From an uncultured Verrucomicrobiota bacterium (GTDB lineage Bacteria; Verrucomicrobiota; Verrucomicrobiia; Opitutales; UBA9783): a stretch of DNA of 64,000 nt. The notes beneath the pieces were generated by a model. It saw nothing but the letters and a program-made list of their open reading frames with translations. It ran no database searches and had not been told where the DNA came from. The stretch is taken from contig CAMHMO010000004.1 in the NCBI GenBank assembly GCA_946186275.1, forward strand, positions 20,616 to 84,615, given 5' to 3'. Made by a program: the position numbers and the translations under genes. The first letter of the stretch is position 1. Each line of letters starts with the position of its first letter. This document shows, piece after piece, positions 1 through 64,000 of the stretch.

Positions 1-645
1 CTGCGTCAAAAACCGCCATTTCGCCCTGAAAGTAATCCTCCCGGAATGCAATTCATCAGGATTATATTCATGATACCTGTAATCGATACTTCCGAAATCC
101 GACCGCGCCATACCCGCACCGACACCGCCGTACAAAAATGTGCGTTCATTTACATCTTTCTTCAATGTCACGTTAACGGCGGCAAAAAGATTTCTATACT
201 TCCCGTCTGTCCTGCAATACCCGTCATTGCCACTGAGATACAACGCACCGGTAAAATTGTATCCCGAATTTAAATGTTCAAGAGTATTTTCCTCACTCCC
301 AAAAACCTTTTTCCCTTTCAACGTAAAATACCCCAATTCCAATCCAACGGAAACACGATCCTCATAAAATGAAACGCCGACCTCGCCGGAACCCGACCAA
401 GCACTTCCGAAATTTTTACTGCTGCCGACACTTTTTTCATCATCCAGGGCAGGCACCATGGTGGCATCGTGTCCGACCCAATGGTAATTGTACTTTGTTT
501 TTCCTCCGAACAGCCATCCGCCGCGCAATGTCACATACGGATTGTACTCCCGTTCGTAATCAATGTCCGATCCGCCCGTCGCTCCCGACGCCACACCCGA
601 CAGCATTCCAACCATGCCTGCCGTAAAAAGAAACCTGCCTTTCAT
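1..645 (-). CDS. Outer-membrane beta-barrel protein (OmpA-like/porin-family barrel), C-terminus runs off the window
   Basis: Not in the ORF track because it is open to the window edge. My reverse-strand translation from the ATG at 645 reads MKGRFLFTAGMVGMLSGVASGATG (signal peptide), followed by alternating aromatic/Gly-rich strands (YVTLRGGWLFGG, VGLELGYF, FLYGGVGAGMA). Confidence 0.5.
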   Translation of the reverse strand, partial: MKGRFLFTAGMVGMLSGVASGATGGSDIDYEREYNPYVTLRGGWLFGGKTKYNYHWVGHDATMVPALDDEKSVGSSKNFGSAWSGSGEVGVSFYEDRVSVGLELGYFTLKGKKVFGSEENTLEHLNSGYNFTGALYLSGNDGYCRTDGKYRNLFAAVNVTLKKDVNERTFLYGGVGAGMARSDFGSIDYRYHEYNPDELHSGRITFRAKWRFLTQ

Positions 646-856
646 GATATTCACCTCATTATATGTCATTGTATGTATGTATCAAGGTGGATTTTGAAAA
701 ATTTGAAGCAAAAAAATCGCAAGAAAGAAATATATGCCGCATTTCGCCATGCTTTCGTACGCGGTTTTCGAGTGAAGGCAGAGCCGTTATGCCTCCAAAG
801 TCATCGCCGTCGCATCGTTCCGGATGCCACTTTCGGGCTGAGTATTTTTATGTTTT

Positions 857-1243
857 TTAACTCACCGCTGCAACCGCTACAGCATAAGCTTTACAGTGCG
901 ACAGGGAAATTTCGACGTTCGTACCGCCGCACTGTTTTAAATAAAATTCGCCGTTTTGATCCAAAAAGACCCGCGGCATACCGTTGGCGTCGTTGCGAAC
1001 TTCAATCGATATCCATTTCAACTTTGAACCGAACAAACCGACGCCGAAGGCTTTCGAAACCGCCTCTTTCGCGGCAAAGCGTGCCGCAAACGACGGCCAG
1101 GGGACGAGCTTTGACATGCAATACGCCCATTCGTGCTCGGTGAAAATCATTCCGCGCACCCGCTCGCCGTGCCGTTCGACCAGATGGCGGATGCGTTCGA
1201 TTTCAACAATGTCGGTTCCGATACGCATGGTTTGCTCAGTCAC
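857..1243 (-). CDS. acpS: Holo-[acyl-carrier-protein] synthase (4'-phosphopantetheinyl transferase)
   Basis: 128 aa. The GTDIVEIERI motif and FAAKEAVSKA motif are typical of AcpS. It overlaps the upstream gene by 8 nt. Confidence 0.85.
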   Translation of the reverse strand: MTEQTMRIGTDIVEIERIRHLVERHGERVRGMIFTEHEWAYCMSKLVPWPSFAARFAAKEAVSKAFGVGLFGSKLKWISIEVRNDANGMPRVFLDQNGEFYLKQCGGTNVEISLSHCKAYAVAVAAVS

Positions 1244-2213
1244 ATCTTGTGTCGTTTAAATTGCCGCCGAAGCAGTTTTCTTCAAACGTCTGCGGATACC
1301 GTCCCGCCGCCGTCTGTTCCGTCAAAAAATTCTCGACGACTTCCGTATCATCGGCATACGTCACCCCCAGCCACCGACCGCGGATATTGCTTAAAAGGTG
1401 CAGGTCTTTATGTTGCTGTTTCAGAACCGCTTGAACGGCGGTCGGCAGAAAAAATTCTTCGTTCTTTGGATCGCTTACGTTTGACAGAAATGTTTTCCAC
1501 TGCGCTTTCAACGGTTGCAGGACGGTTTGCGGAAGGACGAAAAAGTTCAGCGATGTCGGTTGTTTTGGATCAAGTGCGACAATGGCATCTGCCGTGTCTG
1601 CCGAACCCGCAGAGGGCGTTTCGAGAACCTGCGATGAACAGACTTTGCGCTTCCCGACAACTTCATTGTCCCGAATTTCACATGTATATTCATCCAATCG
1701 GAGCACATTGTTATTTTCGACGGTACACAGCGCGCGCGAAACGCTTCCGTTCGGCGAAAGCGTAACTTCCAGCGGATAGGCAACCAAAGCCGCTTCCGAC
1801 GGGTATTGAGCGATAAAATCTGCCGCAAGTTGATAAGCGTTGCGACCGTAAAAATCATCGCCGTTCACGATTACAAAGGGCGTTTCGATAAAAGCACTCG
1901 CGGCGACCAATGCCTGCCCAGTTCCCCACGGTTTGACGCGTCCGTTTCGCCACATCTGCGGAACATCGTCGTCCGTTTGCAACACACAGCGGGCAACATC
2001 CTCCAAATGCCTTTCCTTAAATAATGTTTGAAAGGCTTTGTGCGTATCGGGGCTGACGACGGCGATAAAACGCCGAAATCCCGCTTCCCGTGCATCAAAG
2101 AGTGCGTATTCCGCCAAAAAAGCCTCTTGCGGTCGGAAGCGATGCAGTTGCTTCAACCCGCCGAAGCGACTGCCACGCCCCGCCGCGAGAAGAACGAGCG
2201 TTTTTTCAACCAT
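1236..2213 (-). CDS. Sugar-phosphate nucleotidyltransferase family protein
   Basis: 325 aa. The N-terminal LLAAGRGSRFGG motif is the NTP-transferase signature. It has 8-nt overlaps with both neighbours, consistent with an operon with the GT2 gene and acpS. Confidence 0.7.
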   Translation of the reverse strand: MVEKTLVLLAAGRGSRFGGLKQLHRFRPQEAFLAEYALFDAREAGFRRFIAVVSPDTHKAFQTLFKERHLEDVARCVLQTDDDVPQMWRNGRVKPWGTGQALVAASAFIETPFVIVNGDDFYGRNAYQLAADFIAQYPSEAALVAYPLEVTLSPNGSVSRALCTVENNNVLRLDEYTCEIRDNEVVGKRKVCSSQVLETPSAGSADTADAIVALDPKQPTSLNFFVLPQTVLQPLKAQWKTFLSNVSDPKNEEFFLPTAVQAVLKQQHKDLHLLSNIRGRWLGVTYADDTEVVENFLTEQTAAGRYPQTFEENCFGGNLNDTRCD

Positions 2214-2952
2214 CTTTTCGCTTTAATTCCAGCGCAAGCAGGTATTTTAAAAAACAGAAAAATGCCTGCATGGCGGAAACATAAAAACCCGCAAAACCTT
2301 TCAAAAACAGTCCTTTTCGGAGGTAAAAAGAAAAAAAGTTCAACCCGGGATGCATGAGACACTTCAACATTAAACCGAATTGCGAGTACTTTTTGGCATA
2401 ATCGGCGGCGCGAATGCGCGCATAACGTACGTTTTTCTCCAATGCATGCAGGACGTTTTTCTCCGTGTAATGCCGCAAATAACCGTCTAATACTTGCGTT
2501 TTCCCTTGAAAACACGCGCGTTCGTGCACCGATCCTTCCCAATGTACCGCCGATTTTTTGATTAAAAACAAACTGCGATCGACGGAACACCAGCGACCGA
2601 ACTGACGATTGATGCGTTTTACGAAGCAGGCCGTCGTTTGTTCACACAAAGAGCTTTTGAAAAACGCTTCCGCGGATGCATACAGCTCAGGGGTGACTTC
2701 TTCGTCGGCATCGATGCATAACAGCCATGCCTCTTTGGCTTGCGAAGCGGCAAAATTCCTTTGTTTGCCGAAACCTTCCCAGGGATGTTCAATGACGCGC
2801 GCTCCAAAACCTTCGGCAATTTTCCGCGTATCATCTGTGCAATCATTAATGACCACCACAATTTCCCGCACCCGACCGCGCAACGATTGCAGGCAAAGGG
2901 AGAGAGTTTCCGCCGCGTTGCTTGCGATGATGACCGCCGATACCGGAAGCAT
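2206..2952 (-). CDS. Family 2 glycosyltransferase (LPS-core type)
   Basis: 248 aa. It has VSAVIIASNAAETL at the N-terminus, a DxD-like CIDADEE motif, and a hydrophobic C-terminal tail. Confidence 0.8.
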   Translation of the reverse strand: MLPVSAVIIASNAAETLSLCLQSLRGRVREIVVVINDCTDDTRKIAEGFGARVIEHPWEGFGKQRNFAASQAKEAWLLCIDADEEVTPELYASAEAFFKSSLCEQTTACFVKRINRQFGRWCSVDRSLFLIKKSAVHWEGSVHERACFQGKTQVLDGYLRHYTEKNVLHALEKNVRYARIRAADYAKKYSQFGLMLKCLMHPGLNFFSFYLRKGLFLKGFAGFYVSAMQAFFCFLKYLLALELKRKDG

Positions 2953-3186
2953 GACAGTTCTATGCTACCGTGTTGCGAAGAAACGTCAATTTTGAATGGC
3001 AAGGTTCCCCAAAGGCACCTCACCGCCGTCTGGTGCCGAAACGATGTTATGCGGGACAAAACGAAAACACGGAAACTGTTCGCAATGTGCCGCCAACATG
3101 AAAGGCTCGTGTTTTTTTAAAAAAACACAGGGACAACAGAGGAGGACGGGTTGAGGAAACAGGACCTAAATGCCGACGTGTTGTTA

Positions 3187-3525
3187 CTATTTATCTCTCA
3201 AAGCGCGTTTGGCTTCTTCCAAGGTCTTACAGTATGTAAAACATTCGGAAAATCCCGAAATGCCGAAAATCTGTTTTACCAGCGGCGTCGGATGTGCCAA
3301 AGCAACCATCGAACGTCCTTTGAGTTCTTTCAATAACGTCAACAGGGTTTGCAAACCCGCTTCACTGACGAAATCCCAATGCGTTCCGTCCAGAATGATA
3401 TACTTCGGGCAGTTGTTTAAAAATTCGCGACACGCTGCTTCGAACGTCGGTGCATAAACGGCATCCAGGGAGCCTTCCAAGGTTATAACCACCGTATTGC
3501 CGTCCCGCTCCTGCCGAATGTTCAT
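3187..3525 (-). CDS. STAS-domain protein (anti-sigma-factor antagonist family)
   Basis: 112 aa. The layout VVITLEGSLD...FVSEAGLQTLL is typical of SpoIIAA/RsbV-like STAS domains. Confidence 0.75.
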   Translation of the reverse strand: MNIRQERDGNTVVITLEGSLDAVYAPTFEAACREFLNNCPKYIILDGTHWDFVSEAGLQTLLTLLKELKGRSMVALAHPTPLVKQIFGISGFSECFTYCKTLEEAKRALRDK

Positions 3526-3710
3526 AAACTTTTCCTTTTACGGTCGCCGTTACAGAGTGACGTACCATGTATATCGGACAGTTTTGCCGTTTTTTCGACC
3601 CGACACTTCGAATTTTGCAATAAACGCCTCGGATAACGGTTTGTTGCCGTCTGCATTATGCGTATTCGGAGCCAGTTGGGTTCGCTTCAACGCCCGAAAG
3701 CGCATTACGG

Positions 3711-4487
3711 TTGAAAAAACGCAAAAAAAACGCCATTTTGTCGATGATGTTTCCTAAACGGTTTAAAGTAATCGGCGTGTTTGTCGTCGCGTCCCTGTTG
3801 CTTTCGCTCGGCGGCTGTCGTTATCGCGTCGGATTTCCCGTTGATTCGTACAACATCAAAACGATTTACGTCAAACCGACCGTCAAAGAAGCGTTGACGG
3901 CGCAATTGTCGGGCGATTTGACGCGACAGTTGGGCGAGGAAATTCTGCGCAACGGCTTTCTGCGTCTTGCGCCGTCAGACAAGGCCGATGCCACTCTGGA
4001 AACGACGGTGAGTAATTACAACCGCGGTATCAGCGTTGTGGACGAGGATGACGACGAAAAAGCAAAATCCTTGTCTCTCAGTGCCACCTGCAAATATACC
4101 CTGCGGGACAATCGCGACAGCAAGATACTTTCGAGTGGTTCCGTTTCGGCGAGCGTCGGCATTACGGCAACCACCAATGCGCAGGCGATTGAGTATCAGC
4201 GTGCTCCGCAACTGACGCGCGCTTTGGCAAAGCAGGTCGCGTCGCAGTTGCTGACGGCTTCGGGCAAGAGGATTACTTCGAAAGGCGCTGATGCAAAAGC
4301 CGATAAAGATACGGGAGAAAAGCTCGAAAGCAGAACCGAGGAAAAACTCTCCGCGAAATCCGTTGAAACAGAACCGTCGGAAGAAAGCGAGATTCAACCG
4401 TTAACCGAAGCATCGGAAGAGGAAACGTGTGATTTAAATCGGTCGGAACAATTTCCCGGGGACAAAGGTGAAATTCACAAACATTGA
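3711..4487 (+). CDS. Lipoprotein, LptE-like (LPS assembly), with an acidic disordered C-terminal tail
   Basis: It has a lipobox LSLGGC. The overall pattern (IYVKP...ADATLETTVSNY...SLSLSATCKYTLRD...) resembles the LptE fold family. The tail is E/S/K-rich. Confidence 0.45.
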   Translation: MKKRKKNAILSMMFPKRFKVIGVFVVASLLLSLGGCRYRVGFPVDSYNIKTIYVKPTVKEALTAQLSGDLTRQLGEEILRNGFLRLAPSDKADATLETTVSNYNRGISVVDEDDDEKAKSLSLSATCKYTLRDNRDSKILSSGSVSASVGITATTNAQAIEYQRAPQLTRALAKQVASQLLTASGKRITSKGADAKADKDTGEKLESRTEEKLSAKSVETEPSEESEIQPLTEASEEETCDLNRSEQFPGDKGEIHKH

Positions 4488-4547
4488 CAAAACGACCGCA
4501 CCGGTGCTTTTCAAAGATATCCAAAAATTAAACAAAACGTCCAAAAA

Positions 4548-5264
4548 TTGAGCCAAGCATTGAAAATTCCCTCTCTCGCGTCGAAAGATCGTACCTTAAA
4601 CGCAGGAGGTGATTATCCTCTGACAGACAGTATCATGACGCGTTTAACGCTTCCCGAAATAATTCCTTCGCTGTTTGCCGCCGATCCGTTGCGTTATTTC
4701 GATGCCCTCAAAGCCGTTGAACGCTTCGGGTGTCATCGCATCCATTTGGACATTATGGACGGGCATTTTGTTTCGAACATCAGCTTCGGCGCGAGCGTTG
4801 TTGCCGCCGTTGCCAAACAAACGCCGTATCTTTTTCGTGAAGTCCATCTGATGGTGCAAAATCCGCAACAACACATCGAAGCTTTCCTCAAAAGCGGCGC
4901 GCAACGACTGTTTATTCACATCGAACTTGCAAATGACGTTTTGCAAGAAACCGTTCGTTTCCTGCAATCCGAAGCCGTCGATTGGGGGGTTGCCGTCAAT
5001 CCCGAAACTTCAATCGAAACTCTGCAAACGTACCGGGATTGGATTTCGAAAACGCAACATCTGCTGTTGATGAGCGTCCGACCGGGCTTTTGCGGGCAAA
5101 CGTTCATCGAAGAGACCTATGAACGTATAAAGGAACTTCGTACACATTTTCCGCATTTGAAACTCTGCATCGACGGCGGTATCCGAACGCCGGAAGCGCA
5201 ACGCTTGCAGGAATTGGGAGCCGAAAGCATCGTTATGGGCTCTGCGTTCTTTAAGACATTGTGA
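4548..5264 (+). CDS. rpe: Ribulose-phosphate 3-epimerase
   Basis: It has the HLDIMDGHFV and HLMV motifs and a C-terminal DGGI motif. The track ORF starts at a TTG at 4548. An ATG at 4635 (MTRLTLPEIIPSLF) is the more likely start. Confidence 0.9.
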   Translation: MSQALKIPSLASKDRTLNAGGDYPLTDSIMTRLTLPEIIPSLFAADPLRYFDALKAVERFGCHRIHLDIMDGHFVSNISFGASVVAAVAKQTPYLFREVHLMVQNPQQHIEAFLKSGAQRLFIHIELANDVLQETVRFLQSEAVDWGVAVNPETSIETLQTYRDWISKTQHLLLMSVRPGFCGQTFIEETYERIKELRTHFPHLKLCIDGGIRTPEAQRLQELGAESIVMGSAFFKTL

Positions 5265-5431
5265 CAGAAATTGCAAAAAACAATCAAAGCCGACAAAAAT
5301 CGGTTGCGAACTTCGGAGAGTTCAACGCGAGCAATGTCCCGTTAAAAAACCGCTTAAGAACTCCGACAGCTCACGTTCTTGCAGTGAAACATTGTTCACC
5401 GCTACTATATGAGAATTACAATGCCCAAAGC

Positions 5432-6013
5432 TTAAAATGCAAGTTCGAGATGTTCCAAATAATTGCAAACAATCTGCTTTGCGTTTCTCAATGTTTCCAC
5501 ATGACCGTCCGCAAAAGCGATTAAACCTCCTTCTGTGCCGTAAAGACTGTCTTTCGACCAAACACCGTTTTCCTTCAAGCCTCTCGAAAAAAACAAGGGC
5601 ATCCTATCCGCCGGCAGGTTGCAACAAGCAACCGGATATGCCATAAAATCAAAATCTTCCTCTTTTAAATCGGGATTTTTTTCTCCGTTGATAAGAATTT
5701 CTTTACGCTGTTTGTTGCTCCGCTTTTGCGATTGGTACGCGGAAACTTCGTTCGGACCGCCGGCTCTCGCCAACGCCACCGCAAAATCAACCGTATTTTT
5801 TACACCCGTTAAATCCAGCTGCCCACTGTTGATCGCCATCGTATATTCCGCCACCAGGTATTCCAAACGTTTTGTATCGGCGAACAAATACACCCTGTCC
5901 ATAACGCGTTTCCCGATCGAGAAAGCGATACTTCCGAAAATTCCCATCACCGCCAACACAATGAGAAATTCCATCAATACAAAGCCACTTTGTTTCTTAA
6001 CACACGTAGCCAT
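5432..6013 (-). CDS. Prepilin-type N-terminal cleavage/methylation domain protein (pseudopilin-like)
   Basis: 193 aa. It has SG|FVLMEFLIVLAVMGI (G-F-x-x-x-E plus a hydrophobic helix) and a C-terminal AFADGHVETL motif, as seen in PVC-group pilin-like families. Confidence 0.75.
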   Translation of the reverse strand: MATCVKKQSGFVLMEFLIVLAVMGIFGSIAFSIGKRVMDRVYLFADTKRLEYLVAEYTMAINSGQLDLTGVKNTVDFAVALARAGGPNEVSAYQSQKRSNKQRKEILINGEKNPDLKEEDFDFMAYPVACCNLPADRMPLFFSRGLKENGVWSKDSLYGTEGGLIAFADGHVETLRNAKQIVCNYLEHLELAF

Positions 6014-6217
6014 AACACTCTTATGCCAATTCGTTTTTTTGAAAGAAGCAAACGTTTTTTGGAAAAAATATAAAAACTTTACATAAACAGGAAAGTTTTT
6101 CTTATTTAAGATAGTCCAAAGTTTATATTTTTGTATTCAAAGAACGCTTTAATCGGTTCGAAAGCACACTTTCAGAAACTTTAAACCATCAAAGCACTTA
6201 CGGAATAAAAAATAGAT

Positions 6218-7153
6218 TCAGAACAACTCGCTCTGTTGAGGTGTCGGTTGCGCACGATCCCGCAATTTTCGCGCCAATTGCTTCAATCCGAGTTGATGCA
6301 GGAGTTGCTCCAATGCTTCCGCGTCGGGGTGTAATGTTTCCAAAAGTGCCGTATAATCTTGAATAAGCTCCGTGCGTCGTTCCAACGTCGCCAGGGCTTG
6401 ATTGCGACACAATAAATCGCGCGACTGTTCCAAAACCGACCGAAAACGTTCCGGTTTTAAGGTTTTGAGATTTTTAAAAACCCCTTCAATCGAACCGTAA
6501 CATTGCAGCCAGGAAGCGGCGGTTTTCGGACCGACGCCCGCAATGCCTGCGTAATTATCGACGGTATCGCCGATGAGTGCCAAAAAATCCGCAATTTGGT
6601 TCGGCCAAACGCCCGTTTTGTCAAACACGCCCTGTTCGTCCAACGATACCCAACCGTGGTGCGAGGGTATGCGTTGCGAAACATTCGCACCGACGCACTG
6701 CATCATATCTTTATCGGCACTGGCAATGATCGCTTGGGAATTTGTTTCTTCCGCAAACGTACACCAGGAACCGATCAAATCATCCGCCTCAATGCCTGTT
6801 TTTTCGCAACACAACATACCCGACAAGGTCGTTGCCTGTTTAACATACGGCATTTGCACCTTGAAATCATCCGGCGTCGGCGCGCGATTGCCCTTGTAAT
6901 CCGCCGCCAGTTGAAGCCGTTTTTCGCAACGTCCGCCGTCAAAACACACAATCGTTACATCTGGCTTCGATTGGACTTCCAACATTCGCAATGAATGCAA
7001 AAAGCCGTAAATCGCCTGCACCGGCATCCCCTGCGCATTGGTTAACGGAGCCACGCCGTAAAAGCACCGAAACGCCAAATTATTGCCGTCAACCAGAAGA
7101 AATGTTTTTGTCATTCCTGCTCTTATACATAATGGGACAATCTCTTTTGGCAA
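6218..7153 (-). CDS. 5'-3' exonuclease / flap endonuclease (Pol I N-terminal-domain-like)
   Basis: 311 aa. LLVDGNNLAFRCFYG, EADDLIGS and a helix-hairpin-helix GIAGVGPKTA are hallmark motifs. Confidence 0.85.
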   Translation of the reverse strand: MPKEIVPLCIRAGMTKTFLLVDGNNLAFRCFYGVAPLTNAQGMPVQAIYGFLHSLRMLEVQSKPDVTIVCFDGGRCEKRLQLAADYKGNRAPTPDDFKVQMPYVKQATTLSGMLCCEKTGIEADDLIGSWCTFAEETNSQAIIASADKDMMQCVGANVSQRIPSHHGWVSLDEQGVFDKTGVWPNQIADFLALIGDTVDNYAGIAGVGPKTAASWLQCYGSIEGVFKNLKTLKPERFRSVLEQSRDLLCRNQALATLERRTELIQDYTALLETLHPDAEALEQLLHQLGLKQLARKLRDRAQPTPQQSELF

Positions 7154-7246
7154 TCGTTTCTCTATTTGTCATGATGGTTACAAATGCCACACAAGGCCGA
7201 ATACACTTGACGAAATTCCTGCATTCGGAAAAAATAAGGTCTGTTG

Positions 7247-7549
7247 ATGAGTGAAGAAAAGTTAGAACTTGAAGGCAAGGTCATTGCGGCTTTATCGGGA
7301 AACACCTTTCGGGTACAGTTAAATCACAATCAACATGAACTTCTGGCGCGTTTATCGGGGAAGTTGCGAAAGAATTTTATCCGCATCGGCGTCGGAGACC
7401 GCGTAAAAGTCGAGATGAACCCGTACGATCTGACGCAGGCGACGATTTGTTTCCGTCTGAAGGAGATGACAACGAATGTGAATCCGCCAAAGCGCAGTTT
7501 CGGACCGCGGCACGGGGCTTCACGCAAACCGAACGCGCCGAAGCGGTAA
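7247..7549 (+). CDS. infA: Translation initiation factor IF-1 with a basic C-terminal extension
   Basis: The S1-like core reads LEGKVIAALSGNTFRVQL...GKLRKNFIRIGVGDRVKVEMNPYDL...FRLK. It is followed by about 27 extra basic residues. Confidence 0.9.
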   Translation: MSEEKLELEGKVIAALSGNTFRVQLNHNQHELLARLSGKLRKNFIRIGVGDRVKVEMNPYDLTQATICFRLKEMTTNVNPPKRSFGPRHGASRKPNAPKR

Positions 7550-7761
7550 AAACCCTCGTCGTTGATTTGTAGTTTGTTTTGGAAGTACGATGTTATCGCG
7601 CAGGTTTTGCGAGTGTGGTTGTGCGTTTTGACCTGTTTGCGAACGTCGTGATATGCTTTTTAATTTTCCAAGCTCAACAAATGTTTTTTTAAGTCTGACG
7701 TGGTTTTTGCTTAATACGGTTTGATAAAACTCCAAAAACTTAAAAAGTTCACGAGAAAACC

Positions 7762-8442
7762 TCAGCGCGTATGCTTCTTCGGGCGTACCGCCAATCGCAA
7801 CGAAAGCTCAGTCTTCTTTTGTTTCTTCGGATGCTCATCAGAACCGAAAAAATGTTGTTCAATCATGCGACACCAACAGTGATAAATCGGAAGATGCAAT
7901 TCCTGTATTTTGTAGGTTTCGTCTTCAGGCGCGCACACACAAACGTCGCAAAGTGCTTTCAACGCACCGCCGGAACGTCCCGTCAAACCAAGCACCTTCA
8001 TGTGTTTGGCGCGTGCTACCCGAACGGCATTTAAGATATTCTCCGAGTTTCCCGATGTACTGATTGCCAATAAGCCGTCGCCCTGCCGCCCTAATGCGTA
8101 CGTTAATTGTGCAAATGCCCACTTCGGATCGCAATCGTTTCCGAAAGCGGTGTGCAGGCCGATAAAATTCGCCAAGGGGATTGCCGGAAGGGCGTGTTGC
8201 AGATGACACGCCAATTCTTCGGGTATGTCGGCAGGCAGTTGCTTGATCATGAACGCTTTCAGCCATTCGCCGGCGATGTGATCGGCATCCGATGCACTGC
8301 CGCCGTTGCCGGCAATCAGCCACTTCCCCGATTGCTGAAAGCCTTCACGCAACAGATGAAATCCCGCTTCCAAGGATGTCCGAAGCGGTTTCAGCGACGG
8401 ATAGTGCTTGATAAGATCAAGCAACAGCGCCTGCGGCTTCAT
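7762..8442 (-). CDS. gmhA: SIS-domain phosphoheptose isomerase-like protein
   Basis: 226 aa. The GNGGSASDADHIAGE and ISTSGNSENILNAV motifs are typical of GmhA/DiaA-type SIS proteins. Confidence 0.7.
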   Translation of the reverse strand: MKPQALLLDLIKHYPSLKPLRTSLEAGFHLLREGFQQSGKWLIAGNGGSASDADHIAGEWLKAFMIKQLPADIPEELACHLQHALPAIPLANFIGLHTAFGNDCDPKWAFAQLTYALGRQGDGLLAISTSGNSENILNAVRVARAKHMKVLGLTGRSGGALKALCDVCVCAPEDETYKIQELHLPIYHCWCRMIEQHFFGSDEHPKKQKKTELSLRLAVRPKKHTR

Positions 8443-8753
8443 AAAGACCGAATTTTATTCAATAAATCTTCTTCCGAAAGCGCACCGATGTGACTACTGA
8501 CCTGTTGCCCGTTTTTAAAAAAAAACAATGCTGGAATGTTGCGGATATTATATTGTTTCACCAACGCCTCCGCATCGCTCTCTTCCACATTGACTTTACC
8601 GATCGCAACGTTTTGCTCCCGCGCTACCTTCTCCAAAATCGGTGCCAGCGCGCGGCACGGACCGCACCACGGTGCCCAAAAATCAACCACCGCCAGCGGT
8701 TGTTGAATAAAGGCTTCGAATGTATCGGATGTTAAAACGGTTATGGTTGACAT
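8439..8753 (-). CDS. trxA: Thioredoxin
   Basis: 104 aa with the WAPWCGPCR active site. A GAGGA Shine-Dalgarno sequence lies upstream. Confidence 0.9.
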   Translation of the reverse strand: MSTITVLTSDTFEAFIQQPLAVVDFWAPWCGPCRALAPILEKVAREQNVAIGKVNVEESDAEALVKQYNIRNIPALFFFKNGQQVSSHIGALSEEDLLNKIRSL

Positions 8754-9003
8754 AAATCCTCTGCTTCCTCATCCGCAGTTTGTATATGGAAGAGACAGGT
8801 TCGCAAGATTTTTTGGAGCGAAAGGTCAAGAGGGCTGAGATATTAGATATGTTTAAAAAGGAGCTTGCTCCGACAGCTAAACAACAAAAAACCAAACTAC
8901 CACGCGCCGCAGGAAACCCTTTCAATCTAAACCTGTATCCTCGAAAAGAATGCGGTGCTTTGCAACCTTGCCGAAACCCCTTGCTTGCGATACTCGATAA
9001 AGC

Positions 9004-9996
9004 TTAATCCTGTTCTTCCTCAACCTTCCCGTCCTCCGCACTTCCTTCCGTCGGTTTTCCATTCGTCGCCTCTCCCTCTCGCTTCTCCCCGATCACCTCA
9101 ATCGGCACGGTCAGTTCATCGAAGCCCTGCGCCGAAACGTATAAGTGACCTTTGCCCGGTTCGCCGCCTTCAATGGAGACCGTCGTGCTTTCTTCGCCTG
9201 TTGCGAGGTGCACTTCCGGCATAATGACGCTGTTCGGGATGTCGGTGGTGACATTGATGTATAAATCGCTCGGAGACGGTCTGTTTGAGCGCAACGTGAA
9301 GTCCGTTTTTTCACCGACGCGCAATAAAATTTCCGTCGGTTCCGCCGTGAAACGACCGCTGTCGATGAGTAAATTGCCGGCAAAATTCATATTTTCGCCG
9401 ATAACGACCGACACGGGATAACTCTTCCCGACTGTCACCGCCGGAACGCGGAACGACAGCACGTTCTCCGAAAGCAATTCCGTCGTTGCATCGTAATCAC
9501 CGACGCGGATGCGGTTGTTTGCCGTAAAGCTGCTCCCGAGAACGCGCACTTCGCTTCCCACGGGGGCGCGGTCAATTTCCAGCGACGAATTGCCGAAGCC
9601 CGAAATCGAAAACGACGCCAGCGGAGTTTTGCGCACGTAATTCTTTATGGTACCGGACCGATATTGTTCGTAACTGACCTGAAAGTAATACTTGGCATCC
9701 GTCCGCGTTGCATCCAGCTCATGGTCATAGTAGTAAAGCCCCGGAATGGCCGCGTCTTCCTTCAGCGGAAACTGTTGCCCGTCGATGATCAACAGCGGTT
9801 TAAAAGTATCCGGAACCAGTTTTTGCGGGTTCACGGCGCACTGCATCGTAAAACGGTATAAATTCGACGGATTGCGCTTCGCCGTTTGCGGCGTCAGATT
9901 GGTGACGTACTGCGATCCGCATCCCGACAGCAGACCGCAACCGACAACCGCGACAAAACGCAAAGCATGCTTTTTCATAGACCGAAACCGTTGCAT
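9004..9996 (-). CDS. Lipoprotein with Ig-like (IPT/TIG-like) repeats and an acidic tail
   Basis: It has a lipobox LLSGCGS, beta-rich repeats (VLGSSFTANNRIRVGD..., SYPVSVVIGEN...) and an E/G/K-rich C-terminus. Confidence 0.55.
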   Translation of the reverse strand: MQRFRSMKKHALRFVAVVGCGLLSGCGSQYVTNLTPQTAKRNPSNLYRFTMQCAVNPQKLVPDTFKPLLIIDGQQFPLKEDAAIPGLYYYDHELDATRTDAKYYFQVSYEQYRSGTIKNYVRKTPLASFSISGFGNSSLEIDRAPVGSEVRVLGSSFTANNRIRVGDYDATTELLSENVLSFRVPAVTVGKSYPVSVVIGENMNFAGNLLIDSGRFTAEPTEILLRVGEKTDFTLRSNRPSPSDLYINVTTDIPNSVIMPEVHLATGEESTTVSIEGGEPGKGHLYVSAQGFDELTVPIEVIGEKREGEATNGKPTEGSAEDGKVEEEQD

Positions 9997-10024
9997 AACT
10001 TATTTTTTTATAAAACACACCGCC

Positions 10025-11125
10025 ATGCAAGCGTTAAGTTTGGGTCTTTACGTCCATGTGCCGTTTTGTCCGAACGCCTGCGGGTACTGTCACTTTTATA
10101 AATGCCGACCGACCGCTTCGTCGGTAGAACGCTTTTTGGAACAAATTTCTCTTGAACGCGAACGTTGGCGGAACGTTTGGGAGGTGCGATCGTTTGAGAC
10201 CCTCTATTGGGGCGGCGGCAGTCCGAGTTGTCTGAAAGCGGAAGATTTACGCACTTTGGGACATTTATGCCCGACGACCGAACATCTGAAGGAATGGACG
10301 GTCGAAGTTTTCCCGACATCAATTACGGAGGAAAAACTTCATCTTTTAAAGGAACTCGGCGTCAATCGATTATCGCTGGGCGTACAGAGTTTTAATGTCC
10401 AAACATTGCAAAAACTGGGTCGTCGTCAAACGCCGCAACAGGTGTATCGCGCGTATAAAGAAATGCGCGCCGTTGGTTTTGGGAACATAAATCTGGATTT
10501 AATCTTTCCGCCCGCCTTCACGTCTTTGGAAGATTGGAAGGCGGATTTGGAAGCGGCGGTTGCGTTGTGCCCCGAGCATCTCTCGACGTACTGTTTGACG
10601 TACGAGAATGAAACGGGATCCTTCACGCCCGAGGCTTACCAACGCGTGGATAACGACCGCGAGGCGGATTTTTATCGCTTTACGTGGAACTTCTTGGAGC
10701 AAAACGGTTATCGGCATTACGAAGTTTCCAATTTCGCGCGTCCCGGGTACGAATGTCGGCATAACGTGAATACCTGGCGCATGCAGGAATGGCTCGGTTG
10801 GGGACCCGCCGCGGCATCGCAGTTTAACGGGCGACGCTTCCAAAATCCCTGTTCGTTGGGCTATGCTTACGGTGAAACCGTCGAAAACGTAACATTGACG
10901 GAAGAAGTTTTGTGCAAAGACTGCCTGATTTTCGGATTGCGCATGTGCGACGGCGTGGACTTGAATGAATTGCAACGGCGTTTCCCAAAGGTTGATTTGA
11001 AAATTTACCAACCGCTTTGGGAACGCTTTGAACGGGAGGGCTGGGTGGTTTTTGAAAACAATCGCGTGCGTTGTACGACGAAAGGCTTGCTCCTGGCGGA
11101 CGGATTGGCGTCGGAACTGCTCTGA
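10025..11125 (+). CDS. hemW: Radical SAM heme chaperone / oxygen-independent coproporphyrinogen-III oxidase-like protein
   Basis: GLYVHVPFCPNACGYCHF is the CxxxCxxC radical SAM motif. The track ORF (from 9746) is an upstream artefact overlapping the divergent gene. The ATG at 10025 gives the canonical N-terminus. Confidence 0.85.
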   Translation: MQALSLGLYVHVPFCPNACGYCHFYKCRPTASSVERFLEQISLERERWRNVWEVRSFETLYWGGGSPSCLKAEDLRTLGHLCPTTEHLKEWTVEVFPTSITEEKLHLLKELGVNRLSLGVQSFNVQTLQKLGRRQTPQQVYRAYKEMRAVGFGNINLDLIFPPAFTSLEDWKADLEAAVALCPEHLSTYCLTYENETGSFTPEAYQRVDNDREADFYRFTWNFLEQNGYRHYEVSNFARPGYECRHNVNTWRMQEWLGWGPAAASQFNGRRFQNPCSLGYAYGETVENVTLTEEVLCKDCLIFGLRMCDGVDLNELQRRFPKVDLKIYQPLWERFEREGWVVFENNRVRCTTKGLLLADGLASELL

Positions 11126-11192
11126 GTGCGGCGGGATTTCCCGAAAATATCCAAAAAACATTGACAAGCGTTCTTTGCACCCACAATTTCAA

Positions 11193-11253
11193 GTGCGTTG
11201 AGGGCGTGCGTTGAGGGCGTGCGTTGAGGGCGTGCGTTGAGGGCGTGCGTTGA
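11193..11253. repeat. Tandem repeat, 13-bp unit GTGCGTTGAGGGC, about 4.7 copies
   Basis: Read directly from the sequence. There are four perfect units at 11193-11244 plus a partial GTGCGTTGA. The repeat lies between hemW and a lipoprotein gene, just downstream of a TTGACA hexamer at 11161. Confidence 0.95.
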
Positions 11254-11296
11254 AAAGTGAGTTGATGAGAGTAAAACGGAAGGGTACAATACGAGC

Positions 11297-11788
11297 ATGA
11301 AAATAAATGTTAAAAAGCACGCTTTTAAAGCGATCGTTGCGGTGTGTTTGATGCTGGGCGGTTGTTTCGGCGGAGGCGGAAGAGAACGGTATCACAATTC
11401 CGAGTTCACGCACGGTAACATGAAGTGGCATTTGGAGAAAAACAAAACGCACGAGAGCGAGGTTTTGGAGGTTTTCGGTCCGCCCAATGTGACCTCTGTC
11501 GACAGCGAGGGTTTGGAAATGTGGGTCTACCAGAAGATGTCGACGTCCAAAATCGAGAGCGCGTTCGGCGGTGGTTTGAATTTGTCGGCGTTAATCAATG
11601 AAGTTTCGGGGAACGTGATGGGCGGTCGGCTGGCGCAGGCGGGTGTGAAGGGTAACCTCGGCGGTTCGGGCGGCTTTCAGGGCGGTCGGCATACGTCGAC
11701 GCAGTCGTCCAAGACGTGCACCATGATTTTGAAATTCGATGCCGCCGGCGTTTTGGTCGAGTATCGTTTCCGCACGAGCAATTTCTAG
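11297..11788 (+). CDS. Lipoprotein, SmpA/OmlA(BamE)-like N-terminal region with a Gly-rich C-terminal half
   Basis: It has a lipobox MLGGC. The segment HESEVLEVFGPPN...EMWVY resembles the BamE-like fold. Gly-rich segments follow. Confidence 0.5.
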   Translation: MKINVKKHAFKAIVAVCLMLGGCFGGGGRERYHNSEFTHGNMKWHLEKNKTHESEVLEVFGPPNVTSVDSEGLEMWVYQKMSTSKIESAFGGGLNLSALINEVSGNVMGGRLAQAGVKGNLGGSGGFQGGRHTSTQSSKTCTMILKFDAAGVLVEYRFRTSNF

Positions 11789-11915
11789 AAATTTGGTTTA
11801 AAAGCCGATGATGCGTTCGGGAATGGGCGGTGAAAGTGAGAGCCGAAGCCGTCGGTTGATGTGCATCGGTTGTTTGTCTGTTGCGCGTGAGATGATTTCT
11901 ATTCGGAAATAGAGC

Positions 11916-12395
11916 ATGAGGGATATAAAGTCTTATTTGAGGTTTTTTGTATTGGCGGTCATCTGCTGTGTTTTGGGCGGATGCGGCAGTGCACCGAAGA
12001 TGACGTCGCTGCAACTGAAATCCCTGCAGGAACGGGAATTTGAGAGCAATAAAAAAACGGTCTTTGCCAGCACCGTGTCTGTGTTGCAGGATTTGGGCTA
12101 CCTGGTCAAAACGGTGGACTATAAGGGCGGATTGATTACGGCAGAAAGCCCGTTGGAAGTCAGTCGCAATTATCTGACGTGGAACAAGAGCTCCAAGCGA
12201 ACCGGCGTCAGTGCCTTTGTGGACGAGTTCCCTAAAAAAACGACCGTTCGTTTGAATTTCGTCGTCAATGACGTTTCCACGCACTGGTTCAGCAGTGATA
12301 CAACCGAGGAAACCGTGATTCTGGATCCGAGCGTATATCAGGAAATTTTCGACAAAATCGGCGAAAGTATCTTTCTGCGCGAAGGGATGAATTAA
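11916..12395 (+). CDS. Lipoprotein of unknown function (paralog A)
   Basis: 159 aa with a lipobox VLGGCGS. It is clearly homologous to the next locus (KKTVFASTVSVLQDLGYLVKTVDYKGGLITAE...YQEIFDKI). Confidence 0.6.
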   Translation: MRDIKSYLRFFVLAVICCVLGGCGSAPKMTSLQLKSLQEREFESNKKTVFASTVSVLQDLGYLVKTVDYKGGLITAESPLEVSRNYLTWNKSSKRTGVSAFVDEFPKKTTVRLNFVVNDVSTHWFSSDTTEETVILDPSVYQEIFDKIGESIFLREGMN

Positions 12396-12398
12396 ACG

Positions 12399-12984
12399 TT
12401 GACCTTGACGAAATGCGGGATAAACGGCATACACGGAACCGTGTTTTGTAGCGTGAAGAAGGTGAAAATCACGAAGTTTCCTCTGCGTTTTCTTGTGCCG
12501 GCGTTGCTCTGCTGTGTTTTGGGCGGGTGCGGAAGAACCTCGAGGGTAACGCACGAAGATTCGGATTCGTTTCGAAAACATACATTTTGGAGTGACAAGA
12601 AGACGGTTTTTTCGAGTACCGTTTCAGTTCTGCAGGATATGGCGGTACGTGGTGAGAACGACGGATTACGCGAGCGGTTTAATTACGGCGGAAGGGTTGA
12701 TGAGAGAAGTCGGTAAAAATTGGATAACACGCAATAAAACGACCGAACGGGTATTCGTCAGCGCAATTGTGGAGGAAATTCCGGGTACGGGATCGAGCAT
12801 TCGTTTGAAACTTGTTAAAAACAGAGCTTCGGAGCATTGGTTTTCAAGAGATTCCGTTTCGGAAGATGTTGTTCGGGATCCGAAATCGTATCAGGAGATT
12901 TTTGACAAAATCGAGCAAAAAGTTCGATCCATCCAGCAGATACAGCTTTATCAGTTGCAACAGGGAAACAGGCGCAATGGATAA
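12399..12984 (+). pseudogene. Frameshifted paralog B of the preceding lipoprotein gene
   Basis: Two overlapping ORFs (12399..12716 and 12592..12984) together reproduce the paralog A sequence. The first gives the lipobox VLGGCG and KKTVFSSTVSVLQDM. The second, in the +1 frame, gives YVVRTTDYASGLITAE...YQEIFDKI. The junction is at about 12642-12646 (ATG GCG G TAC), which has one extra base relative to paralog A (TTG GGC TAC). Confidence 0.6.
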
Positions 12985-13064
12985 TCGGTTATCGGGATTT
13001 CTGTCTTGGGATTCGGGGTCGGGTTCGAAATGAGGGTGGTATTCGTCCTTTCTCGTGCGTTTTT

Positions 13065-13754
13065 TTACCGCCTTAAAAAAACATGCTTTGAATAGCTTTT
13101 GGCAATATCGACCGCCCGTTGAAGGCGATGTTCTTCTTCCAAACGTTCGAAAGCATTCTGCGGTTCTGCTTCTCCGCGACAGCGTTGCAGGTACCAACGA
13201 CTTTCTTCGTTGATCATCCGACCGGTGTCGTGCAACGCATCTTCGTCTGCCCAAAACGGCGACAACGTGGTTCGGAACTCGTACGTTACGGGATGACGTT
13301 GCAACAGAAAACGAACGGAAGCATGCAGATTTGTGAGTAAAGAAGGAGCTTCGTTCGGATGCGCCAATTTCAAATAACGTTTCGGCGAGGTTTTTAAATC
13401 CATCGCAACATAATCGACATCTGGAATAACGGATTTCAAAACCTCCGAACGACTGCCGTTGGTGTCGAGCTTTATTTTTAAATTCAGAGCTTTAAAATGT
13501 TCGATCAGTTGAGTAAGAACGGCTGGTTGTAACGTCGGTTCGCCGCCGCTGATGCACACGCCCGTTAAAAGTCGTCGTGCATCGTGTAAATAAGCTTCGA
13601 TCTGCCCCAACGTCCAACCGTTTTGTTTGGCATCGGCTTCCAGATTTTGATTGTGGCAATAGGGACAGTGAAAATTACATCCGGGGATAAATACAACGGC
13701 ACAAACTTCACCGGGATAATCCACCAGTGAATGTTTCAGAAAGCCGAATTTCAT
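13065..13754 (-). CDS. nrdG: Anaerobic ribonucleoside-triphosphate reductase activating protein (radical SAM)
   Basis: 229 aa with the GCNFHCPYCHN cluster motif. It lies downstream of nrdD. Confidence 0.9.
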   Translation of the reverse strand: MKFGFLKHSLVDYPGEVCAVVFIPGCNFHCPYCHNQNLEADAKQNGWTLGQIEAYLHDARRLLTGVCISGGEPTLQPAVLTQLIEHFKALNLKIKLDTNGSRSEVLKSVIPDVDYVAMDLKTSPKRYLKLAHPNEAPSLLTNLHASVRFLLQRHPVTYEFRTTLSPFWADEDALHDTGRMINEESRWYLQRCRGEAEPQNAFERLEEEHRLQRAVDIAKSYSKHVFLRR

Positions 13755-13969
13755 ACCCCCTTTATTCTATGATTTAAGACAAAATTGCGGTCATTATCTT
13801 TGAGAGAGAAGAACAACGCCCCCATTCGAAGCCGCTCGGCAACCGCGATCGACGTTCGGAGCTCTTCGATTACTCCACGTTACACGGTATTAACGAGAAC
13901 ATTCCCTCTGAAAAAACGCACCTCTTCACGTGCGAAGCTTCACGCGTGCGTTTCCGTTCGCGCAACCGC

Positions 13970-16492
13970 TCAGCTTGCCATGCGGATACGTTCCTTCATT
14001 TTGTCCGTATCGTAAATGACTTCCGTATGTTTTCCGACCAACACCAAAGCGGGTAAATTCCGAACGTTGTACTTTCTTGCAAGATCCAAACCCGCCTCTT
14101 CGGAGGTATTCACATAGGTACCCGCGAAATGTTGTTCGACGAGATACGGCTTCATCGATTGGCACTTGATGCAGGTATCGCTGTGGAAAAATAAAACGGA
14201 CGGTTTTTCGGAAGCATTCGAAGCGTTTTTGTTCCCTTCGACGGCATCCTTCGAAAAGAGCATTCCATCGGAAGATGTTTTCCCGCAGACATCGTTTTTG
14301 GATGACCTGTCGGACGTTCCGCAGGTGCACTCCGAAGTTGTACCTCCCGAAGCTTCCGCGCCGCACGAACTTTGCTCATGCCCGCCGCACCCGCAGGCAA
14401 ACGGCGCGCATTCGCCGGGCGGGACAGAATGCGCGACATCGTACGTGACGCGTTGCTTGAATTCCTCCTTTTTACCTTTATTCCAGAATGCGACCGCACG
14501 ATAATACCCCGTAATACGGCTGTAGACTTCCATTTCGCTGCCGCACTTCGGGCAAAAATCCTGTCGCCCCGCCAATCGTCCGTGGTTCTCGCACACCGAA
14601 AACGTCGGGGAAATCGAAACGTACGGAATGCGGAAGTTTTCGACGATTTGGCGCACCAACGTACGGCAGGACTTGGCATCCGGCAACGATTCGCCCAAAA
14701 ATACGTGGAAAACCGTGCCGCCGGTGTACTTGGTTTGCAGACTTTCCTGCTGTTTCAACGCTTCAAAGACGTCTGCCGTATAATCGACCGGCAGGTTGGA
14801 AGAATTCGTATAGTAGGGGTCGACGGTTCCCGATTGAATCATGTTCGGGAATTTTTCCTTGTCGATCTTCGCCAAACGATAAGACGTGCCTTCGGCGGGC
14901 GTGGCTTCCAAATTGTACAAATTGCCGGTTTTTTCCTGAAAATCCTTCAATTTTTCCCGCATGTGCACCAGAACTTCCTCCGTGAAGGCATGCCCTTCGG
15001 GAGTGGCGATGGACTGATGCAGGAAATTGAGACAGCATTCGTGCATGCCGACCAGCCCGATGGTCGAAAAGTGATTGTTGAAGTGCTTCAGGTAGTGCTT
15101 CGTGTAGGGGAATAAACCCTGCTCCATCAGCTTTTCGATGGTGCGCCGCTTGCATTCGAGCGAATCCTTGGCGAGCTCCATCAAATCGTCCAGGCGTCGG
15201 TAAAAATCCTCTTTATTGCGGCTCAAATAGCCGATGCGCGGCATATTGAGGGTCACGACGCCGATGGAACCGGTGAATTCGTCCGCGCCGAACAGCCCGC
15301 CGCCACGCCGCCGCAGTTCGCGCTTATCCAGTTGCAACCGACAGCACATGCTGCGAACATCCGACGGATTGAGGTCGGAATTGACGAAATTTTGGAAGTA
15401 AGGTGTGCCGTATTTGGCGGTCATTTGGAACAGCAAATCCGCGTTTTCGCCGTCCCAATTAAAATCTTTGGTGATGTTGTAGGTCGGAATGGGATAGGCA
15501 AATCCGCGTCCGTCGGCGTCGCCCTCCAGCATGACTTCCAAAAACGCGCGATTGATAAGGTCGATTTCCGCCTGACAATCCTTGTAACACAGATCGCTCT
15601 CTTTACCGCCGATGACCGCTTTTTTATCCGCCAAATCGCTCGGGCAGACCCAATCGAGCGTAATGTTGGTGAACGGCGGTTGCGTTCCCCAGCGGGACGG
15701 CGTGTTGACGCTGAACACAAAACTCTGAATGTGTTGCTTGACTTCGTCGAACGATAGACCGTCGTTTTTCACAAACGGCGCCAGGTAGGTATCGAAGCTC
15801 GACAGCGCCTGCGCACCCGCCCATTCGTTCTGCATCGTCCCGAGGAAGTTAATGATGTGCCAGATGGCGGTCGAAAAATGTTTCGCCGGCTTGGAGTTAA
15901 TCTTCCCGCGAACACCGCCGAAACCCTCTTCCAACAGCTGTCTTAAACTCCATCCGGCGCAATAACCGGAAAACATCGATAAATCGTGCAGGTGAAAATC
16001 GCCGTTCTTGTGGGCGTCGGCAATCTTTTTGTCGTACACCCGATGCAGCCAGTAGTTAGCGGTAATCGCCCCGGCGTTGTGTAAAATCAGTCCGCCGACG
16101 GAGTAATTGATACTGCTGTTTTCGTTGACGCGCCAGTCGCTTTGGTTCAAATAACCGTCCATCGTCTTTTCGATGTCCAGCACCAGAGCTTTGCCTTCGC
16201 GCAGGCGTTCGTGTTGATGACGATACAAAATATAAGCTTTCGCCACGTCGCCAAAATGTTCCTCCATGAGCGTCTGCTCGATAATGTCCTGAATTTCTTC
16301 GACGGCGGGAATGGTGCGGGCGTGATAGCGACGATTAACGGCATCCGTCACCTGATCCGTGAGGCGCAACAGCGTCTCCTTCGAATGCGGGCTTTGCGTC
16401 GCCAAAAACGCCTGTTGCAGGGCGTTGAAAATGCGCTCTTTTTGGAACGGAACAAACGTACCGTCGCGTTTAATAATGGTCTGAATGGGCAT
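13970..16492 (-). CDS. nrdD: Anaerobic (class III) ribonucleoside-triphosphate reductase with a C-terminal Cys-rich linker and thioredoxin-like domain
   Basis: 840 aa. It has an N-terminal ATP-cone (IIKRDGTFVPF), the Zn-ribbon and glycyl-radical region CPKCGSEMEVYSRITGYYRAV, and then about 150 extra residues ending in a thioredoxin-fold-like segment with CIKC. Confidence 0.9.
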   Translation of the reverse strand: MPIQTIIKRDGTFVPFQKERIFNALQQAFLATQSPHSKETLLRLTDQVTDAVNRRYHARTIPAVEEIQDIIEQTLMEEHFGDVAKAYILYRHQHERLREGKALVLDIEKTMDGYLNQSDWRVNENSSINYSVGGLILHNAGAITANYWLHRVYDKKIADAHKNGDFHLHDLSMFSGYCAGWSLRQLLEEGFGGVRGKINSKPAKHFSTAIWHIINFLGTMQNEWAGAQALSSFDTYLAPFVKNDGLSFDEVKQHIQSFVFSVNTPSRWGTQPPFTNITLDWVCPSDLADKKAVIGGKESDLCYKDCQAEIDLINRAFLEVMLEGDADGRGFAYPIPTYNITKDFNWDGENADLLFQMTAKYGTPYFQNFVNSDLNPSDVRSMCCRLQLDKRELRRRGGGLFGADEFTGSIGVVTLNMPRIGYLSRNKEDFYRRLDDLMELAKDSLECKRRTIEKLMEQGLFPYTKHYLKHFNNHFSTIGLVGMHECCLNFLHQSIATPEGHAFTEEVLVHMREKLKDFQEKTGNLYNLEATPAEGTSYRLAKIDKEKFPNMIQSGTVDPYYTNSSNLPVDYTADVFEALKQQESLQTKYTGGTVFHVFLGESLPDAKSCRTLVRQIVENFRIPYVSISPTFSVCENHGRLAGRQDFCPKCGSEMEVYSRITGYYRAVAFWNKGKKEEFKQRVTYDVAHSVPPGECAPFACGCGGHEQSSCGAEASGGTTSECTCGTSDRSSKNDVCGKTSSDGMLFSKDAVEGNKNASNASEKPSVLFFHSDTCIKCQSMKPYLVEQHFAGTYVNTSEEAGLDLARKYNVRNLPALVLVGKHTEVIYDTDKMKERIRMAS

Positions 16493-16768
16493 GAGTAAGG
16501 ATCGATTTCCTTCATTGTCCGACGGTCGGGAAAGAAACGCAAGCTGTTTTGAGGAAAGTTTTTTTGGGGCTTCCGGAAGCGGCTTCGAAACAGGAAAAGA
16601 TGGAAAATGACGTTTCCCGTGTTTGATTGTAAGGAAACAGAATATGCTCGAAGAAGCATTGTTCAGGCGGATGTCCGAAAACGAACATCCCGATGTTCCT
16701 CGCCTTCTTCAAAACGTCCTTTTTATCTTGTTCCGCATCCATCCGTTCGACACCATGAAGGCGGTTGC

Positions 16769-18973
16769 ATGAAACGTTTCGGTTTCGTCGGTGCTTTGAT
16801 TTCGGCGTTATTCCTTCACAGAAGCCTACCTGTTCGTGCCGTACCGTCGCTGACGTCCGACAAGCCCGTTGTGTATGACACCAAAAAGCGCGCGTCCGTC
16901 GCCGAAGGAAACGCGGAGTTTTTGAACGACGGACTGCGCGTTCAAGCGGATAAGATTTATTATTTTGCCGAAAGCGCCAAAGCGTTGGCGGAAGGACATG
17001 TGCGCATCACCAACGGTGATTATCGTTTTTTGGCGCCGTCGGGATCCTATTGTCACACGGAACAAACCGTTGAAGCCGTTTCTTTTTGCATGTCCACGGG
17101 CGGGCACGGGTATTACGGCGAAGCCTTGCGCGGTCAAACGAAAGAACGGCTCGTCGCCGATCACGTGCGGTTGGATTACCGCGGTGTGCACGACAGGGAT
17201 TTGCTCGGTTTTCACATTTTGGCGCGGCAGGGCGTGTTGCGACCGAAAAAAGATGTTGTTTTAAAGGATGCGGTGGTCAAAATCGGTCCCGTTCCGGTGT
17301 TGGTTTCGCCGATCTATCGGCATAATTTTGAAGAAGCGTGGGTGCGTTGGAAGTCCGAATGGACGCTGTTGGAGAAAAAGCCGTCCGAAAAATACGGTCA
17401 TTACATGCGGAATGACATTCGTTTCCACATGGGTTGGCCGGTAAAACCGGGCGTGATGATTGACTATTACCGCAAACAGGGCGTGCTTGCCGGATTCATG
17501 GCGGATTACGAAGCCATGTCAACGCCGTTAGGGAAAGGGCACATTGAAGGGGCGCGCATTCACGACGAAAATCTGGATATTGCCAATCGTGCGATCGACA
17601 AAAAAGGGCATGATTTGAAAAATTCCCGCTTTTGGTTCGAATGGCAACACGTCGGACATATCGGTACGTCGAATGATCTTGCCGTTCATACGCAGTGGAT
17701 GCGCGATCCGTACGTGATTAAGGATTTTCGTCCGGCGAACAACGACGGCACGCGGCAGCATCCGGATAATTTTGCCGAAATTTCGCACCGCGGCGACGCT
17801 TCCGTAACGAGTTTGCTGGTGCGTTACAAACTCAATCGTTTTCAACGCATACAGGAACGCTTGCCGGAAGTTCGTTACGAACATGCGTTGGAACCGATCG
17901 CCGATACGCCGTTTTACCAACAGTACGGCTTGGGCATCAGCCACCTGCGCGAACGTCCGTTGGACGAAAAGGATACGGAGATTTTTGACGAAACCTACGA
18001 AGCGGATAAGGAGCGCATTTTAAAACGCACCGATGCGTTCTACGGCGTTACGATGCCGATCGATTGCTCCCCGCTGTGTACCGTTACGCCGTTGGCGGGC
18101 GGGCGGGTTGCGCATTATTTCGGGCTGAACTGCGGTAATCGCAGTCAATACACGCGTTTTTTGGGTCAGGTCGGTTTCGATATCCGTTTGCGCTCTTACG
18201 GCGATTATTCCTACACCAATGAATGGTGGAACATTCATGATTTCCGTCATTTAATGAAACCGTTCCTGCAGTATCGTTACATGCCGGACGGGCATTCGGG
18301 CGACACGTTTATTCCGGCGGTCGACCGCGAAGCCGTCGATACGAACGAACAATCGCCATCGTTGCGGGAATTGGATCTGTTGCATCGGCGCGACATCGAC
18401 GACTGCCACGGCATGCACGTCGTGCGTTTGGGGTTTGAGAATGTCCTTTATACGAATTTCGAAAACGGCGGCAGTACGCGATGGATGTACCTGAACGCTT
18501 ATCAGGATTTCAATTTAAAGTGCGTCGCCGGCAATCGTTCGCTGGCGCACAAGGTTTCGGATACGCACGTGGATTTCGGTTGGAATCCGGCGCCGTTCTT
18601 CGGTTTTAACGAAAAACTCTGCTACAGCTTTGCCGAAAAACAGCTCCTTTCGATGGATACATCGGTTTCGTTTAAGGAAGGCGAATTATGGACGGCGAGC
18701 ATCACGCACACGTATCAACCGGGTAATCCGCGCAGCAAAACCAAAGCCCGCAAAACTTCCAACCAATTATCCTGGAACATGACGTATCACATTAATTCCA
18801 CAAATACCTTTTCCGTCGGTCAGAAATTCGATTTACACAAAACCGACTTCATCAGTCAAACGTACACCTGGCATACGCTGTTGGCGAAAACATGGAATTT
18901 GGATGTCGTTTTTAAGTGGAGCAAAAGAGGACAGTGGGAGATTAAGTTTTTGTATCGGTTTGCGGCGTGGTAG
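16769..18973 (+). CDS. lptD: LPS-assembly outer-membrane protein LptD (OstA family)
   Basis: It has a signal peptide MKRFGFVGALISALFL..VRA, an OstA-like N-terminal domain (AEGNAEFLNDGLRVQADKIYY...AEGHVRITNGDY) and a large aromatic-rich beta-barrel ending in ...RFAAW. The start at 16769 was chosen inside the longer track ORF. Confidence 0.8.
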   Translation: MKRFGFVGALISALFLHRSLPVRAVPSLTSDKPVVYDTKKRASVAEGNAEFLNDGLRVQADKIYYFAESAKALAEGHVRITNGDYRFLAPSGSYCHTEQTVEAVSFCMSTGGHGYYGEALRGQTKERLVADHVRLDYRGVHDRDLLGFHILARQGVLRPKKDVVLKDAVVKIGPVPVLVSPIYRHNFEEAWVRWKSEWTLLEKKPSEKYGHYMRNDIRFHMGWPVKPGVMIDYYRKQGVLAGFMADYEAMSTPLGKGHIEGARIHDENLDIANRAIDKKGHDLKNSRFWFEWQHVGHIGTSNDLAVHTQWMRDPYVIKDFRPANNDGTRQHPDNFAEISHRGDASVTSLLVRYKLNRFQRIQERLPEVRYEHALEPIADTPFYQQYGLGISHLRERPLDEKDTEIFDETYEADKERILKRTDAFYGVTMPIDCSPLCTVTPLAGGRVAHYFGLNCGNRSQYTRFLGQVGFDIRLRSYGDYSYTNEWWNIHDFRHLMKPFLQYRYMPDGHSGDTFIPAVDREAVDTNEQSPSLRELDLLHRRDIDDCHGMHVVRLGFENVLYTNFENGGSTRWMYLNAYQDFNLKCVAGNRSLAHKVSDTHVDFGWNPAPFFGFNEKLCYSFAEKQLLSMDTSVSFKEGELWTASITHTYQPGNPRSKTKARKTSNQLSWNMTYHINSTNTFSVGQKFDLHKTDFISQTYTWHTLLAKTWNLDVVFKWSKRGQWEIKFLYRFAAW

Positions 18974-19139
18974 GGAAGTGGAGCTAATGAGAGGCGGTGT
19001 TGTAACATAGAAGTGTTATAACTTAGGGGCGGTTCCTGTTTTTTCACGAGAAAATGATTGAAACTTAAACGAACAGCTCGTGATGAGGTGGGTTGCCAAC
19101 CGCTGAAGATTTTTGAATGCTCTAAATTGTTCCTTTCTT

Positions 19140-20420
19140 CTACAACACCACCCCTTCTTCCACAACTCCTCCTTTCTCAATCACCAGAATACCGTCTTTG
19201 ACGTAAATCGGACCTTGGTGAAAGCCGTTCGGTTTGCCTTCCGGCGAGAGGCGGACGTTGTTCCCGATTCGCACGTTGCGGTCGATGACGGCGTTGCGAA
19301 TGTAGCAGTTTTCGCCGATGCCCATGCCGATTTGGTCGGAAGTTGTCGGGTTCACGGCGGGGTGTTCGTAATGGTCGGCGCCCATCAGATAAACGTTTTC
19401 CAATTGCGTTCCGCCGCGAATAATCGACCGAATGCCGATGACGCAGCGGTTGAGGCACACATCGGTGAGGATGCAGCCGTCGGCGATAATCGAGTGTTCG
19501 ACGGTGCAACGGTTCAGTTTGGAAGCGGCAAGGTTGCGCGGTTTGGAAAAGATCGGCGCCAATTCGTTGTAAAAGTCGAACGCCGGCAGCGGATCGGTCA
19601 GCATTAAATTGGCTTCAAAGAACGACGGGATGGTTCCGATGTCTGCCCAATAGCCGTTAAAAAGGTAGCCGTATAAACGAAAACGGTTCAGTGCCGTCGG
19701 GATAATATCCTTGCCGAAGTCGTGCAAATTCGACGCCAGGCAGGTTTTCAGGACGCCCGCTTTGAAGGCATAAATACCCATGGACGCCAAACAGTACGGT
19801 TGGTCGGTCGGATCGTTGACCTCGGCGCGCAGATAGTCGCAGAGATGAAGTTCGCGAATGAGTTCTTCGTGTTGCGGTTTTTCGACGAAACGCCGAATGT
19901 GCCAATCGTCCGCGACGTCCATGATGCCGAACGCGGATGCCTGTGATGCCGGAACGGCTTTGGCGGCAACGGTGATGTCGGCGTGTGTATCTAAATGATG
20001 CTTAACGAAGGCGGCGAGATCCATGCGATACAGCTGATCGCCGGAAAGAATCAGCACCGTTTGTTCGTCTTCCAGCGGAATGTGAATGAGATTTTGTCGC
20101 ACGGCGTCGGCGGTTCCGCGGTACCAATCGTCATTGGACGCGGTTTGTTCCGCCGACAACACTTCCACGAAACCTCCCGAAAAGTGGTCAAAGCGATAAG
20201 CTTGCCGGATGTGCCGATGGAGGGACTCGGTGTTGAACTGCGTTAGGAGATAGATTTGATTGTATCCGGCGTGCAGACAGTTGCTGATGGGGATGTCCAC
20301 CAAACGGTATTTGCCGCCCAGCGGTACAGCGGGTTTGCAACGTACCCGCGTCAGCGGTTCGAGCCGCGTTCCGCGACCGCCTCCCATAATAATGCAGACA
20401 ACGTTTGAGGGACGACACAT
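19140..20420 (-). CDS. glgC: Glucose-1-phosphate adenylyltransferase
   Basis: 426 aa. It has the GGGRGTRLEPLT...KPAVPLGGKYRLVDIPISNC motif and a left-handed beta-helix C-terminus. Confidence 0.9.
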   Translation of the reverse strand: MCRPSNVVCIIMGGGRGTRLEPLTRVRCKPAVPLGGKYRLVDIPISNCLHAGYNQIYLLTQFNTESLHRHIRQAYRFDHFSGGFVEVLSAEQTASNDDWYRGTADAVRQNLIHIPLEDEQTVLILSGDQLYRMDLAAFVKHHLDTHADITVAAKAVPASQASAFGIMDVADDWHIRRFVEKPQHEELIRELHLCDYLRAEVNDPTDQPYCLASMGIYAFKAGVLKTCLASNLHDFGKDIIPTALNRFRLYGYLFNGYWADIGTIPSFFEANLMLTDPLPAFDFYNELAPIFSKPRNLAASKLNRCTVEHSIIADGCILTDVCLNRCVIGIRSIIRGGTQLENVYLMGADHYEHPAVNPTTSDQIGMGIGENCYIRNAVIDRNVRIGNNVRLSPEGKPNGFHQGPIYVKDGILVIEKGGVVEEGVVL

Positions 20421-20702
20421 AGGTATTTTTTTCTTTTAACGGCAACGAGATGTGCGCACGGACGGTACCGCGATGAGACGGTTCCGAACGGCGATGGATA
20501 TGCACTTAGTATATAAAAAAGTACGTTCGACGGCAAGCCTTTAACGGGTGGAACGGTGCGTAATTTTTCGGTTGTTGGAAACAAAAAGCATCGGAGCGGT
20601 TTTGCAACGGGTTTTTTGACGAAAAGAACAAAGCCGGTCGCGGTGCCGTTGCGAACCTTTTGCATTGAAATCAAACACGGCGACTTTACACTGGGAGTAA
20701 TT

Positions 20703-22562
20703 ATGTGCGGTATCATCGGTTACATCGGTAAGGAAGAGGCACTGCCGGTTCTCTTAAAAGGCTTAACCTGCATGGAGTACCGCGGCTACGATTCGGCGGG
20801 ATTGTCGGTTGGGGATGAGTCGCATCCGTTTCAAACCGTCCGTTCCGTTGGTCGTATTGCGCAACTGGCAAAGCGCACGGCGGAAGTTTCGTTGCGCGGG
20901 CATGTCGGTATCGGGCACACCCGTTGGGCGACGCACGGCGGCATTACCGAAAACAACACCCATCCGCACACGAGTTGCGACGGAAAATTTATTCTCGTTC
21001 ACAACGGCGTGATCGAGAATTATGCCGCGCTCAAGGAGCATTTAAAGAAAAACGGGTGTACGTTTTACGGCGATACCGATACGGAAGTTTTGGTCAATTT
21101 AATCGCTTGGCATTATCGGCAATTTTCGGACATTTCAACTCTTTCCATGCGTTTCAAAGCGAGTGTCCACAAAGCGTTGTCGGAACTGCAGGGAACCTAC
21201 GGGATTGCGGTAATTTGCACCGACTGCCAGAACGAACTGATCGGCGCGCGTAAAAGTTCGCCGCTGGTACTGGGTGTCGGGAAGGATGAATTGTTTTTGG
21301 CAAGCGACATCGGTGCATTCGGCGGTCGAACCAAGGATGTGGTGTTTCTGTCCGACGGCGAAATTATTCATTTACAGGGAAATGAATTCCATATTACGGG
21401 TGCGGACGATCAAATGTTGATGCCGACCGTCGAAACCGTTGATTGGGATACCGACGTTTCCGATTTGGGTTCTTATACGTCCTACATGCAAAAGGAGATT
21501 TTCGAACAGCCGCAATCGCTCGAAAACACGTTGCTCGGTCGTTTTTCGGCGGACGGAAGTTCGGCGCATCTCGGCGGTCTGCAACTGTCCGCGGATGAAT
21601 TGCGCTGCGCGGAACGCCTCTTATTGATCGGTTGCGGAAGCGCGTACCATGCATGCAAAGTCGGCGAATATCTGTTTGAACGTTACGCGCGCATTCCGAC
21701 GGAAGTCGAATACGCGTCGGAGTTTCGCTACCGCAACGCGCCGTTGGGCAAAAATACTTTGGTGTTTGTCGTGAGCCAATCGGGCGAAACGCGCGATACG
21801 CTGGATGCGTTGCACGAAGCGCGGCGCAAAGGCATTCGCGTGTCGGCGATCACAAACGCCGTCGGGTCAACGGTTGCGCGCGAATCGGACGGCGGCGTTT
21901 ATCAGCGTTCCGGTCCGGAAATCGGGGTCGCCAGCACCAAAGCATTTACGGGGCAGATTGCGACGTTTTTGCTGTTTTCGCTTTACCTGGGGCGTATGCG
22001 CGAAATGAGTTTTTCGGAGGGGTGCCGCCTGGTGCAGGCACTGAAAGACCTGCCGACGTGCGTGAAAGAAGTTTTGGCGGCTTGCGACGATTGGGCGCGT
22101 GCGACGGCGAAAAAGTACGCAACGTGCCTGAGTTTTTACTTTATCGGTCGGCAGATGTTGTTTCCGATTGCGCTGGAAGGTGCGTTAAAATTGAAGGAAA
22201 TTTCTTATATTCATGCCGAAGCGTATCCCGGGGGTGAATTGAAACACGGACCGATCGCGCTGATTGAACCGTCGTTTCCGACGTTCGTTTTGGCGTCCGA
22301 CCCGGAAATGCTTTCGAAAAACATCAACAATATGACGGAAATTAAAGCGCGCCAAGGGCAGGTGCTTGCCTTGGGTATTGAAGGTTGTCCGTTCCCGAAC
22401 GATGTTTATGACGATGTTTTTTATCTGCCGAAGGTTCATGAAGCGATTTTGCCGATTATCACAGTGTTGCCTTTGCAACTTTTTGCGTATTATGCGGCTC
22501 TGGAACGCGGTTGCGACGTCGACAAGCCGCGGAATTTGGCAAAAGCGGTGACGGTGGAGTAG
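20703..22562 (+). CDS. glmS: Glutamine--fructose-6-phosphate aminotransferase
   Basis: MCGIIGYIG supplies the N-terminal nucleophile Cys. It has two SIS domains and ends in ...KPRNLAKAVTVE. The track ORF start at 20556 is an upstream extension. Confidence 0.95.
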   Translation: MCGIIGYIGKEEALPVLLKGLTCMEYRGYDSAGLSVGDESHPFQTVRSVGRIAQLAKRTAEVSLRGHVGIGHTRWATHGGITENNTHPHTSCDGKFILVHNGVIENYAALKEHLKKNGCTFYGDTDTEVLVNLIAWHYRQFSDISTLSMRFKASVHKALSELQGTYGIAVICTDCQNELIGARKSSPLVLGVGKDELFLASDIGAFGGRTKDVVFLSDGEIIHLQGNEFHITGADDQMLMPTVETVDWDTDVSDLGSYTSYMQKEIFEQPQSLENTLLGRFSADGSSAHLGGLQLSADELRCAERLLLIGCGSAYHACKVGEYLFERYARIPTEVEYASEFRYRNAPLGKNTLVFVVSQSGETRDTLDALHEARRKGIRVSAITNAVGSTVARESDGGVYQRSGPEIGVASTKAFTGQIATFLLFSLYLGRMREMSFSEGCRLVQALKDLPTCVKEVLAACDDWARATAKKYATCLSFYFIGRQMLFPIALEGALKLKEISYIHAEAYPGGELKHGPIALIEPSFPTFVLASDPEMLSKNINNMTEIKARQGQVLALGIEGCPFPNDVYDDVFYLPKVHEAILPIITVLPLQLFAYYAALERGCDVDKPRNLAKAVTVE

Positions 22563-22686
22563 GGGCGGCGCGGTTGATTTCGCGATTCGGTAATAAGCGA
22601 AGATTTTTGTCGATCGTTGCGACGAAACACATTTTTAAGTCGTCTCTTGCAGATCGTTACATTTACAATTCCCGTAGGCGTTACCA

Positions 22687-23451
22687 ATGAATGCTTCCGT
22701 CTTGCTCGAAACGATTATTTCTTTTTTGAATGAAACCTTCAAAACGCATCAAATCGAGGATTTTCCCAATGCCTGCAACGGATTGCAGTTGGGGAACGAC
22801 GGTTCCGTAATACGCATTGTCGGTGCCGTGGATGCAAGCGTAAATGTTATCAACGCGGCGATCGGGCAAAAAGCGGATTTGCTGTGTGTCCATCACGGCT
22901 TAACCTGGCGCGGGTTGCAACCGCTGACGGGAGCGTTATATGATTTGTATAAACGTGCGATGGAAGCGAACCTGGCGATTTACAGCCTGCATTTGCCGCT
23001 CGACGGACATCCGACGTACGGTCACAACGTATTGATTGCCAAGGCTCTTGATATGCTTATCGAAGCTTCATTTACCTCTTACAAAGGTCGACCGTACGGT
23101 TGTGTTTGCAGAGGGATGACACTCGATGAACTTAATCGACGATTGAAAGCACTGTTTCCGCATTCGTATCGGGCGTTTTGCTACGGTTCCGAACAACCGA
23201 GGCGCATCGCGATTATGAGCGGCAGCGGCGGTCAGGAGTGCCTGGAAGAACTGGTTAAGTCCGGCATCGATACGCTCATTACGGGCGAAATTCATTACTC
23301 GGCAATTTCCTTCGCACAACTGTATAAGTTAAATTTGTTCGCCTGCGGGCATTATGCCACCGAGTGCTTCGGCATCAAGGCGTTATTGCAGCTGTTGCAC
23401 GAAAAAACGCAACTGCCGTGCGAATTTATCGAGGATTTTTGTGCATTGTAA
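22687..23451 (+). CDS. NIF3-family dinuclear-metal-centre protein (GTP cyclohydrolase 1 type 2 homolog)
   Basis: 254 aa. It has CVHHGL, HLPLDGHP and a C-terminal GHYATE motif. Confidence 0.85.
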   Translation: MNASVLLETIISFLNETFKTHQIEDFPNACNGLQLGNDGSVIRIVGAVDASVNVINAAIGQKADLLCVHHGLTWRGLQPLTGALYDLYKRAMEANLAIYSLHLPLDGHPTYGHNVLIAKALDMLIEASFTSYKGRPYGCVCRGMTLDELNRRLKALFPHSYRAFCYGSEQPRRIAIMSGSGGQECLEELVKSGIDTLITGEIHYSAISFAQLYKLNLFACGHYATECFGIKALLQLLHEKTQLPCEFIEDFCAL

Positions 23452-24074
23452 GCATTAAAGTGCTTCGATGTCATGGAGGACAGAAACATGCTTCGGTATT
23501 GTTGATAATCGATACGAACTGTGTTACACGGATGATAACTACTGCCGAAGTACGGTGTATCACACGATATTGCCGAACTGTTTTAGGTAACATGAAGTTC
23601 CAGCGGGTAACGATTTGCGCTTGCAAATACGGTTCGGATATATCCCGACGTGGCACATTGCGATTGTAGTGTTCAGCATTTTTCGGGAATTCGGCATGCG
23701 CTTCATCCAAAAATCCGAAACTTGCAAAACGATTTTCTGTTTTTGCCGCCAATCTCCTCCGTTTATGGTCGGGCAAAAGTATTCAAAAGGCACTTTTTTC
23801 AAAAGGCACTTTTGTTGCCGTTTTAAATAACCGTTACCTGTCGCTCGAAGGTAGTTGTGGACAGGTTGACGCATGGGTTTCCAATTTTGACATGAACGTA
23901 CAAAGCGTGTTTTTATCGTCGGATAAGCCTGTTTTTTAGGATTTTCGGCAAAAAAGTTGCGCGGATGTAAATTTACATATTTCCAAGCACCATAAACCGT
24001 GCGCACGCGATGTTCGAACCGAAGAAAAGCGGTTTTACGTTGCGTTCGGTCTGTTTGCGGAGAGAAAATAAGCC

Positions 24075-24827
24075 ATGGGCGAAAGTGTAAGTATTGCCAT
24101 TCCGGCGCGCATGGCGTCGTCGCGTTTGCCGGGGAAAATGCTCGCTTTATTGGGCGGCAAGCCTGTTCTTCAACATGTCATCGAGCGCGTAAAAAAAGTG
24201 CGCTGTTGCAAAGCGATTTATGTGGTCACCGACAGCGAGGAAATTGTCCGTTTGGCGCAATCGCTTGATGTGCACGGATTGATGACATCGCCGAACTGTA
24301 CCTGCGGAACGGAACGAATTGTGTCGGTTTTGGAACACATCAATGGCGATATTATTTTTAACGTCCAGGGCGACGAACCGTTCATCGAACCGAAGCTTTT
24401 GGAGGACATGGCGGAGGCGATGCGTTCGACGGATGGAGATGTTTTAATGCCGTCGTATCCGTTAGAAACGATGGCGGAGGTTCTCAATCCTTCCGTCACA
24501 AAAGTTGTTCGCGATAAAGACGGACACGGTTTGTATTTTTCCCGCAGTCCCATTCCCTATGTACGGGATTGCAAACAAAATCAATGGACGGAGAAACACA
24601 CATTTTTGGGCGTGTTTGGCGTTTATGTTTTCCGAAGGGAAGCACTGGAAGCCTACCGAAATTTCTCCGTAAGTCCTTTGGAAAAAGCGGAATCGTTGGA
24701 ACAACTGCGCTGGCTTTCGAACGGTTATCGCATCTCAACTTTCCCCGTCGATACGCATCCGCTTTGTTCCATCGATACGGCGGAAGATTTAAAGCGTGCG
24801 GAAGAATTTATCCGAAATATGCGATAG
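24075..24827 (+). CDS. kdsB: 3-deoxy-manno-octulosonate cytidylyltransferase (CMP-KDO synthetase)
   Basis: 250 aa with the IPARMASSRLPGK and VQGDEPFI motifs. Confidence 0.9.
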   Translation: MGESVSIAIPARMASSRLPGKMLALLGGKPVLQHVIERVKKVRCCKAIYVVTDSEEIVRLAQSLDVHGLMTSPNCTCGTERIVSVLEHINGDIIFNVQGDEPFIEPKLLEDMAEAMRSTDGDVLMPSYPLETMAEVLNPSVTKVVRDKDGHGLYFSRSPIPYVRDCKQNQWTEKHTFLGVFGVYVFRREALEAYRNFSVSPLEKAESLEQLRWLSNGYRISTFPVDTHPLCSIDTAEDLKRAEEFIRNMR

Positions 24828-24911
24828 AGCAATTTCGCTCTCTAAAAAGCGGGGAGCTTTTTCGAAAGTCATAAAAACAATCGTCTCAACGTTGAAAAAA
24901 AGAAAAACAAG

Positions 24912-25014
24912 CAACGCAGCCAGGCACTCCGCGGCACCGACGCACAAGAGTACCGTTGCTGTCTTCCGACCCTGGCGGGGTTCATCCGTTCGCCCTGCAC
25001 GGAACCCGACTGCA
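24912..25014 (-). ncRNA. ffs: Signal recognition particle RNA (small bacterial 4.5S type)
   Basis: The reverse strand reads ...CCCCGCCAGGGUC-GGAA-GACAGCAACGG..., which is the domain IV signature (5' CAGG, GGAA tetraloop at 24964-24967, 3' AGCA). It sits at the tip of a long imperfect hairpin (GCAGUCGGGUUCCGUGC... pairs with ...GGAGUGCCUGGCUGC). The ends are approximate. Confidence 0.55.
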
Positions 25015-25195
25015 ACTTTATACTGCCGCTCAAAAGATTTACTGTCAAACGGAAACACGCAAGGCTCTCGGACGGTTCTCGAAAGTATATCGCAAGGAAT
25101 ACCGATAACTTTCCGTTATATCGTTTGCCGTTATTCGTATTGTTTTCACTGAAAAACCTTGTGTGTTTTGAAAAAAATCGGAAAATAAAGACATC

Positions 25196-26359
25196 ATGGT
25201 TATTTTTTCGGAAAAACTTTCAAAATACATCGGTGCGATTGTACTGTCGTCAACGCTTTTCTTAAACAATGCTTTCGGAGAGCGTTGCATCGTAAGTTTG
25301 GGTACGTTTTTCGATACGGCGCGCTGGGAAAAACACAAAGCAAACGCACAGGCGCAATACGGGGACAACTGGAGGGAGGAAATCTTCAAAGATCCGAAGA
25401 AAACGTACCAAGCCTGTTTGCAAGATTTTTACAAAGAAAAACTGAACAATACGCACCTGTACATTCTTGTATCTTCATACAGGCAGGCGCAGTCATACGG
25501 TTCAAAAGTCATCGAGAGCCTGGAAGCCAATGCAAAACACCTGCAGGAGTTCGGGGTCACGCCGCACATTATCGTTCGATGCGACGGCGAAAAAACGGCG
25601 CACGGTGAGTACGTTATTTTTGGTGATCTTCGAAAGTATGCCGATTGTTTGGATATGAAAAAGATTGCCTTTAAAGTTCATGCATCCGAAAGCGTTAACC
25701 CGTCGGATTTTAATTACGAACATCATAATCCCGAGGCGGCACATTGGGAACTGGTTGCAAACGAAACCAATCTCGGTTGCAGCAGGACGCGTCATGCAAG
25801 TATCGATATGATTGAAGAAGAAACAAAAGAGCTACTGAAGGGAGGAAAGTGTGTGTACATCGGAATTTTCGACGGCGATGATTGGGTACACGAAGATTAT
25901 TATCCCGTATTGGTTCTCAATGCGCTTTATGCAAACGCGCGCATCTCGAATTACAACGGTCGTATGGGGGCACACGGACTTGAAAACACGGTCTTGCGTG
26001 AGAAACGCATGTTGGGTATCGGAGCAAAATATACGTGGACGGTGTACACGGATATGACAAAAGACAACGTCAGTGAAACTTTGAGTGAAGAGTATAAAGC
26101 GTCACACCCCAACTACTGCGGCGTTTGTTGCACGACCAAAATTTTCGAAGCGGGTTACCTTTATCAAAAGCTGGATTATGCTTTGTCCCGAAAAATGTTG
26201 ACGGGAAATCCAGATGCCAAACGCAACTGGATTGATTTGACCGAATTGTCGCCTCTGGACGGCTTCGGTGAAGGTGCCTGTACCTGTACAACGCCGATTG
26301 AAGGCGAGCCGGAAGCTTACCGCTTAAAGGGAAGCCTGTTTCATTACACGAGACATTGA
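25196..26359 (+). CDS. Divergent GT-A (family 2-like) glycosyltransferase with a hydrophobic N-terminus
   Basis: 387 aa. It has YILVSSYRQA... (beta1), NLGCSRTRHASI (NxGxxxARN-like) and IGIFDGDDW (DxD). I do not recognise the C-terminal 150 aa. Confidence 0.5.
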   Translation: MVIFSEKLSKYIGAIVLSSTLFLNNAFGERCIVSLGTFFDTARWEKHKANAQAQYGDNWREEIFKDPKKTYQACLQDFYKEKLNNTHLYILVSSYRQAQSYGSKVIESLEANAKHLQEFGVTPHIIVRCDGEKTAHGEYVIFGDLRKYADCLDMKKIAFKVHASESVNPSDFNYEHHNPEAAHWELVANETNLGCSRTRHASIDMIEEETKELLKGGKCVYIGIFDGDDWVHEDYYPVLVLNALYANARISNYNGRMGAHGLENTVLREKRMLGIGAKYTWTVYTDMTKDNVSETLSEEYKASHPNYCGVCCTTKIFEAGYLYQKLDYALSRKMLTGNPDAKRNWIDLTELSPLDGFGEGACTCTTPIEGEPEAYRLKGSLFHYTRH

Positions 26360-26568
26360 AAACCGCTTCCGCGTAACGTTGTTGATGTCCTTTATGCCAT
26401 CCGCAGTGTTTGTTTGCGAACGGCGGTTGCGGAACGCCTTTTGCGGTTTCGGGACGAAAGTCGGCGCAACGTTCAGTGGTGCAATCGTAAAAAAAGCGAA
26501 TGCGACGGTTGCGGGTGCTTCCCGCTTAAAACATTGCCAAAAACACTCCCTCTCCGTTGAATAAAGCC

Positions 26569-28053
26569 ATGGGACGAACGGGAATTACGCCGACGCGCGC
26601 GGAGAATTACGCCGAGTGGTATCAGCAGGTGATACGCGCGGCGGATTTGGCGGAAAATGCGCCGGTACGCGGTTGCATGATTGTGAAGCCGAACGGCTAC
26701 CGTTTATGGGAAAGCATTCAGGCAAAGTTGGATGTTGCGTTTAAGGCAACGGGGCATCAAAATGCCTACTTCCCGCTGTTCATTCCCGTAAAATTTCTGC
26801 AAAAAGAAGCGGAACACGTGGCGGGATTTGCGAAAGAATGCGCCGTTGTGACGCATTCGCGGTTGCAGGCAAACGAAGAAGGGCGCTTAATGCCCGCTTC
26901 GCCGCTGGAAGAACCGCTTATTGTGCGTCCAACCTCCGAGACGATTATCGGTGAGGCGTTTTCGCGCTGGGTGCGTTCCTACCGCGATTTGCCGCTTCTC
27001 ATCAACCAATGGGCGAACGTGGTGCGTTGGGAAATGCGCACGCGACTTTTTTTGCGAACATCGGAGTTCCTTTGGCAGGAGGGGCATACGGCGCATGCGA
27101 CCGAAGCGGAAGCGCGGGAGGAAACCCTGCGGATGTTGGAAGTATATCGCAAAATTATCGAGGAAGACTTAGCAATACCGACCTTTGTCGGCGAAAAGCC
27201 CGCGAGCGAACGGTTCCCGGGAGCGGTTTCAACCCACACGCTGGAAGGAATGATGCAGGATCGAAAGGCCCTGCAACTCGGGACATCTCATTTTTTGGGT
27301 CAAAATTTCGCCAAAGCGATGAATATTCAATTTGTCGATAAGGACGGACAGACGCAATACGCGTGGACGACCTCCTGGGGTGTGACAACGCGTCTCATCG
27401 GTGCGCTGGTGATGACGCATTCGGACGATGACGGTCTTGTTTTGCCGCCGCGCATTGCTCATACCCATGCGGTCATCATCCCCGTCATTCACGACGAAGC
27501 GCAACGATCGCGGTTGGAAGACGCCTGCGAAACTCTGCGGCAACGGTTGCTGTCACAAAAAGCCGATTATCCGTTGCACATCGAAGTCGATACGCGTGAT
27601 ATTCGCGGCGGCGACAAACGTTGGCAGGCAATTAAAAAGGGTGCCTGTTGTATAATTGAGGTTGGTTTAAAGGAACTGGAACAATCGACGGTCACCGTTG
27701 CATGGCGTGATGCGGTTGCCGATAAAACAACAATACCGACGGAACGCTTTGCCGAAACGTTTGCGGATAATTTGAAAGACCTGCAGATGCGTCTGTTTGC
27801 GCGCGCAAAAGCGTACCGCAATGCCTCCGTAAAACGTATCACGAAGACGGATGATTTTTACGATTTTTTCAAAAATGACGGCGGTTTTGCGCTGGCGTAT
27901 TGGTCGGAGGAGGCCGAAACGGAAGAAAAATTAAAGTCCGACCTTAAAGTCACGGTGCGCTGTTTCCCGCAGTGTTACGGCGAAGAACGCGGAAACTGTT
28001 TATTTACGAACAAACCGAATTGTCAATTGGCGGTGTTTGCAAAGGCGTACTAG
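26569..28053 (+). CDS. proS: Proline--tRNA ligase (archaeal/eukaryote-like type)
   Basis: The N-terminus NYAEWYQQVIRAADLAE..VRGCMIVKPNGYRLWE, class II motifs and a C-terminal ...AVFAKAY fit this type. The ATG at 26569 is preferred over the TTG at 26557. Confidence 0.9.
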   Translation: MGRTGITPTRAENYAEWYQQVIRAADLAENAPVRGCMIVKPNGYRLWESIQAKLDVAFKATGHQNAYFPLFIPVKFLQKEAEHVAGFAKECAVVTHSRLQANEEGRLMPASPLEEPLIVRPTSETIIGEAFSRWVRSYRDLPLLINQWANVVRWEMRTRLFLRTSEFLWQEGHTAHATEAEAREETLRMLEVYRKIIEEDLAIPTFVGEKPASERFPGAVSTHTLEGMMQDRKALQLGTSHFLGQNFAKAMNIQFVDKDGQTQYAWTTSWGVTTRLIGALVMTHSDDDGLVLPPRIAHTHAVIIPVIHDEAQRSRLEDACETLRQRLLSQKADYPLHIEVDTRDIRGGDKRWQAIKKGACCIIEVGLKELEQSTVTVAWRDAVADKTTIPTERFAETFADNLKDLQMRLFARAKAYRNASVKRITKTDDFYDFFKNDGGFALAYWSEEAETEEKLKSDLKVTVRCFPQCYGEERGNCLFTNKPNCQLAVFAKAY

Positions 28054-28236
28054 GAGATAAATACGGCGAACAATTTCGAGATTTACTCTTTTATCAGGAA
28101 AATCAACAACTCTGTGACGACGGACGAAGTTTTTTTAAATGTTCCCGCGAAACAGCACCCCAAAGCGTTGCTTTTTTGCCGATCCGACGTCTGCTTTGTG
28201 CCATCAATTTTTACCGAAATTCGATTTTTGGTGTAC

Positions 28237-28596
28237 TTAGCGCAATTTTTCTTCCGGAATACCCAATCGGCACCGCTGACGGTTCGTCCATATCCGAACC
28301 CAAAGCTTCGCGGTACCCCGCGGATGATACTCGAAAAGTGCGTTCGGAGCTTCGTCGAGCAATGAAAATATATGCTCTTCTCCGCGATTGAGTATGTTGC
28401 GAATTTCTTCCGAAGTGCAACCGAACTTTTTCGTCCGCTTTAAAACAACGGAAAGAACCCGCTTTATTTTCGGGCGCAAAGCTTCCGGAATCGCAACCTC
28501 AAATAAAGATGCACGGGAAGTTCCGGAAAAAACCAGGCACAAAACCGCAACGACAACTGCCCGGAAGCATTTCCTTAAATTGATACCGTCTTTCAT
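28237..28596 (-). CDS. Small secreted hypothetical protein
   Basis: 119 aa with an N-terminal signal-like helix (AVVVAVLCLVFSGTSRA). I recognise no family. Competing plus-strand ORFs look non-coding. Confidence 0.4.
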   Translation of the reverse strand: MKDGINLRKCFRAVVVAVLCLVFSGTSRASLFEVAIPEALRPKIKRVLSVVLKRTKKFGCTSEEIRNILNRGEEHIFSLLDEAPNALFEYHPRGTAKLWVRIWTNRQRCRLGIPEEKLR

Positions 28597-28767
28597 TTTT
28601 TACAAAAGCGTCATGTTTTTGTGAAACAACCCTCCGGCGGAAGCGACTTCTTTTTACGCAAAAACACCTCCATGTATTAAAACTTATTCACGGAACGCAA
28701 TCATTTTCCGAAAAGCCGTCTGATATGCAAAAATTGCTTTTATCTCGATTTTTTTCACAAAAATGAT

Positions 28768-28773
28768 TAAAAT
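28768..28773 (+). promoter_or_regulatory. -10-like box TAAAAT, 6 nt upstream of the pfp start codon
   Basis: The sequence is GATTAAAATAAAACC-ATG, and the last 11 nt before the ATG are identical to those at fbaB. No good -35 element is present (TCGATT). Confidence 0.35.
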
Positions 28774-28779
28774 AAAACC

Positions 28780-54540: not shown

Positions 54541-54754
54541 GATATTTTTCGTTGTTTGGTTTCCCGAAACGTTGTTGCGCAAACGGAACCGTTCCGTTGC
54601 CTGCGGTAACATTCGAAGGTATTTCATACATCGGTCGAGATTTAAAAATTTATCAAAAAATAATTTTTTATTTTATACGTATCGACCGTAAGCGATGTTT
54701 TTCACGAAAATAATTGCGACGGCGGCGTTTCTTTGTTCCTTTGGAAGCAAGACG

Positions 54755-55249
54755 ATGGCGAAGATTGATTTGGAGGTGGTGAAGCGCATTTTGAAGCGCG
54801 CGGATTTGGAAAGTTCCGTCATGAGCGAGATTTTGGGCGAACTGCAATCGGCGGTGGCGGATGCGGCGTCGGAAGCCGACGAGCCGAAGGTTGCCCCCGA
54901 AAAGAAACAATTCATCATCGTGGTTGCCGATAACGACGGTTTATTAACGGACAAAGAGATGGTTGGTTGGGTGTTGCAGTTGCCGGAGGAAGACGACATG
55001 ACATCGGTGTCGGAAAAGTTGCTGAAAACCGCCAAGTCGTTTAATTTAAGCAAAAAGGGGCGAAAGCATCCGGTGGAGACGCTCGGTGAGTTGTGTGAAT
55101 ACGTACCGTCGCGCATTTTTAAAGAGCAAAAGTTGTCGTTAAAGACCAAAGTCCCCGTGTTGGTGGTGCCGATGGCGAATGCGTTGGAATTGGATGCGGT
55201 TTCGCAATCCAAAAGGACGTTGGACGACAATGATGCGGAGGCGTTTTGA
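54755..55249 (+). CDS. Small acidic hypothetical protein
   Basis: 164 aa from the ATG at 54755 (MAKIDLEVVKRIL) and D/E-rich. It is divergent from the effector-like gene pair. I recognise no family. Confidence 0.5.
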   Translation: MAKIDLEVVKRILKRADLESSVMSEILGELQSAVADAASEADEPKVAPEKKQFIIVVADNDGLLTDKEMVGWVLQLPEEDDMTSVSEKLLKTAKSFNLSKKGRKHPVETLGELCEYVPSRIFKEQKLSLKTKVPVLVVPMANALELDAVSQSKRTLDDNDAEAF

Positions 55250-55291
55250 GAAAACCTGTCTTTGAGATTGAATTTTTAAAACATAAACATC

Positions 55292-56050
55292 ATGGAAGAA
55301 GCGAATTGCGAAAAAAACAAAGCCTGCGGTTGCGGCGATGACTGCGAATGTAACTGTTGCGACTGCGGCTGCTGTTGCGAGATGAGCGCGCCGACGTCTT
55401 TGGTTGGGCGGAAAGCGCCGTGTTTTACGGCTCCCGCCGTGTTGGAAGGTACGGAGGTTGTTGAGCATTTTTCTCTGTCAAAGTATTTGGGGCGGAAGTA
55501 CATTGTACTGTTCTTCTACCCGAAAGATTTCACCTTCGTTTGCCCGACCGAACTGCACGCGTTCCAAGATGCCCTGCCGGAATTCGACAAGCGCAACACG
55601 CATGTGATTGCCTGTTCGACCGATACCGTCGAGAGCCATTATGCGTGGCTGCAACAGGCGAAGTCGCAGGGCGGTGTGAAGGGCATCATCTTTCCGATGG
55701 TTTCGGATGTGAATAAAACCATCGCCGCGCGTTACGGCGTACTCTCGGGAACGTATTACATCGAAGACGGAGAATTGAAGACCTGCCATTTCGATGCCGA
55801 CGGCGAGTGCCGGGAAGGCGGCACATTGGTGGCGTATCGCGGGCTGTTTCTGATTGATAAAAAGGGAATTGTTCAACACCAGGTGGTCAACAATATGCCC
55901 CTGGGACGTTCCGTGCAGGAAACCCTGCGCATGATCGACGCCCTGCAACACTTCGAGCAATACGGCGAAGTTTGTCCCATTGATTGGCACAAAGGTAATG
56001 CCGCCATGAAGCCCGATGCGGATGGATTAAAAGGATATTTTTCGAAGTAA
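55292..56050 (+). CDS. ahpC: 2-Cys peroxiredoxin (AhpC/Prx1 type) with a Cys-rich N-terminal extension
   Basis: It has FFYPKDFTFVCPTE (peroxidatic Cys) and a C-terminal GEVCP (resolving Cys). It is preceded in frame by MEEANCEKNKACGCGDDCECNCCDCGCCCE. Confidence 0.85.
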   Translation: MEEANCEKNKACGCGDDCECNCCDCGCCCEMSAPTSLVGRKAPCFTAPAVLEGTEVVEHFSLSKYLGRKYIVLFFYPKDFTFVCPTELHAFQDALPEFDKRNTHVIACSTDTVESHYAWLQQAKSQGGVKGIIFPMVSDVNKTIAARYGVLSGTYYIEDGELKTCHFDADGECREGGTLVAYRGLFLIDKKGIVQHQVVNNMPLGRSVQETLRMIDALQHFEQYGEVCPIDWHKGNAAMKPDADGLKGYFSK

Positions 56051-56324
56051 GTCTGTTGCGGAGACCATCGAAGGGCGTTGATAAAACAATGTGCTTCGAT
56101 GATTTATCCATGCAGGCGGGTAGTGTTTTTGTCGTTTTGCCTCGTATTGTACGGGTGACGGTTGGGGTGTGCGCCTCCGCTCGTTTGTGTAACCCGACCG
56201 CGGGTGATTGTTGGTGTATTGTAGCGAAGCGGGTTCGTTAAAAAAACGGCGCGGTTTTATAAATTGCGCGGGGTTCTTTTACGTTTGAACACAGCCGTGT
56301 GAGATGAGAAAGTAAGATCATCTC

Positions 56325-58724
56325 ATGGCGTTTCCTCCTTCACCTCCATCGGATGCCGAAGCGCGGCGGCGATTTCGGGTTGAGATTGATAAAGACTTTT
56401 CGGTCACGGCTCCGGCGGGCGTCGGGAAAACGCATGCGCTGGTTGAACGCATTGCGATCCTGGCGGAGTTGCAACCGCAGCGTTTGCCGGGATTGGTGGT
56501 TATTACTTATACCAAAAAAGCCGCCAATTCCCTCAAACAACGCGTATATGAACGGTTGCGATACGGCGACGATGTTGTCCGTACGCTGTTAGACCAAAGC
56601 TTTTTCGGAACCATCCACTCCTTTTGTTGGCAACTGATCCAAAAAATCGAAGAAACGCCCTATGAATTATTAAAGGACGATACCGATGTACGGGAGCAGT
56701 TTTTGGCGTCTTTAAATTTGGAAGAGCCCGATTTTGCGTGTTTTCGAAATCTGTTTCGTTTCCTGGACGTCGATGAACTTTTGGATGTCGTAAAGAGCGA
56801 CGGGTCGGCAACCGATGGTACGGACGACATAACGGGCGAAGGCGTCTGCACCGTCGATCTGTCGGAAATTTTCAATTTTCAACCGAAACGAAAAGATCCG
56901 CGGGTACTTAAAAATATCGAGGCAACAAAGAAAATCCTTCGACAGTGGTTATCCGTTTATCAAAACACGCAACGACCGTTGGAATTGCCCGCGTGCGAAA
57001 AAGGCGGAAAGGATTTTGAGAACATTTTTTTTGAAACCTTTCGTCCGTTTTATCAGCAATTACATGCGGAAGCAACGGCGTGCGGTCGGTTGTTGCAACA
57101 ACGTTATTCAGAATTTCGGCGCGAATACGGTTATCTCACGTATGATGATTGTGTTGTGTTTGCGCAACGCATTTTGGAAACCGATGAAGCAAAGACGTTT
57201 TATCAAAAGAAACCGCTGTATATTCTCCTGGACGAAGCGCAGGACACCGATCGCGCGCAGTTTCGTTTCCTGCAAACACTGATTGCCCTGCATCCGGGCA
57301 ACCGCTTTTCGATGGTCGGCGATCCGCAACAGTCTATTTACGGTACTCGGGCGGATGTTCGGGATTATGTGGAGCTTCATCAATCTCTTGTGCAGTCGAA
57401 ACGTTGCGAGGAGCTTGTTTTTTCGGAAACCTTCCGCTGCTCGCCGACGGTTGTGTCCGAATTGAATGCGCGCTTCCCGAAGATTTTCAACGATCCGAAG
57501 CAGGTTGAATATGTCCCGTTGCATTCGTCCGTTGGGCACAACGGTTGCGTGAAGGAAATCACGGTTCCGTACGAAAGCGAAACAGGGGAAGTTGCCAAAG
57601 AGGATGCGGTTGCGCTTGAAGCGCGTGTGCTGTCGAATTTTTTAACCGCTTATCTGCAACAACATCCGCGCGATTTATCCGACATTTGCATTTTATCGCC
57701 GCGCAACGACTGGTTGCGGGAGTTAAAGGAACCTTTGGAAACGTTCGGTTGGAAGCTGCAACTGCATTCGGAGCCGACGACTGGGCGCGACAATGCGCTG
57801 TTTTGTAACATCCTTGCCGCAATCCATTGCATCAACTTTCCGCAGGATACGTTCGAAGAAGCGGGCTTGCTCCGTGAAACTTTCGGTTGTTCCGATGAAG
57901 CGTTGGTGTATGTGTTTAATCCCGATCGGGTGCGTCGGACAAACGATGCGGAGCCGTTAAAAGGCGATTGTTCGGAAGAGCGCTGGCAGGGCGCGTCGAC
58001 GATTGACGACCTTTTCGGCGAGCAATCGTCATTCGCCTTGGAACGACAGACAAACTTTGTATTGTCGACGGGTGCGCATCGGGGAAGCCCGTTACAGAAT
58101 ATCTTACAATTCCCACCAAACGCTCACATAACGGGCGAAGTCAAAGCCGCGCAAAATGTACGGCGTCGTTGGCGGAAAACATTGGAAGAAATTTCGGAGC
58201 AGTCGCTGTGTGCCGGAACGGCGCGATTGATTGAATTTTTTAGGGCATTGGTCCCGCCGATGCCGACGGATGCGTATTTTGAAGAGATTTTACTTGAAAC
58301 GGCATTTCAAACACAACAAGTCGGGCAGTCTTGGTTGGCGTTGGAACGGCGTTTTCGGGCGCATTTAAACGAAAAAGCCGAAACGGAAGAGAAAATTCAG
58401 TCGGATGCGTTGCAGGGATTTTCGTGCCACAAAGCGAAGGGGTTGGAATGGAAGACGGTTGTTATGCCGTTTTTTGACCGCCCCGTTCGGTATCAAACAC
58501 CGCATTACCCCTGCGTGTACCGCGGGCGAATTTTGTGGAACAAAAAGGATGCCGAATGTTCGGAGCTCGCTTCCGATCGTCGACGCGAACTACAACGCTT
58601 ATTGTACGTTGCCTGCACGCGTACAAAGGAGGATTTGGTTCTTATGCGCGATGACGCGCTTTGGGGGAAGAGAGATGTCGGTGTGTCGTTGGGGGATTTG
58701 TACGATGCTTCGTGTGAAGTGTAG
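56325..58724 (+). CDS. UvrD/Rep/AddA-family superfamily 1 helicase
   Basis: 799 aa. Motif I is APAGVGKTH and Ia is TYTKKAA. It also has FGTIHSFC, motif II LLDEAQDTD, motif III VGDPQQSIY, FRCSP, and motifs V-VI HKAKGLEW...YVACTRTKEDL. No nuclease domain is visible. Confidence 0.8.
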   Translation: MAFPPSPPSDAEARRRFRVEIDKDFSVTAPAGVGKTHALVERIAILAELQPQRLPGLVVITYTKKAANSLKQRVYERLRYGDDVVRTLLDQSFFGTIHSFCWQLIQKIEETPYELLKDDTDVREQFLASLNLEEPDFACFRNLFRFLDVDELLDVVKSDGSATDGTDDITGEGVCTVDLSEIFNFQPKRKDPRVLKNIEATKKILRQWLSVYQNTQRPLELPACEKGGKDFENIFFETFRPFYQQLHAEATACGRLLQQRYSEFRREYGYLTYDDCVVFAQRILETDEAKTFYQKKPLYILLDEAQDTDRAQFRFLQTLIALHPGNRFSMVGDPQQSIYGTRADVRDYVELHQSLVQSKRCEELVFSETFRCSPTVVSELNARFPKIFNDPKQVEYVPLHSSVGHNGCVKEITVPYESETGEVAKEDAVALEARVLSNFLTAYLQQHPRDLSDICILSPRNDWLRELKEPLETFGWKLQLHSEPTTGRDNALFCNILAAIHCINFPQDTFEEAGLLRETFGCSDEALVYVFNPDRVRRTNDAEPLKGDCSEERWQGASTIDDLFGEQSSFALERQTNFVLSTGAHRGSPLQNILQFPPNAHITGEVKAAQNVRRRWRKTLEEISEQSLCAGTARLIEFFRALVPPMPTDAYFEEILLETAFQTQQVGQSWLALERRFRAHLNEKAETEEKIQSDALQGFSCHKAKGLEWKTVVMPFFDRPVRYQTPHYPCVYRGRILWNKKDAECSELASDRRRELQRLLYVACTRTKEDLVLMRDDALWGKRDVGVSLGDLYDASCEV

Positions 58725-58781
58725 GTAGTTTGAAAGCATCCGATATTTGCGTTTCGTTGTAAAATTCTTTAAATTACAATT

Positions 58782-59123
58782 GTGGATTATAGAAATTTTT
58801 TACAAAAAGCGGAAACTTTTTGCGGGCAATACGGTTTGACGTTGGCGCAGGCGGTATGCATTTTGTCGGCAATTGTCGGACTGGTATGTTTTTTAAGGCG
58901 TTTTCGTTTAAGCCGAAAATCGCTTTTCTCGCCGCACAAACTGAAAATTTTGGAATCGAAATCGCTCGGTAATCGGCAATTTTTACTGGTCATTTCCTAC
59001 GAAAGCGAGAAATTCCTCCTCGGTGTTTATCCGAACGGCATGCGGTTTTTGTGTAGATTGGGCGCTGATGAAAACGTTGCGGCAAAAACGGAGCCGCCGC
59101 ATCCGAATATACAGACACTTTGA
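58782..59123 (+). CDS. FliO-like small membrane protein (type III export apparatus family)
   Basis: 113 aa with a GTG start. It has a single TM helix followed by a basic patch (AVCILSAIVGLVCFLRRFRLSRK), then LKILESKSLGNRQFLLVISYESEKFLLGVYPNGMRFLCRL, which is colinear with the FliO core (..LKI..S..LG.R..VVVV.V....LVLGVT...I.LL..L). Confidence 0.5.
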   Translation: MDYRNFLQKAETFCGQYGLTLAQAVCILSAIVGLVCFLRRFRLSRKSLFSPHKLKILESKSLGNRQFLLVISYESEKFLLGVYPNGMRFLCRLGADENVAAKTEPPHPNIQTL

Positions 59124-59534
59124 AAAGCCTCGCAAAAAGAAGTGGCGCAAAAAAAACGGCAGGAACGAGTGTTGCGGGTGTCTGCCCTTTTAAAAAAGAT
59201 TGCCGGCATAAGGTACTGCGGATGTTCCATCACCTTAAAAAAAGGAGTATGAAAGAATGAGGTGTTGCTGATGTTTTTGTTCTTTAACAAAGCATATGGG
59301 CGCGAAGTACGGCGACGGTTTTTATCTTTGCAAATAAAATTGGTAAAATAACGGATCACGGGAGCCCCCTTTAAACAGGATAGGGCGGAACGAGTTTCTC
59401 CGAAAAACCGAACGGTGTTACTTCTTCCTGTCGGAGTACTTTTTGTATTTTCTTATGTATTTTTATACGTACGAAGGCGGTGGCTCATTGCTCTTAAACA
59501 AAAATTTTAAAAAAAACGCAAAATTTTAGAAAAT

Positions 59535-59563
59535 TTGTAACTTTTGAGCCGTCTTATTATAAT
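59535..59563 (+). promoter_or_regulatory. Near-consensus sigma70 promoter of the aldolase gene (TTGTAA-17-TATAAT), 6 nt from the ATG
   Basis: The sequence is TTGTAA(59535-59540)-17 nt-TATAAT(59558-59563)-AAAACC-ATG(59570). Confidence 0.5.
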
Positions 59564-59569
59564 AAAACC

Positions 59570-60619
59570 ATGAACAAGCACATTGAACGATTTTTGGAGC
59601 AGGACGGCGGACGGCTGGCAAAGCACGTCTGCAAGACGATTGCAAAAGAGAAATTACAACTGCCGGGAGCGGATTTTATCGAGCGCGTTTGGATGAACAG
59701 CGACCGTTCGAACGCCGTTCTCAATAACATGGCGCGGTTATATCACCACGGGCGTTTGGGCGGAACGGGTTATTTGTCGATTTTGCCGGTCGACCAGGGT
59801 GTGGAACATTCGGCGGGAGCCAGTTTTGCACCGAACCCTGATTATTTTGACCCGGAAAATTTGGTGCGCTTGGCAATGGAGGGCGGTTGCAACGCGATTG
59901 CGTCCACTTACGGCGTCTTATCAGGCGTTTCACGGAAATATGCGCATAAAATTCCGTTCATTGTTAAACTCAATCACAACGAACTTTTAACATACCCGAA
60001 TAAATTCGACCAAATTTACTTTGCCGACGTGGAGCAGGCGTGGGATATGGGAGCGGTTGCGGTCGGCGCGACGATTTACTTCGGTTCGGAAGAATCGAGC
60101 CGTCAAATCGAGGAAACGGCGGCGGCATTTGCCCGTGCGCACGAATTGGGATTGGTGACGATTTTGTGGTGCTATTTAAGGAATTCGGCATTTAAAGCCG
60201 ATAAAAATTACCACACGAGCGCGGATATGACGGGACAGGCGAACCATCTCGGCGCAACGCTCGGCGCGGATATCGTGAAGCAGAAGTTGCCGACGAACAA
60301 CGGCGGTTTTAAGGCGTTGAATTTCGGGAAAACGCACGAAAAGGTTTATTCGGAACTCACGACCGACCATCCGATCGATCTGACGCGCTATCAGGTGGCG
60401 AACGGCTACATGGGGCGTGTCGGTCTGATTAACTCGGGCGGAGCTTCGGGGAAAGATGATTTTCACGATGCCATCGAAACCGCGCTGATCAATAAGCGTG
60501 CCGGCGGAACGGGGCTCATTCTGGGACGGAAAGCCTTCCAGCGACCGTTCAAAGAAGGCATCGAGTTGCTGCACGCGGTTCAGGACGTCTATTTGGAGCC
60601 GTCGATTACCGTGGCTTAG
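59570..60619 (+). CDS. fbaB: Class I fructose-bisphosphate aldolase, DhnA/FbaB family
   Basis: 349 aa. [29 protein letters not shown] and IVKQKLP are typical of the FbaB/DhnA TIM-barrel aldolases. Confidence 0.8.
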
Positions 60620-60662
60620 AATTTGTTATTCACAGTTTGTTATTGTTTTTCATTGTTATTCG

Positions 60663-60699
60663 CAAAACGGCTGCCGAAAGGCGGTCGTTTTGCGGTTTT
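60663..60699 (+). terminator. Rho-independent terminator after the aldolase gene
   Basis: The hairpin is CAAAACGGCUGCC-GAAA-GGCGGUCGUUUUG (13-bp stem including two G-U pairs, GAAA loop), followed by CGGUUUUA. Confidence 0.5.
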
Positions 60700-60827
60700 A
60701 GAGGGCGTTTTGTCGGATTTTTTAATCGTGCTGGAAACGTTTTAAAGTCACTGTTTTATCCGTTTCAACGATCGTTTTTTAGCGTTGAGATATAGGTCGA
60801 AATCGACGACAATTCCTGTGAGAAGGA

Positions 60828-62579
60828 ATGGTCGAAAAAATGCAACTGAACGGAAGTCGACAAAGGCAGGCAGAACAATTACCGCCGAAAAGGCTTCACG
60901 TTAAAATGGATCATTGCTTCGGGATTGGATATTTGGAGCATACGTTCGATTTTACAAAGGGTAATGTTGTGACCGTCTATGCGCACAACGGTGTCGGCAA
61001 AAGTTCGTTTTGCAAAGCAATGGAGTTGTACGCCGAAGGGCGTACTGAGGAAATTGTGGATGAATTGTACGGAGAAAGACAAAAGGTTCCGACTTTCGGG
61101 TTACTGAAGTATTCAGGATTAACAGATTATTACGGTTCTCAATCTGAATACACCGAACGTTTCATTCCCACTCAAGGCACCATCGAAGTAACGGATGAAG
61201 ACGGTGATGTTGAACCAGAGTGCATAAAAGTATTTGGAAGGAACTTTGACAAAACTTTCTCCGCTGATGGAATGAGAGACGCACTATGGAATGAGGTTGC
61301 TTTTGTGCCGTGTAACGGCATGTCGAATGAATCACATCTTATCAGTTTCGGGACAAAAGTGTTTCAGCAACGGTTTGGAATGCCCGTGTGGTTTCGTACA
61401 TACGAAGAGCGAAAGGGAAACGGTGCCGAGTATAAGCTTTTGTGTGATATTGAAACGACCAAAGATGAATGGGAGCATCCGTTTTCATTTGAGGAATTCC
61501 AAAAAGTCGCAAGCAACGGGGAAAGACGCGCCGTTAACTTTTTGTATTTTTTAACGCAACTGACTGAGTGTGCAATCGAACAGTTGAAGGGCGTTTCAAA
61601 TGCTTCGCTGGATGTGCTGAAAGGCTATGTCATCCTGGATGATATTGCCGATATGTTTGACAGCCGCAATCGGATGGCAATGGTCGAAATTTTAAGAAGT
61701 TTGACGGCAAGAACTCCGAATGTTCGTTGGATCTTTTTTTCTCACAACTATGACGTCTATCGTTATTTATCGAATCGTCTTTGTGTAGCGGAAGGTAATC
61801 GTTTTATTGCAACGAAGCGAACGGAAGGTTCCGAAAATATCGTTACTTTATCGCGTGATTATTATGCGGGCGAGGGCGATCCGTTTCGGAATTGGGCAAA
61901 AAATATCGATAACAAGAAAAAATTCCTTGCGTTAATTCCCTTTATGCGACAGTTGGTTTTATTCACACGAGATGAAGGTTGGAGTACGTCGGACAGTAAA
62001 GACAATCACGCAAAGAACAAGGAAATTTTAACGCATTTGTTGCATTATTTCCCCAACGAGAAAGAAGGAAAAGGTACGGAAGCGATTACCGTCGAAGAAA
62101 TTGTCGGGATCTTTAAAAACTACATCGATTTTGATGAAAGCAAAATAAATTTCAGGGATCGAACCGTATTTGATTTGTTGTTGGATACGTGCAATACGAT
62201 TGTCGAAACGAAAGAAGAAGCGCAGGATAACGAGAAAGTACTGCGGGTAACCGAAATTGATTTGGTCAATAAGGTTGTTTTGGCAATTGGGATCCGTTTA
62301 TTGGCGGAAAAATATATGTTGGAGAGAGGTGCAACAGCCGGCGGGAACTCCAACCGTACGTATGCGTTATACGATTCTTTTGTGAAGAAATACGGAAATA
62401 ACAATCTTCAACCAGTAGATATGCTTTTTAAATTAAGCTGTTGTGTACCTTTTCTCCCCGATTTTATCCACATGAATTCCTTTCACTACGAACCGTTGAT
62501 GGATTTGGAGGGAACGGAGTTGGCAGGGTACTACCGATATTTCAAAACATTAACAGAGGCAGAGAACGAGCATGCATAA
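60828..62579 (+). CDS. PrrC/RloC-like (AAA_13-type) ABC ATPase with a putative C-terminal nuclease region
   Basis: 583 aa. It has Walker A YAHNGVGKSS, the signature-like SNGERRAVNFLYFL, Walker B YVILDDIADMFDSRN and the H-loop FFSHNYDVY. The C-terminus has IRLLAEKYM (R-x3-E) and FIHMNSFHYEP. Confidence 0.7.
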   Translation: MVEKMQLNGSRQRQAEQLPPKRLHVKMDHCFGIGYLEHTFDFTKGNVVTVYAHNGVGKSSFCKAMELYAEGRTEEIVDELYGERQKVPTFGLLKYSGLTDYYGSQSEYTERFIPTQGTIEVTDEDGDVEPECIKVFGRNFDKTFSADGMRDALWNEVAFVPCNGMSNESHLISFGTKVFQQRFGMPVWFRTYEERKGNGAEYKLLCDIETTKDEWEHPFSFEEFQKVASNGERRAVNFLYFLTQLTECAIEQLKGVSNASLDVLKGYVILDDIADMFDSRNRMAMVEILRSLTARTPNVRWIFFSHNYDVYRYLSNRLCVAEGNRFIATKRTEGSENIVTLSRDYYAGEGDPFRNWAKNIDNKKKFLALIPFMRQLVLFTRDEGWSTSDSKDNHAKNKEILTHLLHYFPNEKEGKGTEAITVEEIVGIFKNYIDFDESKINFRDRTVFDLLLDTCNTIVETKEEAQDNEKVLRVTEIDLVNKVVLAIGIRLLAEKYMLERGATAGGNSNRTYALYDSFVKKYGNNNLQPVDMLFKLSCCVPFLPDFIHMNSFHYEPLMDLEGTELAGYYRYFKTLTEAENEHA

Positions 62580-62702
62580 GCAGAGGTGCACTGTAAAGTA
62601 CGATTGGAAAAACAGAAATATCCCGGATGTCCTGCCTGTATGTGTAATTTCATTATAACAGTAAGGTTGCTCTTTACCGGCACAAATCACCATGCCCCAT
62701 CT

Positions 62703-62778
62703 CTGGCGGGGAAAGCGGGACTCGAACCCGCGACCTACGGTTTAGAAAACCGCAGCTCTATCCGCTGAGCTACTTCCC
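62703..62778 (-). tRNA. tRNA-Arg (anticodon UCU), CCA encoded
   Basis: I folded the reverse complement by hand. The acceptor stem is GGGGAAG/UUUCCCC. The D arm is GCUC..GAGC. The anticodon arm is GCGGU-UUUCUAA-ACCGU. The T arm is GCGGG-UUCGAGU-CCCGC, followed by G and CCA. Confidence 0.85.
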
Positions 62779-62821
62779 CGCAATTTCAACACCGATCTCA
62801 AAAAAACGATATCGGCAAAAA

Positions 62822-62896
62822 CTGGTGCCGGGGAGTGGATTTGAACCACCGACCAAAGGCTTATGAGTCCTCTGCTCTGCCGCTGAGCTACCCCGG
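62822..62896 (-). tRNA. tRNA with CAU anticodon (elongator Met, or Ile2 if lysidine-modified), CCA encoded
   Basis: The reverse complement is GCCGGGGUAGCUCAGCGGCAGAGCAGAGGACUCAUAAGCCUUUGGUCGGUGGUUCAAAUCCACUCCCCGGCACCA. G1-C72 is paired and there is no GGG/CCC in the anticodon stem, so it is not an initiator. Confidence 0.8.
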
Positions 62897-63296
62897 CGGG
62901 CAACAGCTTTATTATTTCTTACGTCGTTGAAAGGTCAAGAGAAATAGGGGGTTATTTGGCGGATACTATGTGTCGGCGGGAAGCAGATGTTGCGTGCATA
63001 TTTTGGGAAAGATCCGAAATTTTAAACAAACGGAGCGCTTATGTAGACAGATATGCTCCGAGTTAGAGGGGTTAAAAAGAAGTTGAAGCACTTATAGAAC
63101 GATGATAACGGATTTTAAGTCGAGGAGGATGTGCCGAAACCGCCGTTCGCCTGTTCGGCTCCCTTTTGTTACGAAATGCGCCGTTCCGTTGAACGGGCGA
63201 TGTTCAACAGTCGCCTTCCTTCAGCATTTTTTGAGCATCTCCCGTGGTAACTACCTGCAAGTATAGCGTACTTATGTTTCCCGAAACCCGTTGTGT

Positions 63297-64000: not shown

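Follow-up and report, generated by a model that had tools for sequence, protein, structure and literature searches.

[quoted passage not shown] A double cysteine in the finger loop together with an active-site glutamate is the signature that has been tied in the literature to the thioredoxin-dependent members of this class. According to Burnim et al., enzymes with the finger-loop sequence MCCR possess components for the use of either formate or thioredoxin. In the class III RNRs an external disulfide had not been demonstrated. C-terminal cysteine shuttles, on flexible or appended elements, are found in RNRs of classes I and II, including the cysteine-rich zinc-finger domain of NrdJ (Loderer et al. 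2017, PMC5704485), and relay electrons from redoxins to the buried active-site disulfide. The NrdD3 of Methanosarcina barkeri is reported to be served by an NrdH-like redoxin and a ferredoxin:disulfide reductase (Wei et al. 2015, as cited elsewhere). In the Facklamia ignava Grx::ATP-cone::NrdB protein the fused glutaredoxin (Grx) is an efficient reductant of the RNR holoenzyme (Rozman Grinberg et al. 2018, PMC6187632). These authors also list, in their Table S1, a 'Glutaredoxin:NrdD' of Lachnospiraceae bacterium TWA4 (WP_082039398.1), without analysis or assay. This 2018 entry is the sole record of an NrdD-redoxin fusion that we found in the literature, and we found no characterised example, in agreement with an earlier note on this DNA that knew of none.

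Here we describe an nrdD gene of an uncultured Opitutales bacterium in which a class III RNR of the MCCR type is continuous with a C-terminal redoxin domain. The gene lies in a window of 64,000 nucleotides, i.e. the whole stretch of DNA that was analysed.

The NrdD core and its active site

The nrdD gene is a single open reading frame of 840 amino acids at 13970-16492 (including the stop codon) on the minus strand, as are all the features described below, and it contains 0 internal stops. It encodes an ATP-cone, the class III RNR barrel, a Zn site and glycyl-radical segment, a linker and a redoxin domain. The earlier note had claimed that NrdD runs on past the glycyl-radical segment as a fusion, and this is so; residues 689-840 (152 amino acids) correspond to 13973-14428, and the peptide strings quoted there are all present in the translation. 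The ATP-cone, an allosteric activity domain, comprises residues 5-95 (16208-16480; Pfam PF03477, E = 2e-23), and is confidently predicted in the AF2 model. The NRDD catalytic barrel and C-terminal glycyl-radical domain occupy residues 124-684 (14441-16123; PF13597, E = 1e-195), matching PDB entries 8P23 and 4COI. The protein scores well above the cut-offs of the curated NrdD models, with 539 bits against 326 for TIGR02487 and 1120 bits against 548 for NF006126.

The conserved cysteine of strand βA is Cys178 (15959-15961). It is aligned with Cys125 of T. maritima NrdD, whose role has been described (PMC4493059). The finger loop has the sequence Met382-Cys383-Cys384-Arg385 (15338-15349), i.e. 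it is of the double-cysteine 'MCCR' type in the classification of Burnim et al. Both Cys178 and the finger-loop motif are invariant in 121 sequences. A candidate for the active-site glutamate of the redoxin-dependent subtype is Glu529 (14906-14908), in the motif NLEATPAE; its counterpart in the aligned T. maritima NrdD is Glu495, which we take to be the catalytic glutamate. This column is also invariant in the 121 sequences, and glutamate is present in all seven loci that were aligned separately. At first the glutamate seemed to be missing from two unfused loci, but this was an artefact of pattern matching; both carry NLEATPGE. The MGCR-type enzyme of P. copri has leucine at this position. The core of the protein has both hallmarks of the redoxin-dependent subtype (NrdD2 sensu Wei et al., of which some members also have the methionine), namely an extra finger-loop cysteine (xCCR) beside the thiyl cysteine and a glutamate in the active site. 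Inspection of the active site, as proposed in the earlier note, gave a redoxin-type Cys/Glu signature (Cys178, MCCR, Glu529) and not the MGCR formate type. All the NrdDs sampled have MCCR and glutamate, and the comparison with the formate type is confined to three solved MGCR enzymes; these end right after the radical domain, without a redoxin tail. We note that Met382 is retained and that MCCR fits either reductant, so that dependence on formate is possible for this enzyme.

The Zn site (Cys634, His637, Cys647 and Cys650) and the glycyl-radical segment EVYSRITGYYR, with Gly662 (codon 14507-14509), lie at 14450-14593. The three cysteines and the glycine are invariant, and His637 is conserved in at least 90% of the sequences.

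The nrdG gene, encoding the radical SAM activating enzyme of the class III RNR, follows nrdD at 13065-13754 after a spacer of 215 nt. It scores 157.5 bits against a cut-off of 131 for NrdG2 (TIGR02495), and has Radical_SAM and Fer4_12 matches. A terminator-like hairpin with a T-run (13917-13934) lies within the spacer, 36 nt past the nrdD stop. It is a match to a consensus only, and the promoter and terminator scan gave the number of sites expected from shuffled sequence, with no excess. No Rfam family matched around nrdD and nrdG, and an informal look at the 114-nt region upstream of nrdD revealed no obvious NrdR box.

The linker and the C-terminal redoxin domain

The glycyl-radical domain is followed by a linker of 77 amino acids (residues 687-763; 14204-14434) that is predicted to be disordered (pLDDT about 30) and is evolving fast (dN/dS 0.26-0.50); 22 of 77 non-cysteine columns are invariant in the species cluster. 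It contains seven cysteines, at positions 696, 701, 703, 711, 723, 725 and 737. Four of these form two CxC(G) motifs, Cys701-Gly-Cys703 (14384-14392) and Cys723-Thr-Cys725 (14318-14326), neither of which varies among 14 different tails from the 90% cluster and P0001. The cysteine-rich stretch reported in the earlier note is thus present, but it is not universal; of 58 fused loci from the larger set of genomes, 27 have any linker cysteine and 14 have CxC or CC. These counts rule out a cysteine-rich linker that is unique to the Opitutales clade. The cysteine content of the linker is highest in this lineage, judged from the sequences compared, and does not define the architecture. Since roughly half of the fused proteins lack linker cysteines, a cysteine relay cannot be general. 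Short-tailed relatives have a lone terminal cysteine.

The redoxin domain comprises residues 764-840 (13973-14203), and is identified by the AF2 model, Foldseek, profile comparison and Thioredoxin_2. In the AF2 model these 77 amino acids adopt a minimal thioredoxin fold βαβαββα, i.e. β1-[CxxC]α1-β2-α2-[cis-Pro]β3-β4-α3, with the CxxC motif at the N-terminus of helix 1. The tail modelled alone gave a pLDDT of 87.4 and a pTM of 0.75, and the topology is the same in the full-length model. The redox-active motif is Cys774-Ile-Lys-Cys777 (14162-14173), and both cysteines are invariant in 57 fused homologues and 40 aligned tails. Pro814 (14051-14053), the proline of the LPA sequence, is placed by the predicted model at the cis-proline position preceding β3, and is invariant in the 57 fused homologues and the 40 aligned tails. 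The best 50 Foldseek matches listed for the tail model are nearly all thioredoxins or proteins with the thioredoxin fold (probability 1.00, TMq up to 0.74). With a dN/dS of 0.05-0.08 the domain is under purifying selection as strong as that on the ATP-cone.

In Pfam the whole tail is borderline for Thioredoxin_2 (26.7 against a cut-off of 27). On trimming to an 81-amino-acid domain it passes (28.8), with Thioredoxin just below threshold (23.4 against 23.5). Among the 40 tails there are 23 matches to Thioredoxin_2, 14 to Glutaredoxin and 14 to Thioredoxin. No NCBIfam equivalog cut-off was reached by the tail. Canonical thioredoxin (TrxA, TIGR01068) is rejected at 19.6 bits against a cut-off of 96.8; moreover the motif is T-C-I-K-C and not WCGPC, and the domain of about 77 amino acids lacks the N-terminal β-α unit. 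Membership of NrdH or glutaredoxin is also rejected, with no model at its cut-off (GlrX_YruB 16.8 against 88.6) and neither a CVQC nor a CPYC motif. A profile of the 40 tails matched solved redoxins in the PDB with a best E of 7e-10. The best matches are the small archaeal-type redoxins, i.e. the Pyrococcus furiosus PDO (1A8L), the P. horikoshii glutaredoxin-like protein (1J08) and M. jannaschii Mj0307 (1FO5), together with NrdH (1H75), covering E values from 7e-10 to 3e-6; that to NrdH is only 3e-6. These proteins share with the tail a βαβαββα architecture of about 80 amino acids, and differ in the dipeptide of the CxxC motif, which among the tails is I-K or V-K in the clade of the present protein and P-N elsewhere. 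The tail resembles NrdH and glutaredoxin in size and context without being a member of either. The proposal of a thioredoxin-fold tail holds for the fold, for a CxxC placed where helix 1 begins and for the conserved cis-proline position, but the domain is a minimal one of the size of Grx, NrdH or Mj0307 and not a canonical thioredoxin.

Distribution of the fusion and its genomic contexts

When NrdD homologues were surveyed for the same architecture, a C-terminal redoxin was found on 77 of the closest 121 proteins, and at 58 loci among the best 80 from GTDB. Going by the homologues sampled the fusion is widespread and not rare, and is no singular oddity. Seven loci that were initially scored as unfused carry a divergent, Firmicutes-type redoxin that had been overlooked by the clade-specific HMM. 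A word-indexed search with the tail alone returned one relative; comparison with the full-length and exhaustive HMM searches indicates that this reflects the limited sensitivity of the index and not rarity. The fusion is common, yet it has been largely overlooked and is hidden from domain-based censuses, annotation pipelines and RNR classification, because most tails fall below the Pfam cut-offs.

The same redoxin family also occurs as a stand-alone gene of 80 amino acids adjoining nrdD, nrdG or nrdR, an RNR gene being adjacent in six of the six contexts examined. In Spirochaetota there is a split NrdD whose detached glycyl-radical subunit bears the redoxin as a fusion; this subunit is encoded between the nrdD barrel and nrdG. 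The fused nrdD of Ruminococcus turbiniformis has directly downstream of it the gene of a bona fide thioredoxin-disulfide reductase (TIGR01292, 358 bits against a cut-off of 343), and at three further Firmicutes loci a thioredoxin reductase-like gene is found in this position, making four in total. Thioredoxin reductase is absent from the window and from the operons of Opitutales relatives, and no reductase for the tail was found among the 30 large open reading frames scanned in the window.

A probable tethered reductant and its alternatives

We consider it probable (about 0.6) that this protein is a double-cysteine and glutamate class III RNR with a tethered, dedicated redoxin that reduces the active-site disulfide. 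NrdG would place the radical on Gly662. In each turnover Cys178 of βA and one of the finger-loop cysteines (Cys383 or Cys384) would pass two electrons to the nucleotide and be left joined in a disulfide, Glu529 serving as the proton shuttle. The redoxin domain, on its disordered tether of about 75 residues, would then re-reduce this disulfide using Cys774 and Cys777, either directly or via the two conserved Cys-x-Cys pairs of the tether. The redoxin would in turn be recharged by a reductase whose gene lies elsewhere, most probably an NADPH-thioredoxin reductase. The analysis establishes the architecture, the fold, the catalytic residues, the purifying selection and the coupling of this redoxin family to nrd genes in genomes; we infer the direction of electron flow and its partners, what the linker cysteines do, and independence of formate. 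An electron path through the fused redoxin is suggested by genomic association, i.e. by the redoxins in nrd operons and the thioredoxin reductase genes 3′ of fused nrdD.

A tethered reductant is favoured by a Rosetta-stone pattern, in which the redoxin is fused to NrdD, fused to a detached glycyl-radical subunit or encoded beside nrd genes. It is also favoured by the uninterrupted reading frame with its domain matches, by the invariance of Cys178, MCCR and Glu529, by a thioredoxin fold with invariant CxxC and cis-proline, by strong selection on the tail, by the thioredoxin reductase genes 3′ of fused nrdD, and by the precedent of Grx-NrdB. Against it, a folded redoxin domain of 9 kDa cannot enter the closed barrel, Met382 is retained, and there is no thioredoxin reductase gene in the window or in the operons of Opitutales relatives.

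Other explanations of the tail have to be weighed. In other organisms separate redoxin genes do lie immediately downstream of nrdD (locus L004), so that a single-base error could in principle counterfeit a fusion; a missed stop, a frameshift or a chimeric assembly might have joined nrdD to a downstream redoxin gene. But the exact 840-amino-acid protein is present in the independent sources NCBI, ENA and Logan, on a contig of 105 kb. No stop or frameshift splits the reading frame into two genes, and the frame is kept in the 31 members of the 90% cluster, from many assemblies; 12 of the 15 members listed have 833-842 amino acids. The linker has a dN/dS below 1 and retains its invariant motifs. 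The continuous architecture is found in dozens of more distant homologues, with continuous fusions in 58 GTDB species representatives. An artefact is effectively refuted. A different suggestion is that the tail has a redox-sensing or protective function, for example responding to oxidative stress, shielding the oxygen-labile enzyme or binding metal in the linker (in the manner of metallothionein or as an Fe-S site), and is not a donor to the active site. The linker is rich in Cys, Gly and Ser, has two invariant CxCG motifs and is predicted to be disordered like many apo metal-binding peptides, the enzyme is intrinsically O2-sensitive, and a reductase gene is absent nearby in the window. Yet the redoxin domain shows conservation across phyla whether linker cysteines are there or not, has stand-alone homologues inside nrd operons, and carries the invariant CxxC and cis-proline that are typical of catalytic dithiol-disulfide exchange; a metal-binding role of the linker would be compatible with a tethered reductant and does not replace it. 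We regard a sensor or protective module as very unlikely.

The redoxin might alternatively serve activation or maintenance, keeping the cysteines of the Zn site and glycyl-radical domain reduced for NrdG or for re-insertion, while formate or a free redoxin feeds catalysis. Such a role would accord with the retention of Met382, which is compatible with formate chemistry, and with the fact that the redoxin travels with the glycyl-radical segment and never with the barrel, being fused after that segment here and carried on the detached domain in spirochaetes. Placement behind the glycyl-radical domain is however expected in any case, because the only free terminus is there, the N-terminus bearing the ATP-cone. 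The third cysteine and the glutamate of disulfide-forming chemistry are present in all carriers, a thioredoxin reductase gene directly 3′ of fused nrdD suits a stoichiometric supply of electrons better than occasional repair, and in one locus (L002) the redoxin gene is separate from the glycyl-radical peptide. A maintenance function is therefore possible in our view but unlikely.

Beyond the tethered reductant itself, we tentatively raise a further reading, while judging it rather improbable. The glycyl-radical segment and redoxin might together be an evolutionarily mobile 'cartridge' of redoxin-dependent class III RNRs, tethered in the present protein and existing in spirochaetes as a separate subunit of about 19 kDa that docks on the barrel via a pair of complementary helices. 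If that were so, the enzyme with its CxC tether would be self-contained in accepting electrons from thioredoxin reductase, and a radical domain destroyed by O2 could be exchanged without resynthesis of the 700-amino-acid barrel, like the rescue of pyruvate formate-lyase by GrcA/YfiD. A class III RNR of two subunits would be a first, as would evidence of an electron relay built into an enzyme of this class.

The fusion bears on two questions: whether formate or a redoxin is the reductant of the large MCCR majority of double-cysteine enzymes, and how the buried disulfide of a class III RNR is re-reduced. A natural redoxin fusion points by genomic logic to an answer to the former, and provides a self-contained construct for the latter. 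The split enzymes of cultured Treponema, such as T. bryantii XBD1002 and T. lecithinolyticum ATCC 700332, are a tractable system for docking of the glycyl-radical domain and its replacement after oxygen damage.

Relation to known RNR-redoxin systems

The closest described enzymes are the thioredoxin-dependent NrdD2 proteins, i.e. that of Neisseria bacilliformis and T. maritima NrdD (4COI, 4U3E), which belong to the same family and have the βA cysteine, xCCR, the active-site glutamate and an NrdG activase. They differ in having SCCR without the methionine, in ending shortly past the glycyl-radical segment and in using free thioredoxin, whereas the present protein has MCCR, a disordered cysteine-bearing tether and an attached redoxin. 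The protein has little identity to T. maritima NrdD (phmmer E = 2e-46 across 529 residues). In the reported NrdD3 system of M. barkeri a class III RNR is likewise accompanied by a co-encoded small redoxin of Grx/NrdH size, but it has QCCR without the glutamate, the redoxin forms a polypeptide of its own and it is fed by a ferredoxin-dependent upstream donor.

F. ignava Grx::NrdB resembles the present protein in combining a redoxin and an RNR component in one polypeptide, and by analogy the redoxin here may be a reductant. It is a class I system, however, with an N-terminal, glutathione-dependent GrxC-type domain on the radical-generating NrdB, and the acceptor is the C-terminal cysteine pair of NrdA. 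The 'Glutaredoxin:NrdD' of TWA4 may correspond to the C-terminal architecture of many Lachnospiraceae loci in our set, the position of the domain not being stated in PMC6187632; that survey has one case, compared with 58 of 80 loci here. The CxC pairs of the linker, and the lone terminal cysteine of the short-tailed relatives, could be analogues of the C-terminal cysteine shuttles of RNRs in classes I and II. There is no sequence homology between them, and the tail described here includes the redoxin itself.

The nrdD reading frame and its catalytic core

The nrdD gene of the window lies on the minus strand at 13970-16492 as a single open reading frame of 840 aa with no interruption, in which all the peptides quoted in the earlier note are found. 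The product contains an ATP-cone (residues 5-95, a curated profile match) and matches the class III ribonucleotide reductase (RNR) family PF13597 over residues 124-684 (E 1e-195), and it scores 1120 bits with the NCBIfam equivalog NF006126 against a cut-off of 548. The activase gene nrdG (13065-13754, minus strand; TIGR02495, 157.5 against 131 bits) is located 215 nt downstream. The spacer holds a terminator-like hairpin; in a related locus (L009) the gap is 10 nt only. Residues 689-840 of NrdD correspond to 13973-14428 of the window. NCBI, ENA and Logan contain an identical protein, encoded on a contig of 105 kb; at 90% identity it belongs to a cluster of 31, with lengths of 833-842 aa in 12 of the 15 members listed; the member MBR1844034.1 is annotated just as 'ribonucleoside triphosphate reductase [Opitutales bacterium]'. 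These exact copies and the cluster of equally long proteins rule out an artefact of assembly or frameshift, so that NrdD does continue without a stop into a fused C-terminal domain, as had been proposed.

Alignment to the structures 4COI (T. maritima) and 8P23 (P. copri) places the βA cysteine at Cys178 and the finger loop at Met382-Cys383-Cys384-Arg385; the loop reads CCRL in the T. maritima enzyme and MGCR in that of P. copri. Glu529 is aligned with T. maritima Glu495, taken to be the catalytic glutamate, while P. copri has leucine at this position. No variation is seen among the 121 closest homologues at Cys178, the MCCR loop, Glu529 or Gly662. The thioredoxin-using class III subtype is defined by a third cysteine and the glutamate, 'some also with Met' (Aurelius 2015; Lundin 2015). 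Most double-Cys class III RNRs are MCCR enzymes, for which either formate or thioredoxin is possible in principle (Burnim et al.). As to the choice between a Cys/Glu and a formate-type active site raised in the earlier note, the third cysteine and Glu529 are present and MGCR is not. Judged by these motifs NrdD has a redoxin-type catalytic core, and the protein is a member of the NrdD family carrying the sequence features of the redoxin-dependent subtype. The metal site in this clade is Cys-x2-His ... Cys-x2-Cys (C634, H637, C647 and C650; region 14594-14441 of the window), with His637 at least 90% conserved in 57 homologues (full-length alignment). Phage T4 NrdD has four cysteines at its metal site.

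Two other regions of the window are noted. A small lipoprotein-like gene (lipobox LGGCG; no Pfam match) is present as two tandem paralogues (11916-12395 and 12399-12984, both plus strand). The second copy can be read only with a change of frame near 12640-12660 (from '...KKTVFSSTVSVLQDM' to '...YVVRTTDYASGLITAEG...'), and is either a frameshifted pseudogene or the result of a sequencing error. Set within a housekeeping region (gyrBA, tgt) are genes for an AAA_15 ATPase (49797-51446, plus; E 1e-78), a 710-aa protein unmatched in Pfam (51458-53590, minus), a UvrD-like helicase (56325-58724, plus) and an AAA_13-like protein (60828-62579, plus); this cluster (49797-62579) may be a defence island with Gabija-like components.

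Fold of the C-terminal domain and cysteines of the linker

Untrimmed, the 152-aa tail is borderline with Pfam (Thioredoxin_2, 26.7 against 27; Thioredoxin, 22.5 against 23.5), and its sequence matches in the PDB are nearly all to thioredoxin folds (best E 5e-4). The domain trimmed to 81 aa clears Thioredoxin_2 (28.8 against 27). A profile of 40 homologous tails has much stronger matches to small redoxins of solved structure, namely P. furiosus PDO (7e-10), a P. horikoshii Grx-like protein (8e-10), the Mj0307 thioredoxin (1e-7) and NrdH (3e-6). In a full-length AlphaFold2 model built with a 57-sequence alignment the NrdD core is confidently predicted, pLDDT drops to about 30 over residues 690-763, read as a disordered tether, and the redoxin (residues 764-840) has the order β1 (766-770), α1 (775-786), β2 (792-795), α2 (799-807), β3 (815-818), β4 (824-826) and α3 (829-839). 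The tail modelled by itself gave pLDDT 87.4 and pTM 0.75, and among the Foldseek matches listed from the PDB nearly all were thioredoxins or thioredoxin folds (probability 1.00, TMq ≤0.74). The thioredoxin fold that had been read from the sequence is thus borne out, and its size and predicted topology are those of a minimal Grx/NrdH/Mj0307-type fold. Among 57 fused homologues drawn from several phyla, no tail residue is invariant except Cys774, Cys777 and Pro814. With TIGR01068 at 19.6 against 96.8 bits, the domain falls outside the canonical thioredoxins; it belongs to the thioredoxin-fold superfamily, yet not to TrxA, Grx or NrdH.

Pairwise dN/dS between this gene and two relatives (L011 and L012) is 0.01-0.025 for the core, 0-0.09 for the ATP-cone, 0.05-0.08 for the redoxin domain and 0.26-0.50 for the linker. 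The redoxin domain is kept under selection as strong as that on a known functional domain; selection on the linker is relaxed, though not neutral.

The linker contains seven cysteines. In the species-level cluster (14 distinct tails) just four are invariant, Cys701/703 and Cys723/725, each pair being part of a C-x-C-G motif; the remaining three vary in presence, and 22 of 77 non-Cys columns are invariant. CxC motifs are also present in the linkers of sister Opitutales-type sequences. Among 58 fused proteins from GTDB, 27 have at least one linker cysteine and 14 have CxC or CC, with a Cys frequency of 2.9% in linkers and 1.4% in cores. Given this partial occurrence, the Cys-rich linker is a recurrent yet dispensable feature. 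Cys after the last helix closes 40 of 66 fusions with a redoxin of this kind (type A; ...KKCVSMGS or ...ECL), and is absent from the window's protein and from homologues P0002, P0003 and P0012. In redoxin-less relatives a tail cysteine is found in 40 of 44, within the last 12 residues in 37 (mode, 6 from the end). The lone Cys of such MCCR and Glu-bearing proteins (within P0047-P0121) is usually 3-8 residues from the C-terminus (e.g. ...ETCLAS, ...VCEVTIPV). Such terminal cysteines, those of the type A fusions included, might correspond in class III to the C-terminal shuttle cysteines of classes I and II.

Distribution of fused and split forms

The earlier note knew of no characterised fusion of this kind; a survey finds it repeatedly. 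In a set of the 120 best full-length matches plus the window's protein, the length past residue 686 is bimodal (≤39 aa in 44, ≥81 aa in 77). Type A domains (FxFFYSDxCxxC ... [LV]P[AST]) occur on 66 of the 121. Eleven have a second, unrelated-looking CxxC domain (KLFTxPNCSKC ... YYRQIR ... LPVLL), i.e. P0069 (pre-annotated as glutaredoxin-like PF05768), P0077, P0085, P0092, P0094, P0100, P0104, P0107, P0113, P0118 and P0119. The sequences suggest that redoxin tails of NrdD were gained more than once. Sources include Opitutales, Puniceicoccales, Margulisbacteria, Spirochaetota, Bacteriovoracaceae and Epsilonproteobacteria. A scan of GTDB (one genome per species) found at least 599 related loci. 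In the 80 top-ranked loci (the ranking favours long matches), barrel, glycyl-radical domain (GRD) and redoxin are encoded continuously in 58, among them that of Ruminococcus turbiniformis CLA-AA-H200 as well as many from Lachnospiraceae and Oscillospiraceae; 13 have split genes. All 80 have MCCR; the Glu motif was matched by pattern in 78, and by alignment is NLEATPGE in the remaining two. The fusion is therefore not a singular oddity; it is common in databases under generic annotation, and is uncharacterised. A 2018 RefSeq survey of Grx-RNR combinations has a single 'Glutaredoxin:NrdD' (Lachnospiraceae bacterium TWA4), because a redoxin Pfam domain is precomputed on just 4 of the 120 best matches.

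The tail profile, searched exhaustively against 1.84 billion representatives, had 354 matches at E ≤1e-10. Among the top 149, 40 are stand-alone redoxins of 75-110 aa and at least 72 are small but complete proteins (about 150-210 aa), comprising an N-terminal helix (modal length 26 aa), a GRD (EVYxRIVGYYRxVxNWNKGKREEY) without Zn-site cysteines, linker and redoxin. All six genomic contexts inspected (L001-L006) are nrd loci. In L001 and L006 the barrel stops just past CPxC and a helix, and GRD-redoxin follows, with nrdG next in L001. L002 (1-759) encodes the barrel end, a 56-aa GRD peptide (MKKIRCEVFSRVVGYYR...), an 83-aa redoxin (P0132) and nrdG; its genes overlap by 4 nt, and the split falls within the second Zn-site Cys pair. 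L003 has redoxin and nrdG, L004 an unsplit nrdD and redoxin, and L005 nrdR and redoxin. Such fusion and fission is classic evidence, and points to the redoxin family as a dedicated partner of NrdD.

In the split class III RNR of Spirochaetota, nrdD stops just past the Zn-site CPKC plus an added helix, and a separate gene with its own RBS encodes 150-210 aa (helix, EVYxRIVGYYR GRD, linker and CPNC redoxin), followed by nrdG. Relative to the unsplit homologue P0062 this is an exact insertion of helix-stop-start-helix. The arrangement is seen at L001 (1-979), L006 (1-977), L007 (5837-8576), L015, L021, L022 and eight further GTDB loci, and the GRD-redoxin proteins (P0125-P0383) form at least 1602 clusters at E ≤1e-10. 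P0311 (Treponema berlinense) occurs in 474 collection blocks, and cultured carriers are T. bryantii XBD1002, T. lecithinolyticum ATCC 700332 and Treponema sp. OMZ 840. No description of a split NrdD was found in the RNR literature searched, including the 2026 glycyl-radical enzyme review, and the separate GRD-redoxin subunit is worth study on its own.

Electron supply and the role of the redoxin

No thioredoxin reductase (TrxR) gene was found among 30 large reading frames scanned in the window. At four Firmicutes loci the gene directly downstream of, or overlapping, the fused nrdD has a TrxR active site, i.e. L034 (6537-7439), L038 (5439-6359; CATCD motif only), L041 (6390-7301; TIGR01292, 336 against 343 bits) and L064 (6336-7271; CATCD motif only). 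That of R. turbiniformis clears the TIGR01292 equivalog cut-off (358 against 343 bits). This gene order points to an electron route from NADPH through TrxR to the fused redoxin. The fused nrdD of a sister Opitutales genome (L012, GCA_017479315.1) has immediately upstream a divergently transcribed gene for a canonical 104-aa thioredoxin (PF00085; 156-470), and is separated from nrdG by an acetyltransferase gene (3550-3993).

We infer, with a probability of about 0.6, that the fused redoxin is the turnover reductant of NrdD. A disulfide between C178 and C383/384 would arise in each turnover and be reduced again by the Cys774/Cys777 pair of the tethered redoxin, either directly or via linker thiols, and the redoxin would be recharged by a TrxR encoded elsewhere. 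The active-site cysteines may become exposed; finger loop residues 384-403 are also of low confidence in the full-length model. Flexible linker or terminal cysteines might be relay thiols, by analogy with the C-terminal shuttle of class I/II RNRs; metal binding by the two CxC motifs is equally possible. In the thiol oxidase Erv2p a flexible Cys-Gly-Cys arm is a disulfide shuttle. As the main alternative, though a rather improbable one, the redoxin might serve instead in activation or maintenance of the GRD, a role that would fit its invariable company with the radical segment and the activation of E. coli NrdD by thioredoxin seen in earlier work (Lundin 2015). The fused proteins give a direct handle on the electron source of the largest double-Cys class III RNR group.

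For class III RNRs, the literature on redoxin fusion yielded only the one-line table entry 'Glutaredoxin:NrdD'. Neither analyses of RNR insertions and extensions nor the 2026 review describe a C-terminal thioredoxin-like domain or Cys-bearing tails on NrdD (Wei's papers and thesis lay outside this search). The closest functional precedent is the class I Grx::NrdB of F. ignava, the fused Grx of which has been shown to be an efficient reductant.

Follow-up and report, generated by a model that had tools for sequence, protein, structure and literature searches.

Among the closest described systems to the gene under study are the anticodon nucleases PrrC, of which the E. coli protein is an EcoprrI-linked tRNA-Lys nuclease, and RloC, a zinc-responsive tRNase that excises the wobble nucleotide and for which the published pattern is R-x3-E-x36-52-H, with a Ser often ahead of the His. 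Also relevant are the PDC systems, which are phage defence candidates proposed through guilt-by-embedding in known defence systems and which include the single-gene PDC-S46 of PADLOC-DB v2 (Payne et al. 2024 preprint, doi 10.1101/2024.01.29.577857). A search of the literature and of the supplement returned no mention of PDC-S46. We have analysed one gene within a 64-kb stretch of DNA (the window, here always the whole stretch), for which a first-pass annotation had proposed a PrrC/RloC-like ABC ATPase.

Clearly, the plus-strand open reading frame at 60828-62579, which spans 583 amino acids in the ORF listing of the window, is a gene, because 293 homologues are found at E<=1e-3 among 8,000 candidates scored, the AlphaFold2 model is confident (pLDDT 83) and dN/dS amounts to 0.28-0.40. 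The start codon is predicted to be 60828 or 60840, since the first β-strand of the model (residues 22-30, pLDDT 96) begins upstream of Met27, the start assigned to some relatives. Every motif string quoted in the first-pass annotation is present in this frame, and the features of the gene are as follows.

60828-62579, plus strand: coding sequence of the 583-aa protein with ABC ATPase and helical C-domain (ORF; PADLOC PDC-S46, E=2.6e-74; homologues; AlphaFold2 pLDDT 83)
60978-61007, plus strand: Walker A or P-loop, YAHNGVGKSS, residues 51-60, with K58 (alignment of 120 relatives)
61068-61187, plus strand: hypervariable segment, residues 81-120, after the helix behind Walker A (identity, model confidence)
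61512-61553, plus strand: ABC signature region SNGERRAVNFLYFL, residues 229-242, with S229, G231 and E232 (alignment; partial Pfam AAA_13 match)
61626-61760, plus strand: Walker B (ILDD, D271/D272), D-loop (MFD, D278) and H-loop (SHN, H306) (alignment, hhalign)
61875-62051, plus strand: C-domain part 1, with GDPFRNW (F353, W356), IPFMRQLVLF (R374, L378) and LTHLLH (H406) (hhalign, column statistics)
62292-62507, plus strand: C-domain cluster 2, with IRLLAEKYM (R490, E494) and FIHMNSFHYEPLMD (H548, N550, F552, E555, P556, D559) (alignment, hhalign)

The ATPase motif set is intact in the window protein and invariant across the family alignment, with a Walker B of the DD type and an SxD D-loop, YVILDDIADMFDSRN being found at residues 267-281 and FFSHNYDVY at residues 303-311. 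The P-loop is a canonical GxGKS, a motif in which Met replaces the Gly in 108 of 120 relatives. In Foldseek, the whole protein matched the heads of PtuA, SMC, Rad50 and RecN. The earlier assignment of the ATPase to the PrrC/AAA_13 kind is borne out by the Walker B and D-loop types and by hhalign comparison with genuine PrrC profiles (Prob 93-96%, E=3e-7 to 3e-9). The Pfam check that had been suggested along with it gave a partial match below threshold, in which AAA_13 (PF13166) aligns with residues 226-346 (model positions 498-614 of 713) at 29.2 bits, against a gathering cut-off of 36. Residues 81-120 are hypervariable, with an identity of 24-30% between relatives that share 75-95% over the rest of the protein, and the confidence of the model is low there; this segment is a candidate sensor surface, or else an unconstrained loop.

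The PADLOC HMM PDLC05023 (PDC-S46) matches the window protein in two stretches (E=2.6e-74, 249 bits), the best of which pairs residues 178-575 with model positions 364-718 of 719, and the same model matches 31 of 31 aligned relatives, down to 1e-271. By these profile matches, the window protein is placed as a short-clade member of the PADLOC candidate family PDC-S46. The family is extensive: at 50% identity it forms about 1,260 clusters, and relatives are present in no fewer than 514 species genomes, spanning most bacterial phyla. The short clade is a rare Opitutales group with a canonical P-loop and proteins of 504-592 aa, PDC-S46 members being otherwise of some 720-750 aa; alignment and lengths indicate that it is devoid of the insert of about 200 aa which separates the ATPase lobes of long members, and the window protein accordingly departs from the full-length architecture of about 720 aa.

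The homology of the window protein to PrrC is real but distant. Against a profile of 70 PrrC sequences, hhalign aligned residues 265-405, from Walker B to the first C-domain helix (Prob 93%, E=3e-7). Part 1 of the C-domain thereby falls on the PrrC LARP region and the LLRNLYEK catalytic helix, which pairs with IPFVRNLIEY/IPFMRQLVLF at high posterior. The C-domain on its own scores 17.8 against PrrC, for a shuffle mean of 11.05 ± 2.44, and 7 of 240 shuffles reach this value; this signal required the 70-sequence profile with its greater diversity, an earlier one made from LARP-containing sequences only having given no significant C-domain signal. In the profile alignment the catalytic R320/E324 of PrrC pair with R374/L378, and not with R490/E494, and therefore the PrrC-equivalent Glu is missing in the window protein. 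Indeed, position 378 is E or D in 101 of 120 relatives, Leu in the window protein and non-acidic throughout the short clade. No His of the window protein aligns with PrrC H356, and of the triad Arg320-Glu324-His356 the Arg alone is kept at an equivalent position, as R374. At E<=0.1 the PADLOC PrrC HMM finds no match in the window protein, and in relatives it covers the ATPase part only (as far as model position 248 of 372). The PrrC box (PrrC residues 68-94) was not found; the corresponding position lies within the hypervariable segment, and the local profile alignment begins at Walker B.

The Arg/Glu/His set that the first-pass annotation had likened to the PrrC triad lies further on, in IRLLAEKYM (residues 489-497) and FIHMNSFHYEP (residues 546-556). 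Its conservation holds, as R490, E494 and H548 are unchanged in 120 relatives, whereas its equivalence to the PrrC triad does not: the block 471-583 that carries it is without signal against PrrC (17 of 60 shuffles score at least as high), and this second cluster is family-specific. Altogether R374, H406, R490, E494, H548, N550, E555 and D559 are invariant in the family alignment. Set against the RloC pattern, the window protein reads R490-x3-E494-x53-H548, one residue past the published range, with Ile preceding the His; across PDC-S46 the E-to-H spacing ranges from 45 to 71, with a mode of 53. A CxxC zinc hook is absent from the window protein, any CxxC occurring in just 4 of 120 relatives, and the alignment reveals no Rad50-like coiled-coil insert in it. 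A second protein search with PrrC as query recovered close orthologues only, and no RloC. Judged from these comparisons, the window protein is very probably neither a PrrC nor an RloC in the strict sense.

Foldseek comparison of the C-domain against PDB and BFVD revealed no significant similarity; the outcome that the first-pass annotation had allowed for, a C-domain with an unrelated known fold, thus did not materialize. PDB sequence searches, whether started from the protein or from the C-domain profile, yielded nothing relevant, and Pfam on 30 C-domains only scattered noise. The sole structural matches above noise were HepT chains (probability 0.25-0.72, TM 0.45-0.52), with E-values of at least 0.86, which are not significant. 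The Rx4-6H motif of HEPN domains is missing, there being no Arg 4-6 residues ahead of H406 (KEILTHLLH) or H548 (FLPDFIH), nor before either invariant His in the family consensus. An internal duplication of the C-domain (344-470 versus 471-583) was considered and rejected, as 8 of 60 shuffles score at least as high as the real pair.

At its locus the gene lies between a class-I DeoC-type aldolase (59570-60619) upstream and a pair of tRNA genes downstream.

60661-60694, plus strand: inverted repeat with 15-nt arms and a 4-nt loop, then a T-rich tract (repeat search)
62704-62897, minus strand: tRNA-Arg(tct), 62704-62779, and tRNA-Met(cat), 62823-62897, tRNA genes convergent with the window gene

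The hairpin is likely the aldolase terminator and bounds the transcription unit of the window gene on its 5' side. The tRNA genes which the first-pass annotation had seen as abutting are both real and directly 3', starting 124 nt past the stop codon; they are, however, on the opposite strand, convergent rather than co-oriented, and a family-wide basis for the association is absent. A functional tRNA adjacency was rejected, a tRNA gene lying within 1 kb in 2 of 45 family loci, which is about the chance rate, and in a syntenic relative the gene sits on the opposite side of the same tRNA pair. These tRNA genes look like landmarks of the locus, incidental to the system. The statement that the gene is solitary agrees with our survey, in which no R-M gene was found in the 64-kb window (53 ORFs; among the best 25 of 149 matched PADLOC families); the neighbours are the aldolase, the tRNAs and MlaD, and not a type Ic hsd locus. 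The second ATPase-type candidate, placed earlier at 49929, is likewise upheld: the gene at 49797 is a second defence-type ABC ATPase in the window, AriA/GajA/OLD-like. For neither of the two proteins did a look-up by exact sequence yield a record.

The position between aldolase and MlaD is shared by four related genomes. No integrase or other mobile-element gene was found at the window locus, and when the far edge of the gene was scanned for an att-like copy of the tRNA 3' end, short chance repeats alone turned up. Mobile defence genes do not usually sit in such a fixed position among housekeeping genes. Relatives occur elsewhere as a solitary gene in an integrase island and in a defence island with KwaB, GmrSD, HipA and nSTAND, as well as on 27 plasmids and 13 viral contigs. 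In 30 surveyed loci R-M genes are the commonest neighbours of the family, and neither there nor in further loci inspected is there a conserved partner gene, the family being overwhelmingly solitary. As to composition, the GC content of the gene is 42.1%, versus 48.8% for the window. The dS relative to the L002 allele is 1.46 for the gene and 0.22-0.56 for the flanking genes, and dN/dS of the gene is above that of its neighbours. Alleles at this fixed locus diverge much more rapidly than the genes on either side and, with the L002 allele showing 3-6 times the dS of the flanks, allele replacement is indicated.

The reading that we favour, with a probability of roughly one half, is that the window gene encodes a single-polypeptide PDC-S46 defence-type ABC ATPase, distantly related to the PrrC/RloC group and acting most likely as an abortive-infection effector gated by ATP, perhaps with RNase activity. 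The SMC/Rad50-like head would bind ATP or GTP and dimerise head-to-tail; a phage-derived cue, perhaps sensed by the hypervariable segment 81-120, would alter the nucleotide cycle, and the altered cycle would set free the all-helical effector at the C-terminus (residues ~345-583). This effector may then act on host or phage nucleic acid, whereby infection would be aborted, and it would most likely be a metal-independent RNase drawing on the invariant R374, H406, R490, E494 and H548. As the short clade has lost both the insert and the Glu matching PrrC E324, its active site, if any, must use the second cluster. We infer here the defence function and the ATP gating as much as the RNase chemistry and any substrate. 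Counting against this explanation are a C-domain without significant match, the lack of Rx4-6H, the Leu at the E324 equivalent and the fixed housekeeping locus.

One alternative, which we regard as unlikely, is that the C-domain is non-catalytic and serves as sensor, for oligomerisation or for partner binding, the ATPase then, for example, clamping DNA or RNA as SMC or Rad50 heads do, or switching on an effector of the host or one encoded at an unlinked site. Neither a nuclease fold nor a nuclease motif was detected, Rx4-6H included; many defence ABC ATPases (PtuA, LmuB, AriA) act with separate effectors, and the nearest whole-protein structural matches are such partner-dependent ATPases. However, a partner-dependent role sits poorly with an overwhelmingly solitary family whose 30 surveyed loci show no partner gene in common, and a fast-evolving domain with unchanging Arg, Glu, His, Asn and Asp residues speaks more for an active site than for an interface. 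Equally tentative is a broader proposal, in which PDC-S46 would be a third, unrecognised branch of ATPase-gated RNases in the PrrC/RloC family. Its nuclease would be bipartite (R374/E378 plus R490/E494/H548), and the short form would be either rewired via the second block or turned into a regulator. The short form, having lost a coiled-coil-like insert and the PrrC-type Glu and regained a canonical P-loop, would persist as fast-turnover alleles at one chromosomal hot spot beside the tRNA pair.

It is quite improbable that the short form of Opitutales has been domesticated or is decaying, and that it is past defence, with a housekeeping or regulatory role at its fixed locus. The common aldolase-MlaD position in four related genomes fits such a history, as do the loss of the insert and of Glu at 378, the changed P-loop, and the absence of both mobile-element genes and att repeats. 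Nevertheless, GC is below that of the flanks, the dS of the L002 allele points to allele replacement, dN/dS exceeds that of neighbours, a hypervariable segment is present, the gene is found on either side of the tRNA pair depending on the genome, and every other family invariant is retained; these are signatures of a hot-spot defence gene and not of a housekeeping one. Finally, a bona fide PrrC/RloC-type anticodon nuclease, cutting a specific tRNA anticodon loop when unleashed and using R490, E494 and H548 as its triad, is very unlikely: the order of ABC ATPase and helical C-domain, the significant ATPase homology to PrrC and an invariant R-x3-E-K with a His 53 residues on do recall these enzymes, but the PADLOC PrrC model fails, the block 471-583 has no PrrC signal, R320/E324 pair elsewhere, PrrC box, hsd linkage, coiled coil and CxxC are all wanting, the residue ahead of the His is Ile and not Ser with a spacing just past the RloC range, and the tRNA adjacency is at chance level.

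Should PDC-S46 proteins be nucleotide-gated RNases, the PrrC/RloC paradigm of anticodon nucleases would gain a third lineage of broad range, with at least 514 species, and the long and short forms would make a pair with which to probe the roles of the ATPase insert and of the two Arg/Glu/His clusters. The Opitutales locus is in itself a compact example of defence-type alleles turning over at a fixed site with no visible mobile element. If the family were inactive or non-defensive, it would provide a useful caution on candidates drawn from guilt-by-embedding alone.

In comparison with known systems, the C-domain resembles HEPN toxins (HepT of MntA-HepT) in being all-helical, with a conserved Arg and His and an Arg followed by a polar residue (RN/RQ), but a HEPN domain is about half its size. 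RloC likewise is a large ABC ATPase with a C-terminal helical domain, encoded by a single gene usually without R-M linkage, and the long PDC-S46 form also has a large insert between the ATPase lobes; the R-x3-E ... His resemblance is at motif level, and PDC-S46 differs from RloC in lacking its zinc hook and in having Ile in place of the Ser. With PrrC the window protein shares an N-terminal ABC ATPase with DD Walker B, SxD D-loop and linchpin His, followed by a helical C-domain in which F353 pairs with F292 in the LARP-equivalent loop and R374 with R320 in the R-N/Q-L-x helix, and the short clade is, as PrrC, without coiled coil. Unlike PrrC, it has an extra C-terminal block of about 140 aa with its own invariant R/E/H and its gene is outside any type Ic hsd locus. 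From the bulk of PDC-S46 it is set apart by its length (583 aa versus about 720-750), the missing inter-lobe insert of about 200 aa, a GxGKS P-loop where the family has GxMKT, Leu378 where the family has Glu, and a fixed chromosomal locus that is neither in an island nor beside R-M genes; in common with that family it has the same ATPase motifs, the same C-domain with every invariant residue, and a solitary gene.

On the grounds of its sequence, the solitary ABC-ATPase gene of the window is a shortened form of a defence candidate that consists of one gene and is built around a PrrC-type ABC ATPase. Its protein strongly matches the PADLOC model PDC-S46 (E=2.6e-74), which also matches 31 of 31 aligned relatives, with E-values down to 1e-271. 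The first-pass annotation had recognised an AAA_13-type ATPase, and indeed a partial match to Pfam AAA_13 is found over residues 226-346, but at 29 bits it lies under the cut-off of 36; NCBIfam returns generic ABC matches alone. PDC-S46 is already catalogued as a candidate family, the PDC systems being 145 untested 'phage defence candidates' derived from guilt-by-embedding in known defence systems, and a literature search of papers and supplements did not return this name. An exhaustive search with a profile of the C-domain (residues 344-583) yielded 1,263 clusters at 50% identity, the domain being C-terminal in nearly all of them, in proteins of ~720-740 aa. Relatives are encoded in at least 514 GTDB species genomes (Bacteroidota, Pseudomonadota, Bacillota, Patescibacteria, Spirochaetota, Verrucomicrobiota, Thermotogota and others), on 27 plasmids and on 13 IMG/VR contigs; one phage-collection record with a relative is a 13.9-kb sequence without annotation, obtained from human faecal samples. 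A 725-aa member on Rhizobium anhuiense plasmid pRA_T24_2 (4753-6930 of L137) bears the RefSeq label 'phage infection protein', the only functional-sounding family name seen.

The gene and its surroundings comprise the following features:

59570-60619, DeoC-type aldolase, upstream of the ABC-ATPase gene
60661-60694, hairpin, upstream of the ABC-ATPase gene
60828-62579, plus strand, ABC-ATPase ORF, 583 aa
60978-61007, Walker A (residues 51-60; 120-sequence family alignment A2)
62704-62779, minus strand, tRNA-Arg(tct), ARAGORN
62823-62897, minus strand, tRNA-Met(cat), ARAGORN

All six peptides quoted at first reading were recovered (residues 51-60, 229-242, 267-281, 303-311, 489-497 and 546-556). 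The gene had been placed immediately upstream of two tRNA genes; both are present, the 3' end of the pair lying 124 nt from the stop codon, but they are on the minus strand and so convergent with the gene, which is not transcriptionally upstream of them. A weak promoter-like site occurs at 60785-60813, such sites having a chance frequency in the region. There is no conservation over the first 20 codons, and the first β-strand, predicted at residues 22-30 (pLDDT 96), requires a start at 60828 or 60840 and not at Met27. At 42.1%, the GC content of the gene is lower than that of the window (48.8%) and of the genes on either side (50-53%).

For comparison, PrrC genes were retrieved from metagenomes via the back-translated published LARP peptide KYGDSNKSFSY (PMC1950546), and the set was broadened with more diverse IMG/VR sequences (29-71% identity); the retrieved proteins are named 'anticodon nuclease' in public sources. 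The catalytic triad R320, E324 and H356 (PMC1484252) is invariant across 70 PrrCs. The 120-sequence family matches the 70-PrrC profile with 93% probability (E=3.3e-7; residues 265-405 against PrrC 190-326) and a narrower PrrC profile with 96% (E=3e-9). From Walker B the aligned region extends over the H-loop, the terminal strands and the LARP-equivalent loop (family NPFxxW, with F353 aligned to the essential PrrC F292) into the PrrC helix LLRNLYEK, which is paired with family IPFVRNLIEY (IPFMRQLVLF in the window protein) at posteriors of 0.8-0.9. By this alignment the PrrC-equivalent arginine is R374 and the PrrC-equivalent glutamate is missing in the short clade; no conserved family histidine lies opposite PrrC H356. 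When block 344-470 is compared alone, the PrrC likeness is suggestive but not conclusive, with a score of 17.8 (column shuffles: mean 11.05 ± 2.44) that 7 of 240 shuffles attain. The PADLOC PrrC model does not match the window protein, and in some long relatives it matches the ATPase part alone. As an aside, 41 viral or prophage IMG/VR contigs (L138-L178) encode PrrC homologues 29-71% identical to Marinobacter PrrC, so that PrrC-type anticodon nucleases are not rare on predicted viral contigs.

The clade of the window protein is small, with 12 clusters of 504-592 aa from metagenomes and one Opitutales MAG; a 400-aa entry (P0008) appears to be fragmentary. In the alignment it lacks ~200 aa which the long family has between the Walker A and signature lobes. 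Its P-loop is the canonical NGVGKSS, found only in the 12 short-clade members, versus NGxMKTS in 108/120 relatives, where Met replaces the second Walker A glycine. Position 378 is non-acidic (Leu in the window protein), versus Glu/Asp in 101/120 relatives. Apart from these two sites every family invariant is kept, both in the ATPase part (Y51, N54, G55, K58, S60, E232, D271, D272, D275, D278, H306 and N307) and beyond it (R374, H406, R490, E494, P544, H548, N550, F552, E555, P556 and D559).

AlphaFold2 models the full-length protein with confidence (pLDDT 83, pTM 0.83), and the Foldseek matches of this model in the PDB (PtuA of Septu and retron, SMC, Rad50, RecN and cohesin heads; E ~1e-7, TM ~0.3) indicate a generic SMC/Rad50-type ABC head. 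Modelled alone, the C-domain is all-helical (pLDDT 81) and retrieves nothing significant from the PDB or BFVD, the sole matches above noise being the HepT HEPN toxins 7bxo, 6m6w and 5yep (probability 0.25-0.72, TM 0.45-0.52, E≥0.86). The HEPN signature Rx4-6H (PMC3710099) is absent, because neither invariant histidine, H406 or H548, has an arginine at -4 to -6. That the C-domain is non-catalytic is unlikely in our judgement. Among candidate mechanisms the best supported is abortive infection through an effector gated by ATP/GTP, in which the helical C-domain would be the putative effector, most plausibly a metal-independent RNase; we infer this last step because the PrrC homology reaches the catalytic arginine, because Arg, His and Glu residues are invariant, and from the weak HEPN hints and the architecture.

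The order peroxiredoxin, UvrD-like helicase, FliO-like, aldolase, ABC-ATPase gene is kept in three related Opitutales contigs:

Protein identity to the window
L001: neighbours 75-99%, ABC-ATPase 85%
L002: neighbours 82-98%, ABC-ATPase 47%
L003: neighbours 44-87%, ABC-ATPase 32%

Against L002, the dS of the gene is 1.46 versus 0.22-0.56 for its flanks, which points to replacement of the resident allele by a deeply diverged one. Its dN/dS is 0.28-0.40, versus 0.02-0.27 for the neighbours, and residues 81-120 are hypervariable (24-30% identity among close relatives). In the window, L001 and L002 the gene is followed by the tRNA-Arg/tRNA-Met pair; in L003, the Opitutales MAG GCA_017958565.1, the pair lies between aldolase and gene (4810-8876, compared with window 59570-63989). 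The gene thus occurs on either side of one tRNA pair within a conserved aldolase-MlaD interval. The window locus has neither an integrase nor an att-like repeat, and the window genes are mostly housekeeping, such as gyrase, NrdD, TGT and GAPDH. In view of the turnover of alleles, a domesticated derivative without a defence role seems improbable. The reported lack of an associated restriction-modification system holds among the PADLOC matches listed for the window (best 25 of 149 families), 'mad2' apart; the one ORF matching this methyltransferase model (E=1e-22) is probably a housekeeping methyltransferase. L002 carries at 14526-15234, ~3 kb downstream of the gene, an MntA-like nucleotidyltransferase and HepT-like HEPN toxin pair which is absent from the window.

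At three loci of the long family the gene stands alone: one is an integrase/recombinase island, another a defence island (KwaB, GmrSD, HipA, nSTAND and SocA), and at the third the gene adjoins a hydrogenase operon. Across 30 loci, scanned two ORFs to each side, the commonest neighbours are restriction-modification components (N6_Mtase 7, ResIII 6, Methylase_S 3, as well as methyltransferases and restriction enzymes of types I and III); none of the neighbours is a recurrent partner gene. Of 45 loci, 2 have a tRNA gene within 1 kb and 11 have one at any position of the 18-kb stretch, close to the prediction from tRNA density, and the tRNA identities differ between loci; the nearby tRNA genes are better explained by an insertion hot spot than by a functional link. 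A second ATPase candidate abutting a tRNA gene had also been proposed and was found here:

49561-49647, tRNA-Leu(caa)
49797-51446, AAA_15 ABC ATPase, 549 aa, 150 nt after the tRNA
51458-53590, minus strand, ORF of 710 aa, no match in PADLOC or PDB
53734-54627, minus strand, ORF of 297 aa, no match in PADLOC

The match of this ATPase to PADLOC AriA (PARIS) spans the full length (E=2e-68), with GajA and OLD weaker, and no AriB/TOPRIM partner was identified. The stretch 49561-54627 has low GC throughout (0.40-0.45), L002 has different ORFs after the same tRNA-Leu, and the whole looks like a second variable island.

The first-pass likening of R490, E494 and H548 to the PrrC triad is not supported: they form a family-specific invariant cluster, and block 471-583 gives no signal against the PrrC profile, its score being reached in 17/60 shuffles. 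A true anticodon nuclease using these residues is improbable. Four things appear to be new: the profile link that ties PDC-S46 to the catalytic helix of PrrC, the two-part arrangement of invariant residues in the C-domain, the short clade lacking insert and Glu with a canonical P-loop, and the allele turnover of this clade at a fixed locus. In respect to RloC, compared by its published pattern alone, R-x3-E-x36-52-H is there combined with a CxxC hook; the window protein contains no CxxC, and the PDC-S46 family has an E-to-H spacing of 53 (range 45-71), with Ile before the His.
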